A DNA stretch of 47,436 bases from positions 1 through 47,436 of the forward strand of contig CALVXQ010000001.1 in assembly GCA_944371435.1 (NCBI GenBank), written 5' to 3'. The notes beneath the pieces are model-generated. The model did no database searches and had not been told where the DNA came from. It worked only from the letters and a program-made list of their open reading frames with translations. Shown here one piece after another: positions 1 through 47,436 of the stretch (positions are counted from its first letter, which is position 1; every line of letters begins with the position of its first letter). The translations under genes and the position numbers were made by a program. Source of the stretch: an uncultured Bacilli bacterium (lineage in GTDB: Bacteria > Bacillota_I > Bacilli_A > RF39 > UBA660).

Positions 1-486
1 GCACGACAAATATTTGATGAAACCAAAGGATATGAGTTTCGAAAATCACCATTAAAGGACCAAGATTTAGATAAAAAAATTTATGTGTATTCTGCAAAAG
101 AAGATAAAGCTCTAATTGGATACATGAAAGTTTCAGAGATTTTAAAAGGTAATACTACACAAATTTTAAAATCTACCGGTTATGATGTGAGACCAGATGG
201 TCATGAAATCGTTGATTATTATGGAAAAAATTTTCAAAGATGTTGTGCTTTAAAATTATATGACGTAACTGAATTTGAAGAATATCTTACATTAAGAGAT
301 ATGCGAAAAATTGATCCTAATATTAATCTACCACAATATTATTCCTATATTTACGAAAATAATCCTTTATATGATGTTATTAAAGAATGGGATGAAGCAT
401 TTAGTTTAGATGGAAATTTATGTAAAAATCCGACTAAACAGAAACAATTGATTTTACAAAGAGGTATAGAAAGAAGGAGAAAATAA
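1..486 (+). CDS. ASCH/PUA-like domain protein, 5'-truncated by window edge
   Basis: Frame 1 is open from base 1, with no stop before the GTG at 85 used by the ORF track, so the gene probably starts upstream of the window. The segments YEFRK, KIYVYSAKEDKALIGYMKVSEIL, CCALKLYDV and PQYYSYI resemble the ASCH-type COG4933-like family. This is recalled from memory, not searched. Confidence 0.45.
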   Translation, partial: ARQIFDETKGYEFRKSPLKDQDLDKKIYVYSAKEDKALIGYMKVSEILKGNTTQILKSTGYDVRPDGHEIVDYYGKNFQRCCALKLYDVTEFEEYLTLRDMRKIDPNINLPQYYSYIYENNPLYDVIKEWDEAFSLDGNLCKNPTKQKQLILQRGIERRRK

Positions 487-487
487 A

Positions 488-832
488 ATGACTCATGAAA
501 TGAAATTACAACCAGAATATTATAATTTTATATTGAATGGTACAAAAAGAATTGAAATAAGATTATATGATGAAAAAAGACAAAGTATAAAATTAGGAGA
601 TACTATTAAATTTTTAAAAGAGCCTGAATTATCAGAATCTTTTAATGCAAAAGTTACAGGTTTATTAAGATATAATTCTTTTAAAGATATGTTTAAAGAT
701 TTTGATATTTCTATTTTATCTGATAAATCAATGACAAAAGAAGAATTAATTAAAGTACTTGAGCAATTTTATACTAAAGAAAAGCAGGAACAATATGGTG
801 TATTAGGTATAAGAATAGAATTGATAGATTAA
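488..832 (+). CDS. ASCH domain protein
   Basis: The 114-aa protein starts MKLQPEYYNFILNGTKRIEIRLYDEKRQSIKLGDTIKF, the typical ASCH N-terminal beta-barrel signature. It ends ...QYGVLGIRIELI. Its start codon lies 1 nt after the upstream stop, which suggests an operon. Confidence 0.7.
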   Translation: MTHEMKLQPEYYNFILNGTKRIEIRLYDEKRQSIKLGDTIKFLKEPELSESFNAKVTGLLRYNSFKDMFKDFDISILSDKSMTKEELIKVLEQFYTKEKQEQYGVLGIRIELID

Positions 833-854
833 CTAATAGTCTATCTTTTTATTA

Positions 855-883
855 TTGTCAAAATAACGAAAAAGTGTTAGAAT
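855..883 (+). promoter_or_regulatory. sigma-A-type promoter candidate for the GNAT gene
   Basis: TTGTCA (855-860), a 17-nt spacer, then TAGAAT (878-883) preceded by a TGT extended -10. It sits about 30 nt upstream of the GGAGG ribosome-binding site of the 915 gene. Confidence 0.5.
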
Positions 884-914
884 AAACGACATATTATGAA
901 GGAGGCTTGGTTTT

Positions 915-1472
915 ATGGTTTATATTGAAAGTTTAAAAAGTTATATTGGAAAAATAAGTGATGAAGAATTTGCAGATTTAGCTAAAAGAATCTATGATAT
1001 TACTGATTTTATTTGTGAAGATTACCCAAAACATAAAGAATGGTATTTTCAGAAACAACTACCTAGAATTTTTACGCCAAATGGCGAGATTTTGTTTGCA
1101 AGATCTGATAAAGATGATAACACTATATTGGCAATGTCATGCTTAAAAAAAGATGAAGAAGAAAAGAAGATTTGTACTTTATATGTGTCAGATCAATGTA
1201 GAGGTCAACATTTTGGAACAAGAATGATAGAAGCTTCTATGAAATTTTTAGAAACCACAAAACCACTAATTACTTTGGCAGATTATAAATTACCTATGTT
1301 TCAACCAATAATAGATAAATATGAATGGGAATTAACCGAAATTGTCGAAGGATTATATAATGATAAATCCAATGAACTATGTTTTAATGGAACACTTACA
1401 AAACAAGCTAACATGGATAAACAAGGACCATCTTTAGTAAAAAAACTTAAAGATAATATTTCAAACACTTAA
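915..1472 (+). CDS. GNAT-family N-acetyltransferase (paralog 1)
   Basis: The acetyl-CoA-binding-type motif QCRGQHFGTRMIEASMKF (R/Q-x-x-G-x-G/A) follows a beta strand, KICTLYV. A strong GAAGGAGG site lies upstream. It is a paralog of the 4226-4747 gene. Confidence 0.7.
   Translation: MVYIESLKSYIGKISDEEFADLAKRIYDITDFICEDYPKHKEWYFQKQLPRIFTPNGEILFARSDKDDNTILAMSCLKKDEEEKKICTLYVSDQCRGQHFGTRMIEASMKFLETTKPLITLADYKLPMFQPIIDKYEWELTEIVEGLYNDKSNELCFNGTLTKQANMDKQGPSLVKKLKDNISNT
1281..1392 (+). repeat. 112-nt near-identical tract shared with 4586-4697 (3' part of GNAT paralogs)
   Basis: By hand alignment, 92 consecutive identical nt (1281-1372 = 4586-4677) are followed by one mismatch and then 19 more identical nt. 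The 5' two-thirds of the two genes are clearly diverged at both nucleotide and amino-acid level. Confidence 0.8.
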
Positions 1473-1668
1473 AAATGTTGTTGTAATAACAAAATATATA
1501 CAGTATAATTAATACATCAAATACGAATGAACTTTTTACTAAAGTGTGCGTAACCCCTTTAGTAAACGCTCCATAGTGAAATATGCTCGAACTTATTGAG
1601 TTTTGATAAATAACTAATTCAGAAATGGATTAGTTTTTCTGTGTTCTAAACTTCCATAGAACTTAGAA

Positions 1669-1944
1669 GTGCAATTTATTAATAACAAATTTAAAGTCAT
1701 TAAAAAAGAAAATAATTATCTTAAAGAACTGGTAAATCACTTTAAAGATTTATTTGATAGATTAATCAATTTTATCAAGCATAAAATACTTGGAAAAGAC
1801 AAAGAACGTGAAAATTACTGGGCATTTTCAAAGGACTTATATGAACATGGAATATTTAGTGATAAGACAACTACTGACATAAAAGATGACTATGATTGGA
1901 ATAAAAAAATGATAAAAACAAAAATCATGATGACTTTGATTTAG
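1669..1944 (+). CDS. doubtful small ORF (coiled-coil-like), possible gene remnant
   Basis: It has a GTG start and no convincing Shine-Dalgarno site. The product is Lys/Glu-rich and helical. An A7 run near the 3' end (about 1904-1910) separates it from an alternative frame ending ...NHDDFDLGI. I recognise no family. Confidence 0.2.
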   Translation: MQFINNKFKVIKKENNYLKELVNHFKDLFDRLINFIKHKILGKDKERENYWAFSKDLYEHGIFSDKTTTDIKDDYDWNKKMIKTKIMMTLI

Positions 1945-2090
1945 GAATATAATGTTTTTAGTCAATTATATCCCCTCTGCTAGTAATTTTTTCTTAAAAT
2001 ACATTATTGTTTTTTACTAGATTTTATAATGAGCAAAGATTTGATTTGCTTAGAAAAAAAGTATATAATATAAGGCAAGAAAGGAGAACT

Positions 2091-2462
2091 ATGGAAGATA
2101 CAGAAAATTTAAATACAAAATTTCAAAGTAATTTAGAATATGTATTAACTAATTTAAAAAAAGATATATTACAAGCTAGCAATTTAGAAGATAAATTGTA
2201 TCTGGAAATGTCTAAAGATGAAATAATCGATTCCTTAAATTATGTCTATAAAATTATAAAATGTTGGGAAAATAGTTATAATAAAAAACAATATAAAAAT
2301 ATTATAAATAAATATAGTGAAATAGAATCAATCGTTTCAAAATTAGAATTGTGTTTAGCTGACTATGCAGAACATTTTCATATGGATGGTATATCTTATT
2401 CTGTATTCTTAATTGGTAAAATTTTGTCAAACATAATAAAAGAGAGTGATAAAAATGGCTGA
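2091..2462 (+). CDS. hypothetical helical protein (123 aa)
   Basis: The ORF track begins at 2007. The ATG at 2091 (MEDTENLN...) is preceded by AAAGGAGA at good spacing, so I take it as the start. The gene overlaps the next gene by 8 nt, which suggests an operon. Confidence 0.5.
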   Translation: MEDTENLNTKFQSNLEYVLTNLKKDILQASNLEDKLYLEMSKDEIIDSLNYVYKIIKCWENSYNKKQYKNIINKYSEIESIVSKLELCLADYAEHFHMDGISYSVFLIGKILSNIIKESDKNG

Positions 2463-2874
2463 CGATAAACCAATAATTAAAGCAACTACACCAAATAGTG
2501 GTAAATATGATACAAAAATAGATGTTTATACTTCTGATCCTAAGGGACCACACGAATCAATACATATAGCTGTTGATAGTGATTCAAAATCAGCTCATAT
2601 TATTGATACAACAAATGGAAGTACAGAACATACTGATGTTAAATGTTATTTAACTTCAGCATGTATGAAGTATTTTCAAGAAAAATTTGATGACAATTGT
2701 TACGAATTAACAGTATTAAGATGGTTTAGAGATAATTTTGTTTCAAAAGAAGATATAGAACATTATTATGAAGTAGCACCAATAATTGTTGAAGCAATTA
2801 ATAAAGAAGAAAAAGCTAATATAGTTGATTATTGTGTTGAACAAATTGAGCAAGGGAATTATGAGGCAGCATAA
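2455..2874 (+). CDS. hypothetical protein with conserved Cys motif domain (C-x-L-T-S-A-C ... DDNCYEL..LR.FRD ... YY..AP)
   Basis: The likely start is the ATG at 2455 (MADDK). The C-terminal half, CYLTSACMKYFQEKFDDNCYELTVLRWFRDNFVSKEDIEHYYEVAPIIVEAI, matches a widespread domain of unknown function that I recall from uncharacterised Bacillota and phage-associated proteins. Confidence 0.5.
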   Translation: MADDKPIIKATTPNSGKYDTKIDVYTSDPKGPHESIHIAVDSDSKSAHIIDTTNGSTEHTDVKCYLTSACMKYFQEKFDDNCYELTVLRWFRDNFVSKEDIEHYYEVAPIIVEAINKEEKANIVDYCVEQIEQGNYEAA

Positions 2875-3200
2875 GAAGAACGGTTTGCAAAACCAGAATT
2901 AATAAATAGATTTGTAAAAACTTTAAAATTAAAAGCTAATAATTAGTAAAAAAGTCAGCATAAAAGTTATAAACTATTTTTACATAACTACACAATGTGG
3001 GTTTGTTGTGATGCTGTCACTTTTTTTTACAAACATATTAGTTTCTTTTATGCTTAAATTAAAAGTAGGCGAAAAATAAGTTAATATTCCAAGTATTTAA
3101 AAAAAGTTGGTAAGTTTAAAAATATAAAAGAATCAATTAATTTGTTTAAAAAAATTTATAATGTATAAACTGTAATTATAAATTTTTTTAATATACTTTA

Positions 3201-4067
3201 TTACTTTTTATTAAATTCATCTTCATATTTTTTAAAAAACTTATAATATACCAAAACATTGGCTAATTCAGTCCAATTTTTAGTAGTCACTGGGCTTTGA
3301 TCTAGATCATATATTCTGGCACCTGTAAGTTTTAATAAAAATGGTGAATGGGTAGAAATTATAAATTGACATTTATAAAATCTAACAGAATCTTCAATAA
3401 ATTTTTTTAATTTTAATTGATTTTCTGCAGATAAACTATTTTCTGGTTCATCTAACATATAAATGCTATTTTCTTTTATTTCTCTTTCCCAAAACATAAG
3501 GGCTGATTCTCCGTTGGAACATTCTATAATGTTATTATTTCCTAAACGTTCTCTAACAAATTTAGACATCGTTTTTCTTTTTGATTCATAACTTGTCTTC
3601 AACTCGTTATAATTATCAAATGAGTTTTCATTTTTATTAAATTTATAATCTAAATATTCTTTGCTTAACTTTTCTTTTTGTCTATTAACATTAGCATTAA
3701 TTGAACGTATATCTAAAAGATAGTCAAAAACATCGTCACTTGTTATCAATTTTATTTCCGTTGGTTGTTCAAAGGACATTTCATAGGTGCAATGCTTAAC
3801 GTATAAATCAAAATATGATCCTTTATCAATTGGAGATTTTCTTGTAGCATTTAATTTTTGTGAGATAATATTTATTAACGTTGTTTTTCCCGAGCCATTA
3901 CCGCCATAAAAAATTGTGATACTATCAAAATCAATGTTTTTAAATGATCTAGTAGGAAATAAATGTAAAGGATAATTATTGTTAAATATTCTTCTTGTTT
4001 CTTCATCTCGTAAAATAGTAAATTCTTGTACTTGATCTAATAAAGCAAAATTTTTTAAATAAAGCAT
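3201..4067 (-). CDS. stand-alone ABC-type (SMC/RecF-like) AAA ATPase
   Basis: Motifs present are Walker A GGNGSGKT, a signature-like SNGES, Walker B IYMLDEPE and an H-loop STHSP. No transmembrane or partner gene lies on the same strand within the flanking AT-rich spacers. Confidence 0.8.
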   Translation of the reverse strand: MLYLKNFALLDQVQEFTILRDEETRRIFNNNYPLHLFPTRSFKNIDFDSITIFYGGNGSGKTTLINIISQKLNATRKSPIDKGSYFDLYVKHCTYEMSFEQPTEIKLITSDDVFDYLLDIRSINANVNRQKEKLSKEYLDYKFNKNENSFDNYNELKTSYESKRKTMSKFVRERLGNNNIIECSNGESALMFWEREIKENSIYMLDEPENSLSAENQLKLKKFIEDSVRFYKCQFIISTHSPFLLKLTGARIYDLDQSPVTTKNWTELANVLVYYKFFKKYEDEFNKK

Positions 4068-4225
4068 TTTTATCTCTCATTTCTTGTAAAAGTATTATAC
4101 AATATTTGCTCTTATTTTTCCATAAATTCATAGGTGTTTTAAAACTATTATATTTTATATGTAATTAATCATTTATATAATATTAATAAAAGCATTAGAA
4201 AGTAATAACAAAGAAGGTTTGAATT

Positions 4226-4747
4226 ATGATTTGTATCGAAAGCTTAAAAAGCCATATTGGTAAAATAAGTGTCGCTGAGTTTATGTCTTTAGCAAAAAGC
4301 ATTTATAAAATTACTGAATTTATACATAATGACTATCAAAAATATAAAACATGGTATTTTTGTAAACAATTGCCGCGCGTATTTACTCCTAATGGTGATA
4401 TTTTATTTGCAAAATCTAATGATGGTAATATAGTAGGAATGGCTTGTTTAAAAAAAGTTAAAGAAGAGAAAAAGATTTGTACTTTATATGTGTTAGAAGA
4501 ATATCGTAATCAGCATTTGGGAACGAGGCTAGTTGATGCTTCCATTAGTTTCTTAGGAACTACAAAACCTGTTATTACTTTTGCTGATTATAAATTACCT
4601 ATGTTTCAACCAATAATAGATAAATATGAATGGGAATTAACCGAAATTGTCGAAGGATTATATAATGATAAATCCAAAGAACTATGTTTTAATGGAAAAC
4701 TTACGAAACAAATAAACTTCGGTAAACAAAGAAAGATAATAAAATAA
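4226..4747 (+). CDS. GNAT-family N-acetyltransferase (paralog 2)
   Basis: It has the same architecture as the 915-1472 gene (KICTLYV..YRNQHLGTRLVDASISF). The C-terminal segment ADYKLPMFQPIIDKYEWELTEIVEGLYNDKS is identical between the two paralogs. Confidence 0.7.
   Translation: MICIESLKSHIGKISVAEFMSLAKSIYKITEFIHNDYQKYKTWYFCKQLPRVFTPNGDILFAKSNDGNIVGMACLKKVKEEKKICTLYVLEEYRNQHLGTRLVDASISFLGTTKPVITFADYKLPMFQPIIDKYEWELTEIVEGLYNDKSKELCFNGKLTKQINFGKQRKIIK
4586..4697 (+). repeat. second copy of the 112-nt near-identical GNAT 3' tract
   Basis: See the feature at 1281-1392. The two copies are direct repeats 3.3 kb apart. Confidence 0.8.
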
Positions 4748-4786
4748 AATTTAAGTTGTTATTTTTTGCTATAGTTATGTAAATAT

Positions 4787-4818
4787 AAAAAAATACTAAC
4801 ATATTAATTAGTACTTTT
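4787..4818. terminator. bidirectional hairpin between convergent genes
   Basis: An A-run, then TACTAA (4794-4799), loop catattaa, TTAGTA (4808-4813), then CTTTT. It lies between the end of GNAT paralog 2 (+) and the end of the lipoprotein gene (-). The stem is AT-rich and therefore weak. Confidence 0.4.
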
Positions 4819-5383
4819 ATCTTACATAGACATAGTAAGAATTACCTTCTAAATCATCACTATATATTTCGCCATAATAGATAGCAAATGGCTTACTTAA
4901 ATTATCATCTACTTCATAAATTGTTTTAAAGTTAACAGTTTCTTTAACATCTATAGTTAAGTTATCTTTTAAAAAGTTAACATTAGGAATATCTGGAACA
5001 AATGAGTATGTATATGATGCTTCTTCTTTTTCTAAATTCCACATTAAAGGAAAATCCTCTAATGATAATTTTTGCTTAGAATCAGAAGTGTTAGTAACTT
5101 CTATTGATGCTACAACTAATTTTTTACCATTTGGAGCTTTATATGTTTCAAAAGTATCACAAACAGTTACATCTTGTATAATAAAATCAAACCATCTTGT
5201 ATGGGCAACTTCATTAATTCCTAAACCTTGATATGCTTCAACAATTCTACCATCGTCTAACGTCTTACCATCAATTAAACCATTAGTACTCCATGCGGGA
5301 TATTTTTCACTTTGAAAGGGAAGAGTACATCCACTTAGTAGAATTATTGTTGCTGTTAACATAAATAATTTTAAATATCTCAT
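4817..5383 (-). CDS. lipoprotein, DUF4352-like Ig-fold domain
   Basis: It has a signal peptide with a lipobox, LLSGC. The central segment KKLVVASIEVTNTSDSKQKLSLEDF is typical of DUF4352-type lipoproteins. Confidence 0.65.
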   Translation of the reverse strand: MRYLKLFMLTATIILLSGCTLPFQSEKYPAWSTNGLIDGKTLDDGRIVEAYQGLGINEVAHTRWFDFIIQDVTVCDTFETYKAPNGKKLVVASIEVTNTSDSKQKLSLEDFPLMWNLEKEEASYTYSFVPDIPNVNFLKDNLTIDVKETVNFKTIYEVDDNLSKPFAIYYGEIYSDDLEGNSYYVYVR

Positions 5384-5385
5384 AA

Positions 5386-6294
5386 TTATTCTCCAATCCT
5401 TTTTATTTGATATGAATAAATTGATTGACGATATAGACTATAAGAACTAAATATACCAATAACAGATAATATAAGTCCAACAGAAAGACCATTTGTAAAT
5501 GAGGTTTTAAACTCACTATCTCTACTTAAATAATAAGGAATAGATTTATATGCATCCCATATATTTATTAAAAAGTCTTCTTTATATAGATTATAAATAT
5601 ATATAGAACAATTTAACTCATGTGCTATTATTACTCCTAGTAAGCCTATTAAAATAGATATTACTAGTCCACTAATTTTCATAACCTTAGCAAAATGTTT
5701 AAATCCTAATGCAGCTCCCATTGTAATAAATATTCCGGCAATTCCTGGTTCTAATTTTAAATAGGATAGTAAAAACCATAATAATATTCCTGGTATAGTT
5801 CCCACAATAGCGCCCAATACTCCTTTTAAAAGATGTTCTTTAGCATTTTTAGAATTATTCTTTTTATATTCTGCTATTTTAATAAATTCTTTATAGCAAT
5901 CATCACAAAAATAATTAATTTCTCCATCATTATCCGTCAGATAAACTTTCTTAACTTGTTTACAATGTTTACAAATTTCTTTATACCCATTACTCTTTAA
6001 ATATTCCGTAGTACTTTCTAAAATAGGATTTATAGTATCAGGTAATTCTTTTATTTCTTGTAAACTTCCTACTACTGATAGGACATTATTTTTATAGATA
6101 ATAGTAATTTCTTTATCTATATTTTTTAATTTTTTATTTAATTCTTTAATATCTTCCTTACCTAGGATATTAAAATATAAGTTATAAACTAAAGAGGTAT
6201 CATCATATTTAATTAAATAATTAAATTTATTAATATTTCCTGCATAAATATTTCCAGCATATTTAATTTTAAATCCTTTAATATTTTTATCCAT
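5386..6294 (-). CDS. membrane protein with cytoplasmic zinc-ribbon (CxxC...CxxC)
   Basis: CKHCKQ...x17...CDDCY is followed by several hydrophobic helices (GVLGAIVGTIPGILLWFLL, GIAGIFITMGAALGF, LVISILIGLLGVIIA, GLSVGLILSVIGIF). I recognise no family. Confidence 0.5.
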   Translation of the reverse strand: MDKNIKGFKIKYAGNIYAGNINKFNYLIKYDDTSLVYNLYFNILGKEDIKELNKKLKNIDKEITIIYKNNVLSVVGSLQEIKELPDTINPILESTTEYLKSNGYKEICKHCKQVKKVYLTDNDGEINYFCDDCYKEFIKIAEYKKNNSKNAKEHLLKGVLGAIVGTIPGILLWFLLSYLKLEPGIAGIFITMGAALGFKHFAKVMKISGLVISILIGLLGVIIAHELNCSIYIYNLYKEDFLINIWDAYKSIPYYLSRDSEFKTSFTNGLSVGLILSVIGIFSSYSLYRQSIYSYQIKRIGE

Positions 6295-6295
6295 A

Positions 6296-6856
6296 TTAAT
6301 CCCTTTCTTTATTATTTATATGTTTAGCATATATTTCTCTTAAATAATCTTTTCTTATTACAATGTTTTCGCCATAAGCTCCTAGTAGTTCTAAAACTTC
6401 AGTAATAAATCCCTGAATTTTTTCGTTAATCATTGCATTATCCCTTGTTTTATTCCAATAATAATATGGTGACATAGTAGTATATTTTTTGCCTTGATAA
6501 ATTTTAGAAGCTGCTACCATATCGCATATCATTTCCACACAATACTTAAAAGGAATAATTGGTGTTTTATTTAAAGCAGCATAATCATACCAGTATTCAT
6601 GGTGATGTTTATTTCTTCCTTTATGGTGTAACCAAGCTTTAGAATAACCATTTTTTTCTTTACAATTTAAAATAGGAGAATACTTGTGATTAGCATAATA
6701 TTTAATGCCTTCGATAAATTCGGTTGGACTATATTTTGATAAATCATGAACTAATCCTTGCCAAGGTATTCCTGCTTTTAAGCAAAGGATAAATACTTTA
6801 AAGCGATGACGATTTATTGTGTGTAGGTGTCCCCAGAAGTTAAAAAAGTAATTCAT
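6296..6856 (-). CDS. His-rich HD-like protein (DUF5662-like)
   Basis: The motifs WGHLHT..H, LVHDLSKY and WLHHKGRNKHHHEYW resemble the DUF5662 family, which is sometimes mis-annotated as catalase. This is recalled from memory. It is the first gene of a tightly packed three-gene minus-strand operon. Confidence 0.45.
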   Translation of the reverse strand: MNYFFNFWGHLHTINRHRFKVFILCLKAGIPWQGLVHDLSKYSPTEFIEGIKYYANHKYSPILNCKEKNGYSKAWLHHKGRNKHHHEYWYDYAALNKTPIIPFKYCVEMICDMVAASKIYQGKKYTTMSPYYYWNKTRDNAMINEKIQGFITEVLELLGAYGENIVIRKDYLREIYAKHINNKERD

Positions 6857-6963
6857 AAATGCTCACCTGATTTAATTATACCACGACTAAGTCTTATTAC
6901 CAAACAACTTCATGAGAAAAAGTGCTTTTTTTAAACTAGATATGTTAAAATTGAAATAGGGAA

Positions 6964-9900
6964 GTGATTCTTTTGGATATTGATGAAGAAAAAATCAGTA
7001 AGTTAATACGTCTTAGTGACTTTTATGCAGGAAAAAGAATAAAGAAAGAAAATTGTGTTTTAAAACTTCAAGATGCTGATACATGGCAGTTTATAGTGTA
7101 TGATGATGAAAATTTAGGCTTTGGATATTATCCCTATTATGTTAATATCAATTGGTTAGATAATATTAATTTTAAGTGTACTTGTAACTGTCGTAATTAT
7201 AAAAAATATAATTCTTGTCTCCATATAGGAGCAATTCTTTGGCATTATAAAGATACTTTGTTTAAAGATAATGATTTAGACATAAGTAATAAGTTTTTAA
7301 AAAAATATAATAATATTTTATTAACTAATAAGATAAAATTAAACTTAGAAATATATATAGAATTTAATCCTTCTCATATTAAATATTGGTTAAAGATAGG
7401 AAATGAACATTTATATACATTAAATGATTTATCTAAGTTTAAAAAATTTAAAGAAGCTTATTATTCCTCTAAAGATTTTAATTTTTCCAATAATTTTATT
7501 TATAATAGTAACAAATATTTCTTTAATAAAGATGATAAAAAATTATTAAATTATTTATTTTTAAATGATACTTTATTTTTAACTAAACAAGAATTTTTAG
7601 GATTAACAAAGTATTTAACTAATACTAAATATTATATTATTAATTATGGTTATATAAATAATATATACTATATGCTTCCTACTAAATTCAATTTATCTTT
7701 TGTTAATAATAATTATTATTTAACATTAAATGATTATCAAAATTATATTTTTATAAATAATATAGATTTTCTAATTATTTATAATAAAGATTTATATGTA
7801 ATACCGAGTAATTTAATAAGAATTATTAATGATTTTCGTAATACTTTATTAGATAAAATAGTATTTACTAATATTAATATTTTTAAAAATGGATTATATC
7901 AGAATATTGTAGATTATTTAGATGTTGATAAAAATTGCTATCATAAATTAAATAATAAACCAGTTGTTTTAATATATTTAGATTTAAAAGATAACAATAT
8001 TTTTTGTCAATTAAATTTTAAATATAATGAACGGGAATATACTTGTTTTAATCAAGATGATTTGGCTTATCGTGATTACTTTTATGAAGATAAAGTTATA
8101 AAAGAACTTTACGAATATGGTTTTTTAAATAATAAAAAGGGCTTTATTTTAAAAGATGATGATCAAATTGGGGAATTTTTAGAATTTTATTTATCTAAAT
8201 TAGTAAAGAATTATCAAGTATATACTAGTCAAAAACTAAAAAATTTAAGGGTTGTCAAAGATTTAAAACTAACTTCTTCTTTTAAAGTGGGGGACGATAA
8301 TTTAATAAATTATAGTTTTAATGTTGATAATTTAGCTATGCCAGAAATTAATGAAATATTAGAGGGTTTAAAATTAAAAAAGAAGTATTACCGGTTAAAA
8401 AATGGGGATTTAATCAAATTATTAAATAATAAAGAATTAAATAGGTTTAACGATTTATTGACAGATTTAAAAGTAAAAGAGTTAACTAATAATACGTTGG
8501 AGTTTCCTTTAACCAAAGTATTTTATCTAAACTCTTTAAAAAATAAACAGTATGATTTCTTGACATATGATTTCAGTTTTAACAACTTTTTAGATAATTT
8601 TCATAAATATCATAATATTAAATTAGATTTTAGTAGTAGGGATAATGTTCAGTTACGTGATTATCAAAAAATAGGGGTAAAGTGGTTATATACTTTATAT
8701 AAGACTCATCTAGGTGGTATTTTAGCTGATGAAATGGGCTTAGGTAAAACTTATGAAGCAATTTGTTTTATTAAAGAAGTATTGAATAATAATATTAATA
8801 GTAAAATATTAATAATTACTCCGACTTCGTTAATATATAATTGGGAAAAAGAATTTAATAAATTTGCTCCAGATAAAAAGTATTTAGTTATTTATGATAA
8901 TAAGAAAAAGAGAAAAAGTCTTTATGATTGTTATGATAGTTATAATATTTTTATTACTTCTTATGGATTAGTTAGAAATGACAATGAATTTTATCTTGAT
9001 AAAAAGTTTGCTGTCTGTTTAATTGATGAAGCCCAAACGATTAAGAATTATTATACTTTATTATCAAGTAAAATTAAAAATATAAAAGCGCAAACTAAAA
9101 TAGCCTTAACAGGAACTCCTTTAGAAAATTCTATCTTAGATTTATGGAATATATTCGATTTTATTTTACCCGGTTATTTAGGTAATTTAGAAGACTTTTT
9201 AAAAAGGTATCATAATTTAGAAAATTTAGATGAACTTAAATGCTTAATAGAGCCTTTCATTTTAAGAAGAACAAAAAAAGATGTTATAAAAGATTTACCA
9301 GATAAGATTGAAAAAAATATATATTTAGATTTATCGGATACTACTAAAGCTCTTTATTTAAAAACTTTAAATAATGCTAAGAAAGAACTAAATGCTCATA
9401 GTTCTAAGTTTGAAATTTTAGCACTTCTAGTTAGATTAAGACAAATATGTATCGATCCTCATTTAATCTATGATAATTATCCTGAGGAATCGGTAAAAAT
9501 GCTAAAGCTATTAGAGATAGTAAAAAGTTATTTAAGGGAAAACCATAAAATTCTTATTTTTAGTAGTTTTAAAACAGTTATTGATAATGTTGGTAATTTA
9601 TTTAAGGAAAATAATATTACTTTTTATAAAATAACGGGTACAGTTAAGAGTAATGAAAGAAGTAAGATGGTATCTAGTTTCAATAATGATAATACTAATT
9701 GTTTTCTTATTACTTTGAAAGCTGGGGGAGTTGGTCTTAATTTGACTAGTGCTGATATCGTTATTCATCTTGATATTTGGTGGAATCCCCAAGTTGAAAA
9801 ACAAGCTACTGACCGGGCTCATCGTCTTGGACAAAAAAAAGTAGTAACAGTTCTAAGACTTATTACTAAAGGTACAATCGAAGAAAACATTTTAAAATTA

Positions 9901-10011
9901 CAAGAACAGAAAAGTATTTTAAGCAAAGAATTAATAAATTCTACTCTTGATAATAAATTATTTTCTTTAAGTAAAGAAGATATAAAGAATTTACTTATGA
10001 CTAATTTTTAA
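6964..10011 (+). CDS. SNF2-family helicase with N-terminal SWIM zinc finger (YwqA-like)
   Basis: SWIM motif CTCNCRNYKKYNSCLH is present. SNF2 motifs are LRDYQKIGVKWL, LADEMGLGKT, DEAQTIKN, LTGTPLEN, LKAGGVGLNLT and QATDRAHRLGQ. The GTG start is uncertain by a few codons. Confidence 0.9.
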   Translation: MILLDIDEEKISKLIRLSDFYAGKRIKKENCVLKLQDADTWQFIVYDDENLGFGYYPYYVNINWLDNINFKCTCNCRNYKKYNSCLHIGAILWHYKDTLFKDNDLDISNKFLKKYNNILLTNKIKLNLEIYIEFNPSHIKYWLKIGNEHLYTLNDLSKFKKFKEAYYSSKDFNFSNNFIYNSNKYFFNKDDKKLLNYLFLNDTLFLTKQEFLGLTKYLTNTKYYIINYGYINNIYYMLPTKFNLSFVNNNYYLTLNDYQNYIFINNIDFLIIYNKDLYVIPSNLIRIINDFRNTLLDKIVFTNINIFKNGLYQNIVDYLDVDKNCYHKLNNKPVVLIYLDLKDNNIFCQLNFKYNEREYTCFNQDDLAYRDYFYEDKVIKELYEYGFLNNKKGFILKDDDQIGEFLEFYLSKLVKNYQVYTSQKLKNLRVVKDLKLTSSFKVGDDNLINYSFNVDNLAMPEINEILEGLKLKKKYYRLKNGDLIKLLNNKELNRFNDLLTDLKVKELTNNTLEFPLTKVFYLNSLKNKQYDFLTYDFSFNNFLDNFHKYHNIKLDFSSRDNVQLRDYQKIGVKWLYTLYKTHLGGILADEMGLGKTYEAICFIKEVLNNNINSKILIITPTSLIYNWEKEFNKFAPDKKYLVIYDNKKKRKSLYDCYDSYNIFITSYGLVRNDNEFYLDKKFAVCLIDEAQTIKNYYTLLSSKIKNIKAQTKIALTGTPLENSILDLWNIFDFILPGYLGNLEDFLKRYHNLENLDELKCLIEPFILRRTKKDVIKDLPDKIEKNIYLDLSDTTKALYLKTLNNAKKELNAHSSKFEILALLVRLRQICIDPHLIYDNYPEESVKMLKLLEIVKSYLRENHKILIFSSFKTVIDNVGNLFKENNITFYKITGTVKSNERSKMVSSFNNDNTNCFLITLKAGGVGLNLTSADIVIHLDIWWNPQVEKQATDRAHRLGQKKVVTVLRLITKGTIEENILKLQEQKSILSKELINSTLDNKLFSLSKEDIKNLLMTNF

Positions 10012-10688
10012 GCAATATTTCGTTCTGTATTATTCAAATCTTTATCGATTAATAATTCATGGAGTTCTTCTTCCATATTTCCTAAGTGGATATCTTCGAT
10101 ACGATCAACACGCGATCTTTCGGAGATTAAAATACTATTTAAAGTAATAGTAGCTTCATCTAAGTTATCATTAACGATAACATAGTTGTATTTAGTTATT
10201 TCATTTATTTCTTTATAAGCAGTGGTAAATCTTTTGATAATCTTATCTTTATTCTCCGTATTACGACTTATTAGTCTTCTTTTTAATTCTTGCATAGATG
10301 GTGGTAAGATAAAGATACATATTGTATCAGGAATTAATTCTTTAACTTTGAGGGCACCTTCTATTTCGATTACTAGGATAACATCGATCCCTGCGTTTAA
10401 TTTTTCCATAATGTGTGACTTTGGGGTGCCATAATAAAAACCATTATAGTTAGTATATTCTAAGAGATTATTATTTTTAATATTATCTAAAAATTCTTCT
10501 TCACTGATAAAGTAATAATCTTTTTTATCGACTTCCCCAGTTCTTTTTTGTCTTGTAGTCATTGAAATTGATTCCCAAAAGTTATTATTATATTTATATA
10601 AATTGTTAACGATAGAGTTTTTTCCTGAACCAGATGGTCCGCTTACAACGATTAAATTACCTTTTACTTTTTCTTTTAAAATACCCAT
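10008..10688 (-). CDS. gmk: guanylate kinase
   Basis: It has a P-loop GPSGSGKNS, the motifs MTTRQKRTGEVDKKDYYF and YYGTP, and the lid segment RLISRNTE. A C-terminal tail of about 25 aa extends beyond the usual Gmk end. Its stop codon overlaps the SNF2 stop on the opposite strand. Confidence 0.9.
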   Translation of the reverse strand: MGILKEKVKGNLIVVSGPSGSGKNSIVNNLYKYNNNFWESISMTTRQKRTGEVDKKDYYFISEEEFLDNIKNNNLLEYTNYNGFYYGTPKSHIMEKLNAGIDVILVIEIEGALKVKELIPDTICIFILPPSMQELKRRLISRNTENKDKIIKRFTTAYKEINEITKYNYVIVNDNLDEATITLNSILISERSRVDRIEDIHLGNMEEELHELLIDKDLNNTERNIA

Positions 10689-10764
10689 AAATACCTCCCC
10701 AAAAAGTTGAAATAATTATATCATACTTATTTGATTTGTGATATAATTTTTTTATGGAGGTAAG

Positions 10765-11022
10765 ATGACTAAACAAGTAATTTGGACGAAACATGTGTTA
10801 GAAGCTTTCATCAAAGAAGCAAACTTAAATCCTCGTCAAGAATATATTATCCGCACTCGTGCCCAAGGGTATCGAATAGCTAAACAGGCTGCTGAATTAC
10901 ATTTAAGTATTGATCAGGTAAATAAAGAAATAGCGTTACTTAAAAAGATTTATGATGCTACTCAAGAGCATAGTAAAATACTGCCTAAACGTGTTAAAAA
11001 GAAAAGTGATTTAAAAAAATAA
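10765..11022 (+). CDS. small sigma-70 region-4-like / LuxR-like HTH protein (85 aa)
   Basis: LNPRQEYIIRTRAQGYRIAKQAAELHLSIDQVNKEIALLKKIY fits the L-x-x-RE..v...r..G....eIA..l..S...V pattern of sigma region 4. It has a GGAGG ribosome-binding site and a TGA-TATAAT extended -10 upstream. Confidence 0.45.
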   Translation: MTKQVIWTKHVLEAFIKEANLNPRQEYIIRTRAQGYRIAKQAAELHLSIDQVNKEIALLKKIYDATQEHSKILPKRVKKKSDLKK

Positions 11023-11073
11023 TTACAGAAATGTTACATATTTATTACATTATTAGTTACATATACTTTACAT
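11023..11073 (+). promoter_or_regulatory. array of five phased TTACA(T/G) hexamers (11-11-12-11 bp spacing)
   Basis: TTACAG starts at 11023 and TTACAT at 11034, 11045, 11057 and 11068. The array begins at the base immediately after the HTH gene stop. TGaGATAAT (11092-11100) follows downstream. Confidence 0.5.
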
Positions 11074-11121
11074 TTTTTTAAATTAAAAATATGAGATAAT
11101 ATAAGAATAGAAAGGGTTTAT

Positions 11122-11226
11122 ATGCATAAATTAAATTGGTATAGTAATCTTGAAGTTGAAATCGGTGTGAAAAATATATACAAAGAATACAATGGTAAAG
11201 CGGTTTATTTAAGTAGATTTAAATAA
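11122..11226 (+). CDS. possible 34-codon small ORF (MHKLNWYSNLEVEIGVKNIYKEYNGKAVYLSRFK)
   Basis: An ATG is preceded by GAAAGGG. It lies between the hexamer array with its -10-like element and the HerA-like gene. There is no independent support. Confidence 0.2.
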   Translation: MHKLNWYSNLEVEIGVKNIYKEYNGKAVYLSRFK

Positions 11227-11288
11227 ATTTTTTTTGCTTTAAAATATTTACATTTTATGATATTCTTATTAAGAAGATAGGTGATAAA

Positions 11289-13046
11289 ATGTTTGGAAAG
11301 ATTATTAAAGTAATAGATAATAGTGTTTTTGTTCAAAATATTTCTAATCAAGTCGAAACTGGTTTAATAGGATACCATGTAAACTTTATTGAAGGAACGA
11401 GAAATATTGTTGGTGAGATAATTAATTTAGATGAAAAAGAAATTGAAATTAATTTATTAGGAGAAATAGTAGGTGATAAATTTTTAGCTGGAGCCTTGAG
11501 GAAACCTTCCACTAAATCGAGTTGTCGTATTATCACGAAGAAAGAATTGGAGTATATTTTAGGTAAGCAAAATTTCAGCAACAAAGAAAATGTCTATGTT
11601 GGTGAATCGAGTGTTTATCAAGGTTTTAAAGTAACAGCTAATCTTAATGATTTATTTGGTAGTCATTTTGCTGTTTTAGGTAATTCTGGTGCTGGTAAAT
11701 CATGTTCTGTATCCCGTATTTTACAAAATATATTTTATTATAATGATGAAGGAATGCCTGTTAATTCCCATTTTGTAATATTTGATATTTTTGGTGAATA
11801 TCGTAGTGCCTTAGAAGGAATTAATAATTTACCTAATATGGGTTTTAAAAGTTATACAACGCAAATAAGTGCGATAGACAATAATTTGATTAATATACCT
11901 GCATATTTCTTAGGTGTTGACGATTTAGCTTTGTTATTAGATGTAGACGATCCAACTCTTTTACCTGTTTTAGAAAACACTTTACGTTTGACTTATATTC
12001 TAACTAGCGAAGGAGAAGGTAATGTAGTTTATAAAAACAGGATAATTGCCAATACTTTGATGGATATTTTATCTAGTGGTCGCAATTCTAATCAGGTCCG
12101 TGATCAGATTATTGCTACTTTAACAAAGTATAATACTGTTGAGTTGAATTTAGATACTATAATTCATCAACCGGGATATGATCGAACATTGAGACAATGC
12201 TTGAATATTGATAATCAAGGTAAAATAAACGCTATTGGTTTAGTAATCGATTTTTTAGGAACATTTGCTGACTTTGATTTGAATAAGTTAGATATTACTA
12301 AAAACTTTGTTTATACTTTAGATGATTTGGCTTATGCTTTAGATTTCTCTTTGGTTAATGAAGGTATATTAAGTTCGAATATGCAGTTTGAAAAATTAAA
12401 TAAGTTAAAGGTAAGATTAGATTCAATTATAAATAGTGATTATAAAAAATTCTTTGAATTTACTGATGTTATTAGTAAAGAAGAGTATGTAAGAAAATTT
12501 TTTACTACCGAAAGAGGCAAAAATGCCCAAGTTGTTAATATGAATTTTAATTATGTCGATGATCGTATGGTTAAAACTTTAACTAAGATTTATGCAAAAT
12601 TATTTTTTGATTTTGTAACTAACCTTGATAATAGAGCATCTTTTCCTATTCATTTAATTTTAGAGGAAGCCCACCGCTATGTTAGTAGTGATGATGATAT
12701 CAAAGTATTAGGATATAATATTTTTGATCGTATTACCAAGGAAGGTCGTAAGTATGGTATTATTTTAGGCTTAATAACTCAAAGACCAAGTGAGTTATCG
12801 ACTACATCGTTATCGCAATGTGCTAATTTTATTGTATTACGTCTTTATTATCCTGATGATTTAAACATTATTAAAAGTATTACCGCTAATGTAACTGTGC
12901 AAACTTTAGAAAAGATTAAGAGTTTACGTCCCGGAATGGCTTTATGTTTTGGCAATGCTTTTAAAATTCCTTTAATTGTTGAATTGCCATTACCTGATCC
13001 AATGCCTAAATCGACATCTGTCGATATAACTACAACTTGGTATTAG
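11289..13046 (+). CDS. HerA/DUF87-type FtsK-HerA superfamily ATPase
   Basis: The N-terminal barrel-like segment is GKIIKVIDNSVFVQ...IVGEIINL. Walker A is LGNSGAGKS and Walker B is HLILEEAHRY. EGRKYGIILGLITQRPSELSTTSLSQCANFIVLRL is the hallmark COG0433 block. The ribosome-binding site is AGGTGA. Confidence 0.8.
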   Translation: MFGKIIKVIDNSVFVQNISNQVETGLIGYHVNFIEGTRNIVGEIINLDEKEIEINLLGEIVGDKFLAGALRKPSTKSSCRIITKKELEYILGKQNFSNKENVYVGESSVYQGFKVTANLNDLFGSHFAVLGNSGAGKSCSVSRILQNIFYYNDEGMPVNSHFVIFDIFGEYRSALEGINNLPNMGFKSYTTQISAIDNNLINIPAYFLGVDDLALLLDVDDPTLLPVLENTLRLTYILTSEGEGNVVYKNRIIANTLMDILSSGRNSNQVRDQIIATLTKYNTVELNLDTIIHQPGYDRTLRQCLNIDNQGKINAIGLVIDFLGTFADFDLNKLDITKNFVYTLDDLAYALDFSLVNEGILSSNMQFEKLNKLKVRLDSIINSDYKKFFEFTDVISKEEYVRKFFTTERGKNAQVVNMNFNYVDDRMVKTLTKIYAKLFFDFVTNLDNRASFPIHLILEEAHRYVSSDDDIKVLGYNIFDRITKEGRKYGIILGLITQRPSELSTTSLSQCANFIVLRLYYPDDLNIIKSITANVTVQTLEKIKSLRPGMALCFGNAFKIPLIVELPLPDPMPKSTSVDITTTWY

Positions 13047-13110
13047 ATGTAAACTGTAAAATGATTTTTAAATTTACGTTAAATAACATCTTGACATAGA
13101 TAATTTTTTC

Positions 13111-13139
13111 TTTACATTAAAACAAATGTATAATATAAT
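13111..13139 (+). promoter_or_regulatory. sigma-A-type promoter candidate for the 13167 gene
   Basis: TTTACA (13111-13116), a 17-nt spacer, then TATAAT (13134-13139). Confidence 0.45.
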
Positions 13140-13166
13140 TTACTTATATATTAATAGGTGGTTTTA

Positions 13167-13526
13167 ATGAATAGAAATAAAGTTATAATTGAAAATTGTC
13201 CAAATTTTTATAAAATTATTAATTTTGATTACTTTGAAGGAGACTACTTTACTATTAATTTAATTAATGTTTATAGAAGATTTATCTTTCAGATAGATGA
13301 TATTAATGAAGAAAATTTAGCTAAAATTAGAAAAGTTGATATGATTTTAGCTAGGTATATTGATGATTATGTTTTCCGTAAAGAGATGAAATACGAGTTG
13401 CTTCAAGTTGATATTGAACAAAAATCATCTAATCTATTGGAAAATTTAGTAAATAGTCTAATAGGTGTTTTTGAAAAGTTCGAAGAAGGACAAACGAGAA
13501 GTATTTATATAGCTTGTTGGATTTAA
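13167..13526 (+). CDS. hypothetical 119-aa protein
   Basis: The track starts at GTG 13158, but that codon lies inside the AGGTGG ribosome-binding site (13156-13161). The ATG at 13167 has ideal 5-nt spacing. I recognise no motif. Confidence 0.5.
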   Translation: MNRNKVIIENCPNFYKIINFDYFEGDYFTINLINVYRRFIFQIDDINEENLAKIRKVDMILARYIDDYVFRKEMKYELLQVDIEQKSSNLLENLVNSLIGVFEKFEEGQTRSIYIACWI

Positions 13527-13555
13527 GTGAGATAGTAAGATTTCTCACTTTTTTT
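13526..13555 (+). terminator. rho-independent terminator
   Basis: AGTGAGA, then loop tagtaagatt, then TCTCACT, followed by a T-run. Confidence 0.65.
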
Positions 13556-13635
13556 AATTTTTAAAAGGATTTTAATTTTAGATAGGTAATAAGTATATTA
13601 GAGAATTAAAATTTCTCTTAGAACAGGTGGTTTTG

Positions 13636-15360
13636 GTGAATAAATATTTTAAATACTTATTATTTATTATGCTTACTTTTTTAATTGCCAGTAATAAAAT
13701 GTTAGCAAATACGTTTACGGAGGGAGAGTATATTAAGAATGCTTACATTAATCGGATTCCTTTTGAAGGGCAAGGCTTATATAGTCAGATTCGTTTTATA
13801 GTTGATAGTGAAAATAATAAAGTTTTATATTGTTTGGAACCTTTTAGGACTTTTATTAATAATAAAGATTATGATATATATACGAATAATTATCAAGATA
13901 TACTAGATATTAGTTTAGATACTTGGTTGAAAATTGAAGCATATGCTTATTTTGGTTATCTTTATGAAGAACATACGGATCCAATATGGTATGCTGTTAG
14001 TCAATTACTTATTTGGCGAACGATAAGTCCTGATGCTGATATTTATTTTACTGATAAAATTAATGGTAAACGAACTGATAAATATGATAATTTGATTGCT
14101 GAGTTGGAATCTTTAGTTTCTTCTTATTTAGCCTTGCCTAGTTTTTCTTCTGATATAGAATTGAATTTAGGAGATAAATTAACTCTACCTTTAAATGGTT
14201 ATATTGTCTTAGAACAAGATGATGCAGTAAAAATGATTGATGATAAATTAATTATTGATGCTAATAAAAAAATTGATAAAGAATATATTTTACAAAAAGG
14301 TGGTACGGGAATAAATGAAATATATGTTTCTCGTGATTCCCAGAATATTTTTGCTTCCTTTGGTTTAAGTCCATTAACAACTAATTTACATTTGCGTGTC
14401 AATGCGGGGAATATTACAGTTAATTTTCAGAAAGAAGATGAAGTATATTCAAGCTGTCGTAGTTCTAAAGAAAACATTTTTGGTTTATATGATTACAAGG
14501 GCAATTTAATTGAAGAAATTAATGTTGATGAAATAGATAGTTTTCAAAGCAAACAACTACCTTATGGAAAATATTATTTAAAACAAATATCTAGTAGTTG
14601 TGATATCAAAAAAGATATGCATAAATATGAAGTAGAGATAAGTAAAACTAATGAAAATCCTTTTTTAACTATTGATTTAGAAGAAATAAAATGTCTTATT
14701 ACAATAAATAAGAAGTATGGTGATAATGATGTCTATTATCCCGAAAGTAATGCTAAATTTGCTATATCTGATACTGAAAAAGCATTTTATTTTACGACCA
14801 ATGAAGAAGGTATTATCGAGTTTCTTATTGGTGCCGGTGAGTATAAAATTAGTCAATTAACTGGTAAAGAAAATTATGAATTTATAAATGATTATAATAT
14901 TTTAGTTAATCAAAGTACTGATATTTTACAGTTTGATTTTAAAGATTATCCTCTTAAAGCTAATCTTGAAGTTTTAGCAGTAGATAATATGGGAAATACT
15001 TTAAAAGATGTTTTTCTTACTTTAAAATCAAGTGATGGTACCATATTAACTGGCACTACTGATGATAAAGGTATCTTTCAATTTAATAATATTATTTTAG
15101 GAAATTATATTTTGAGTTCCAGTGAAGTTTCTGGTTACGAGGTATTAGATAATATTGATTTTGTATTACAAGAAGATATGCAAATTATTTTAGAATATGA
15201 AAAAATTATTATTCCTGAAATTGTAGATGAGCCGCTAGAAGAAGACCCCGTAGTAGAGGAAATAGAAATTCCTAATACAGCAAGTAACTTAAATACTTTT
15301 TGGACTTTATTAACAAGTATTATCTTATTTTTAGGTATGTACATTAATTATGAAGATTAA
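13636..15360 (+). CDS. sortase-anchored surface adhesin: putative thioester (TED-like) N-domain plus Cna-B/SpaA-like repeats, IPNTA sorting signal
   Basis: It has a signal peptide. The motif pair YCLEP and AVSQLLIW resembles the Cys / (T)Q..(I)W pair of internal-thioester domains. The C-terminal region has prealbumin-like repeats (TDDKGIFQFNNIILGNYIL). IPNTAS is followed by a hydrophobic helix. The start is probably GTG 13636, with AGGTGG 5 nt upstream, the same layout as at 13156-13169. The track uses 13627. Confidence 0.65.
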   Translation: MNKYFKYLLFIMLTFLIASNKMLANTFTEGEYIKNAYINRIPFEGQGLYSQIRFIVDSENNKVLYCLEPFRTFINNKDYDIYTNNYQDILDISLDTWLKIEAYAYFGYLYEEHTDPIWYAVSQLLIWRTISPDADIYFTDKINGKRTDKYDNLIAELESLVSSYLALPSFSSDIELNLGDKLTLPLNGYIVLEQDDAVKMIDDKLIIDANKKIDKEYILQKGGTGINEIYVSRDSQNIFASFGLSPLTTNLHLRVNAGNITVNFQKEDEVYSSCRSSKENIFGLYDYKGNLIEEINVDEIDSFQSKQLPYGKYYLKQISSSCDIKKDMHKYEVEISKTNENPFLTIDLEEIKCLITINKKYGDNDVYYPESNAKFAISDTEKAFYFTTNEEGIIEFLIGAGEYKISQLTGKENYEFINDYNILVNQSTDILQFDFKDYPLKANLEVLAVDNMGNTLKDVFLTLKSSDGTILTGTTDDKGIFQFNNIILGNYILSSSEVSGYEVLDNIDFVLQEDMQIILEYEKIIIPEIVDEPLEEDPVVEEIEIPNTASNLNTFWTLLTSIILFLGMYINYED

Positions 15361-15805
15361 ATATATTTATCTTTTAGGAATCTTATTAACCTTGATATAT
15401 GTTTGGTTTAATTTTAAAGTTGCTGTTGAGGAAGAAGTAAAGGCTATAAGTAATAGTTGTTATGGTTATCTAAATATAGATAAAATTCATTTACGTAAAT
15501 GTCTTTATGAATTTACTGATAAATATAATTCTTTAGATGTTGGTCTTGAAGTTTATTATTTAAACCCCTTAGTAATATTAAGCCACTCTGGACCTACGCG
15601 AAATAGCTATTTTAACGATTTAGCTTCTGTAGAGATTGGGGATGTTATTGAAGTTAAATATCCCGATATCAAAAAGTATGAAGTAGTTAATATTTATCGG
15701 AAGGAAAAGGTAGATAAATTAAAACTACGTTACGATTTAATATTAGTAACTTGTGATTTAATAAATCGCAGTAAGCAAATAGTAGTAGAAGCCGTAAAAT
15801 TATAG
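15350..15805 (+). CDS. small sortase (class D-like)
   Basis: It has an N-terminal transmembrane helix, a His motif LSHSG, a catalytic-Cys motif LILVTCD, and a downstream Arg (INRSK). It overlaps the end of the adhesin gene by 11 nt. Confidence 0.7.
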   Translation: MKIKYIYLLGILLTLIYVWFNFKVAVEEEVKAISNSCYGYLNIDKIHLRKCLYEFTDKYNSLDVGLEVYYLNPLVILSHSGPTRNSYFNDLASVEIGDVIEVKYPDIKKYEVVNIYRKEKVDKLKLRYDLILVTCDLINRSKQIVVEAVKL

Positions 15806-15903
15806 TTTTTAGTCTTAAAATTCCTAAAATTTGTAATTTTTTGCAAATAAAAAAAGGAAATTGGCCTCTTTTGGGTAATAAATTATAGTAGAGGGATTAT
15901 TTT

Positions 15904-17640
15904 ATGGTACATATTAGTGAGGAAGAAATAAATAATATTAGAAAACGTGCTGATATAGTTGATATTATAGGGGGATACATAACCCTTACTAAAAAAGGCC
16001 AAGATTATAAATGTGTTTGTCCATTTCATGATGACCACTCTCCAAGCATGAGTGTGTCACCAGCCAAGCAAATATACAAGTGCTTTTCCTGTGGGGCAGC
16101 GGGAAATGTTTTTTCCTTTGTTCAAAATTATGAGCAAGTATCGTTTGTCGAGGCTATAAAGATAGTAGCTGATAAAGTAGGTTATCAATTAAGTGGTAAT
16201 TTTGATTATGAAAAAAAGGAAAAATATTCTTTAGAATATGAAATTATGGACTTAGCAACAAAATTTTATCAAAATAATTTAGTTACGAAAAAGGGATTAC
16301 AAGCCCAAGAGTATTTGAAAAATAGGCAGATAAATCAGGATACGATTAATGAGTTTCAAATTGGTTTAAGTTTAGATGATCCGGCAACTTTAAGTGAACT
16401 GCTATTGAAAAAAGGTTATAAGTTACAAAAATTGATTGATTTGGGTTTAACAAATGAAAATACTTCCCGGCTTAGTGACATGTTTATCGGCCGTATAACA
16501 TTTCCCCTATGGGATAAAGATGGGCATGTGATTGGCTTTTCGTCTCGGATTTATCGGAATGAAAATTTGCCGAAGTATATTAATACCAAAGAAACTTATT
16601 TATTTAAAAAAGGAGAGAATCTTTTTAATTATCATCGAGCTAAAAAGTATGCTAAGAATAAAGAATTATTAATTGTCGAGGGTCAATTAGATGCGATTAG
16701 AATTTATTCGGCGGGGGTTAGAAATGTTGTAGCTTTGATGGGGACAGCTTTAACAAAGAGTGTTTTGGATTTATTAAAAAACCTTCGTTGTCAAATTATT
16801 TTATGTTTGGATAATGATGATGCTGGGTTAAATGCTACCTTGAAAAATGGCGATATTTTAATAGAGGCTGGTTTTGAAGTAAAGGTTATTCGTCTTAGTG
16901 GATCAAAAGATCCTGATGAGTACATTAAAGAATTTGGTGTTGATGCTTTTAAGAAGAATATGTCTTCTCCTCTTAGTTATTTAGATTTTAAAATAAGTTT
17001 TTTAAAACAGAAATATAATTTGAATAATAATGAAGATATTTCTTTGTATTTAAACGAAGTATTAGAAATACTAAATAATAATAATGATGACATTTATACT
17101 GAATTAACATTGAATAATTTAAGTAAAGAATTTAATCTTAGTTTAGGCACTTTAAAAAATAGGTATAATTCTTTAAAAAAGGTTGAAAATGTAGCTAAAG
17201 AGGTATTTACTCCTTCTAAGGTAGTGGAAAATAAATTAACTTCTTTAGATAAAGTGACTAGAAAAGTTTTATATTATATGATGAATGATGCTGAGTATAT
17301 TAAACTTTACCAAAAGAAGCTAGGATATTTTACTGATAAAAATTATCGGCAAATTGCTAATGAAATAGTTTACTTTATGGAAAAAAACGGGTATATTAAT
17401 ATTGCTGATTTTATTTCTTATACCAGTTTGCTTCCGATAAATAAACTGGTATTAGAAATTAGTGGGGAAGATGAAAAATTAGAACAAGGATATTTTTTGA
17501 ATTATTTAAACTTAATTAAAAAGAAAGTGCGAGAAAATAAAATTCGTGATTTAAAAAAAGAAATGCGTAAGGAACAAGATGTACATAAGAAAATGGAAAT
17601 GGCTAAAGAAATAGCTGAAATAAAGAAAGAAGTGTTATAA
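15904..17640 (+). CDS. dnaG: DNA primase
   Basis: The zinc finger is CPFHDDHSPSM...CFSCG. The TOPRIM motifs are VEGQLDA and LDNDDAG. It sits in the canonical position upstream of sigA. Confidence 0.95.
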   Translation: MVHISEEEINNIRKRADIVDIIGGYITLTKKGQDYKCVCPFHDDHSPSMSVSPAKQIYKCFSCGAAGNVFSFVQNYEQVSFVEAIKIVADKVGYQLSGNFDYEKKEKYSLEYEIMDLATKFYQNNLVTKKGLQAQEYLKNRQINQDTINEFQIGLSLDDPATLSELLLKKGYKLQKLIDLGLTNENTSRLSDMFIGRITFPLWDKDGHVIGFSSRIYRNENLPKYINTKETYLFKKGENLFNYHRAKKYAKNKELLIVEGQLDAIRIYSAGVRNVVALMGTALTKSVLDLLKNLRCQIILCLDNDDAGLNATLKNGDILIEAGFEVKVIRLSGSKDPDEYIKEFGVDAFKKNMSSPLSYLDFKISFLKQKYNLNNNEDISLYLNEVLEILNNNNDDIYTELTLNNLSKEFNLSLGTLKNRYNSLKKVENVAKEVFTPSKVVENKLTSLDKVTRKVLYYMMNDAEYIKLYQKKLGYFTDKNYRQIANEIVYFMEKNGYINIADFISYTSLLPINKLVLEISGEDEKLEQGYFLNYLNLIKKKVRENKIRDLKKEMRKEQDVHKKMEMAKEIAEIKKEVL

Positions 17641-18729
17641 ATGGATACAATAAAAAGCTTAAAAGATAGGGAAAAAGAATTATTAGAATCAGGTAAGAAA
17701 AAAGGTTTTATTACATATGAAGAGTTAGCTGAAATACTAAAAGGATTAGAATTAGATGCTGATGATTTAGACGAAATATATAATCTTTTGATTGATAATC
17801 ATATCGATATTGTTACGGAAGATGGAACAGGTAACGGGACTAAACTAAAAGAAGAGCAGGATTTAGTTTTAAGTGATGAAGAGTTGACAAAAGATGTTAA
17901 TATAAACGATCCTGTTCGCATGTATTTAAAAGAAATAGGAAAGATTCCTCTTTTAAATATGGAAGATGAAATGAAATATTCTGTTGCCGCTGCTAATGGT
18001 GATGAAGATGCTAAGCGAATATTAGCTGAATCTAATTTGCGTTTAGTTGTCTCTATTGCTAAAAGGTATGTTGGTAGAGGTTTATTATTCTTAGATTTGA
18101 TTCAAGAGGGAAATATCGGTCTAATGAAGGCTGTTGAAAAGTTTGATTATGATAAGGGCTTTAAGTTTTCAACATATGCAACTTGGTGGATAAGACAGGC
18201 AATTACTCGTGCTCTTGCCGATCAAGCAAGAACAATTCGTGTTCCCGTTCATATGGTTGAAACAATTAATAAGATGACGAGAATTCAAAGACAAATGACT
18301 TTAGAATTAAATAGGGAACCAACTGAGGAGGAAATTGCGAAAAAGATGGGAATTTCTGTCGAAAAAGTTCGTGAAGTGATGAAGATAAGTCAAGATCCTG
18401 TTTCTTTGGAAACTCCTATTGGCGAAGAAGATGATTCTCATTTAGGAGACTTCATTAAAGACGAAAGAAGTATGTCCCCAGAAGAATATGCTACTAATGA
18501 GATATTAAAAGAAGAGATAAAAAGTGTTTTAGGCACATTGCAAAAAAGAGAACAAGAAGTTTTGGAATTACGATTTGGTTTAATCGATGGAACTAGTCAC
18601 ACTTTGGAAGAAGTTGGTAAGAAGTTTAATGTTACTCGTGAACGTATTCGTCAAATTGAGGCCAAAGCTTTACGTAAATTGCGCCATCCATCTCGTGCTA
18701 AAAAGTTAAAGGACTTTTTAACCGATTAA
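17641..18729 (+). CDS. sigA: primary sigma factor (sigma-70/SigA)
   Basis: Region 2 is [16 protein letters not shown], region 3 is [13 protein letters not shown], and region 4.2 is [30 protein letters not shown]. Confidence 0.95.
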
Positions 18730-18731
18730 TT

Positions 18732-19367
18732 ATGTTAAGTAAAAGATTAGAAGCCATAGCTAGTTTTGTAGATAAAAATGATAATTTAATCGATGTTGGT
18801 TGTGATCATGGATATTTAGGAATTTATCTTAAAGAAAATAATTTAGTTAATAATTTATTATTGACGGATATAAACAAAAATGCCTTAAATAATGCGATTA
18901 ATAATATGCAAAAGCTTAATTTGAATATAGCAACTAAGCTTACTAATGGGTTAGATAATATAGATACTACTAATTTTAATACCATTGTTATAAGTGGTAT
19001 GGGAACTAATACCATTAAACAAATTTTAATTCCTAGTAAACTAAAGACTATCGATAAATTAATTATTCAGTCTAATAATCATTTAGCTGAATTAAGAGGA
19101 TATTTAAAAAGTCTTGGTTTTGGTTTAGTGGATGAAATTACACTAAAGGAAAAAAATATTTGGTATGTAATATGTCTTTTTAGGAAAAACTTTTGTTCTA
19201 ATTATTCGGCTTATGGAATACCAAAAAAAGATAAGATACCTTATTATAAATATTTAATAAAGAATTATCAAAATATATTAAATGGTATTCCTAAAGATAA
19301 TATTGAAATAAGAAAAAAATATTTGAACATCATAGAGAGATTAAATAAATTATTGGAAGAATGTTAA
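18732..19367 (+). CDS. trmK: tRNA (adenine22-N1)-methyltransferase TrmK-like
   Basis: LSKRL..IA.., DVGCDHGYL, ISGMGTNTIKQIL and LIIQSN parallel B. subtilis YqfN/TrmK. Synteny after sigA supports the call. Confidence 0.7.
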   Translation: MLSKRLEAIASFVDKNDNLIDVGCDHGYLGIYLKENNLVNNLLLTDINKNALNNAINNMQKLNLNIATKLTNGLDNIDTTNFNTIVISGMGTNTIKQILIPSKLKTIDKLIIQSNNHLAELRGYLKSLGFGLVDEITLKEKNIWYVICLFRKNFCSNYSAYGIPKKDKIPYYKYLIKNYQNILNGIPKDNIEIRKKYLNIIERLNKLLEEC

Positions 19368-19607
19368 AGTGTTATTTACTTCTTCTTTTTTTTGAACTTT
19401 ATCTTGGGTAGGAATATTTAGAGTATTATCATCTTTATTCATCTCCTTAAATACAGATAAGATACCACTAGCATTATTAATAATTGGTCTTACTTCCTTA
19501 TATAAGGGAATTACCTGATTAACTATATTTAATGACTTAGAAATACCACTAATTATTTTAGTAAAACTTAATGGACTGCCTATTAAATCCCGATACATTT
19601 TAATCAC
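19350..19607 (-). CDS. YqfQ/VrrA-like small protein
   Basis: The segment LNIVNQVIPLYKEVRPIINNASGIL resembles the YqfQ-like motif (..Q..P.v.qygP.vkN.P). Synteny near trmK supports it. It overlaps trmK convergently by 18 nt. Confidence 0.35.
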   Translation of the reverse strand: MIKMYRDLIGSPLSFTKIISGISKSLNIVNQVIPLYKEVRPIINNASGILSVFKEMNKDDNTLNIPTQDKVQKKEEVNNTLTFFQ

Positions 19608-19717
19608 CTATTTTATTATATGTAAGTAAAACATTAATTTTACAAAATAAAATAAGATAAAAGTAAAGACTTTTTTATGGAAATTTGGTACAATTAAGAT
19701 AATACGGAGGATATATT

Positions 19718-21307
19718 ATGGATAATAGTACTAATAATGATGTAATAAAAGAGGAAGTATTAGATGTTACTCCTCAAACTAATACGATTAATACTGAACC
19801 CGAGAAAGAAAATAAAAAGAAGAAAAAAGAGAAAAAAGTTAAACCAACAAATCCTAATAGTTTTGCTAATTCATTTAAAGATATATTTCGTTTAGCTTTT
19901 AAAACTTTAAGATATACTTGGAAAGTTTTAACTACTAGTAATGTTGATTTACGTGATTCTAAATTAGCTAATGAAATAAAGGTTGTAAATGATAAATTAG
20001 GTATAACCCAAAAGAGAATTACAAAACTAGAAAAAGAACGAAGAGAATTACAGTTAGAATTACGCGGTGATGTAAAAGAAAATAAATATCCTAAGACTTA
20101 TATTTATAAAGTTAAAGATAAAAATGGCCGTTTTATAACAGGAAAATTCTCTGCCTTATCTAAAGCTGAAGTTAATTCATATTTGTTAAATGAAGGTTAT
20201 GAGGTATATAAAATAGAAAATAACAAGACAGTTGATTTCGTTTATGGTGATTCCTCATTTATCTCTACTAAATGGAAAAATAAAGATTTAATATTTTGGT
20301 TAACTCAGTTATCTACTTATATAAAATCAGGAATAACTTTGATGGAAGCTGTAAAAATATTAACTAATCAAATGGGTAGTAAATCTAAGAAAGCAACGAT
20401 GCAAGCTATATGTTATGAGCTTACCATGGGAAATCCTTTTTCGGTGGCTTTAGAAAAGCAGGGTAATGCCTTTCCCCCATTATTAATAAATATGTTACGT
20501 GCCGCAGAGGCAACAGGTGATTTAGAAGCAACTCTTGATGATATGGCCAATTATTATGAAGAAATTGATGCGACTAGAAAACAAATGATAAATGCCTTAA
20601 CATATCCTTGTTTAGTTTTAGTTTTTGCAATTGCTGTTATTATCTTTATTATTCTTTATGTTGTTCCCCAATTTGAAGGAATATATAGTTCTAATAGTAT
20701 GGAAATTAGCGGTGTTACTAAATTTATTTTAAATGCTAGTAAGTTCTTAAAAAGTTATATTCTTTACATGATTTTAGCCGTTATAGCCGCTTTAGCAGTC
20801 TTTGTATTATGTTATAGAAAAATAAAACCATTTCGCCGTGCTGTACAAGTTTTCTTTATGCATGTTCCGGTAATTAAGAATGTTTTAATCTATAATGAGG
20901 TTGCAGTATTTACTAAGACTTTTGCTTCGCTATTAAAAAATAATGTTTATATTACAGAAAGTATTGGTATTTTAAGTAAAATAACTAATAATGAAATTTA
21001 TAAAGAGATTATGTATCAAACAATAGATAATATTGCTCGTGGTGATAAGATATCGATGGCTTTTAAAGATCACTGGGCTGTACCTGATGTTGCTTATTAT
21101 ATGATTGTAACAGGAGAATCTACTGGAGAATTAGCAGAGATGTTAGATACAGTTAGTCATTACTTTCAAGAACAACATCGCTCGGTAGTAAATAATTTAA
21201 AAACTTTTATTGAACCCGTAACTATTATTTTGTTAGCTATTGTAGTTGGAGTTATTATAATTTCTGTATTAATGCCAATGTTTGGTGTATACGAACAAAT
21301 CATGTAA
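19718..21307 (+). CDS. type IV pilus / competence platform protein (PilC/ComGB, T2SS-F family) with about 125-aa N-terminal extension
   Basis: The PilC-type N-domain YIYKVKDKNGRFITGKFSALSKAEVNSYLLNEGYEVYKIE starts near aa 128. Two T2SSF repeats and three transmembrane helices follow. The extension is Lys-rich (KKKKKEKK) and has a coiled-coil-like stretch. Confidence 0.8.
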   Translation: MDNSTNNDVIKEEVLDVTPQTNTINTEPEKENKKKKKEKKVKPTNPNSFANSFKDIFRLAFKTLRYTWKVLTTSNVDLRDSKLANEIKVVNDKLGITQKRITKLEKERRELQLELRGDVKENKYPKTYIYKVKDKNGRFITGKFSALSKAEVNSYLLNEGYEVYKIENNKTVDFVYGDSSFISTKWKNKDLIFWLTQLSTYIKSGITLMEAVKILTNQMGSKSKKATMQAICYELTMGNPFSVALEKQGNAFPPLLINMLRAAEATGDLEATLDDMANYYEEIDATRKQMINALTYPCLVLVFAIAVIIFIILYVVPQFEGIYSSNSMEISGVTKFILNASKFLKSYILYMILAVIAALAVFVLCYRKIKPFRRAVQVFFMHVPVIKNVLIYNEVAVFTKTFASLLKNNVYITESIGILSKITNNEIYKEIMYQTIDNIARGDKISMAFKDHWAVPDVAYYMIVTGESTGELAEMLDTVSHYFQEQHRSVVNNLKTFIEPVTIILLAIVVGVIIISVLMPMFGVYEQIM

Positions 21308-21319
21308 TAGGAGGTTTAA

Positions 21320-22060
21320 ATGCTTTACATATATGTATTTATTTTAGGAAGTATTTTGACTTCCTTTTATATGGTTGTGGCTACAAGAATTCCTAATAAT
21401 GAATCAATTGTTACTCCTCGTAGCCATTGTGATAACTGTCAAAAAAAATTATGCTGGTATGAACTTATTCCTATTTTATCTTATTTTATTGTTAGAGGAC
21501 GTTGTTCAAAATGTAAGAAGAAGTTATCAATTGCTTACCCTTTATTAGAATTTTTAGGGGGCACTTTATTTTTAATCTGTCTTTTAAAGTTTAAAATAAG
21601 CTATGAGTTTTTCTTAGGTATAATTTTATCATCTCTATTCATTTTAATTAGTGTAACTGATTTTAAATATTTTATTATCTTAGATAGTGTTTTAATAGTT
21701 AGTGAAATATTTGTTATATTAGTAAATTTATTATTTAAAAGTAATTTATTATTGATTAATCTATTTAGTGGTTTATTAATGTTTTTAATAATGCTTTTAG
21801 TAAAAAAAATAGGGGATATTCTTTTTAAGAGAGAGTCTTTAGGGGGTGGAGATATTAAACTCATGTTTGTTATTGGAAGTATCTTAGGTTTAAGATTAAG
21901 TCTAGTATCAATTGTTATATCTTCCTTTATAGCTTTATTTTATGCTTTATATAGTCTTTATTTTCTAAAGAAGGAAGAAATTCCCTTTGGCCCTTTTTTA
22001 GTATTAGGAGCATTTATTACTTTAATTTTAAAAGATAACATTTTAGGTTTAATAATTTAA
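21320..22060 (+). CDS. prepilin peptidase (A24 family, PilD/ComC)
   Basis: The zinc-binding motif is CDNCQKKL...CSKCKKKL. The catalytic motifs are SVTDFKY and GGGDIKLM. It is polytopic. Confidence 0.85.
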   Translation: MLYIYVFILGSILTSFYMVVATRIPNNESIVTPRSHCDNCQKKLCWYELIPILSYFIVRGRCSKCKKKLSIAYPLLEFLGGTLFLICLLKFKISYEFFLGIILSSLFILISVTDFKYFIILDSVLIVSEIFVILVNLLFKSNLLLINLFSGLLMFLIMLLVKKIGDILFKRESLGGGDIKLMFVIGSILGLRLSLVSIVISSFIALFYALYSLYFLKKEEIPFGPFLVLGAFITLILKDNILGLII

Positions 22061-22103
22061 AAAAGAGTGGTAAGATATTATAATACGAAGTAAAGGAGAG
22101 ATT

Positions 22104-22805
22104 ATGGCGTATATAGAATTTGATAAAGTTGATAAAGTTTACCAAACTGGTGAAGTTAAGATTAAAGCTTTAAACGATACAACCTTTAGCATTGAAAAAG
22201 GTGAGTTGGTTTGTATACTAGGACCTAGTGGTGCAGGTAAAACAACTTGTTTAAACATTTTAGGAGGAATGGATAAACTAACTAGTGGTAAAGTTATCGT
22301 TGATGGTAAAAGGATTGATAAGTTGTCCGATAAAGAACTAATTAAATATCGTCGTAATGATATTGGGTTTGTTTTTCAATTTTATAATCTAATTCAAAAT
22401 ATGACAGTTTTAGAAAATGTTGAATTAGCAATTCAGTTGTGTAAAGATCATCTAGATCCAAATTTAATATTAGATAAAGTAGGTTTAAAAAATCGTAAGA
22501 ATAATTTTCCTGCTCAATTATCGGGTGGTGAACAACAACGAGTTGCCATAGCCCGAGCAATAGCTAAAAATCCTAAGTTATTATTATGTGATGAACCAAC
22601 TGGCGCTCTTGATTATAAAACAGGAAAACAAATATTGAAATTATTAGAAGATACTTGTCGCAAAGAGCATATGACAGTTATTATAATAACGCATAATTCT
22701 GCTATCGCTGGGATGGCTGATAAGGTAATTAAATTTAAAAATGGTAGTGCTTCAGAAATAATTATTAATAAATCTCCTAAAAATATCGAAGAAATTGAAT
22801 GGTAG
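22104..22805 (+). CDS. ABC transporter ATP-binding protein (MacB/LolD-like)
   Basis: Walker A is GPSGAGKT, the signature is LSGGEQQR, Walker B is LLLCDEPT, and the H-loop is ITHN. Confidence 0.9.
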
Positions 22806-22812
22806 GTAATTT

Positions 22813-25284
22813 ATGAAGAATAAACTAGTACTGCACATTTTTCGAAAAATTAAAGATAATTATAAGAGATTTATTTCCTTATTTTGTATGGCTCTTTTAG
22901 GTGTTGGTTTTTATGCCGGGATTAAAGTTACTAGTCCCGACATGTTAAAAACACTTGATAATTTTTATGATGAACAAAATGTTTCGGATATTGAAATAGT
23001 ATCTACTGCGGGCTTAACTGATAATGATATTACAGCTTTAAAAAATATATCCGATATTGAAGAAGTTTATGGTACCTATGTTAAAGATGTGATTGTTAAT
23101 GAACAGGATAAAGAATCGGTTATTAGGTTGTTACCAATAAAAGAAGAAATTAACAAGTTGTATTTAACTAGTGGAACTTATCCAACTAATAATCAAGAGA
23201 TAATCGTGGAAGATAATTATTTGACTGATAATTCTTTAAATATAGGTGATACTATAGAAATGGATTTAGATGGGACATCGATGACATTTACTATTGTAGG
23301 AACAGCAATAAGTCCCCTTTATTTTTCTACTGATAGAGGAAGTAGTACCATTGGTAGTGGTAGTGTTGATTATTTCTTTTATGTGGAAGAAGAACTTATA
23401 AAAGAAGATTATTATACTAATATATATATTAAAGTTAAAGATACAGATTCTAAGTTGACCAATAGTGCTTCTTATAATGAATTAGTAGATAATGCGATTA
23501 GTAAGATAGAGGATATAAAGGAAAGTCAAGAAGATTATCGCTATGATGAGTTATATAAAGATATTATTGATCAAGCTAATGCTTATGGTATAGAGTTAGA
23601 TACTTCTCAATTTATTACTCCTACTTGGTATATATCTGATCGTCTAGATATTGATGGTTATAAAAATTTAATTGATGCTGGAGATAATATTGAAAAGTTA
23701 GGTAATATATTTCCTTTAGTATTTTATGTTATAGCAGTTTTAGTAAGTTTGATTTCTGTAAAAAGAATGATAGAAGAAGATCGGACTGAAAACGGTACAT
23801 TAAAAGCTTTAGGATTTACTAGTTTTCAAATAACTATGAAATATTTAGTCTATTCATTTTTAGCCACTATTACTGGTGGGCTTTTAGGAATGGTTATCGG
23901 TTTTAATCTTATTCCTCGAGTAATTTGGAACGTCTATGAATTATTATTTATTATTCCTAATTTTATCTGCGAGGCTAATCTTAGTTCAGGCTTAATAGGA
24001 ATATTGATTGAGTTAGTTTGTATTATGGGTACAGCAGTTATTGTATCAAGTTATAATTTAAAAGATGTACCAGCTAATTTAATGCGTCCTAAAGTACCAA
24101 AAATGGGACGAAAAATATTTTTGGAACGAATACCATTTATTTGGAATAGATTAAAATTTTCTAGTAAGATAACTATTCGGAATATCTTTAGATATAAAAG
24201 TCGTGTTTTAGCTACTATTATTGGGATAGCTGGTTGTACCGCTTTAATCTTATCGGGTTTTGGGTTAAGAGATTCTTTAAGTGATATAGCGTCTTATCAG
24301 TTTGAAAAAATATTTCACTATGATAAACTAGTTACATTAAAGGATGAAAATTATACTGACTTATTAAACGAATTAAATAATGACGAAGATATTGCCTTAG
24401 TCGTTGCAGCTCAAATGCAAAGTGTCGATTTAAGTACTCAAGATAATAGTAAAGAAGCAACTTTGATTGTTGTAGATGATATAAATCAGTTAAGTGAAGT
24501 ATTAACTTTAAATGATATTAATACTGAAGAAAATATTACTTTGGCCGATGATAAAATTGTTATAAGTGATAAAACTGCTCAATTACTTGATGTAGAAGCT
24601 GGTTCTAGTATAAGTATAAAAAATATGGATAATGTATCGGTTGATAATATAGAAATTTCTAATATTATGGAAAATTATGTTGATCATTATGTTATTATGA
24701 CTAAAGATTTATATACTAGTTTATTTGATGATTATGAAATTAATACGTTACTTATTAATCTAAATGATATAAGCTCTGAAGAAAATGCTAACTTAAATAC
24801 TAAACTAATGAATAATGATGAAGTGCTTTCAATTGTTGATACAAAAGATTTAATGGAAACTGTTACTGATATGATGGATAAATTAACTTCTGTTGTCGTT
24901 ATTTTAATATTAGCCGCAGCAATGTTAGCGTTTGTTGTTCTATATAACTTAGCTAATATTAATATTAGTGAAAGAAAAAGGGAAATAGCAACTTTAAAAG
25001 TTTTAGGATTTTATCATAAAGAGGTAGATAGCTATATTACAAGAGAAACATTTATCTTGACCATAATTGGGATTGCTATTGGTTTATATGCCGGTTTATA
25101 TTTATGTCATTTTATCATATCGACGTGTGAGCCAGATTATATTATGTTTGTTCGTCATATTAATGTTTTAAGTTATATATATGCCATTTTAATTGCTTCT
25201 ATATTTACGATAATAGTTAATATTATTACGCATTTTAATTTAAAAAAGATTAATATGATTGAGTCATTAAAAAATGTTGAATAA
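22813..25284 (+). CDS. ABC transporter permease with duplicated FtsX/MacB-type domains
   Basis: The 823-aa protein has a twice-repeated layout: a transmembrane helix, a large extracytoplasmic domain, then three transmembrane helices. The motifs are ENGTLKALGFT and REIATLKVLGF. Confidence 0.85.
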   Translation: MKNKLVLHIFRKIKDNYKRFISLFCMALLGVGFYAGIKVTSPDMLKTLDNFYDEQNVSDIEIVSTAGLTDNDITALKNISDIEEVYGTYVKDVIVNEQDKESVIRLLPIKEEINKLYLTSGTYPTNNQEIIVEDNYLTDNSLNIGDTIEMDLDGTSMTFTIVGTAISPLYFSTDRGSSTIGSGSVDYFFYVEEELIKEDYYTNIYIKVKDTDSKLTNSASYNELVDNAISKIEDIKESQEDYRYDELYKDIIDQANAYGIELDTSQFITPTWYISDRLDIDGYKNLIDAGDNIEKLGNIFPLVFYVIAVLVSLISVKRMIEEDRTENGTLKALGFTSFQITMKYLVYSFLATITGGLLGMVIGFNLIPRVIWNVYELLFIIPNFICEANLSSGLIGILIELVCIMGTAVIVSSYNLKDVPANLMRPKVPKMGRKIFLERIPFIWNRLKFSSKITIRNIFRYKSRVLATIIGIAGCTALILSGFGLRDSLSDIASYQFEKIFHYDKLVTLKDENYTDLLNELNNDEDIALVVAAQMQSVDLSTQDNSKEATLIVVDDINQLSEVLTLNDINTEENITLADDKIVISDKTAQLLDVEAGSSISIKNMDNVSVDNIEISNIMENYVDHYVIMTKDLYTSLFDDYEINTLLINLNDISSEENANLNTKLMNNDEVLSIVDTKDLMETVTDMMDKLTSVVVILILAAAMLAFVVLYNLANINISERKREIATLKVLGFYHKEVDSYITRETFILTIIGIAIGLYAGLYLCHFIISTCEPDYIMFVRHINVLSYIYAILIASIFTIIVNIITHFNLKKINMIESLKNVE

Positions 25285-25292
25285 GAATATAG

Positions 25293-25325
25293 ATACGAAA
25301 CTATTAACAGGTTTCGTATTTTTTA
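25293..25325 (+). terminator. rho-independent terminator
   Basis: ATACGAAAC, then loop tattaacag, then GTTTCGTAT, followed by a T-run. Confidence 0.75.
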
Positions 25326-25355
25326 AATTAAATTACATAATATTTTATAGGTGAT

Positions 25356-26432
25356 ATGATGAAATACTTTATACTTTTATTAGTAGCAATAATTCCTTGG
25401 GAGATAAAAGCTTTTAGTGCATCCAGTTACATAGTTATGGATGCCAATAGTAAAAGAGTTCTAGAAGGTAGTAATATTCATACTAAAAAATTAATTGCTA
25501 GTACAACTAAAATTATGACTGCTATTATTGCTTTAGAAAAAGGTGACTTAGATACAATAGTGACAGTTTCTAAAGATGTTTTAAAATCAACCGGTTCGAA
25601 TATATATATTGAAATAGGAGAAGAAATTACTTTAGAAGATTTAATTTATGGTTTACTACTAAGAAGTGGAAATGACGCAGCGATTGAAATTGCTAATCAT
25701 ATTTCTGGTTCCATGGAAGAATTTGTAAAACTAATGAATGAGTATGCTAACAACTTAGGAATGAATGAAACGTTTTTTATCAATTCGAGTGGTTTAGAAG
25801 ATAATTCTGGTAATGGTAATGTATCTACTGCTTATGATTTAGCACTCTTAATGGCTTATGCCTTAGATAACCCTAAATTTGTAGAAATATCAGGTACTAA
25901 GAAAAAAGTAGTTAAAACTAATTATAAAACATATGAATGGTATAATAAAAATAAACTATTAACAGAGTATAAATATACTATTGCGGGAAAGACTGGTTAT
26001 ACTAAGAAAGCTCTAAGAACACTAGTTAGTGCGGCTAAAAAAGATGATGAAGAATTAATCGTTGTAACTTTACAAGATAGTAATGACTTTTCTGATCATA
26101 AAAATTTATATGAAAAAAACTTTAAGAAATATAATAATATTAAAATAATAGATAAAGATGATTTTTATGTAGAAGATAATATTTTTTATGATGACTTATA
26201 TATAAATAATGATGTAAAAGTATTACTTACTGATGAAGAAGAAGAAAAAATATCTATTAATTATGAGATAAAAAAATTAGATACTTATCAAGATGGGGAT
26301 AATGTTGGTGAAGTTATAATTAAACTTGGTGATGATATTATTGCTAAAGAAGATATTTATGCTCAAAAATGGGAAGTAGCAGAAAAAAGTTTTTGGCAAA
26401 AGTTAATAGATTTTTTGATTTTTTGGAAGTGA
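25356..26432 (+). CDS. dacB: D-alanyl-D-alanine carboxypeptidase (DacB/PBP5*-like)
   Basis: It has a signal peptide, SxxK (ASTTKIMT), SGN (RSGNDAA) and KTG (GKTGYT). It is followed by spmA-spmB, as in B. subtilis. Confidence 0.85.
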   Translation: MMKYFILLLVAIIPWEIKAFSASSYIVMDANSKRVLEGSNIHTKKLIASTTKIMTAIIALEKGDLDTIVTVSKDVLKSTGSNIYIEIGEEITLEDLIYGLLLRSGNDAAIEIANHISGSMEEFVKLMNEYANNLGMNETFFINSSGLEDNSGNGNVSTAYDLALLMAYALDNPKFVEISGTKKKVVKTNYKTYEWYNKNKLLTEYKYTIAGKTGYTKKALRTLVSAAKKDDEELIVVTLQDSNDFSDHKNLYEKNFKKYNNIKIIDKDDFYVEDNIFYDDLYINNDVKVLLTDEEEEKISINYEIKKLDTYQDGDNVGEVIIKLGDDIIAKEDIYAQKWEVAEKSFWQKLIDFLIFWK

Positions 26433-26435
26433 TAT

Positions 26436-27014
26436 ATGGTTAGTTTAATTTGGTTATTTTTAATTGCTTCAGGAATAATTTACTCTTTTTTTACAGGTAA
26501 TATGGCATTTATTAATAATGAAGTTTTAAATTCGGCTGAAGAGGCAATAAATTTAGTATTCACAATGGTACCTATTATACTTCTTTGGATGGGAGTAATG
26601 AATATAGCCGATAAGAGTGGTCTTCTTGATTTGTTTGCTAAAGTTTTATCTCCTTTCTTATCTAAGTTATTTACTAGTTTAAAAAAAGATAGTAAAGCTT
26701 TAGGGTATGTTGCTTCTAATATAGCTTGTAATGTTTTAGGATTAGGTTCTGTTGCTACTCCGTTTGGTTTAAAAGCAATGCAAGAGATGCAAAAAGAAAA
26801 TCCTAAGAAAGATGAAGCTAGCGAGGCTATGATTACATTTTTGGTTTTAAATACAGCTGGGGTTACTATTATACCTACCACAGTAATAGCGCTTCGTAAT
26901 TCATATGGAAGTCTAAATAGTACGGCTATTATTATTCCTAGTATTATTGGAACGGTTATTTCTTGTATAGCCGGTTTATCTTTAGATTACATAATAAGGA
27001 GTAGGAAAAAATGA
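26436..27014 (+). CDS. spmA: spore maturation protein A
   Basis: It can be aligned by eye with B. subtilis SpmA (GLLD.F....PF.SKLF, GLG..ATP.G.KAM.EM, MITFL.LNT...T.IPTTVIA.R). Confidence 0.8.
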   Translation: MVSLIWLFLIASGIIYSFFTGNMAFINNEVLNSAEEAINLVFTMVPIILLWMGVMNIADKSGLLDLFAKVLSPFLSKLFTSLKKDSKALGYVASNIACNVLGLGSVATPFGLKAMQEMQKENPKKDEASEAMITFLVLNTAGVTIIPTTVIALRNSYGSLNSTAIIIPSIIGTVISCIAGLSLDYIIRSRKK

Positions 27015-27520
27015 ATTATATTATCCCTTTAACAATATTAGGAATTATTATTTATGGAGCGTGTAAAAAGTGTAATACTTACGATTTATTTTTAGATGGT
27101 GCTAAAGAAGGTATTAGTACGATATTTAACATCTTACCATCTATTTTAGCTATGGTGTTTGCTGTTAATATATTTTTAAAAAGTGGTGTTTTGTATTATT
27201 TATTATCATTTTTAGAACCAATTTTAGAAGCCCATAATTTATCTTTAGAAATATTGGCGATGGCTTTTTTAAGACCCATTAGTGGTAGTGCTTCTTTAGC
27301 TATTTTAAATAGTATTTTTAGTATCTATGGGGTAGACTCATTTATGGGCTTTTTAGCTAGTGTTATGGAGGGTGCTACTGATACGACTGTATACGTTTTA
27401 GCATTATATTTTGGTAGCATTAAAATTACTAAGATAAAATATGCCTTAAAAGTAGGGCTATTTGCTGATTTATGTGGAATTATAGCAGCTTTTATTATTA
27501 GTTTAATATTTTTTAATTAG
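27011..27520 (+). CDS. spmB: spore maturation protein B
   Basis: It is a nucleoside-recognition/Gate-type membrane protein overlapping spmA by 4 nt. Synteny supports the call. Confidence 0.75.
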   Translation: MNYIIPLTILGIIIYGACKKCNTYDLFLDGAKEGISTIFNILPSILAMVFAVNIFLKSGVLYYLLSFLEPILEAHNLSLEILAMAFLRPISGSASLAILNSIFSIYGVDSFMGFLASVMEGATDTTVYVLALYFGSIKITKIKYALKVGLFADLCGIIAAFIISLIFFN

Positions 27521-27568
27521 TCCTTATAATTTAAGTCGTTTTATGATATTATACCGATAGGTGGTTAT

Positions 27569-28285
27569 ATGGAACGTTTACAAAAAATAATTGCGGAATC
27601 AGGTATTTGCTCTCGTCGTAAAGCAGAAGAATTAATTTTAGATGGTAAAGTAAAGGTTAATGGTAAAATTGTAACTACATTAGGAACGAAAGTTAGTAAT
27701 GATGATATTATTTTGGTTAATGATAAAAAGATTAAAGTAGAAAAAAAAGAATATTATTTATTAAATAAGCCTCGTAATTATATTTGTTCTTTAGAAGATG
27801 ATCGAAAACGTAAACTTGTTACAGAACTAATCGATACTAAAGCCCGTATTTATCCGGTAGGACGTTTAGACTATGATACAACTGGCTTAATTATTATGAC
27901 TAATGATGGAGCTTTAGCCAATATTTTAATGCATCCCAAAAATAAAGTAGAAAAGACATATTTAGCTAAAATAAAGCCTTGTTTGACGATGGAAGAATTG
28001 TTTACCTTAAAAAAGGGGATTGCTATTGATAATGTTGTGTGTTATCCTACACGGGTAAAAATTAAAAAGCATGATGCTAATAAGGATACTGATTTAGTTG
28101 AAATAACCATTCATGAAGGACGTAATCACATTATAAAGAATTTATTCAAAGAAATACATCATGATGTTTTAAAGTTAACAAGAACTAAATACGCTTTTTT
28201 AAGTATAGATAAATTACAATCGGGCGAATATCGTTATTTAACAAAAGAAGAGGTAAAAAAACTATATAGTTATCAAATTAAATAA
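27569..28285 (+). CDS. rluB: 23S rRNA pseudouridine synthase RluB (RsuA family)
   Basis: The S4 domain is RLQKIIAESGICSRRKAEELI..GKV.VNG. The catalytic motif is GRLDYDTTGL. The motif EGRNH.I is also present. Synteny after spmB supports the call. Confidence 0.85.
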   Translation: MERLQKIIAESGICSRRKAEELILDGKVKVNGKIVTTLGTKVSNDDIILVNDKKIKVEKKEYYLLNKPRNYICSLEDDRKRKLVTELIDTKARIYPVGRLDYDTTGLIIMTNDGALANILMHPKNKVEKTYLAKIKPCLTMEELFTLKKGIAIDNVVCYPTRVKIKKHDANKDTDLVEITIHEGRNHIIKNLFKEIHHDVLKLTRTKYAFLSIDKLQSGEYRYLTKEEVKKLYSYQIK

Positions 28286-28290
28286 AATGT

Positions 28291-28321
28291 AAAGTTGTTA
28301 AATGTTAATAACTTTTTTTTA
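28291..28321 (+). terminator. rho-independent terminator
   Basis: AAGTTGTTAA, then loop atg, then TTAATAACTT (one mismatch), followed by T8. Confidence 0.6.
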
Positions 28322-28385
28322 GTATTTATTTACAATATTTTTTATTTATAGTATTATTTAACTGATAAATAAGGAGTAAGATAGT

Positions 28386-29300
28386 ATGAAACATTATAGC
28401 GTATTACTTAATGAATCTATTGAAGGACTAAATCTTAAAGAGGATGGAATATATGTTGATGCAACTTTAGGATTAGGGGGACATTCTAAAGAAATATTAA
28501 AGAAAATTCCCAAAGGACATTTATATGCTTTTGATGAAGATATTAGAGCTTTAGATTATGCTCAAAATATTTTGAAAGAAGTTGGTTCTAATTTTACTTT
28601 AATAAAATCTAATTTTGTTTTTCTTAAAGAAGAATTAAATAAAAGAGGTATTACTAAGATAGATGGGATTCTTTTTGATTTAGGTGTTTCTTCTCCTCAA
28701 ATCGATAATCCTGAACGTGGTTTTAGTTTTATGAACGATGCTAATTTAGATATGCGAATGGATGAATCACAAAGTTTAAGTGCCTATAATGTTGTTAATG
28801 AGTATAGTTATAATAAATTGGTAGATATTTTCTTTAAATATGGGGAAGAAAATTTATCGAAAGTAATCGCTCAAAAAATAGTTGATAATCGTCCAATTAA
28901 AACGACATTAGAATTAGTTAATATTATTAAATTAGCTGTTGGTAATAAATATTTTAATTTACATCATCCGGAAAGAAAAATATTTCAAGCTATTAGAATT
29001 GAAGTTAATAAAGAATTAGAAGTTTTAGAAAAAGTTTTACCGGACGCAATTGATTTATTGAAGTCAAATGGTAGAATTGTTGTTATTACTTTTCATTCTT
29101 TAGAAGATAGGATTGTAAAAAATACTTTTAAGAAATATAGTAGTATTGATGATTTAGTAAAAGGGTTACCTAATATACCAGAGTCTTATAAACCGGTGTT
29201 AAAGTTGATTAATAAAAAGCCTATTTTACCAAGTGCTATTGAATTAGAACAAAATTCGCGTAGTAAAAGTGCTAAACTAAGAATAGGGGAAAAAATATGA
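28386..29300 (+). CDS. rsmH: 16S rRNA (cytosine1402-N4)-methyltransferase
   Basis: HYSVLL.E....L, DATLGLGGHS, FDLGVSSPQ.D and RGFSF are present. Confidence 0.95.
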   Translation: MKHYSVLLNESIEGLNLKEDGIYVDATLGLGGHSKEILKKIPKGHLYAFDEDIRALDYAQNILKEVGSNFTLIKSNFVFLKEELNKRGITKIDGILFDLGVSSPQIDNPERGFSFMNDANLDMRMDESQSLSAYNVVNEYSYNKLVDIFFKYGEENLSKVIAQKIVDNRPIKTTLELVNIIKLAVGNKYFNLHHPERKIFQAIRIEVNKELEVLEKVLPDAIDLLKSNGRIVVITFHSLEDRIVKNTFKKYSSIDDLVKGLPNIPESYKPVLKLINKKPILPSAIELEQNSRSKSAKLRIGEKI

Positions 29301-29587
29301 TGAAGAAAAAGAAGAAAAATACGTTAGAAAAGTTTATTTTATTTTTAATACTTATTAGTATTATCGCTATACCACTTGTTCGAGTTGTTACTATGGCTGA
29401 GTTGTCTGAATCTAATATTGAAGTTGAAAGATTAGAAAATGCGATAAAAGAACAAGAAAGTCTTAATGAATCGATAATTATGCAAATAAATGAATTAGCT
29501 TCTTTAGATAAAATAAGAGAGTATGCTAGTGAAGCTGGTTTATCTTATAAAAATAATAATTTTAAAACAATAAGTGCAGGTGAATGA
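29297..29587 (+). CDS. ftsL: cell division protein FtsL
   Basis: The small bitopic protein has a basic N-terminus, one transmembrane helix and a coiled coil. It sits in the canonical slot between rsmH and the division PBP, and overlaps both neighbours by 4 nt. Confidence 0.6.
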   Translation: MMKKKKKNTLEKFILFLILISIIAIPLVRVVTMAELSESNIEVERLENAIKEQESLNESIIMQINELASLDKIREYASEAGLSYKNNNFKTISAGE

Positions 29588-31725
29588 TGAAGAAAGCTAA
29601 GACAATTGAATTTAATTTTTTTACCTATCTTTTAATATTTGTAATAATAGTTGCTTTTATTGCTATAATCCTTAAATTGTCTTATGTTAATACTTTTAAG
29701 ATTGTTGATGGAATTGATTTAGAAGCATTTGCTAATAATCGGAATACAACTACTAAGACTTTATATGCTACAAGAGGAACTATTTATGATTCAAATGGTG
29801 AATATTTAGCTCAGACAGTAAATTCTTATACAGTTATTGCTTATTTAGCAGAATCTCGTACTACTGATATGAATAATCCTCAACATGTTGTAGATAAAGA
29901 ATTAACAGCTGAAAAATTAAGTGAAGTATTTTTAAAACATAATATTACATCGATGAGTAAAGAATATATTTTATCTTTATTAAATCAAGAAAATAGATAT
30001 CAAGTAGAACTAGGACCTGGTGGTAGGGATATAACAGAAATAATAAAGGTTGAGATAGAAAACTTGAATTTACCAGGAATAGATTTTATTAGTTCTTCAA
30101 AAAGATATTACCAAATGGGCGATTTTGCATCTTATTTAGTTGGTTATACTTTGAAAGATGATGCTGGAAAAGTTACTGGAAAGATGGGTATCGAATCATA
30201 TTATAATCAAGAATTAGCTGGTAAAGATGGTCAAACTTCTTATCAGACGGATACTTATGGTTATAAATTACCAAACTCTAAAGAAGTTACTGATGAAGCT
30301 GTAGCTGGTGCTAATATATATTTAACGATTGATAATAATATTCAGTTATTTGTTGAGCAAGAATTAAAAGATTTAGCCGAAAATTATGAAATGAGTTGGG
30401 CTACTTTAACAGTTGCTGATGCTAAAACTGGTGCTATATTAGCATCGGGGTCTGTTCCTTCTTTTGACCCTAATAAGTTAAATATTACTAATTATTTAAA
30501 TCCTTTAGTATCTTATGCTTATGAACCAGGTTCTACTATGAAAATATTTTCTTTTATGGCTGCAATGGAGGCTGGAATATATGATGGTAATAAAACTTAT
30601 CAATCTGGAACCATTCAAGTTGATGATGCCACTATTAAAGATTTTAATACGGTAGGTTGGGGAGAAATAACTTTTGATTCTGGATTTGCTTATTCTTCTA
30701 ATGTTGCTGCTACTAACTTAGCTCTAGAATTAGGACGAGATAGGTTAATAAGTTTCTATGAAAAATGTGGTTTTGGGGCTTTAACTAATATTACTTTGCC
30801 AGATGAAGTAGCAGGTGATATTGATGTTGTTTATAAAACGGAATTGGCAACTGCATCATTTGGTCAAGGAATAACTACAACGCCGATTCAAAATATTCAA
30901 GCACTGACAATGTTAGCCAATGATGGTGTGATGTTAAATCCTTATATTGTGGAAAAAATAGTCGATCCTAATACTAATGAAGTATTATATGAAGGTAAAA
31001 AAGAAGAACTTGGCCAGATAGTATCTGTTGCAACTGCTGAAAAAATGCGTAGCTTAATGTATGATGTTGTTTATTCTGGAAAAACTGATGCTAGTATGTT
31101 TAAACCTGATACGATTGAGATTATTGGTAAAACTGGTACAGCTCAGATAGCCAATCCTAATGGGGGAGGTTATTTAACTGGAACTTATGATTATGTTCGT
31201 AGTTTTGCTACTTTATTTCCGGCTGATGAGCCCCAGTATATACTATACTTTTCAGTTAAACAATTCCAAGGGCCTTTTAAAGAGGTAACTCAAGCTATTG
31301 CCGATATAATTGATGAGATAGCTAAATATAAGAATTTAGTAGAAGCCGTAAGTAGTGATCAATCTAAGATTTATTTAATGGATAATTTTTTGAATTTAGA
31401 TACTACTAAATCCTTAGAAAAATTAAAAAATCTTAATTTAAGAATAATTACTATGGGAGATGGTAATGTCATAACTAAGCAGTATCCTAATGAAGGTGGT
31501 GAAGTAATTAATGGTTCATTAATCATCTTTAAAACTAATAGTAATAATTATATTATGCCTGATTTAACTAACTTTACCAGAAGTGAAGTAGTAACATTTT
31601 GCAATTTTATAGGTATAAATTATAAAATAACTGGGGAAGGTTTAGTTAGTGCTACTAGTATACCCGTAGGAAGTCCTATCGATTTAAATACAACTTTAGA
31701 AATAACTTTAACTAGTACTAATTAA
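29584..31725 (+). CDS. pbpB: class B penicillin-binding protein (PBP2B/FtsI) with C-terminal PASTA-like repeats
   Basis: It has an N-terminal anchor and a dimerisation domain. The catalytic motifs are SxxK (GSTMKIF), SSN (YSSNV) and KTG (GKTGTA). Confidence 0.9.
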   Translation: MMKKAKTIEFNFFTYLLIFVIIVAFIAIILKLSYVNTFKIVDGIDLEAFANNRNTTTKTLYATRGTIYDSNGEYLAQTVNSYTVIAYLAESRTTDMNNPQHVVDKELTAEKLSEVFLKHNITSMSKEYILSLLNQENRYQVELGPGGRDITEIIKVEIENLNLPGIDFISSSKRYYQMGDFASYLVGYTLKDDAGKVTGKMGIESYYNQELAGKDGQTSYQTDTYGYKLPNSKEVTDEAVAGANIYLTIDNNIQLFVEQELKDLAENYEMSWATLTVADAKTGAILASGSVPSFDPNKLNITNYLNPLVSYAYEPGSTMKIFSFMAAMEAGIYDGNKTYQSGTIQVDDATIKDFNTVGWGEITFDSGFAYSSNVAATNLALELGRDRLISFYEKCGFGALTNITLPDEVAGDIDVVYKTELATASFGQGITTTPIQNIQALTMLANDGVMLNPYIVEKIVDPNTNEVLYEGKKEELGQIVSVATAEKMRSLMYDVVYSGKTDASMFKPDTIEIIGKTGTAQIANPNGGGYLTGTYDYVRSFATLFPADEPQYILYFSVKQFQGPFKEVTQAIADIIDEIAKYKNLVEAVSSDQSKIYLMDNFLNLDTTKSLEKLKNLNLRIITMGDGNVITKQYPNEGGEVINGSLIIFKTNSNNYIMPDLTNFTRSEVVTFCNFIGINYKITGEGLVSATSIPVGSPIDLNTTLEITLTSTN

Positions 31726-31763
31726 AGTAAGTATTATGTATATAATAATAGTATCTATTATAC

Positions 31764-32954
31764 GTGAATTATGATATATTAGATATAAGAAAGAAGGTCG
31801 AAATAGCAATGAATAATCAGAATAAACATAATGATTTGAATATATCAGGATTAAATCAAGTTATAAAATTGTCGAAAAAGATATTGAATTTAATATATAT
31901 CGTAATGATATTTGGAGTTATCTTTTTAATAACATTATTAATAAAAGAATGGGGAATATTAGAATTTATCCTAACTATTCTAAGAATCGCTACACCGTTT
32001 TTTATCGGTTTTATAATTGCATGGTTATTTAATCCTTTTGTTAAATACTTAGAATCACGAGGATGGCGACGTGGGGTTGCATCTCTTACTATATATTTAG
32101 TATTTATTGTTTTAATGTTTACTTTTGTAAGTTTTCTAATTCCTACTATTTATAATCAGTTAAATGATTTAATCGCTTCTTTATCGAGTATTTATGGCAG
32201 TGTTAGAGAATGGATTACTAGTATTCTAAATAATTTTAATAGCAATAATATGTATGATGTTGCTCAAATAGAAAGTAATATTTTTAAAGCAATTGAAGAA
32301 TTCTTCTCTAGTGTAACTAATAATTTACCAAGTTTATTTTTAACTACTATTGCTTCATTATTTAGTGGTATTGGTACGATTGCAATATCTTTAGTTGTTG
32401 GTATTTATCTTTTATTTGACTTCGATAATGCTAGTTATCATCTTTTAAAATATATTCCTAGTCCTTATAAAGAAGAAATAAATACTTTATTAACTGATAT
32501 TGGAACAGAATTAAGAAAATGTGTTAAAGGAACTTTATTAATTGCTTTTGCTGTATTTGTTTTAGATTCAATTGGGTTTGCTATTGCTGGTTTAAAAGCA
32601 CCATTATTATTTGGTGTATTATGTGGTATAACTGATTTAATTCCTTATATTGGCCCTTATATTGGTGGTGCAGCAGCTGTTATAGTAGGTTATTCACAAG
32701 GCCCTTTAATTGGTACAGCAGTATTAATAATCGCTACTTTAGTTCAATTACTAGAAAATTATGTTTTGCAACCAGTAGTAATGAGTAAGACAATGCAATT
32801 ACATCCGGTTACAATTATTATTGGCTTATTAATTTTTGGCCATTTCTTTGGTATTGTTGGTATGATTCTAGCAACTCCTGTTATGTCTTTAGTAAAAGTT
32901 GTATATCGTTTCTTTGCTAAAAAATATGGTTGGTTTAACGTTGATACAGAGTAA
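31764..32954 (+). CDS. AI-2E family (PerM/YueF-like) transporter
   Basis: It is polytopic and carries the C-terminal family motif DLIPYIGPYIGG...LLENYVLQP.VMS. The start is uncertain: GTG 31764 lacks a ribosome-binding site, and ATG 31809 is the alternative. Confidence 0.8.
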   Translation: MNYDILDIRKKVEIAMNNQNKHNDLNISGLNQVIKLSKKILNLIYIVMIFGVIFLITLLIKEWGILEFILTILRIATPFFIGFIIAWLFNPFVKYLESRGWRRGVASLTIYLVFIVLMFTFVSFLIPTIYNQLNDLIASLSSIYGSVREWITSILNNFNSNNMYDVAQIESNIFKAIEEFFSSVTNNLPSLFLTTIASLFSGIGTIAISLVVGIYLLFDFDNASYHLLKYIPSPYKEEINTLLTDIGTELRKCVKGTLLIAFAVFVLDSIGFAIAGLKAPLLFGVLCGITDLIPYIGPYIGGAAAVIVGYSQGPLIGTAVLIIATLVQLLENYVLQPVVMSKTMQLHPVTIIIGLLIFGHFFGIVGMILATPVMSLVKVVYRFFAKKYGWFNVDTE

Positions 32955-32981
32955 TCCTACTTGTTAAAGTAGGAAATTTTT
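32955..32981 (+). terminator. rho-independent terminator
   Basis: TCCTACT, then loop tgttaa, then AGTAGGA, followed by aaTTTTT. Confidence 0.65.
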
Positions 32982-33028
32982 CTATACTTTAATATATATT
33001 TATCTTATAATGATTATAGGAGATTAAT

Positions 33029-34174
33029 ATGAAAAAAATAACAATATTAACTGAAGATTTAGGATATGGGGGTATTGAAAAAAGTTTATGTACTTTAGCT
33101 AATTATCTTGCTTCCTTTGCTAATGTAGAAGTGGTTTCTTTATACAAGATATATGAAGAACCAGCTTTTTTACTTGATTCTAAAGTAAATATAAAATATT
33201 TAACAGAATTAAAACCTAATAAATTAGATATAACTTATAATTTAAAAAATCTTAAATTATTTTCTTTTTTCTTAGCTATTATTAATTATACAAGAATAAA
33301 AATTAAGTCTCGTAAAGCTTTACTTGATTTTATTACGATATGTGATAGCGATATTATAATAAGTACTAATCGCGTTTTAAATAAATACTTAGGTAATTAT
33401 AAAAAAGATGAAGTAAACGCTATTGCATGGGAACATTTACATCATCATGATAATATTGAATATGTTAAACTTTTAGTAAAGTCTTTAAAAAATATTAATA
33501 CATTAGTTGTTTTAAGTAAGAGTCTAGCTGATTATTATAAAAATTATTTTGCTGAAAACAATATTAATTGTTCTGTAGAATATATACCTGATATTTTAGA
33601 TGAGATACCAACTGAATATACAAATTATAAAAATAATAATTTGATTGCTGTTGGTAAGATGACTCCTCGTAAGGGATTTGAAGATTTAATAACTGTATTC
33701 AAATTAGTAGAATTAAATACTAATGATGTTTATTTGAATTTAGTTGGTGATGGAGTTTCTAAAAATAAGGTATTTAAGAAAGTAGTAGATAATAATTTAA
33801 CTCGTAAAGTACATATGTATGGTTATTTGCCTCAAAAGAGTATTAATAAATTATATAAAGATTCTAGTATATTTTGTATGACTAGTCATACTGAGGCATT
33901 TGGTATTACATTGATAGAAGCTATGAGTTATAAATTACCTGTAATTGCTTTTGATTCTGCTGAAGGAGCTAGAGAATTAATTAAAAATAATTATAATGGT
34001 TATCTAATAAAAAATCGTAATGAACATGAAATGGCTAATAAAATAGTTGAATTATTAAATAATAAAAAAGAATTAAAAAGATTGGGAGAAAATGCTTATA
34101 AAACAGCTTTGAATTATCAAAAAGATAAAGTTTTAAATCTCTGGTCTAAATTATTAGAACTAGATAAAAAGTAA
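33029..34174 (+). CDS. GT4-family glycosyltransferase
   Basis: The GT-B C-domain motif is SHTEAFGITLIEAMSYKLPVIAF.SAEGARELI (E-x7-E). Confidence 0.85.
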   Translation: MKKITILTEDLGYGGIEKSLCTLANYLASFANVEVVSLYKIYEEPAFLLDSKVNIKYLTELKPNKLDITYNLKNLKLFSFFLAIINYTRIKIKSRKALLDFITICDSDIIISTNRVLNKYLGNYKKDEVNAIAWEHLHHHDNIEYVKLLVKSLKNINTLVVLSKSLADYYKNYFAENNINCSVEYIPDILDEIPTEYTNYKNNNLIAVGKMTPRKGFEDLITVFKLVELNTNDVYLNLVGDGVSKNKVFKKVVDNNLTRKVHMYGYLPQKSINKLYKDSSIFCMTSHTEAFGITLIEAMSYKLPVIAFDSAEGARELIKNNYNGYLIKNRNEHEMANKIVELLNNKKELKRLGENAYKTALNYQKDKVLNLWSKLLELDKK

Positions 34175-34183
34175 ATTTATCAA

Positions 34184-34344
34184 CTTTGCTTACTGGACGC
34201 AAGCCTGCTTGGCTGGCAACCTGAACACTGTTTACACCAACTAGGTACTGAAAGAACTCGACTGCAATAGTGGAGTCAGTGTTGAAATCAACTGGCGACA
34301 TAACCCAATAAGAATCATTTTGGTGAGTATTAGTAAATCGATTC
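34184..34344. repeat. GC-enriched about 160-nt intergenic element, copy A (candidate structured ncRNA or modular dispersed repeat)
   Basis: With 44635-44797 it shares the plus-strand 5' end CTTTGCTTAC(T/C)GGACGC(A/C)AGCC and 3' end GGCGACATA(A/G)CCCAATAAGAA(T/A)CATTT(T)GGTGA(G/T)TATTAGTAAATCGATTC. The roughly 90-nt middle is not alignable. GC is about 43% by hand count, in very AT-rich surroundings. It lies between the convergent GT4 and ftsW genes. Confidence 0.6.
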
Positions 34345-34363
34345 ATATATCCGTTGGCAAATA

Positions 34364-35449
34364 TTAATTGTTTTTATTAACGTTTAAAATAATACCAATA
34401 CTTGCCATTGATACTAGAAGGCTTGAACCACCATATGATAAGAATGGTAGAGTTACACCTGTAACGGGTATTAAGCCAACTACGACACATAAATTTAAAA
34501 TTGCTTGAATTAAGATTTCAAATGCTAGACCAAATACTAAGTATTTAGCAAATAAGTTACTTGATTTTAAAGATATTTTAATTGAGCGGATAAAAATAGT
34601 AAATAACAAACTAGTTACAATAAGTATTCCTAGAAAGCCGAGTTCTTCTGAAATTATGGAAAAGATAAAATCAGTTTGTGGTTCTGGCAAGTAAAAATGT
34701 TTTTGAATGGAATTTCCAAGTCCCATTCCTAAAAGTCCTGATGGTCCGATTGCATACAAACTTTGAATGATTTGAAAACCACTACCTAAAGGGTCTGACC
34801 AAGGATTTATAAAAGATATTATTCTTGCTAGGCGATACGGAGCAATAATTATTAAACCAACAATACCAATAAGTCCTAAAATACCACATTTAATAAAGAA
34901 TGAAAGTTTAGCTCCCGATATAAATATTATCATAATTAAAGTGATGATTATTACCATTCCTTGGCCAAAATCTGGTTCGAGCATGATTAAACCAAAAAAT
35001 AAGAATATTATTCCTAGAATGGGAAATAAACCTTTAACTACATTTTTTACTTCCGCATCATTATTAGCTAAGTATTTAGATACAAAAATAATTAGGGCCA
35101 ATTTAGCAAATTCTGAAGGTTGCATACTAAATGAGTTAATACCAAACCAGGATCTAGAGCCATTACGAACAATCCCAATCCCGGGAATTAGCACTAGTAT
35201 TAGTAATGTTAAGGATATTAATAGTATTTTATTAGCATGTTTATAATACATCTTATAATCGATATTACTTAAAATGAACATAGTAATTAGACCTAATATA
35301 AAGAAAAGAGATTGATGTTTTACATATTTTAGTGGATCATTAAATTTATAACCAGCCCAAATATTACTTGCTGAATAAATCATTATGATTCCAAATATGG
35401 CTGTTATAATGACTGTTATTAATAAGATTTTATCTGTTTTTTTATTCAT
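34364..35449 (-). CDS. ftsW: SEDS-family peptidoglycan polymerase (FtsW/RodA/SpoVE)
   Basis: It is polytopic. The motifs are GSRSWF....S.QPSEFAKL, PEPQTDFIFS and LPFLSYGGSS. Confidence 0.9.
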   Translation of the reverse strand: MNKKTDKILLITVIITAIFGIIMIYSASNIWAGYKFNDPLKYVKHQSLFFILGLITMFILSNIDYKMYYKHANKILLISLTLLILVLIPGIGIVRNGSRSWFGINSFSMQPSEFAKLALIIFVSKYLANNDAEVKNVVKGLFPILGIIFLFFGLIMLEPDFGQGMVIIITLIMIIFISGAKLSFFIKCGILGLIGIVGLIIIAPYRLARIISFINPWSDPLGSGFQIIQSLYAIGPSGLLGMGLGNSIQKHFYLPEPQTDFIFSIISEELGFLGILIVTSLLFTIFIRSIKISLKSSNLFAKYLVFGLAFEILIQAILNLCVVVGLIPVTGVTLPFLSYGGSSLLVSMASIGIILNVNKNN

Positions 35450-35515
35450 AGTACCTCTCCATCTACTTAAATATATTCTTTAATATGGTAATTTTGACAT
35501 GTTAACCAAAATAGG

Positions 35516-35544
35516 TTGACACCTAAATTATTAAATGCTATACT
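35516..35544 (+). promoter_or_regulatory. sigma-A promoter for rpsP
   Basis: TTGACA (35516-35521), a 17-nt spacer, then TATACT (35539-35544). AAAGGAGGAG lies downstream. Confidence 0.65.
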
Positions 35545-35572
35545 AAGTAGGAATTAAAGGAGGAGAAGAATT

Positions 35573-35848
35573 ATGGCTGTTAAATTACGTTTAAAAAGAA
35601 TGGGTGCTAAACAAAAACCATTTTATCGTATAGTAGCTGCTGATTCACGTAATTCTCGTGATGGCAAGTTTATTGAAACAGTTGGAATATATAATCCAAT
35701 TAAGAAACCTCATGAATTATCAGTAAATGAAGAAAAAGCTTTATATTGGTTAAATAATGGTGCTCAACCAACTGATACAGTTAGAAATCTATTATCACAA
35801 GCTGGTGTAATGGCTAAATATGCTGCTGCTAAAAAGAAAGAGAAATAA
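35573..35848 (+). CDS. rpsP: 30S ribosomal protein S16
   Basis: [36 protein letters not shown] is present. Confidence 0.95.
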
Positions 35849-35849
35849 G

Positions 35850-36095
35850 ATGAATTTAAAAGAATTTACTGAATTTTTAGTAAAATCAGTCGCTACTAAT
35901 CCAGAATATGTTCGTGTATCTGAGTTTAGTGGGGAAGAAGACTCTATTATTTTAGAAGTAATTGTCAGTGATAAGGATCGTTCCATTGTAATTGGTAAAG
36001 GCGGTCGTATGGCAAATGCTATTAGAACTTTAGTTCAAGCCCAAGCTTATATGAAAGGTTTGAAAAAAGTTAAATTAAATATAGATTCTTTTTAA
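35850..36095 (+). CDS. KH-domain RNA-binding protein (YlqC-like)
   Basis: I take the start at ATG 35850 (MNLKEFTEFLVKS...). The track ORF begins at 35820, inside rpsP. The KH motif is IGKGGRMANAIRTLV. Confidence 0.85.
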   Translation: MNLKEFTEFLVKSVATNPEYVRVSEFSGEEDSIILEVIVSDKDRSIVIGKGGRMANAIRTLVQAQAYMKGLKKVKLNIDSF

Positions 36096-36117
36096 GATAC
36101 GAAAGTATCTTTTTTTT
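36094..36117 (+). terminator. rho-independent terminator
   Basis: AAGATAC, then loop gaaa, then GTATCTT, followed by a T-run. Confidence 0.75.
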
Positions 36118-36152
36118 ATTGTCTTTTCATGCTATAATTTAGGAAGAATAGG

Positions 36153-38492
36153 ATGTGTAATATGAACGAAATTGAAAGAATTGATGCTTATTTTCGTGCT
36201 GCCAATTATGTTGCTTTAGGTCAATTATATTTAGTAGATAACCCTCTATTAAAAAGACCTTTAAAAATGAGTGATTTAAAGAAGAAATTAGTTGGCCATT
36301 GGGGAACAGTTCCTGGACAGAATTTTATTTATACTCATTTGAATTATGTAATTAAAAAATATAATTTAAACATGATTTATGTTTGCGGCCCTGGTCATGG
36401 GGGAAACTTTTTTGTTGCTCAAGATTACTTGGATGGTACTTATAGTGAAATTTATCCTGAATTTACGCAAGATGCTTCGGGTTTAAAAAAACTTTTTAAA
36501 CATTTTTCCTTTCCTTATGGTATAGGTTCTCATGCTACCCCAGAAGTCCCTGGTTCAATTAATGAAGGTGGCGAACTTGGTTATAGTCTTGCTCATGCTT
36601 TTGGGGCGGTTTTAGATAATCCATCTTTGATAGCAGCATGTGTGATTGGGGATGGGGAAGCCGAAACAGGACCATTGGCTACTAGTTGGCATGGTAATAA
36701 ATTTATTAATCCAAAGAAAGATGGTATAGTATTACCTATTTTACATTTGAATGGTTATAAGATTAGTAGTCCTACTATTTTTTCTAGAATGTCTGATAAA
36801 AGTTTAACTTATTACTTTGCTGGTTTAGGATATCGTCCTTTCTTTGTTGAAGGCAGTGATACTTTGGCAATGCATAAACAGATGATGAATGCTTTAGATG
36901 AAGTATTGCAAATGATTAAGAAAATAAAAGAAAATGTTGCTGTAAATGAAAATATTAAGTTTTATTATCCTATGATTATAGTAAGAAGTCCAAAGGGATG
37001 GACTGGAATAAAAGAGTTAAATGGTACTAAAATTGAAGGAACTTTTCATGCTCATCAAATTCCTTTAACGCCGACAAATGAAAAAGAACTTAAGTTATTA
37101 GAAGATTGGTTTCGTAGTTATCGACCAGAAGAATTGTTTGATAATAATGGCACTTTAAAAAAAGAAATTAGGGATATTGCACCGACTGGTTTAAAAAGAA
37201 TGGGTGCTAATCCTATAACTAATGGAGGATTACTACGTCATCCTTTAGAATTGCCTGATATTAAAAATTATCAAGTTGAGATAAATGCTCATGGTTTAGT
37301 AAAAGCTCAAGATACTTTAGTGTTTTCTAGTTATTTAAAAGATGTATTTAAGTTTAATGAGTTAAATCAAAATCTCCGTTTATTTTGTCCTGATGAAGCA
37401 ATGTCTAATCGTTTATATGATATATTTAAAGAAACTAATCGTACTTGGCAAATGCCTAAAATAGAAACCGATGAATATTTAAGTTCAACTGGCAGAATAA
37501 TGGATTCTTTCTTATCGGAACACTTATGTGAAGGAATGCTAGAAGGTTATATTTTAACAGGACGTCATGGTATATTTGCTAGTTATGAAGCCTTTATAAG
37601 AGTTATAGATTCAATGGCTTCGCAACATGCTAAATGGCTTAAAATGGCTAATGAAGTTGATTTCCGTCGCCCTATATCTTCTTTGAATATACTATTAACG
37701 AGTAATGTATGGCAACAAGATCATAATGGGTACACGCATCAAGAACCAGGATTTCTTGATCATCTTGCTAATAAAAATCCAAATTTTGTCCGTTTGTATT
37801 TACCAGCCGATGCTAATTCTTTATTAGTAGTAGGACAAAATGCTTTAAAATCAACAAATAAGATAAACGTAATAGTAGCATCGAAGCACCCATCTTATCA
37901 ATGGCTTACTTTAGATGAGGCAATTGTTCATTGCAGTAAAGGTTTAGGTATCTGGAATTTTGCTTCTAATGATAAAGAATACACTGATATTGTAATTGCA
38001 ACTTGTGGGGATACACCAACAATCGAAGGTTTAGCTGCAACTTCAATTTTAAGAGAATATTTACCAAAATTAAAAATTCGTTTTATAAATATAGTTGATT
38101 TAATGCGCCTAGAAGATAAAGTAGTAAATCCTCATGGAATAAGTGATGATGAATATGATTTATTATTTACTAAGGATAAACCAATTATTTTCGTTTATCA
38201 TGGTTATCCTGGTTTGATAAAGAATTTTCTATTTAATCGCCATAATCATAATATTCATATTGCTGGTTATATTGAAGAGGGAAGTATTACAACTTCATTT
38301 GATATGCGTGTTAGAAATAAAATTGATCGTTATCACCTTGTTATGCAAGCAGTAAAAATGCTTCCTAATTTAGGAAACGATGGAACTTATTTATATGAAA
38401 TTATGCAAGAAAAATTAATTAAGCATACTAATTATATTAAAAAGTATGGAATTGATATGGAAGAAATTAGAGACTGGCAATGGGTAGATTAA
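36153..38492 (+). CDS. xfp: xylulose-5-P/fructose-6-P phosphoketolase
   Basis: YFRAANY...GQLYL.DNPLL, GHWGT.PG, EGGELGYSL and GDGEAETGP are present. The length of 779 aa is typical. Confidence 0.95.
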   Translation: MCNMNEIERIDAYFRAANYVALGQLYLVDNPLLKRPLKMSDLKKKLVGHWGTVPGQNFIYTHLNYVIKKYNLNMIYVCGPGHGGNFFVAQDYLDGTYSEIYPEFTQDASGLKKLFKHFSFPYGIGSHATPEVPGSINEGGELGYSLAHAFGAVLDNPSLIAACVIGDGEAETGPLATSWHGNKFINPKKDGIVLPILHLNGYKISSPTIFSRMSDKSLTYYFAGLGYRPFFVEGSDTLAMHKQMMNALDEVLQMIKKIKENVAVNENIKFYYPMIIVRSPKGWTGIKELNGTKIEGTFHAHQIPLTPTNEKELKLLEDWFRSYRPEELFDNNGTLKKEIRDIAPTGLKRMGANPITNGGLLRHPLELPDIKNYQVEINAHGLVKAQDTLVFSSYLKDVFKFNELNQNLRLFCPDEAMSNRLYDIFKETNRTWQMPKIETDEYLSSTGRIMDSFLSEHLCEGMLEGYILTGRHGIFASYEAFIRVIDSMASQHAKWLKMANEVDFRRPISSLNILLTSNVWQQDHNGYTHQEPGFLDHLANKNPNFVRLYLPADANSLLVVGQNALKSTNKINVIVASKHPSYQWLTLDEAIVHCSKGLGIWNFASNDKEYTDIVIATCGDTPTIEGLAATSILREYLPKLKIRFINIVDLMRLEDKVVNPHGISDDEYDLLFTKDKPIIFVYHGYPGLIKNFLFNRHNHNIHIAGYIEEGSITTSFDMRVRNKIDRYHLVMQAVKMLPNLGNDGTYLYEIMQEKLIKHTNYIKKYGIDMEEIRDWQWVD

Positions 38493-38506
38493 AAAATACC
38501 CTTTTT

Positions 38507-39028
38507 TTAATGTTGGGAATTATCTTGTAATATATTTAATTTTTGATATTTTTTAAGAGCCTGATAAACTTTATCTTTATGATCTATATTAATAGTAATT
38601 ATAAAATGAGCAAAACTTTTAGGAAGAAAAGAAATAGTGTGTTTATTAATAATTATCCATTCGATATTATCCCAATAAAGTTTTGTAGTCATCTTATTTT
38701 TTTCAGAAACTTCAACCCCGGTTTCATCAATTTTGGTAGTTAAGTCTTCCTGTTTTAAATATTCTCTAATTTTATATTTGGTTTCTACTAAAGAATAGAT
38801 ATATATAATAAGTAATATTAGACATAAAGCAACTACAAATATTATTTCTTGAACTATTATAGAAATAATTGCTAAAATACTTAAAATTACTATATAGCTA
38901 ATATAAGTATTTACTAAAGAATGAACTTTAGCATGTGGTCTTTTCTTTAATAGATAGTAGTTATTCTGGATGTAAATAACCTCATCCCAGTATTTTATAT
39001 TTTTATCGTTTTTTTCATTAATAATCAT
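38507..39028 (-). CDS. membrane protein with YcxB-like C-terminal domain
   Basis: Two central transmembrane helices are followed by a bPH/YcxB-like tail (TKLYWDNIEWIIINKHTISFLP). Family recognition is weak. Confidence 0.4.
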   Translation of the reverse strand: MIINEKNDKNIKYWDEVIYIQNNYYLLKKRPHAKVHSLVNTYISYIVILSILAIISIIVQEIIFVVALCLILLIIYIYSLVETKYKIREYLKQEDLTTKIDETGVEVSEKNKMTTKLYWDNIEWIIINKHTISFLPKSFAHFIITINIDHKDKVYQALKKYQKLNILQDNSQH

Positions 39029-39144
39029 TTTTTTACCTACCTTTTTTAAATTATACCATTAATAAAAACTTTAGATAAGATTAATTTAAAAATAATTGTA
39101 CTTGCATATAAAATAAGATATAATTGAGTTATTAGGAGTTTGAA

Positions 39145-39822
39145 ATGAAGGAAGTTGACTTTTTTAAAATATATATCCCTATAATTACGATTTTGGTTAT
39201 AATTCTATGTGTTTTTGCTGTAAGATTGAACGAAAAAAATGAATCTTTAAATAATGAAACTGCCGATGGTATTCGTTTTCAAGAAGAGTATTCTAGTTTG
39301 AATGATAAGTTAAATGCTGATGGTATCATCTATCCTGCCGTTAATTTAGATAGTGATAATCTTTATTATTATGCTTCGGAAAATGAGATTATTGAGGTTT
39401 TAAAAAGTAAGACAGGAATAATTTATTTTGGGTATCCAACTTGTATTGAATGCCGAATAAACATTGATTTATTAAATAGTAAGGCTAAGGAATATAATAT
39501 TGATAAGATTTATTATTACAATATTAAACCAATAAGAAGTAGTTTTTCGTTTAATGAAAAAAATGAATTAGTTACTAATAAAGGAACGGAATTTTATTAT
39601 GAATTATTAGATCTTTTAGATGATTATCTTGATTATGATACTTTAGTTAATCTTGATGGGGATGAGGTATTAAGTACTGAAAAGTGGCTTTTGCCTTGCG
39701 TGATATTTGTTAAAGAAGGAAAAATAGTTGGTTTTATCTCTGATTTTAATGATGATAGTAATTTGAATTTAGAAGATATGTTTGTAAATAATTTAGAAAA
39801 TATATGTAATGGGAAATGTTAA
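39145..39822 (+). CDS. membrane-anchored thioredoxin-fold protein (CxxC)
   Basis: It has an N-terminal transmembrane anchor. The motif is IIYFGYPTCIECRIN (C-I-E-C), and the C-terminus is CNGKC. Confidence 0.5.
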   Translation: MKEVDFFKIYIPIITILVIILCVFAVRLNEKNESLNNETADGIRFQEEYSSLNDKLNADGIIYPAVNLDSDNLYYYASENEIIEVLKSKTGIIYFGYPTCIECRINIDLLNSKAKEYNIDKIYYYNIKPIRSSFSFNEKNELVTNKGTEFYYELLDLLDDYLDYDTLVNLDGDEVLSTEKWLLPCVIFVKEGKIVGFISDFNDDSNLNLEDMFVNNLENICNGKC

Positions 39823-39855
39823 AGCATTTCTTTTAACGACTAAAGGTGGGTTTAT

Positions 39856-41127
39856 ATGAGTAGTAGTTTATTGCCAGCAGATATTTATACTGTTTTAAAT
39901 CGAACAATTTTAACTAATGAAGATAAAAATAACTTAATTGCATTATATGAACCAATTATTGGTCCAATCGCCGTATCCTTATATTTAACTTTATGGCGTG
40001 ATTTAGATTACAATCAATATATGAGTAAAGATTATACTCATCATCATTTAATGACTATTATTAAGACTGACCTGCAAAGTATTAAGATAGCTAGAGAAGC
40101 CTTAGAAGCAGTTGGTTTATTACGCACCTTTTATAAAGAAGGTGATGTTAATTCTTATGTTTATGAATTGTATTCACCTATGAGTCCTAAAGAATTCTTA
40201 AATCATCCAGTGTTAAACGTGGTTTTATATAACAATATTGGTAAGAGTGAATATGATGCTATAAAACAGAATTATCAAAATATTAATGTCGATTTAAGTG
40301 GTTATGAGGATATTTCTAAAACTTTAAATATGACTTTTAAAAGTTCTAATATTGTTCCTGAGTTTGATGTTCGTGATCGCAAATATTTAAGTGTTAATGC
40401 TAGTAATATTATTGATTTTGAGTTATTAAAATCTTCTATTCCTAAAGGAATTCTAAATGAAAGAGCATTAAACAAGAAGGTCCGTGAATTAATTGAAAAT
40501 TTAGCTTTTGTTTATAACTTAGATACATTAAAGATGGCTGAAATCATTCGTAGTGCTTTAAATGAACGGGGGTTAATTGTTACTGATTCTTTAAGAAAAT
40601 ATGCTCGTAATTATTATACATATCAAAATAATGGTAAGTTACCAACTTTAATTTATCGTAGTCAACCAGAATATTTAAAAAGTCCTGCTGGCGATACATC
40701 GAAAAGAGCTAAGATTATTTATGTTTTTGAAAATACTAGGCCTTATGACTTTTTAAAAAGTAAATATCATGGTGTAACACCAACTAATCGTGATTTACGT
40801 TTATTAGAAAATTTAATGTGTGATTTAGAATTAAAGCCCGCTGTAGTGAATGTTTTAATCGATTATGTGTTAAAAAAGAATAATAATAAACTAAATCAAG
40901 CTTTTGTTGAGACTATTGCTGGTCAATGGAAAAGAAGTGGAATTGAAACTGCTGATGAAGCAATGCGATTTGCTGAAAAAGAACAGAAGAAGATGATGAA
41001 AAAAGCTCCTACGAATATTAAAACACCTGAGGCAACTCCTGTCTGGTTTAAAGAAGAAATAAAAAGTAATGAAGCTAGTGCGGAAGAACAGAAAGAATTA
41101 GAAGAATTGTTGAAAGGGTTAGAGTAA
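39856..41127 (+). CDS. dnaB: replication initiation/membrane attachment protein DnaB (DnaD-domain family)
   Basis: DnaB_2/DnaD-like repeats are present (...ENLMCDLELKPAVVNVLIDYVL...QAFVETIAGQWKRSGIETADEAM). It is followed directly by dnaI, as in Bacilli. Confidence 0.7.
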   Translation: MSSSLLPADIYTVLNRTILTNEDKNNLIALYEPIIGPIAVSLYLTLWRDLDYNQYMSKDYTHHHLMTIIKTDLQSIKIAREALEAVGLLRTFYKEGDVNSYVYELYSPMSPKEFLNHPVLNVVLYNNIGKSEYDAIKQNYQNINVDLSGYEDISKTLNMTFKSSNIVPEFDVRDRKYLSVNASNIIDFELLKSSIPKGILNERALNKKVRELIENLAFVYNLDTLKMAEIIRSALNERGLIVTDSLRKYARNYYTYQNNGKLPTLIYRSQPEYLKSPAGDTSKRAKIIYVFENTRPYDFLKSKYHGVTPTNRDLRLLENLMCDLELKPAVVNVLIDYVLKKNNNKLNQAFVETIAGQWKRSGIETADEAMRFAEKEQKKMMKKAPTNIKTPEATPVWFKEEIKSNEASAEEQKELEELLKGLE

Positions 41128-42002
41128 TGAATATAGTTGGAAATAGTAAAATGGTCGAAAATTCGGTTAAGGAAAATTATTATAAAGCAATTAATAATCC
41201 TAAATTACAGAATTTGCTTAGTAAGTTAAATGTTTCCGAAGAAGAAGTAAAAAATAATATAACTAAGTTAGAAGAAACATTAAGACAATTAGAAAATTGT
41301 CAAAATTGTAAAGGATTGTCATCTTGTTCTAATCCTACTAATGGTTGTGTAGTTTATCCTAAAAATTATAATAATCATTTAGAGTTTTGCTATTTAGCTT
41401 GTCGTTATAAGAAAGAAAGAATTAAACAAGATAAAGAAAAGATGACGCAAGAAAAAGTCTTAGCTAATGCTTCTTTAAAAGATTTAGATACGACAGATAA
41501 AAATCGTTATCCTTTAATAAAATGGGTTACTAAGTTTATTAAAGAATATGATAATACTAAAAATAATAAGGGATTATATTTACATGGTAACTTTGGTTGT
41601 GGGAAAACATTTATTTTAGCTTGTTTATTTAATGAAATGAAATCCCGTGGGTATAGTAGTGCAATTGTATATTTTCCTAGTTTATTAAGGGATATTAAAG
41701 GGGATTTTGATAGTATGGCCGATACTTTAAATTATTTAGATGATGTTGATTTATTATTAATCGATGATATAGGAGCAGAAAAAGTTACTGAATGGGGACG
41801 AGATGAAATTTTAGGAACTATTTTACAGTATCGAATGAATAATATGAAAACTACTTTTTTTACTTCTAATTTTAATATTTCGGAGTTAGAAAAACATCTA
41901 TCTAATAATGGAATTGATTCGATTAAGGCTAATCGTATTATTGAGAGAATTAAATATTTGACTATAGATATGGAAATGGTTAGTAAGAATATGCGTAAGT
42001 AG
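41127..42002 (+). CDS. dnaI: primosomal helicase loader DnaI
   Basis: It has an N-terminal Cys cluster (CQNCKG..SC), Walker A GNFGCGKT and Walker B LLLIDDIGAE. Confidence 0.85.
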   Translation: MNIVGNSKMVENSVKENYYKAINNPKLQNLLSKLNVSEEEVKNNITKLEETLRQLENCQNCKGLSSCSNPTNGCVVYPKNYNNHLEFCYLACRYKKERIKQDKEKMTQEKVLANASLKDLDTTDKNRYPLIKWVTKFIKEYDNTKNNKGLYLHGNFGCGKTFILACLFNEMKSRGYSSAIVYFPSLLRDIKGDFDSMADTLNYLDDVDLLLIDDIGAEKVTEWGRDEILGTILQYRMNNMKTTFFTSNFNISELEKHLSNNGIDSIKANRIIERIKYLTIDMEMVSKNMRK

Positions 42003-42056
42003 TCTTTGACTATTTATAGAAATATATATATAATTAACTAAAGTGGAGGAATTGTT

Positions 42057-42782
42057 ATGGAAGAATTAAAGATACCTAATCACGTTGCCATTATATTAGA
42101 TGGTAATAGAAGATGGGCAAGGGAACATTTTTTACCCCAATTAGAAGGACATCGTCGGGGATTTGAAAATATTAGAAAGTTAGCAAAATATATTTTTAAT
42201 AAAGGTGTTAAGTATTTATCAGTTTTTGCTTTTTCGACAGAAAATTTTAAAAGAAGTGCGGAAGAAGTAAAATATTTAATGGATATGTTCGTTAATGGAT
42301 TTAGAACAGAATTTGATGAATTACATAAGAATAATATTAAAGTAATATTTAGTGGTACAAAAGAAAATTTACGTGAAGATGTTATTAGTGCTATGAATGA
42401 AATTACAGAAATTACTAAAAATAATACTAAAGCAGTATTTAATATATGTCTTAATTATGGTGGTCATAGAGAAATAGTTGATACTACTAAATTAATTGCA
42501 CAAGAATATAAAGATGGGAAGATAAAATTAGATGATATAACAGAAGATTATTTTGCAACTAAGCTCTACCATGATTTGCCTCCTATTGATTTGTTAATTA
42601 GAACGAGTGGAGAATATCGTGTTAGTAATTTTATGTTATGGCAATTATCTTATGCAGAATTTTATTTTCCTAAGTGTCATTGGCCAGCATTTGATGAACA
42701 TGAATTTGATAAAGCTTTAATAGAATATAATAAAAGGGATAGAAGGCTAGGAGGTAATAGTAGTGAGAAAAAGAATAATTAG
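42057..42782 (+). CDS. uppS: undecaprenyl diphosphate synthase
   Basis: HVAIILDGNRRWA, FAFSTENF.R and IRTSGEYRVSNFMLWQ..YAEFYF are present. Confidence 0.95.
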   Translation: MEELKIPNHVAIILDGNRRWAREHFLPQLEGHRRGFENIRKLAKYIFNKGVKYLSVFAFSTENFKRSAEEVKYLMDMFVNGFRTEFDELHKNNIKVIFSGTKENLREDVISAMNEITEITKNNTKAVFNICLNYGGHREIVDTTKLIAQEYKDGKIKLDDITEDYFATKLYHDLPPIDLLIRTSGEYRVSNFMLWQLSYAEFYFPKCHWPAFDEHEFDKALIEYNKRDRRLGGNSSEKKNN

Positions 42783-43542
42783 TAGTATTATTATTGCATT
42801 AATATTTGTTCCAGTTTTTCTTTTAGGTGGTTTGATTTTTAAATTATTTTGTGGGGTATTGGGTATATTAGCTTATAATGAAATTGTTTCTTTACCAAAG
42901 TTTAAAAAATTACCAAGTATTATAAAACTTTTAGGAGTATTTTCACTAATTTTATTAATGTTTGTTACTAATGGTTACTCGATATATTTGGGTGTAAGTT
43001 ATGAAAGTCTTATTATTACTTTTATCACTTTATTTTTACCAGTTTTATTCGTTAAAAAATATGATAGTGACCTAGCTTTAAATTTAAGTAGTTTTACAAT
43101 TTTATTAGGCTTATTTTTGAATTCAGTTTTAATGATTAATGAGAGTAATAAATGGGTATTACTATATATAGTGATAGTAACATGTTGTACCGATGTATTT
43201 GCTTATTTAATAGGCAGTATATTTGGAAAACATAAATTTACTCCCATATCTCCTAATAAGACATTAGAAGGTTCAGTTGGTGGTATCGTAGCTGCCACAA
43301 TAGCAGGCACTATTTATTATTTAAACGTTTTTCCTGGTAGTGGTATATTTAAGATGCTTATAATTAGTGCTTTTCTAGCTTTAATGAGTGAAGTTGGAGA
43401 TTTAATTTTTAGTAAAATTAAAAGAGATAATGAAATTAAAGATTTTTCTAATTTAATACCAGGACATGGGGGAATACTAGATCGTTTAGATAGTTTAATG
43501 TTTTGTTTATTAACTTACGTATTATTATGTACTTTATTATAA
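42763..43542 (+). CDS. cdsA: phosphatidate cytidylyltransferase
   Basis: It has a GTG start with GGAGG 8 nt upstream and is polytopic. The motifs are SP.KT.EGS.GG and GHGGILDR.DS. Confidence 0.9.
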   Translation: MRKRIISSIIIALIFVPVFLLGGLIFKLFCGVLGILAYNEIVSLPKFKKLPSIIKLLGVFSLILLMFVTNGYSIYLGVSYESLIITFITLFLPVLFVKKYDSDLALNLSSFTILLGLFLNSVLMINESNKWVLLYIVIVTCCTDVFAYLIGSIFGKHKFTPISPNKTLEGSVGGIVAATIAGTIYYLNVFPGSGIFKMLIISAFLALMSEVGDLIFSKIKRDNEIKDFSNLIPGHGGILDRLDSLMFCLLTYVLLCTLL

Positions 43543-43554
43543 AAGAATAGGAGA

Positions 43555-44610
43555 ATGGTTATGTGGATAGTGTATTTGATAATTTTAATTATAATGCTTG
43601 GTTCTTTGATTTTAGTTCATGAATTAGGGCATTTTTTAGTAGCTAAAAAATGTGGTGTCCATATCTATGAATTTTCAATTGGCATGGGTCCTATTATTCA
43701 TAAACACATAGGAAAAGATAATATTCAGTATTCCATTAGGGCTTTACCTATTGGTGGGTATGTTCAAATGGCTGGAGAAGTTACTGAAGATGATGATAAT
43801 ATTAAAAAATCGGATTTTATGTGCAATAAAAAATGGTGGCAGAGAATATTAATATTAATTGCTGGCGTTACAATGAACTTTATTACTGCCTTTATCTTAT
43901 TGTTTATCGTAGCCTTAATTTGGGGTGCAAGTTCAACTGATCCAATTGTTACATCAGTTATGGAAAATTCAGCTTATGCTGAAGCCGGTGGGCTTGCTGG
44001 TGATACGATTTTAGAAGTTGATGGCAAAAGAACTAAGACATGGGATAGAGCTCAAGTATTATTAATTTTAAGTAATGATACTGGTTATTATAACATTAAA
44101 GTAAGACATGAAGATGGTACGGAAGAGACTTTAAAAGTAACTCCTAAGGATACTGTTTTGGAAGATGGTACGTCATCGAAAGTATTTGGTATATCCGTAG
44201 TTCCTACTGTTGAAAGAGGATTAATCCCTTCTTTAAAATATGCTTTTTCTAAATTTACAAGTATATATCAATCTATGTTTACGATTATTGGGGGATTATT
44301 TACGGGACGTATTTCAACTAATTCTTTATCTGGTCCCGTAGGTATTTATTCTATCGTTGAGCAATCATTTGCTTTAGGTCTATCGCAACTTTTATATTTG
44401 ACAGCTTATATTTCTATTAATTTAGGTTTTATGAATTTATTACCATTCCCAGCTTTTGATGGTGGACATATAGTATTTGTTCTTATTGAAAAATTAAGAG
44501 GAAAACCGGTTGATAAAAATATTGAAGGCTGGTTCCATGCCGTAGGTTTTATGCTTTTAATGCTACTAATGATATATATAACGATAAAAGACATTATACG
44601 ATTATTTTAA
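43555..44610 (+). CDS. rseP: RIP metalloprotease RseP/RasP (M50, site-2 protease)
   Basis: It has the HELGHF zinc motif, a central PDZ-like segment, and NLLPFPAFDGGH. ATG 43561 has better ribosome-binding-site spacing than 43555. Confidence 0.9.
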   Translation: MVMWIVYLIILIIMLGSLILVHELGHFLVAKKCGVHIYEFSIGMGPIIHKHIGKDNIQYSIRALPIGGYVQMAGEVTEDDDNIKKSDFMCNKKWWQRILILIAGVTMNFITAFILLFIVALIWGASSTDPIVTSVMENSAYAEAGGLAGDTILEVDGKRTKTWDRAQVLLILSNDTGYYNIKVRHEDGTEETLKVTPKDTVLEDGTSSKVFGISVVPTVERGLIPSLKYAFSKFTSIYQSMFTIIGGLFTGRISTNSLSGPVGIYSIVEQSFALGLSQLLYLTAYISINLGFMNLLPFPAFDGGHIVFVLIEKLRGKPVDKNIEGWFHAVGFMLLMLLMIYITIKDIIRLF

Positions 44611-44634
44611 GAACATAATAAAGTGTTCTTTTTT
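44611..44634 (+). terminator. rho-independent terminator of rseP
   Basis: GAACA, then loop taataaag, then TGTTC, followed by T6. It directly abuts copy B of the intergenic element. Confidence 0.6.
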
Positions 44635-44797
44635 CTTTGCTTACCGGACGCCAGCCATAGCTATCAATAACTCTACTGCCGTAGATGAAGCCGGCTGTTC
44701 CCTGAAGAAACTCAAACGTTGAGAAATAATAAGTATCAAGGTCATTCGGCGACATAGCCCAATAAGAAACATTTGGTGATTATTAGTAAATCGATTC
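44635..44797. repeat. GC-enriched about 160-nt intergenic element, copy B (candidate structured ncRNA or modular dispersed repeat)
   Basis: See copy A for the shared ends. Internal hairpins seen by eye (plus-strand notation) are TCTAC-tgcc-GTAGA, CTCAA-acg-TTGAG and CAGCC...GGCTG. It lies between rseP and comEA. Confidence 0.6.
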
Positions 44798-44857
44798 CAA
44801 AGATAAAAATTAAAAGGAATTAGATATTGTTTAGATAATATATATAGTGGAGGATTT

Positions 44858-45508
44858 ATGATAGACATTATATTAAATTATTTAAAAGATAATATTCTTT
44901 CTTTAATTATTATTTTTCTTAATATATTTATAATAGGAATATTAGTTTATTTTAACTTTTTTGAAGAGGAACCGATTCTTGAAGAACCTATTGAAGAAGT
45001 AATTAGTGTTATTGAAACTGAACCAATTGAGGAGGAAGCTTCTTTATTAGTTGATGTTAAAGGGGCTGTGAAAAAACCGGGAGTTTATGAGGTAACTAAT
45101 GATACTATAGTTAATGATTGTATTAAGTTAGCTGGTGGTTTAAAGAGTGATGCTGATACTAATACTATAAATTTAAGTAAAAAAGTAGTTAATGAAATGG
45201 TTATATATATTCCCGAAAAGGAAGAGGTCAAAGAATCTCCTCCTTTAAATGATGCAGTTATTGATAATACTCCAATAATAGGTACGGGGACAGAAGAAAA
45301 TAATCCTTCTTCTGATAAAAAAATAAATATTAATACCGCAACCCTTAGTGAATTACAAGAATTAGATGGTATTGGTGAAAGTAAAGCCCAAAGCATAATC
45401 GATTATCGTAATGAAGTCGGTTTATTTAAAGATATTAATGAATTAATGAATGTATCAGGTATTGGAGAAACCGTATTTGCAAAAATTAAGGACAATATTA
45501 CAATCTAA
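44858..45508 (+). CDS. comEA: competence protein ComEA (DNA receptor)
   Basis: It has an N-terminal anchor, an SLBB-like segment VDVKGAVKKPGVYEV, and a C-terminal helix-hairpin-helix INTATLSELQELDGIGESKAQSIIDYR....F. Confidence 0.85.
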   Translation: MIDIILNYLKDNILSLIIIFLNIFIIGILVYFNFFEEEPILEEPIEEVISVIETEPIEEEASLLVDVKGAVKKPGVYEVTNDTIVNDCIKLAGGLKSDADTNTINLSKKVVNEMVIYIPEKEEVKESPPLNDAVIDNTPIIGTGTEENNPSSDKKININTATLSELQELDGIGESKAQSIIDYRNEVGLFKDINELMNVSGIGETVFAKIKDNITI

Positions 45509-47436
45509 TATTTTTTACATAGGATTAATTATATTTTTAGTAGTTTATGTAATATATTTTACTAAAATTAAAGATTATACTTCTATTTATAGTGATGAAA
45601 CGAGAATAGAGGGAATAGTAACAAAAATAGTAGTAAATGAAGATAATGTTAAATTAACTTTGGATAGTAAAGAAGATATTATAGCAACTTATTATTATGA
45701 TGATGAAAAAGAAATAGAAAATTTAAAATTAGGAATAAAGGTAGCAGTTGAAGGAAATTTGCGAGAGCCACTTGGTAATAGTATTCCTAATGTATTTAAT
45801 TATAAAAAATATTTAGAAACGAAAAAAATATATTATTTGTTTACAGCTAAACAGATAAATATATTAGATAATAATGTTTCTTTTTTATATCGAATAAAAA
45901 ATTTTTTAATTACTAAATGTGATCAAATTGATAGTTTAGGTTATATAAAATCTTTAGTATTAGGTATTAATGAGATAGATGATAATATATATGACATATA
46001 TAAAGTAAACGGTATAATGCATTTGTTTGCTATTTCTGGTATGCATATTTCTTTGGTAGCAAATGTATTGTTAAAATTATTAAAAAAAATGTTAAAAAAT
46101 AAAGATGTAATTATGATTATAATTATTATAGTTTTATTTTTTTATACTAAGTTGATTGGTTTTACCCCATCTGTTCTTAGAAGTTTATATATGTATATAT
46201 TTATATGGTTTAATAAAAGATTTAAATTAAGTCTTTCTAATACAAGAATTTTAATTTTAATTACTATAATTATGCTAATATTTAATCCCTTTTATATCTA
46301 TGATATTGGTTTTTTATATTCGATGAGTACTTCTTTAGGTTTAATAATATATTCTAAGTCTTTAAATAATGGTAATAAGATTATATCATCTCTTAAAATT
46401 AGTTTTATTGCTAATATATTTAGTTTACCAATTAGTATTAATAATAACTACGAAGTTAATCTTTTAACTTTAATAATAAATGTTATTGCCGTACCTTTAA
46501 TAACCTACATAATATATCCAATATGCTTATTAGTACTTTTATTACCTATTTTTTATCCTCTTTTAAAAATAACAATAATTTTCTTAGAAACAGTATCTAA
46601 GTTATTTTATAGTATCAAAGTTTTTATTATTACTATTCCTAAAATGAGTATGTTTTTAATTTTTATTTACTATTTACTTTTATTTCTAATAGTTAGATAT
46701 AATAAAAGATATTATAAAATATTATTATTATTTATCTTGATTTTTAGTAAATATCATGTATTTTTAGATAGTAATACCTATGTATATTTTCTCGATGTTG
46801 GTCAAGGTGATTCTAGTTTAATCGTAACACCCCATCGAAAGGATATTATTTTAATAGATACTGGTGGTATTTATAATAATAATTATCCGATTGAAAATAT
46901 AATAACATTTTTAAAAAGTATGGGTTTTAATAAGATTGATTATTTAATTTTAACTCATGGTGATTATGATCATATGGGATATAGTACTTATTTGGTTAAC
47001 AATTATAAAGTTGATAAAGTATTTTTTAATAAGGAAAGTTATAGTAATTTAGAATTAGAATTAATCGATGTTTTAAAAGATAAAGATATTTATTATCAAA
47101 ATAAGATTAAAACTTTAGATATTAGTAATAGTAGATTATATTTTTTGAATGAAGAATATTATGGAAATGAAAATGATGATTCCCTTGTTATCTATATGAA
47201 GTTAAATAATTATAAATTTTTATTTATGGGAGATGCTAGTATTAAAGTAGAAAATGATTTAATAAAAAAATATAACTTACAAAATATAGATATATTAAAA
47301 GTAGGACACCATGGAAGTAAAACTAGTACTAGTAAATATTTTATTAATTATATTAGTCCTAAATATTCGATTATAAGTGTTGGGAAAAATAATCTTTTTG
47401 GTCATCCCAATCAAGAAGTATTAAAAAATTTAAACG
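45450..47436 (+). CDS. comEC: competence protein ComEC/Rec2, 3'-truncated by window edge
   Basis: This gene is not in the ORF track because it has no stop inside the window. The reading frame is open from the TGA at 45447-45449 to the window end. The competence domain is NGIMHLFAISGMHISL. The metallo-beta-lactamase domain motifs are YFLDVGQGDSSLI and LTHGDYDHMG. Start candidates are ATG 45450 or TTG 45477, the latter with GGAG at 45464-45467. Confidence 0.85.
   Translation, partial: MYQVLEKPYLQKLRTILQSNIFYIGLIIFLVVYVIYFTKIKDYTSIYSDETRIEGIVTKIVVNEDNVKLTLDSKEDIIATYYYDDEKEIENLKLGIKVAVEGNLREPLGNSIPNVFNYKKYLETKKIYYLFTAKQINILDNNVSFLYRIKNFLITKCDQIDSLGYIKSLVLGINEIDDNIYDIYKVNGIMHLFAISGMHISLVANVLLKLLKKMLKNKDVIMIIIIIVLFFYTKLIGFTPSVLRSLYMYIFIWFNKRFKLSLSNTRILILITIIMLIFNPFYIYDIGFLYSMSTSLGLIIYSKSLNNGNKIISSLKISFIANIFSLPISINNNYEVNLLTLIINVIAVPLITYIIYPICLLVLLLPIFYPLLKITIIFLETVSKLFYSIKVFIITIPKMSMFLIFIYYLLLFLIVRYNKRYYKILLLFILIFSKYHVFLDSNTYVYFLDVGQGDSSLIVTPHRKDIILIDTGGIYNNNYPIENIITFLKSMGFNKIDYLILTHGDYDHMGYSTYLVNNYKVDKVFFNKESYSNLELELIDVLKDKDIYYQNKIKTLDISNSRLYFLNEEYYGNENDDSLVIYMKLNNYKFLFMGDASIKVENDLIKKYNLQNIDILKVGHHGSKTSTSKYFINYISPKYSIISVGKNNLFGHPNQEVLKNLN

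Follow-up and report, generated by a model that had tools for sequence, protein, structure and literature searches.

Two GC-rich intergenic elements with conserved ends are fragments of a gene family with a hypervariable C-terminal module

Two intergenic elements with common ends

The stretch of DNA analysed here (47,436 nucleotides; hereafter the window) carries two short intergenic segments, copies A and B, with common ends and dissimilar cores, and the locus raises the question of whether such an element is an RNA, a mobile repeat or part of a gene. The original prediction offered either a structured non-coding RNA with a variable insertion domain or a modular dispersed repeat. Both copies were found at the positions first given, and the GC content of copy A, counted by hand as ~43%, was computed as 42.9%, compared with 41.7% for copy B and 26.5% for the window. 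In the window, the 22-nt module CTTTGCTTACYGGACGCMAGCC was found twice and no more, as was the 21-nt module GGCGACATARCCCAATAAGAA, whereas 100 shuffles contained neither, and a DNA profile built from 13 copies matched only copies A and B in the window. The cores of the two copies could indeed not be aligned at the DNA level.

The element proved to be longer than the ~160 nt first proposed. Copy B of strain L009 has 13 additional nt (ATATATCCGTTGG) that are identical to the flank of copy A, so the homology extends to ...CCGTTGGCAAA; the resulting extents are 34184-34361/34364 for copy A and 44635-44801 for copy B, and the homology of copy B is 34 positions shorter than implied solely because the window allele has a 13-nt deletion. 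Copy A as a whole (34184-34364, minus strand; nhmmer envelope 34184-34364, E=3.8e-47) translates as FANGYMNRFTNTHQNDSYWVMSPVDFNTDSTIAVEFFQYLVGVNSVQVASQAGLRPVSK. Its 5' start lies 2 nt past the stop codon of an FtsW/RodA-family gene (34364-35449, minus strand) and its end 10 nt from the stop of a convergent glycosyltransferase gene (33029-34174), and orthologues were found on at least six metagenome contigs. Copy B, a pseudogene (44635-44801, minus strand; nhmmer E=7.8e-32), is flanked by the rseP terminator and the promoter region of comEA and has orthologues on 10 contigs.

An intergenic, GC-enriched element whose ends are conserved is what one would expect of a structured non-coding RNA carrying a variable insertion domain. 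The 22-nt module does contain a 6-bp hairpin, GCTTAC-YGGAC-GCAAGC (in copy A, GCTTAC at 34188-34193, TGGAC, and GCAAGC at 34199-34204), and a possible UUAUUGG/CCGGUAA pairing is present in 8/8 type-1 copies. The hairpin in GGCTTGCGTCCGGTAAGC has 6 bp and a 5-nt loop in type-1 copies, and merely 4 bp in type-2 copies and full-length genes. The GACGC/GCGAC helix that had been proposed to close the core is not an antiparallel complement. Rfam gave nothing at the gathering score, and the matches seen at permissive thresholds (SNORA56 and rnk leader, E=3.7 and E=7.3) are noise; a search for tRNA and tmRNA found none. Folding z-scores for the four strands were only -0.45 to -1.58, the RNAalifold covariation term was -0.4 kcal/mol across 8 copies, and those pairs that are kept are invariant. 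No promoter or terminator of the element's own was found, the element is the fastest-evolving stretch in its neighbourhood, and protein homology accounts for its entire length. The RNA reading is already largely refuted, and we give it almost no chance of being correct.

Codon register and the parent protein family

It had been claimed that the minus-strand frames of the two copies share only NRFTN.HQ and that the conservation is not protein-coding. The first claim was an artefact of comparing the wrong ORFs past a 1-nt indel; the frames that truly correspond are a 66-aa ORF in copy A and a 53-aa ORF in copy B (44594-44755). When the 1-nt deletion of copy B is repaired, the minus strands of A and B align codon for codon over their full length with 25 invariant residues. 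Both read (FANGY)MNRFTN.HQN.SYW.MSP, followed by ~30 variable codons and G.RPVSK, and both cores translate without stop codons. A protein profile made from copy A, copy B and the copy A ortholog P0002 (93% identical) was used to search a library of 1.8 billion proteins, and 24 proteins were found at E<=1e-3. Full-length proteins were among them (P0013, 1.5e-7; P0016, 2.7e-6; P0018, 9.9e-6; P0020, 2.3e-4), the match to P0020 covering residues 588-639 of 664, and P0021 (1055 aa) had two matched stretches. The conserved ends also match full-length genes in DNA, from the TTTGCC boundary to CGTCCGGTAA. DNA identity with these genes runs from TTTGCCAACGGATATATGAATCG to GGCTTGCGTCCGGTAA and ends exactly at TTTGCC, where a full-length gene reads ...ATGTATGCAGGA|TTTGCCAACGG. 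The second claim is thereby overturned: the elements are gene fragments.

Read in codons (minus strand throughout), copy A begins with its 5' homology edge TTTGCCAACGGATAT at the TTTGCC boundary (codons F-A-N-G-Y; 34347-34361). Conserved scaffold codons follow (MNRFTNTHQNDSYWVMSP; 34293-34346), previously described as a plus-strand 3' module, which in full-length proteins appear as ...GYMNRLTYLYQN..YW.MSP; the ATG at 34344-34346 matches a residue within the full-length protein and not its start. The variable-region (VR)-like core of 29 codons (34206-34292) has C as third base in 39% of codons, compared with 5.9% in the genes of the window, and the conserved 3' scaffold G-L-R-P-V-S-K (34184-34205) is the former 5' module. 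In copy B, strain alignment placed the junction of the 13-nt deletion at 44797-44798; the deletion removes CCAACGGATATAT and with it the AT of the ATG, and strain L009 keeps the 13 nt. A T-run (an A-run on the coding strand; 44772-44774) is 1 base shorter than that of copy A; this shortening is the frameshift between NRFTNNHQ and NVSYWAMSP and occurs in 11/11 strains. The VR-like core of copy B (NDLDTYYFSTFEFLQGTAGFIYGSRVIDSY; 30 codons, 44657-44746, minus strand) has third-base C in 32% of codons. Its conserved 3' scaffold reads G-W-R-P-V-S-K (44635-44656, minus strand); most other strains have L (GCAAGC) in place of W, which restores the hairpin. The GC enrichment of the elements results from third-position C together with GC-rich scaffold codons (e.g. 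TCG CCG and CGT CCG).

The parent family consists of ~660-aa proteins of which the window element is the C-terminal module and whose last domain is DUF6273-like (C-type-lectin-like). It has >1800 members, no annotation in precomputed Pfam tables and no name, and full-length genes were seen in related organisms (L035, L036 and L024). Its hosts are low-GC, partly spore-forming, gut-type bacteria known solely from metagenomes, and one distant relative is labelled 'Mycoplasma sp. CAG:956'.

An AlphaFold2 model of P0020 had a pLDDT of 83.9, compared with 38 for the C-terminal domain modelled alone. The P0020 model matched several phage 'DUF6273 domain-containing' models in BFVD (probability 0.97-1.00, best target TM-score 0.59). 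Foldseek of the whole protein against the PDB returned solely beta-sandwich or pilin-like matches on the N-terminal part, and a profile search of PDB sequences returned none. The distant match P0013 contains nine DUF6273 stretches (E=6e-37) and is the sole protein past the Pfam gathering threshold, at 127 bits. For P0018 and P0024 the profile match falls at C-terminal positions 126-172 of the 172 of DUF6273. The element itself matched Pfam below threshold, Lcl_C at E=0.03-0.06 (14-14.9 bits for copy A, with a cut-off of 34.9) and DUF6273 at E=0.009; the best DUF6273 E-values were 0.0086 for cassette peptides and 4.8e-4 for C-terminal domains of full-length proteins. Both DUF6273 (PF19789) and Lcl_C/DUF1566 (PF07603) have the motif order ..YW..SP.., variable stretch, ..G.RPV, and the weak matches cover the last ~47 positions of both models, although the element and the ~660-aa family all score below Pfam gathering. 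The C-terminal domain of the parent proteins is probably a distant relative of DUF6273. Judged from the profile and BFVD matches, the module is C-terminal within a C-type-lectin-like domain, and DUF6273 is a C-lectin-like DGR target with a C-terminal variable region (PMC11792537, PMC10743442).

Hypervariability among relatives and the candidate mutator

Taken together, we consider it likely that each element is an orphan copy, truncated on its 5' side and lacking a promoter, of about the last 59 codons of ~660-aa membrane-anchored protein genes, DGR-type-diversified and now decaying. The conserved ends would be scaffold codons, FANGYMNR.T...YW.MSP before the hypervariable loop region and G.RPV.. 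after it, and the unalignable core would be the hypervariable region of the domain. This region the lineage would diversify with a DGR adenine-mutagenesis signature, AAY template codons turning into NNY, which would also account for the high GC content.

The metagenomes yielded 135 relatives, nearly all different and almost all singletons. At 15 hypervariable columns in 35 variants, 99.8% of residues belong to the NNY set, and K, E, Q and M account for 0/525. Third codon bases are mostly retained in the relatives, with E/G/A alternating at GAG codons and T/A/S at ACY codons. Across five DNA copies 26 codons vary, 19 of them at position 1, 17 at position 2 and 9 at position 3; for hypervariable codons alone the changes by codon position are 8/9/3. 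On the sequence pattern, the NNY spectrum with its kept third bases is the signature of adenine mutagenesis, and it is found in the relatives, not in the window's own copies. No A occurs in 14/45 variable DNA columns among the relatives, which calls either for two or more versions of the template or for ordinary divergence.

A DGR-clade reverse transcriptase (RT) and a template repeat are absent from the window, and neither was found within 10 kb of two full-length genes. An RT motif scan ([LIV]GxxxSQ ... YxDD) gave 0 matches across all 384 kb of sequence examined, and no Pfam RT was present in the window ORFs or in the gene tables of L002, L008, L024, L028-L032, L035 and L036. Because RT and template repeat were not found, the involvement of a DGR, with its RT as the mutator, is something that we only infer, as is the mode of copy dispersal. 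The window copies and the L036 orphan were considered as template repeats and rejected on codon content. Differences between copies A and B fall on every position of the codon (21/15/20 of 31 codons), so the two are not siblings of one template, and neither is a template, since AAY is largely missing at the family's hypervariable columns (3/15 in copy A and 1/15 in copy B). Set against the gene beside it, the L036 orphan is VR-like, not template-like.

In several respects the family resembles the DGR variable regions of Bordetella phage BPP-1 Mtd and of Faecalibacterium prophage targets. The module closes a lectin-like (DUF6273-like) domain at its C-terminus and has ~115 nt of hypervariable codons flanked by conserved scaffold codons, and among its relatives the residues are confined to the NNY set with third bases kept. 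The GC-rich 3' end with its small hairpin may be a counterpart of the initiation-of-mutagenic-homing (IMH) element and hairpin or cruciform at the 3' end of DGR variable repeats. Unlike those regions, the window copies lie outside any intact target gene, both starting at TTTGCC directly after unrelated DNA; they are disrupted and not hypervariable between strains. No RT, accessory gene or template repeat was found in the sequence examined, and the family has many dispersed or tandem orphans with a common 5' truncation point. Sequence upstream of the variable region is dispensable for DGR targeting in phage BPP-1 (PMC3240598), so an orphan fragment could stay a target. Within the literature consulted, the sole precedent for such orphans is one non-coding variable repeat in Pelodictyon (PMC3521204). 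Scaffold adenines (TAT, ATG, CAG) are almost never mutated, orphans included. DGR targets free of selection would not be expected to behave so, a hint that the orphan sequences passed through selection, e.g. by exchange with an expressed gene.

Dispersal, strain variation and decay of the orphan copies

Many of the relatives are orphans themselves, intergenic, sometimes tandem, and starting at the same TTTGCC, a boundary found at 9/10 loci; the 5' boundary is sharp and common, and the 3' ends are ragged. Other orphans occupy unrelated intergenic sites in related genomes, and L028 has a tandem duplication of the cassette together with spacer DNA. The modular dispersed repeat of the original prediction therefore holds in part: the element is multi-copy, with conserved ends, variable cores, many intergenic sites and tandem pairs in relatives. 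Exact-pattern scans returned only chance matches, one in genome contigs (L001, a high-GC genome) and three in metagenome contigs (L021-23), and none in viral contigs. An FtsW-family gene precedes copy A and the L028 cassettes alike, and orthology of the two insertion sites was considered and rejected; with no more than 30% identity, the FtsW-family genes of the window and L028 are paralogues. Also rejected, as a sign of selection on the protein, was a switch of serine codon family between GTA TCA AAA (L019, L020) and GTA AGC AAA, the former being GTAATCAAA less one base.

In type-1 copies CTTTGCCAACGG at one end pairs imperfectly (10/13) with CCGGTAAGCAAAG at the other as an inverted repeat, as would suit a mobile repeat of MITE or BOX type bounded by terminal inverted repeats. 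Type-2 copies (...CCGGTAATCAAT) lack it, and the terminal inverted repeat was dropped on that ground; the two arms just encode FANG and PVSK, and no target-site duplications were seen at 10 junctions. The element is short, multi-copy, intergenic and modular-looking like BOX, RUP and ERIC repeats, and differs from them in that the whole unit is an in-frame gene fragment, with no conserved terminal inverted repeats and an unsupported RNA structure. Genuine small protein genes of 55-66 aa would fit L018, which has intact 55-aa ORFs with an ATG and an immediate TAA. There is, however, no Shine-Dalgarno sequence like that of neighbouring genes, the supposed start is the internal ATG, with homology reaching 15 nt further upstream into FANGY, 55 aa would make up only about the final third of the lectin-like domain, and copy B is disrupted in every strain. 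A mobile repeat or small genes are, as alternatives, exceedingly improbable.

The uniform, sharp TTTGCC 5' boundary at unrelated loci in two sequence subtypes would also suit ectopic insertion, at non-homologous AT-rich intergenic sites, of cDNA made by a DGR RT from template- or variable-region RNA, the DGR occasionally acting as a retrotransposon. The unit of ~165-190 nt is typical for template and variable repeats, and the insertion sites are unrelated, intergenic and often immediately past a stop codon. Primer-fixed synthesis predicts a fixed 3' end and a ragged 5' end (sense), however, and the opposite was observed; there are neither target-site duplications nor poly-A-like tails, no RT was found in the 384 kb, and the L028 duplication is an example of ordinary duplication that also spreads copies. 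Ectopic insertion concerns origin and is compatible with the orphan-fragment explanation; we regard it as very unlikely.

Between strains, the flanking 20 kb is 99.66% identical, whereas copy A has 6 substitutions and a 3-nt indel in 161 nt (Poisson probability 2e-5). The differences between near-identical strains are grouped in patches (TTT ACT AAT..GAT to TTA ACC TAT..GGT; GGT GTA to GGC AAT GCA). Copy B has 8 segregating sites and the 13-nt indel, compared with 1 site in ~160 nt of flank. The window copies thus change faster than their surroundings, but neither is hypervariable, and both are stable between strains except for patchy changes resembling tracts of gene conversion from other copies. 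The ORF of copy A runs on into flanking DNA, and window scaffold positions carry non-family residues (W to Q or R). Copy B has a frameshift and lacks its start codon, so the window copies are relics; they are probably functionless, and would be decaying and no longer diversified.

Patchwise change would also be expected if the orphans were functional silent cassettes, an archive of VR alleles that exchanges with an expressed gene by homologous recombination or gene conversion, atop DGR-type diversification, with the conserved ends serving as homology arms. Conserved arms of 51-54 nt and ~22 nt do surround the variable core, near-identical strains differ in patches, tandem arrays exist, and the 13 nt of L009 copy B are those of the copy A flank. 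Pairs of loci (L030 and L032; L019 and L020) have the same downstream flank with a differing variable region and upstream flank, and orphan scaffold adenines are conserved as if selected in a protein. Against this, the window copies are disrupted and carry the non-family scaffold residues that decay predicts, with copy B frameshifted in every one of its 11 strains. Full-length genes are known from related organisms only, and conversion among junk copies could explain the patches equally well. Functional cassettes therefore seem distinctly unlikely to us.

Silent pseudogene cassettes are represented by MgPar of Mycoplasma genitalium, vls of Borrelia, pilS of Neisseria and msp2 of Anaplasma. By analogy with these, the orphans appear to be truncated, promoterless pieces from the variable part of a surface-protein gene, with conserved flanks, a variable core, a dispersed or tandem arrangement and apparent signs of patchwise exchange. 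They differ in that the orphan cores bear an adenine-mutagenesis signature beyond accumulated divergence alone, and in that the copies are very short (~180 nt).

Dispersed and tandem orphan tips with one common truncation point do not seem to have been described before. A two-tier system, in which a DGR-type mutator is joined by an exchanging or still-targeted cassette archive for a pilus- or adhesin-like gene, or else a set of footprints of ectopic DGR retrotransposition, would if true be a new mode of DGR biology; taken as one broad alternative, this is unlikely. Were the orphans still mutagenised or exchanged, they would bear on DGR target recognition and on how diversity is stored. The lectin-like tip of the ~660-aa family appears to be a major target of adenine-type hypermutation that has gone unrecognised. 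A lesson for annotation is that 'elements' with two conserved ends and a high GC content in an AT-rich genome can be orphaned pieces of VR modules and not RNAs, and a frame-aware comparison settles which of the two is present. The cassettes also break metagenome assemblies, most of the relatives lying on contigs of 0.5-5 kb.

Extent and composition of the two copies

Both intergenic segments were confirmed in the window, copy A at 34184–34364 (−) and copy B at 44635–44801 (−). Each end module occurs twice in the window and not once in 100 shuffles, and pairwise alignment gave near-identical 5′ and 3′ blocks around an unalignable core, as originally predicted. No third copy was found in the window using a DNA profile from 13 copies. 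The predicted location of the element was correct, but its length was underestimated, as about 17–20 nt more belong on the plus-strand 3′ side. The GC enrichment also held (42.9 and 41.7%; the whole window has 26.5%) and is due to C at third codon positions in the cores, where it reaches 39 and 32% compared with 5.9% in the window's genes. In strain L009, copy B contains 13 additional bases, ATATATCCGTTGG, identical to the flank of copy A, which means that 13 nt have been deleted from copy B in the window. These bases (within L009:9765–9947; missing at window 44797/44798) are absent from copy B of all other strains, and were either present ancestrally or acquired by conversion from another copy.

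A structured non-coding RNA family, one of the identities originally proposed, was rejected after Rfam, folding, covariation, and promoter/terminator tests all failed. Neither copy matched Rfam at gathering score, and permissive settings gave noise alone (E = 3.7–7.3). Folding of the four strands showed no gain over shuffles (z-scores of −1.58, −0.45, −1.29, and −0.56), the RNAalifold consensus of eight copies (−9.9 kcal/mol) had a covariation term of −0.4 with invariant pairs, and no promoter-like or terminator-like site of the element's own was seen above chance. The proposed closing helix, GACGC/GCGAC, could not be retained, as the two strings do not complement.

A hairpin of 6 bp with a 5-nt loop, GCTTAC-YGGAC-GCAAGC, is present in the 22-nt module (window 34188–34204 and 44639–44655). 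It arises from a change of ATCAAT to AGCAAA specific to type 1, one of two sequence subtypes of such orphan copies, and type-2 copies and full-length genes form a weaker version of it. In the window, copy B has the allele GCCAGC, which disrupts one pair; GCAAGC is found in 9 of 11 strains. In alignment A9 (columns 54–62 and 170–178), UUAUUGGGY upstream of the core could pair with GCGUCCGGUAA downstream in 8 of 8 type-1 copies, with all pairs invariant; if real, this pairing would join both ends of the variable region.

Relationship to DUF6273-like genes

The minus strand of copy A translates as FANGYMNRFTNTHQNDSYWVMSPVDFNTDSTIAVEFFQYLVGVNSVQVASQAGLRPVSK, and that of copy B as NRFTNNHQ followed, after a one-base slip in an A-run, by NVSYWAMSPNDLDTYYFSTFEFLQGTAGFIYGSRVIDSYGWRPVSK. 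The original ORF comparison, which had argued against coding conservation, paired the frames wrongly downstream of this 1-nt indel; once the slipped base is restored, the copies share codon register and 25 invariant residues. A profile made from copy A, its ortholog P0002, and copy B only gave 24 matches at E ≤ 1e-3 among 1.84 billion representative proteins. Many were short ORFs (40–104 aa) that start near (FANGY)MNR[LF]T and finish at GLRPV. Others were long proteins with the match as a C-terminal module, namely P0020 (residues 588–639 of 664), P0021, P0016, P0018, and P0024; P0013, with nine DUF6273 stretches, was also among the matches. In Pfam, the module maps to the last 47 or so positions of DUF6273 or Lcl_C, below threshold every time for this family. 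With P0020 as query, more than 1800 proteins of roughly 650–700 aa were found, without Pfam annotation or name, and some members of this about 660-aa family carry the exact orphan types (...DELMYAGFATGYMNRLTYLYQNG.YWSMSP...GLRPVINLQSDVTISGGVGTSDNPYVVVTS and ...FANGYMNRLTYLYQNVAYWAMSP...).

At the DNA level, orphans match full-length genes between TTTGCCAACGGATATATGAATCG and GGCTTGCGTCCGGTAA, and homology ends precisely at TTTGCC, upstream of which the full-length gene has ATGTATGCAGGA. Because homology extends up to TTTGCC, the ATG of the 66-aa ORF corresponds to an internal residue, and what looks like its 5′ UTR is made up of codons. P0020, modelled with AlphaFold2 from an alignment of 41 sequences (pLDDT 83.9), matched several phage "DUF6273 domain-containing" models with probabilities of 0.97–1.00. 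DUF6273 has been described as a C-type-lectin-like target of diversity-generating retroelements (DGRs), with the variable region at the C terminus of the domain (PMC10743442, PMC11792537). We consider a gene-fragment origin of the copies very likely. More specifically, the unit is probably a 5′-truncated fragment of the variable-region module of a DUF6273-like surface-protein gene, likely DGR-diversified, of which the window's copies would be decaying relics. The dispersed modular repeat originally offered as a second identity fits loosely, in that the orphans form a recurrent family; the unit itself is a 5′-truncated gene fragment.

In P0004 (82 aa), the ORF reads MSP..EFLQDTAGFANGY|MNRLTNTHQ..., such that a partial unit (MSP..EFLQDTAG) runs straight into a second unit. 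The cassette's upstream FANGY is similar to the mid-core motif AGFANGY.

Hypervariability and adenine signature

A profile search of a 5.8-billion-protein collection gave 135 relatives, nearly all singletons on 0.5–5 kb contigs, as is typical of assembly-breaking sequence. Among 35 equal-length variants there were 15 hypervariable columns, at which 99.8% of the 525 residues belong to the NNY-codon set and K, E, Q, and M are absent despite the 24–27% GC of the lineage. Variants alternate E/G/A at a GAG codon and T/A/S at ACY codons. Five DNA copies showed 26 variable codons, of which 19 change at the first position, 17 at the second, and only 9 at the third; codons 1–11 and 50–56 were unchanged, adenines included. 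Such a pattern would be expected if an adenine-promiscuous reverse transcriptase (RT) read AAY codons in a template, a mechanism summarized in PMC8144416 and PMC3240598. Two observations qualify this reading. The 14 of 45 variable DNA columns without A mostly split two subtypes, SG.SSA versus VGASAA, which implies at least two templates, and scaffold adenines (TAT, ATG, and CAG) nearly never vary.

At the columns that are hypervariable in the family, neither copy A nor copy B shows AAY, which excludes both as template repeats. Neither an RT nor a template repeat was found in the window or up to 10 kb from two full-length genes, nor did an RT motif scan of all 384 kb fetched give a match, so that we infer probable DGR involvement from the mutation spectrum and domain type.

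Strain variation, related cassettes, and neighboring loci

Identity over the 20 kb of surrounding sequence is 99.66% in more than 10 assemblies. Within 161 nt, copy A showed 6 substitutions (0.53 expected, P = 2e-5) and an in-frame 3-nt indel, and copy B had 8 segregating sites and a 13-nt indel versus 1 site in its flanks. Hypervariation between strains was not seen in the window's copies; instead, changes fall in clusters that shift copy A toward MNRLTY-type sequence, which suggests conversion tracts. The two copies differ from each other at every codon position (21, 15, and 20 of 31 codons), both depart from the family at scaffold positions (W to Q or R), and the copy B frameshift is present in every strain. 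Decaying relics are the most likely description of both.

Orphan cassettes recur across the lineage. In related contig L018, two intact copies lie in tandem, both of them 55-aa ORFs with TAA directly after, and L028 has two tandem copies differing nearly always at codon positions 1–2. Single orphans sit after a sigma-factor gene (L029) and an Impact_N gene (L030/L031), an inverted one lies 650 nt upstream of a full-length gene (L036), and a longer, 145-aa C-terminal fragment with conserved flanks and a collapsed core lies 2 kb from a full-length paralogue (L024). Of ten junctions, nine start at TTTGCC, with ragged 3′ ends. L030 and L032, like L019 and L020, share downstream DNA and differ in variable region and upstream flank. 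In both pairs the downstream flank is nearly identical (>99% over 300 nt for L030 and L032), the upstream flanks are unrelated, and the cores differ; such cassettes may mark the breakpoints of rearrangements or be arrays with variable copy number. A DDE_Tnp_1 transposase (L030:10386–11192), 3 kb from the orphan cassette, was the sole mobile-element gene seen close to a copy. In the literature, a single precedent was found for a variable repeat that is non-coding, in Pelodictyon (PMC3521204), and none for a dispersed family of them.

In the P0020 model, the N-terminal part has matches among pilin-like PDB folds (7ueg, probability 0.99; FimA; CfaB), and in L024 a prepilin-type (ComGC/ComGE-like) gene (11636–12001) immediately precedes a full-length member of the family (12439–14448). 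The about 660-aa family may be linked to a type IV pilus or adhesin. The window that holds the orphan cassettes also contains surface-appendage loci, a SpaA-type pilin with sortase and, separately, a T2SS-F-like platform protein with prepilin peptidase (13627–15805 and 19718–22060). An AAA_15/AAA_21 (AbiEii-like) ATPase (3201–4067), a DUF5662 protein beside a 1015-aa SNF2-family helicase (6296–10011), and a HerA/DUF87 helicase (11289–13046) may form a defense-type gene cluster.
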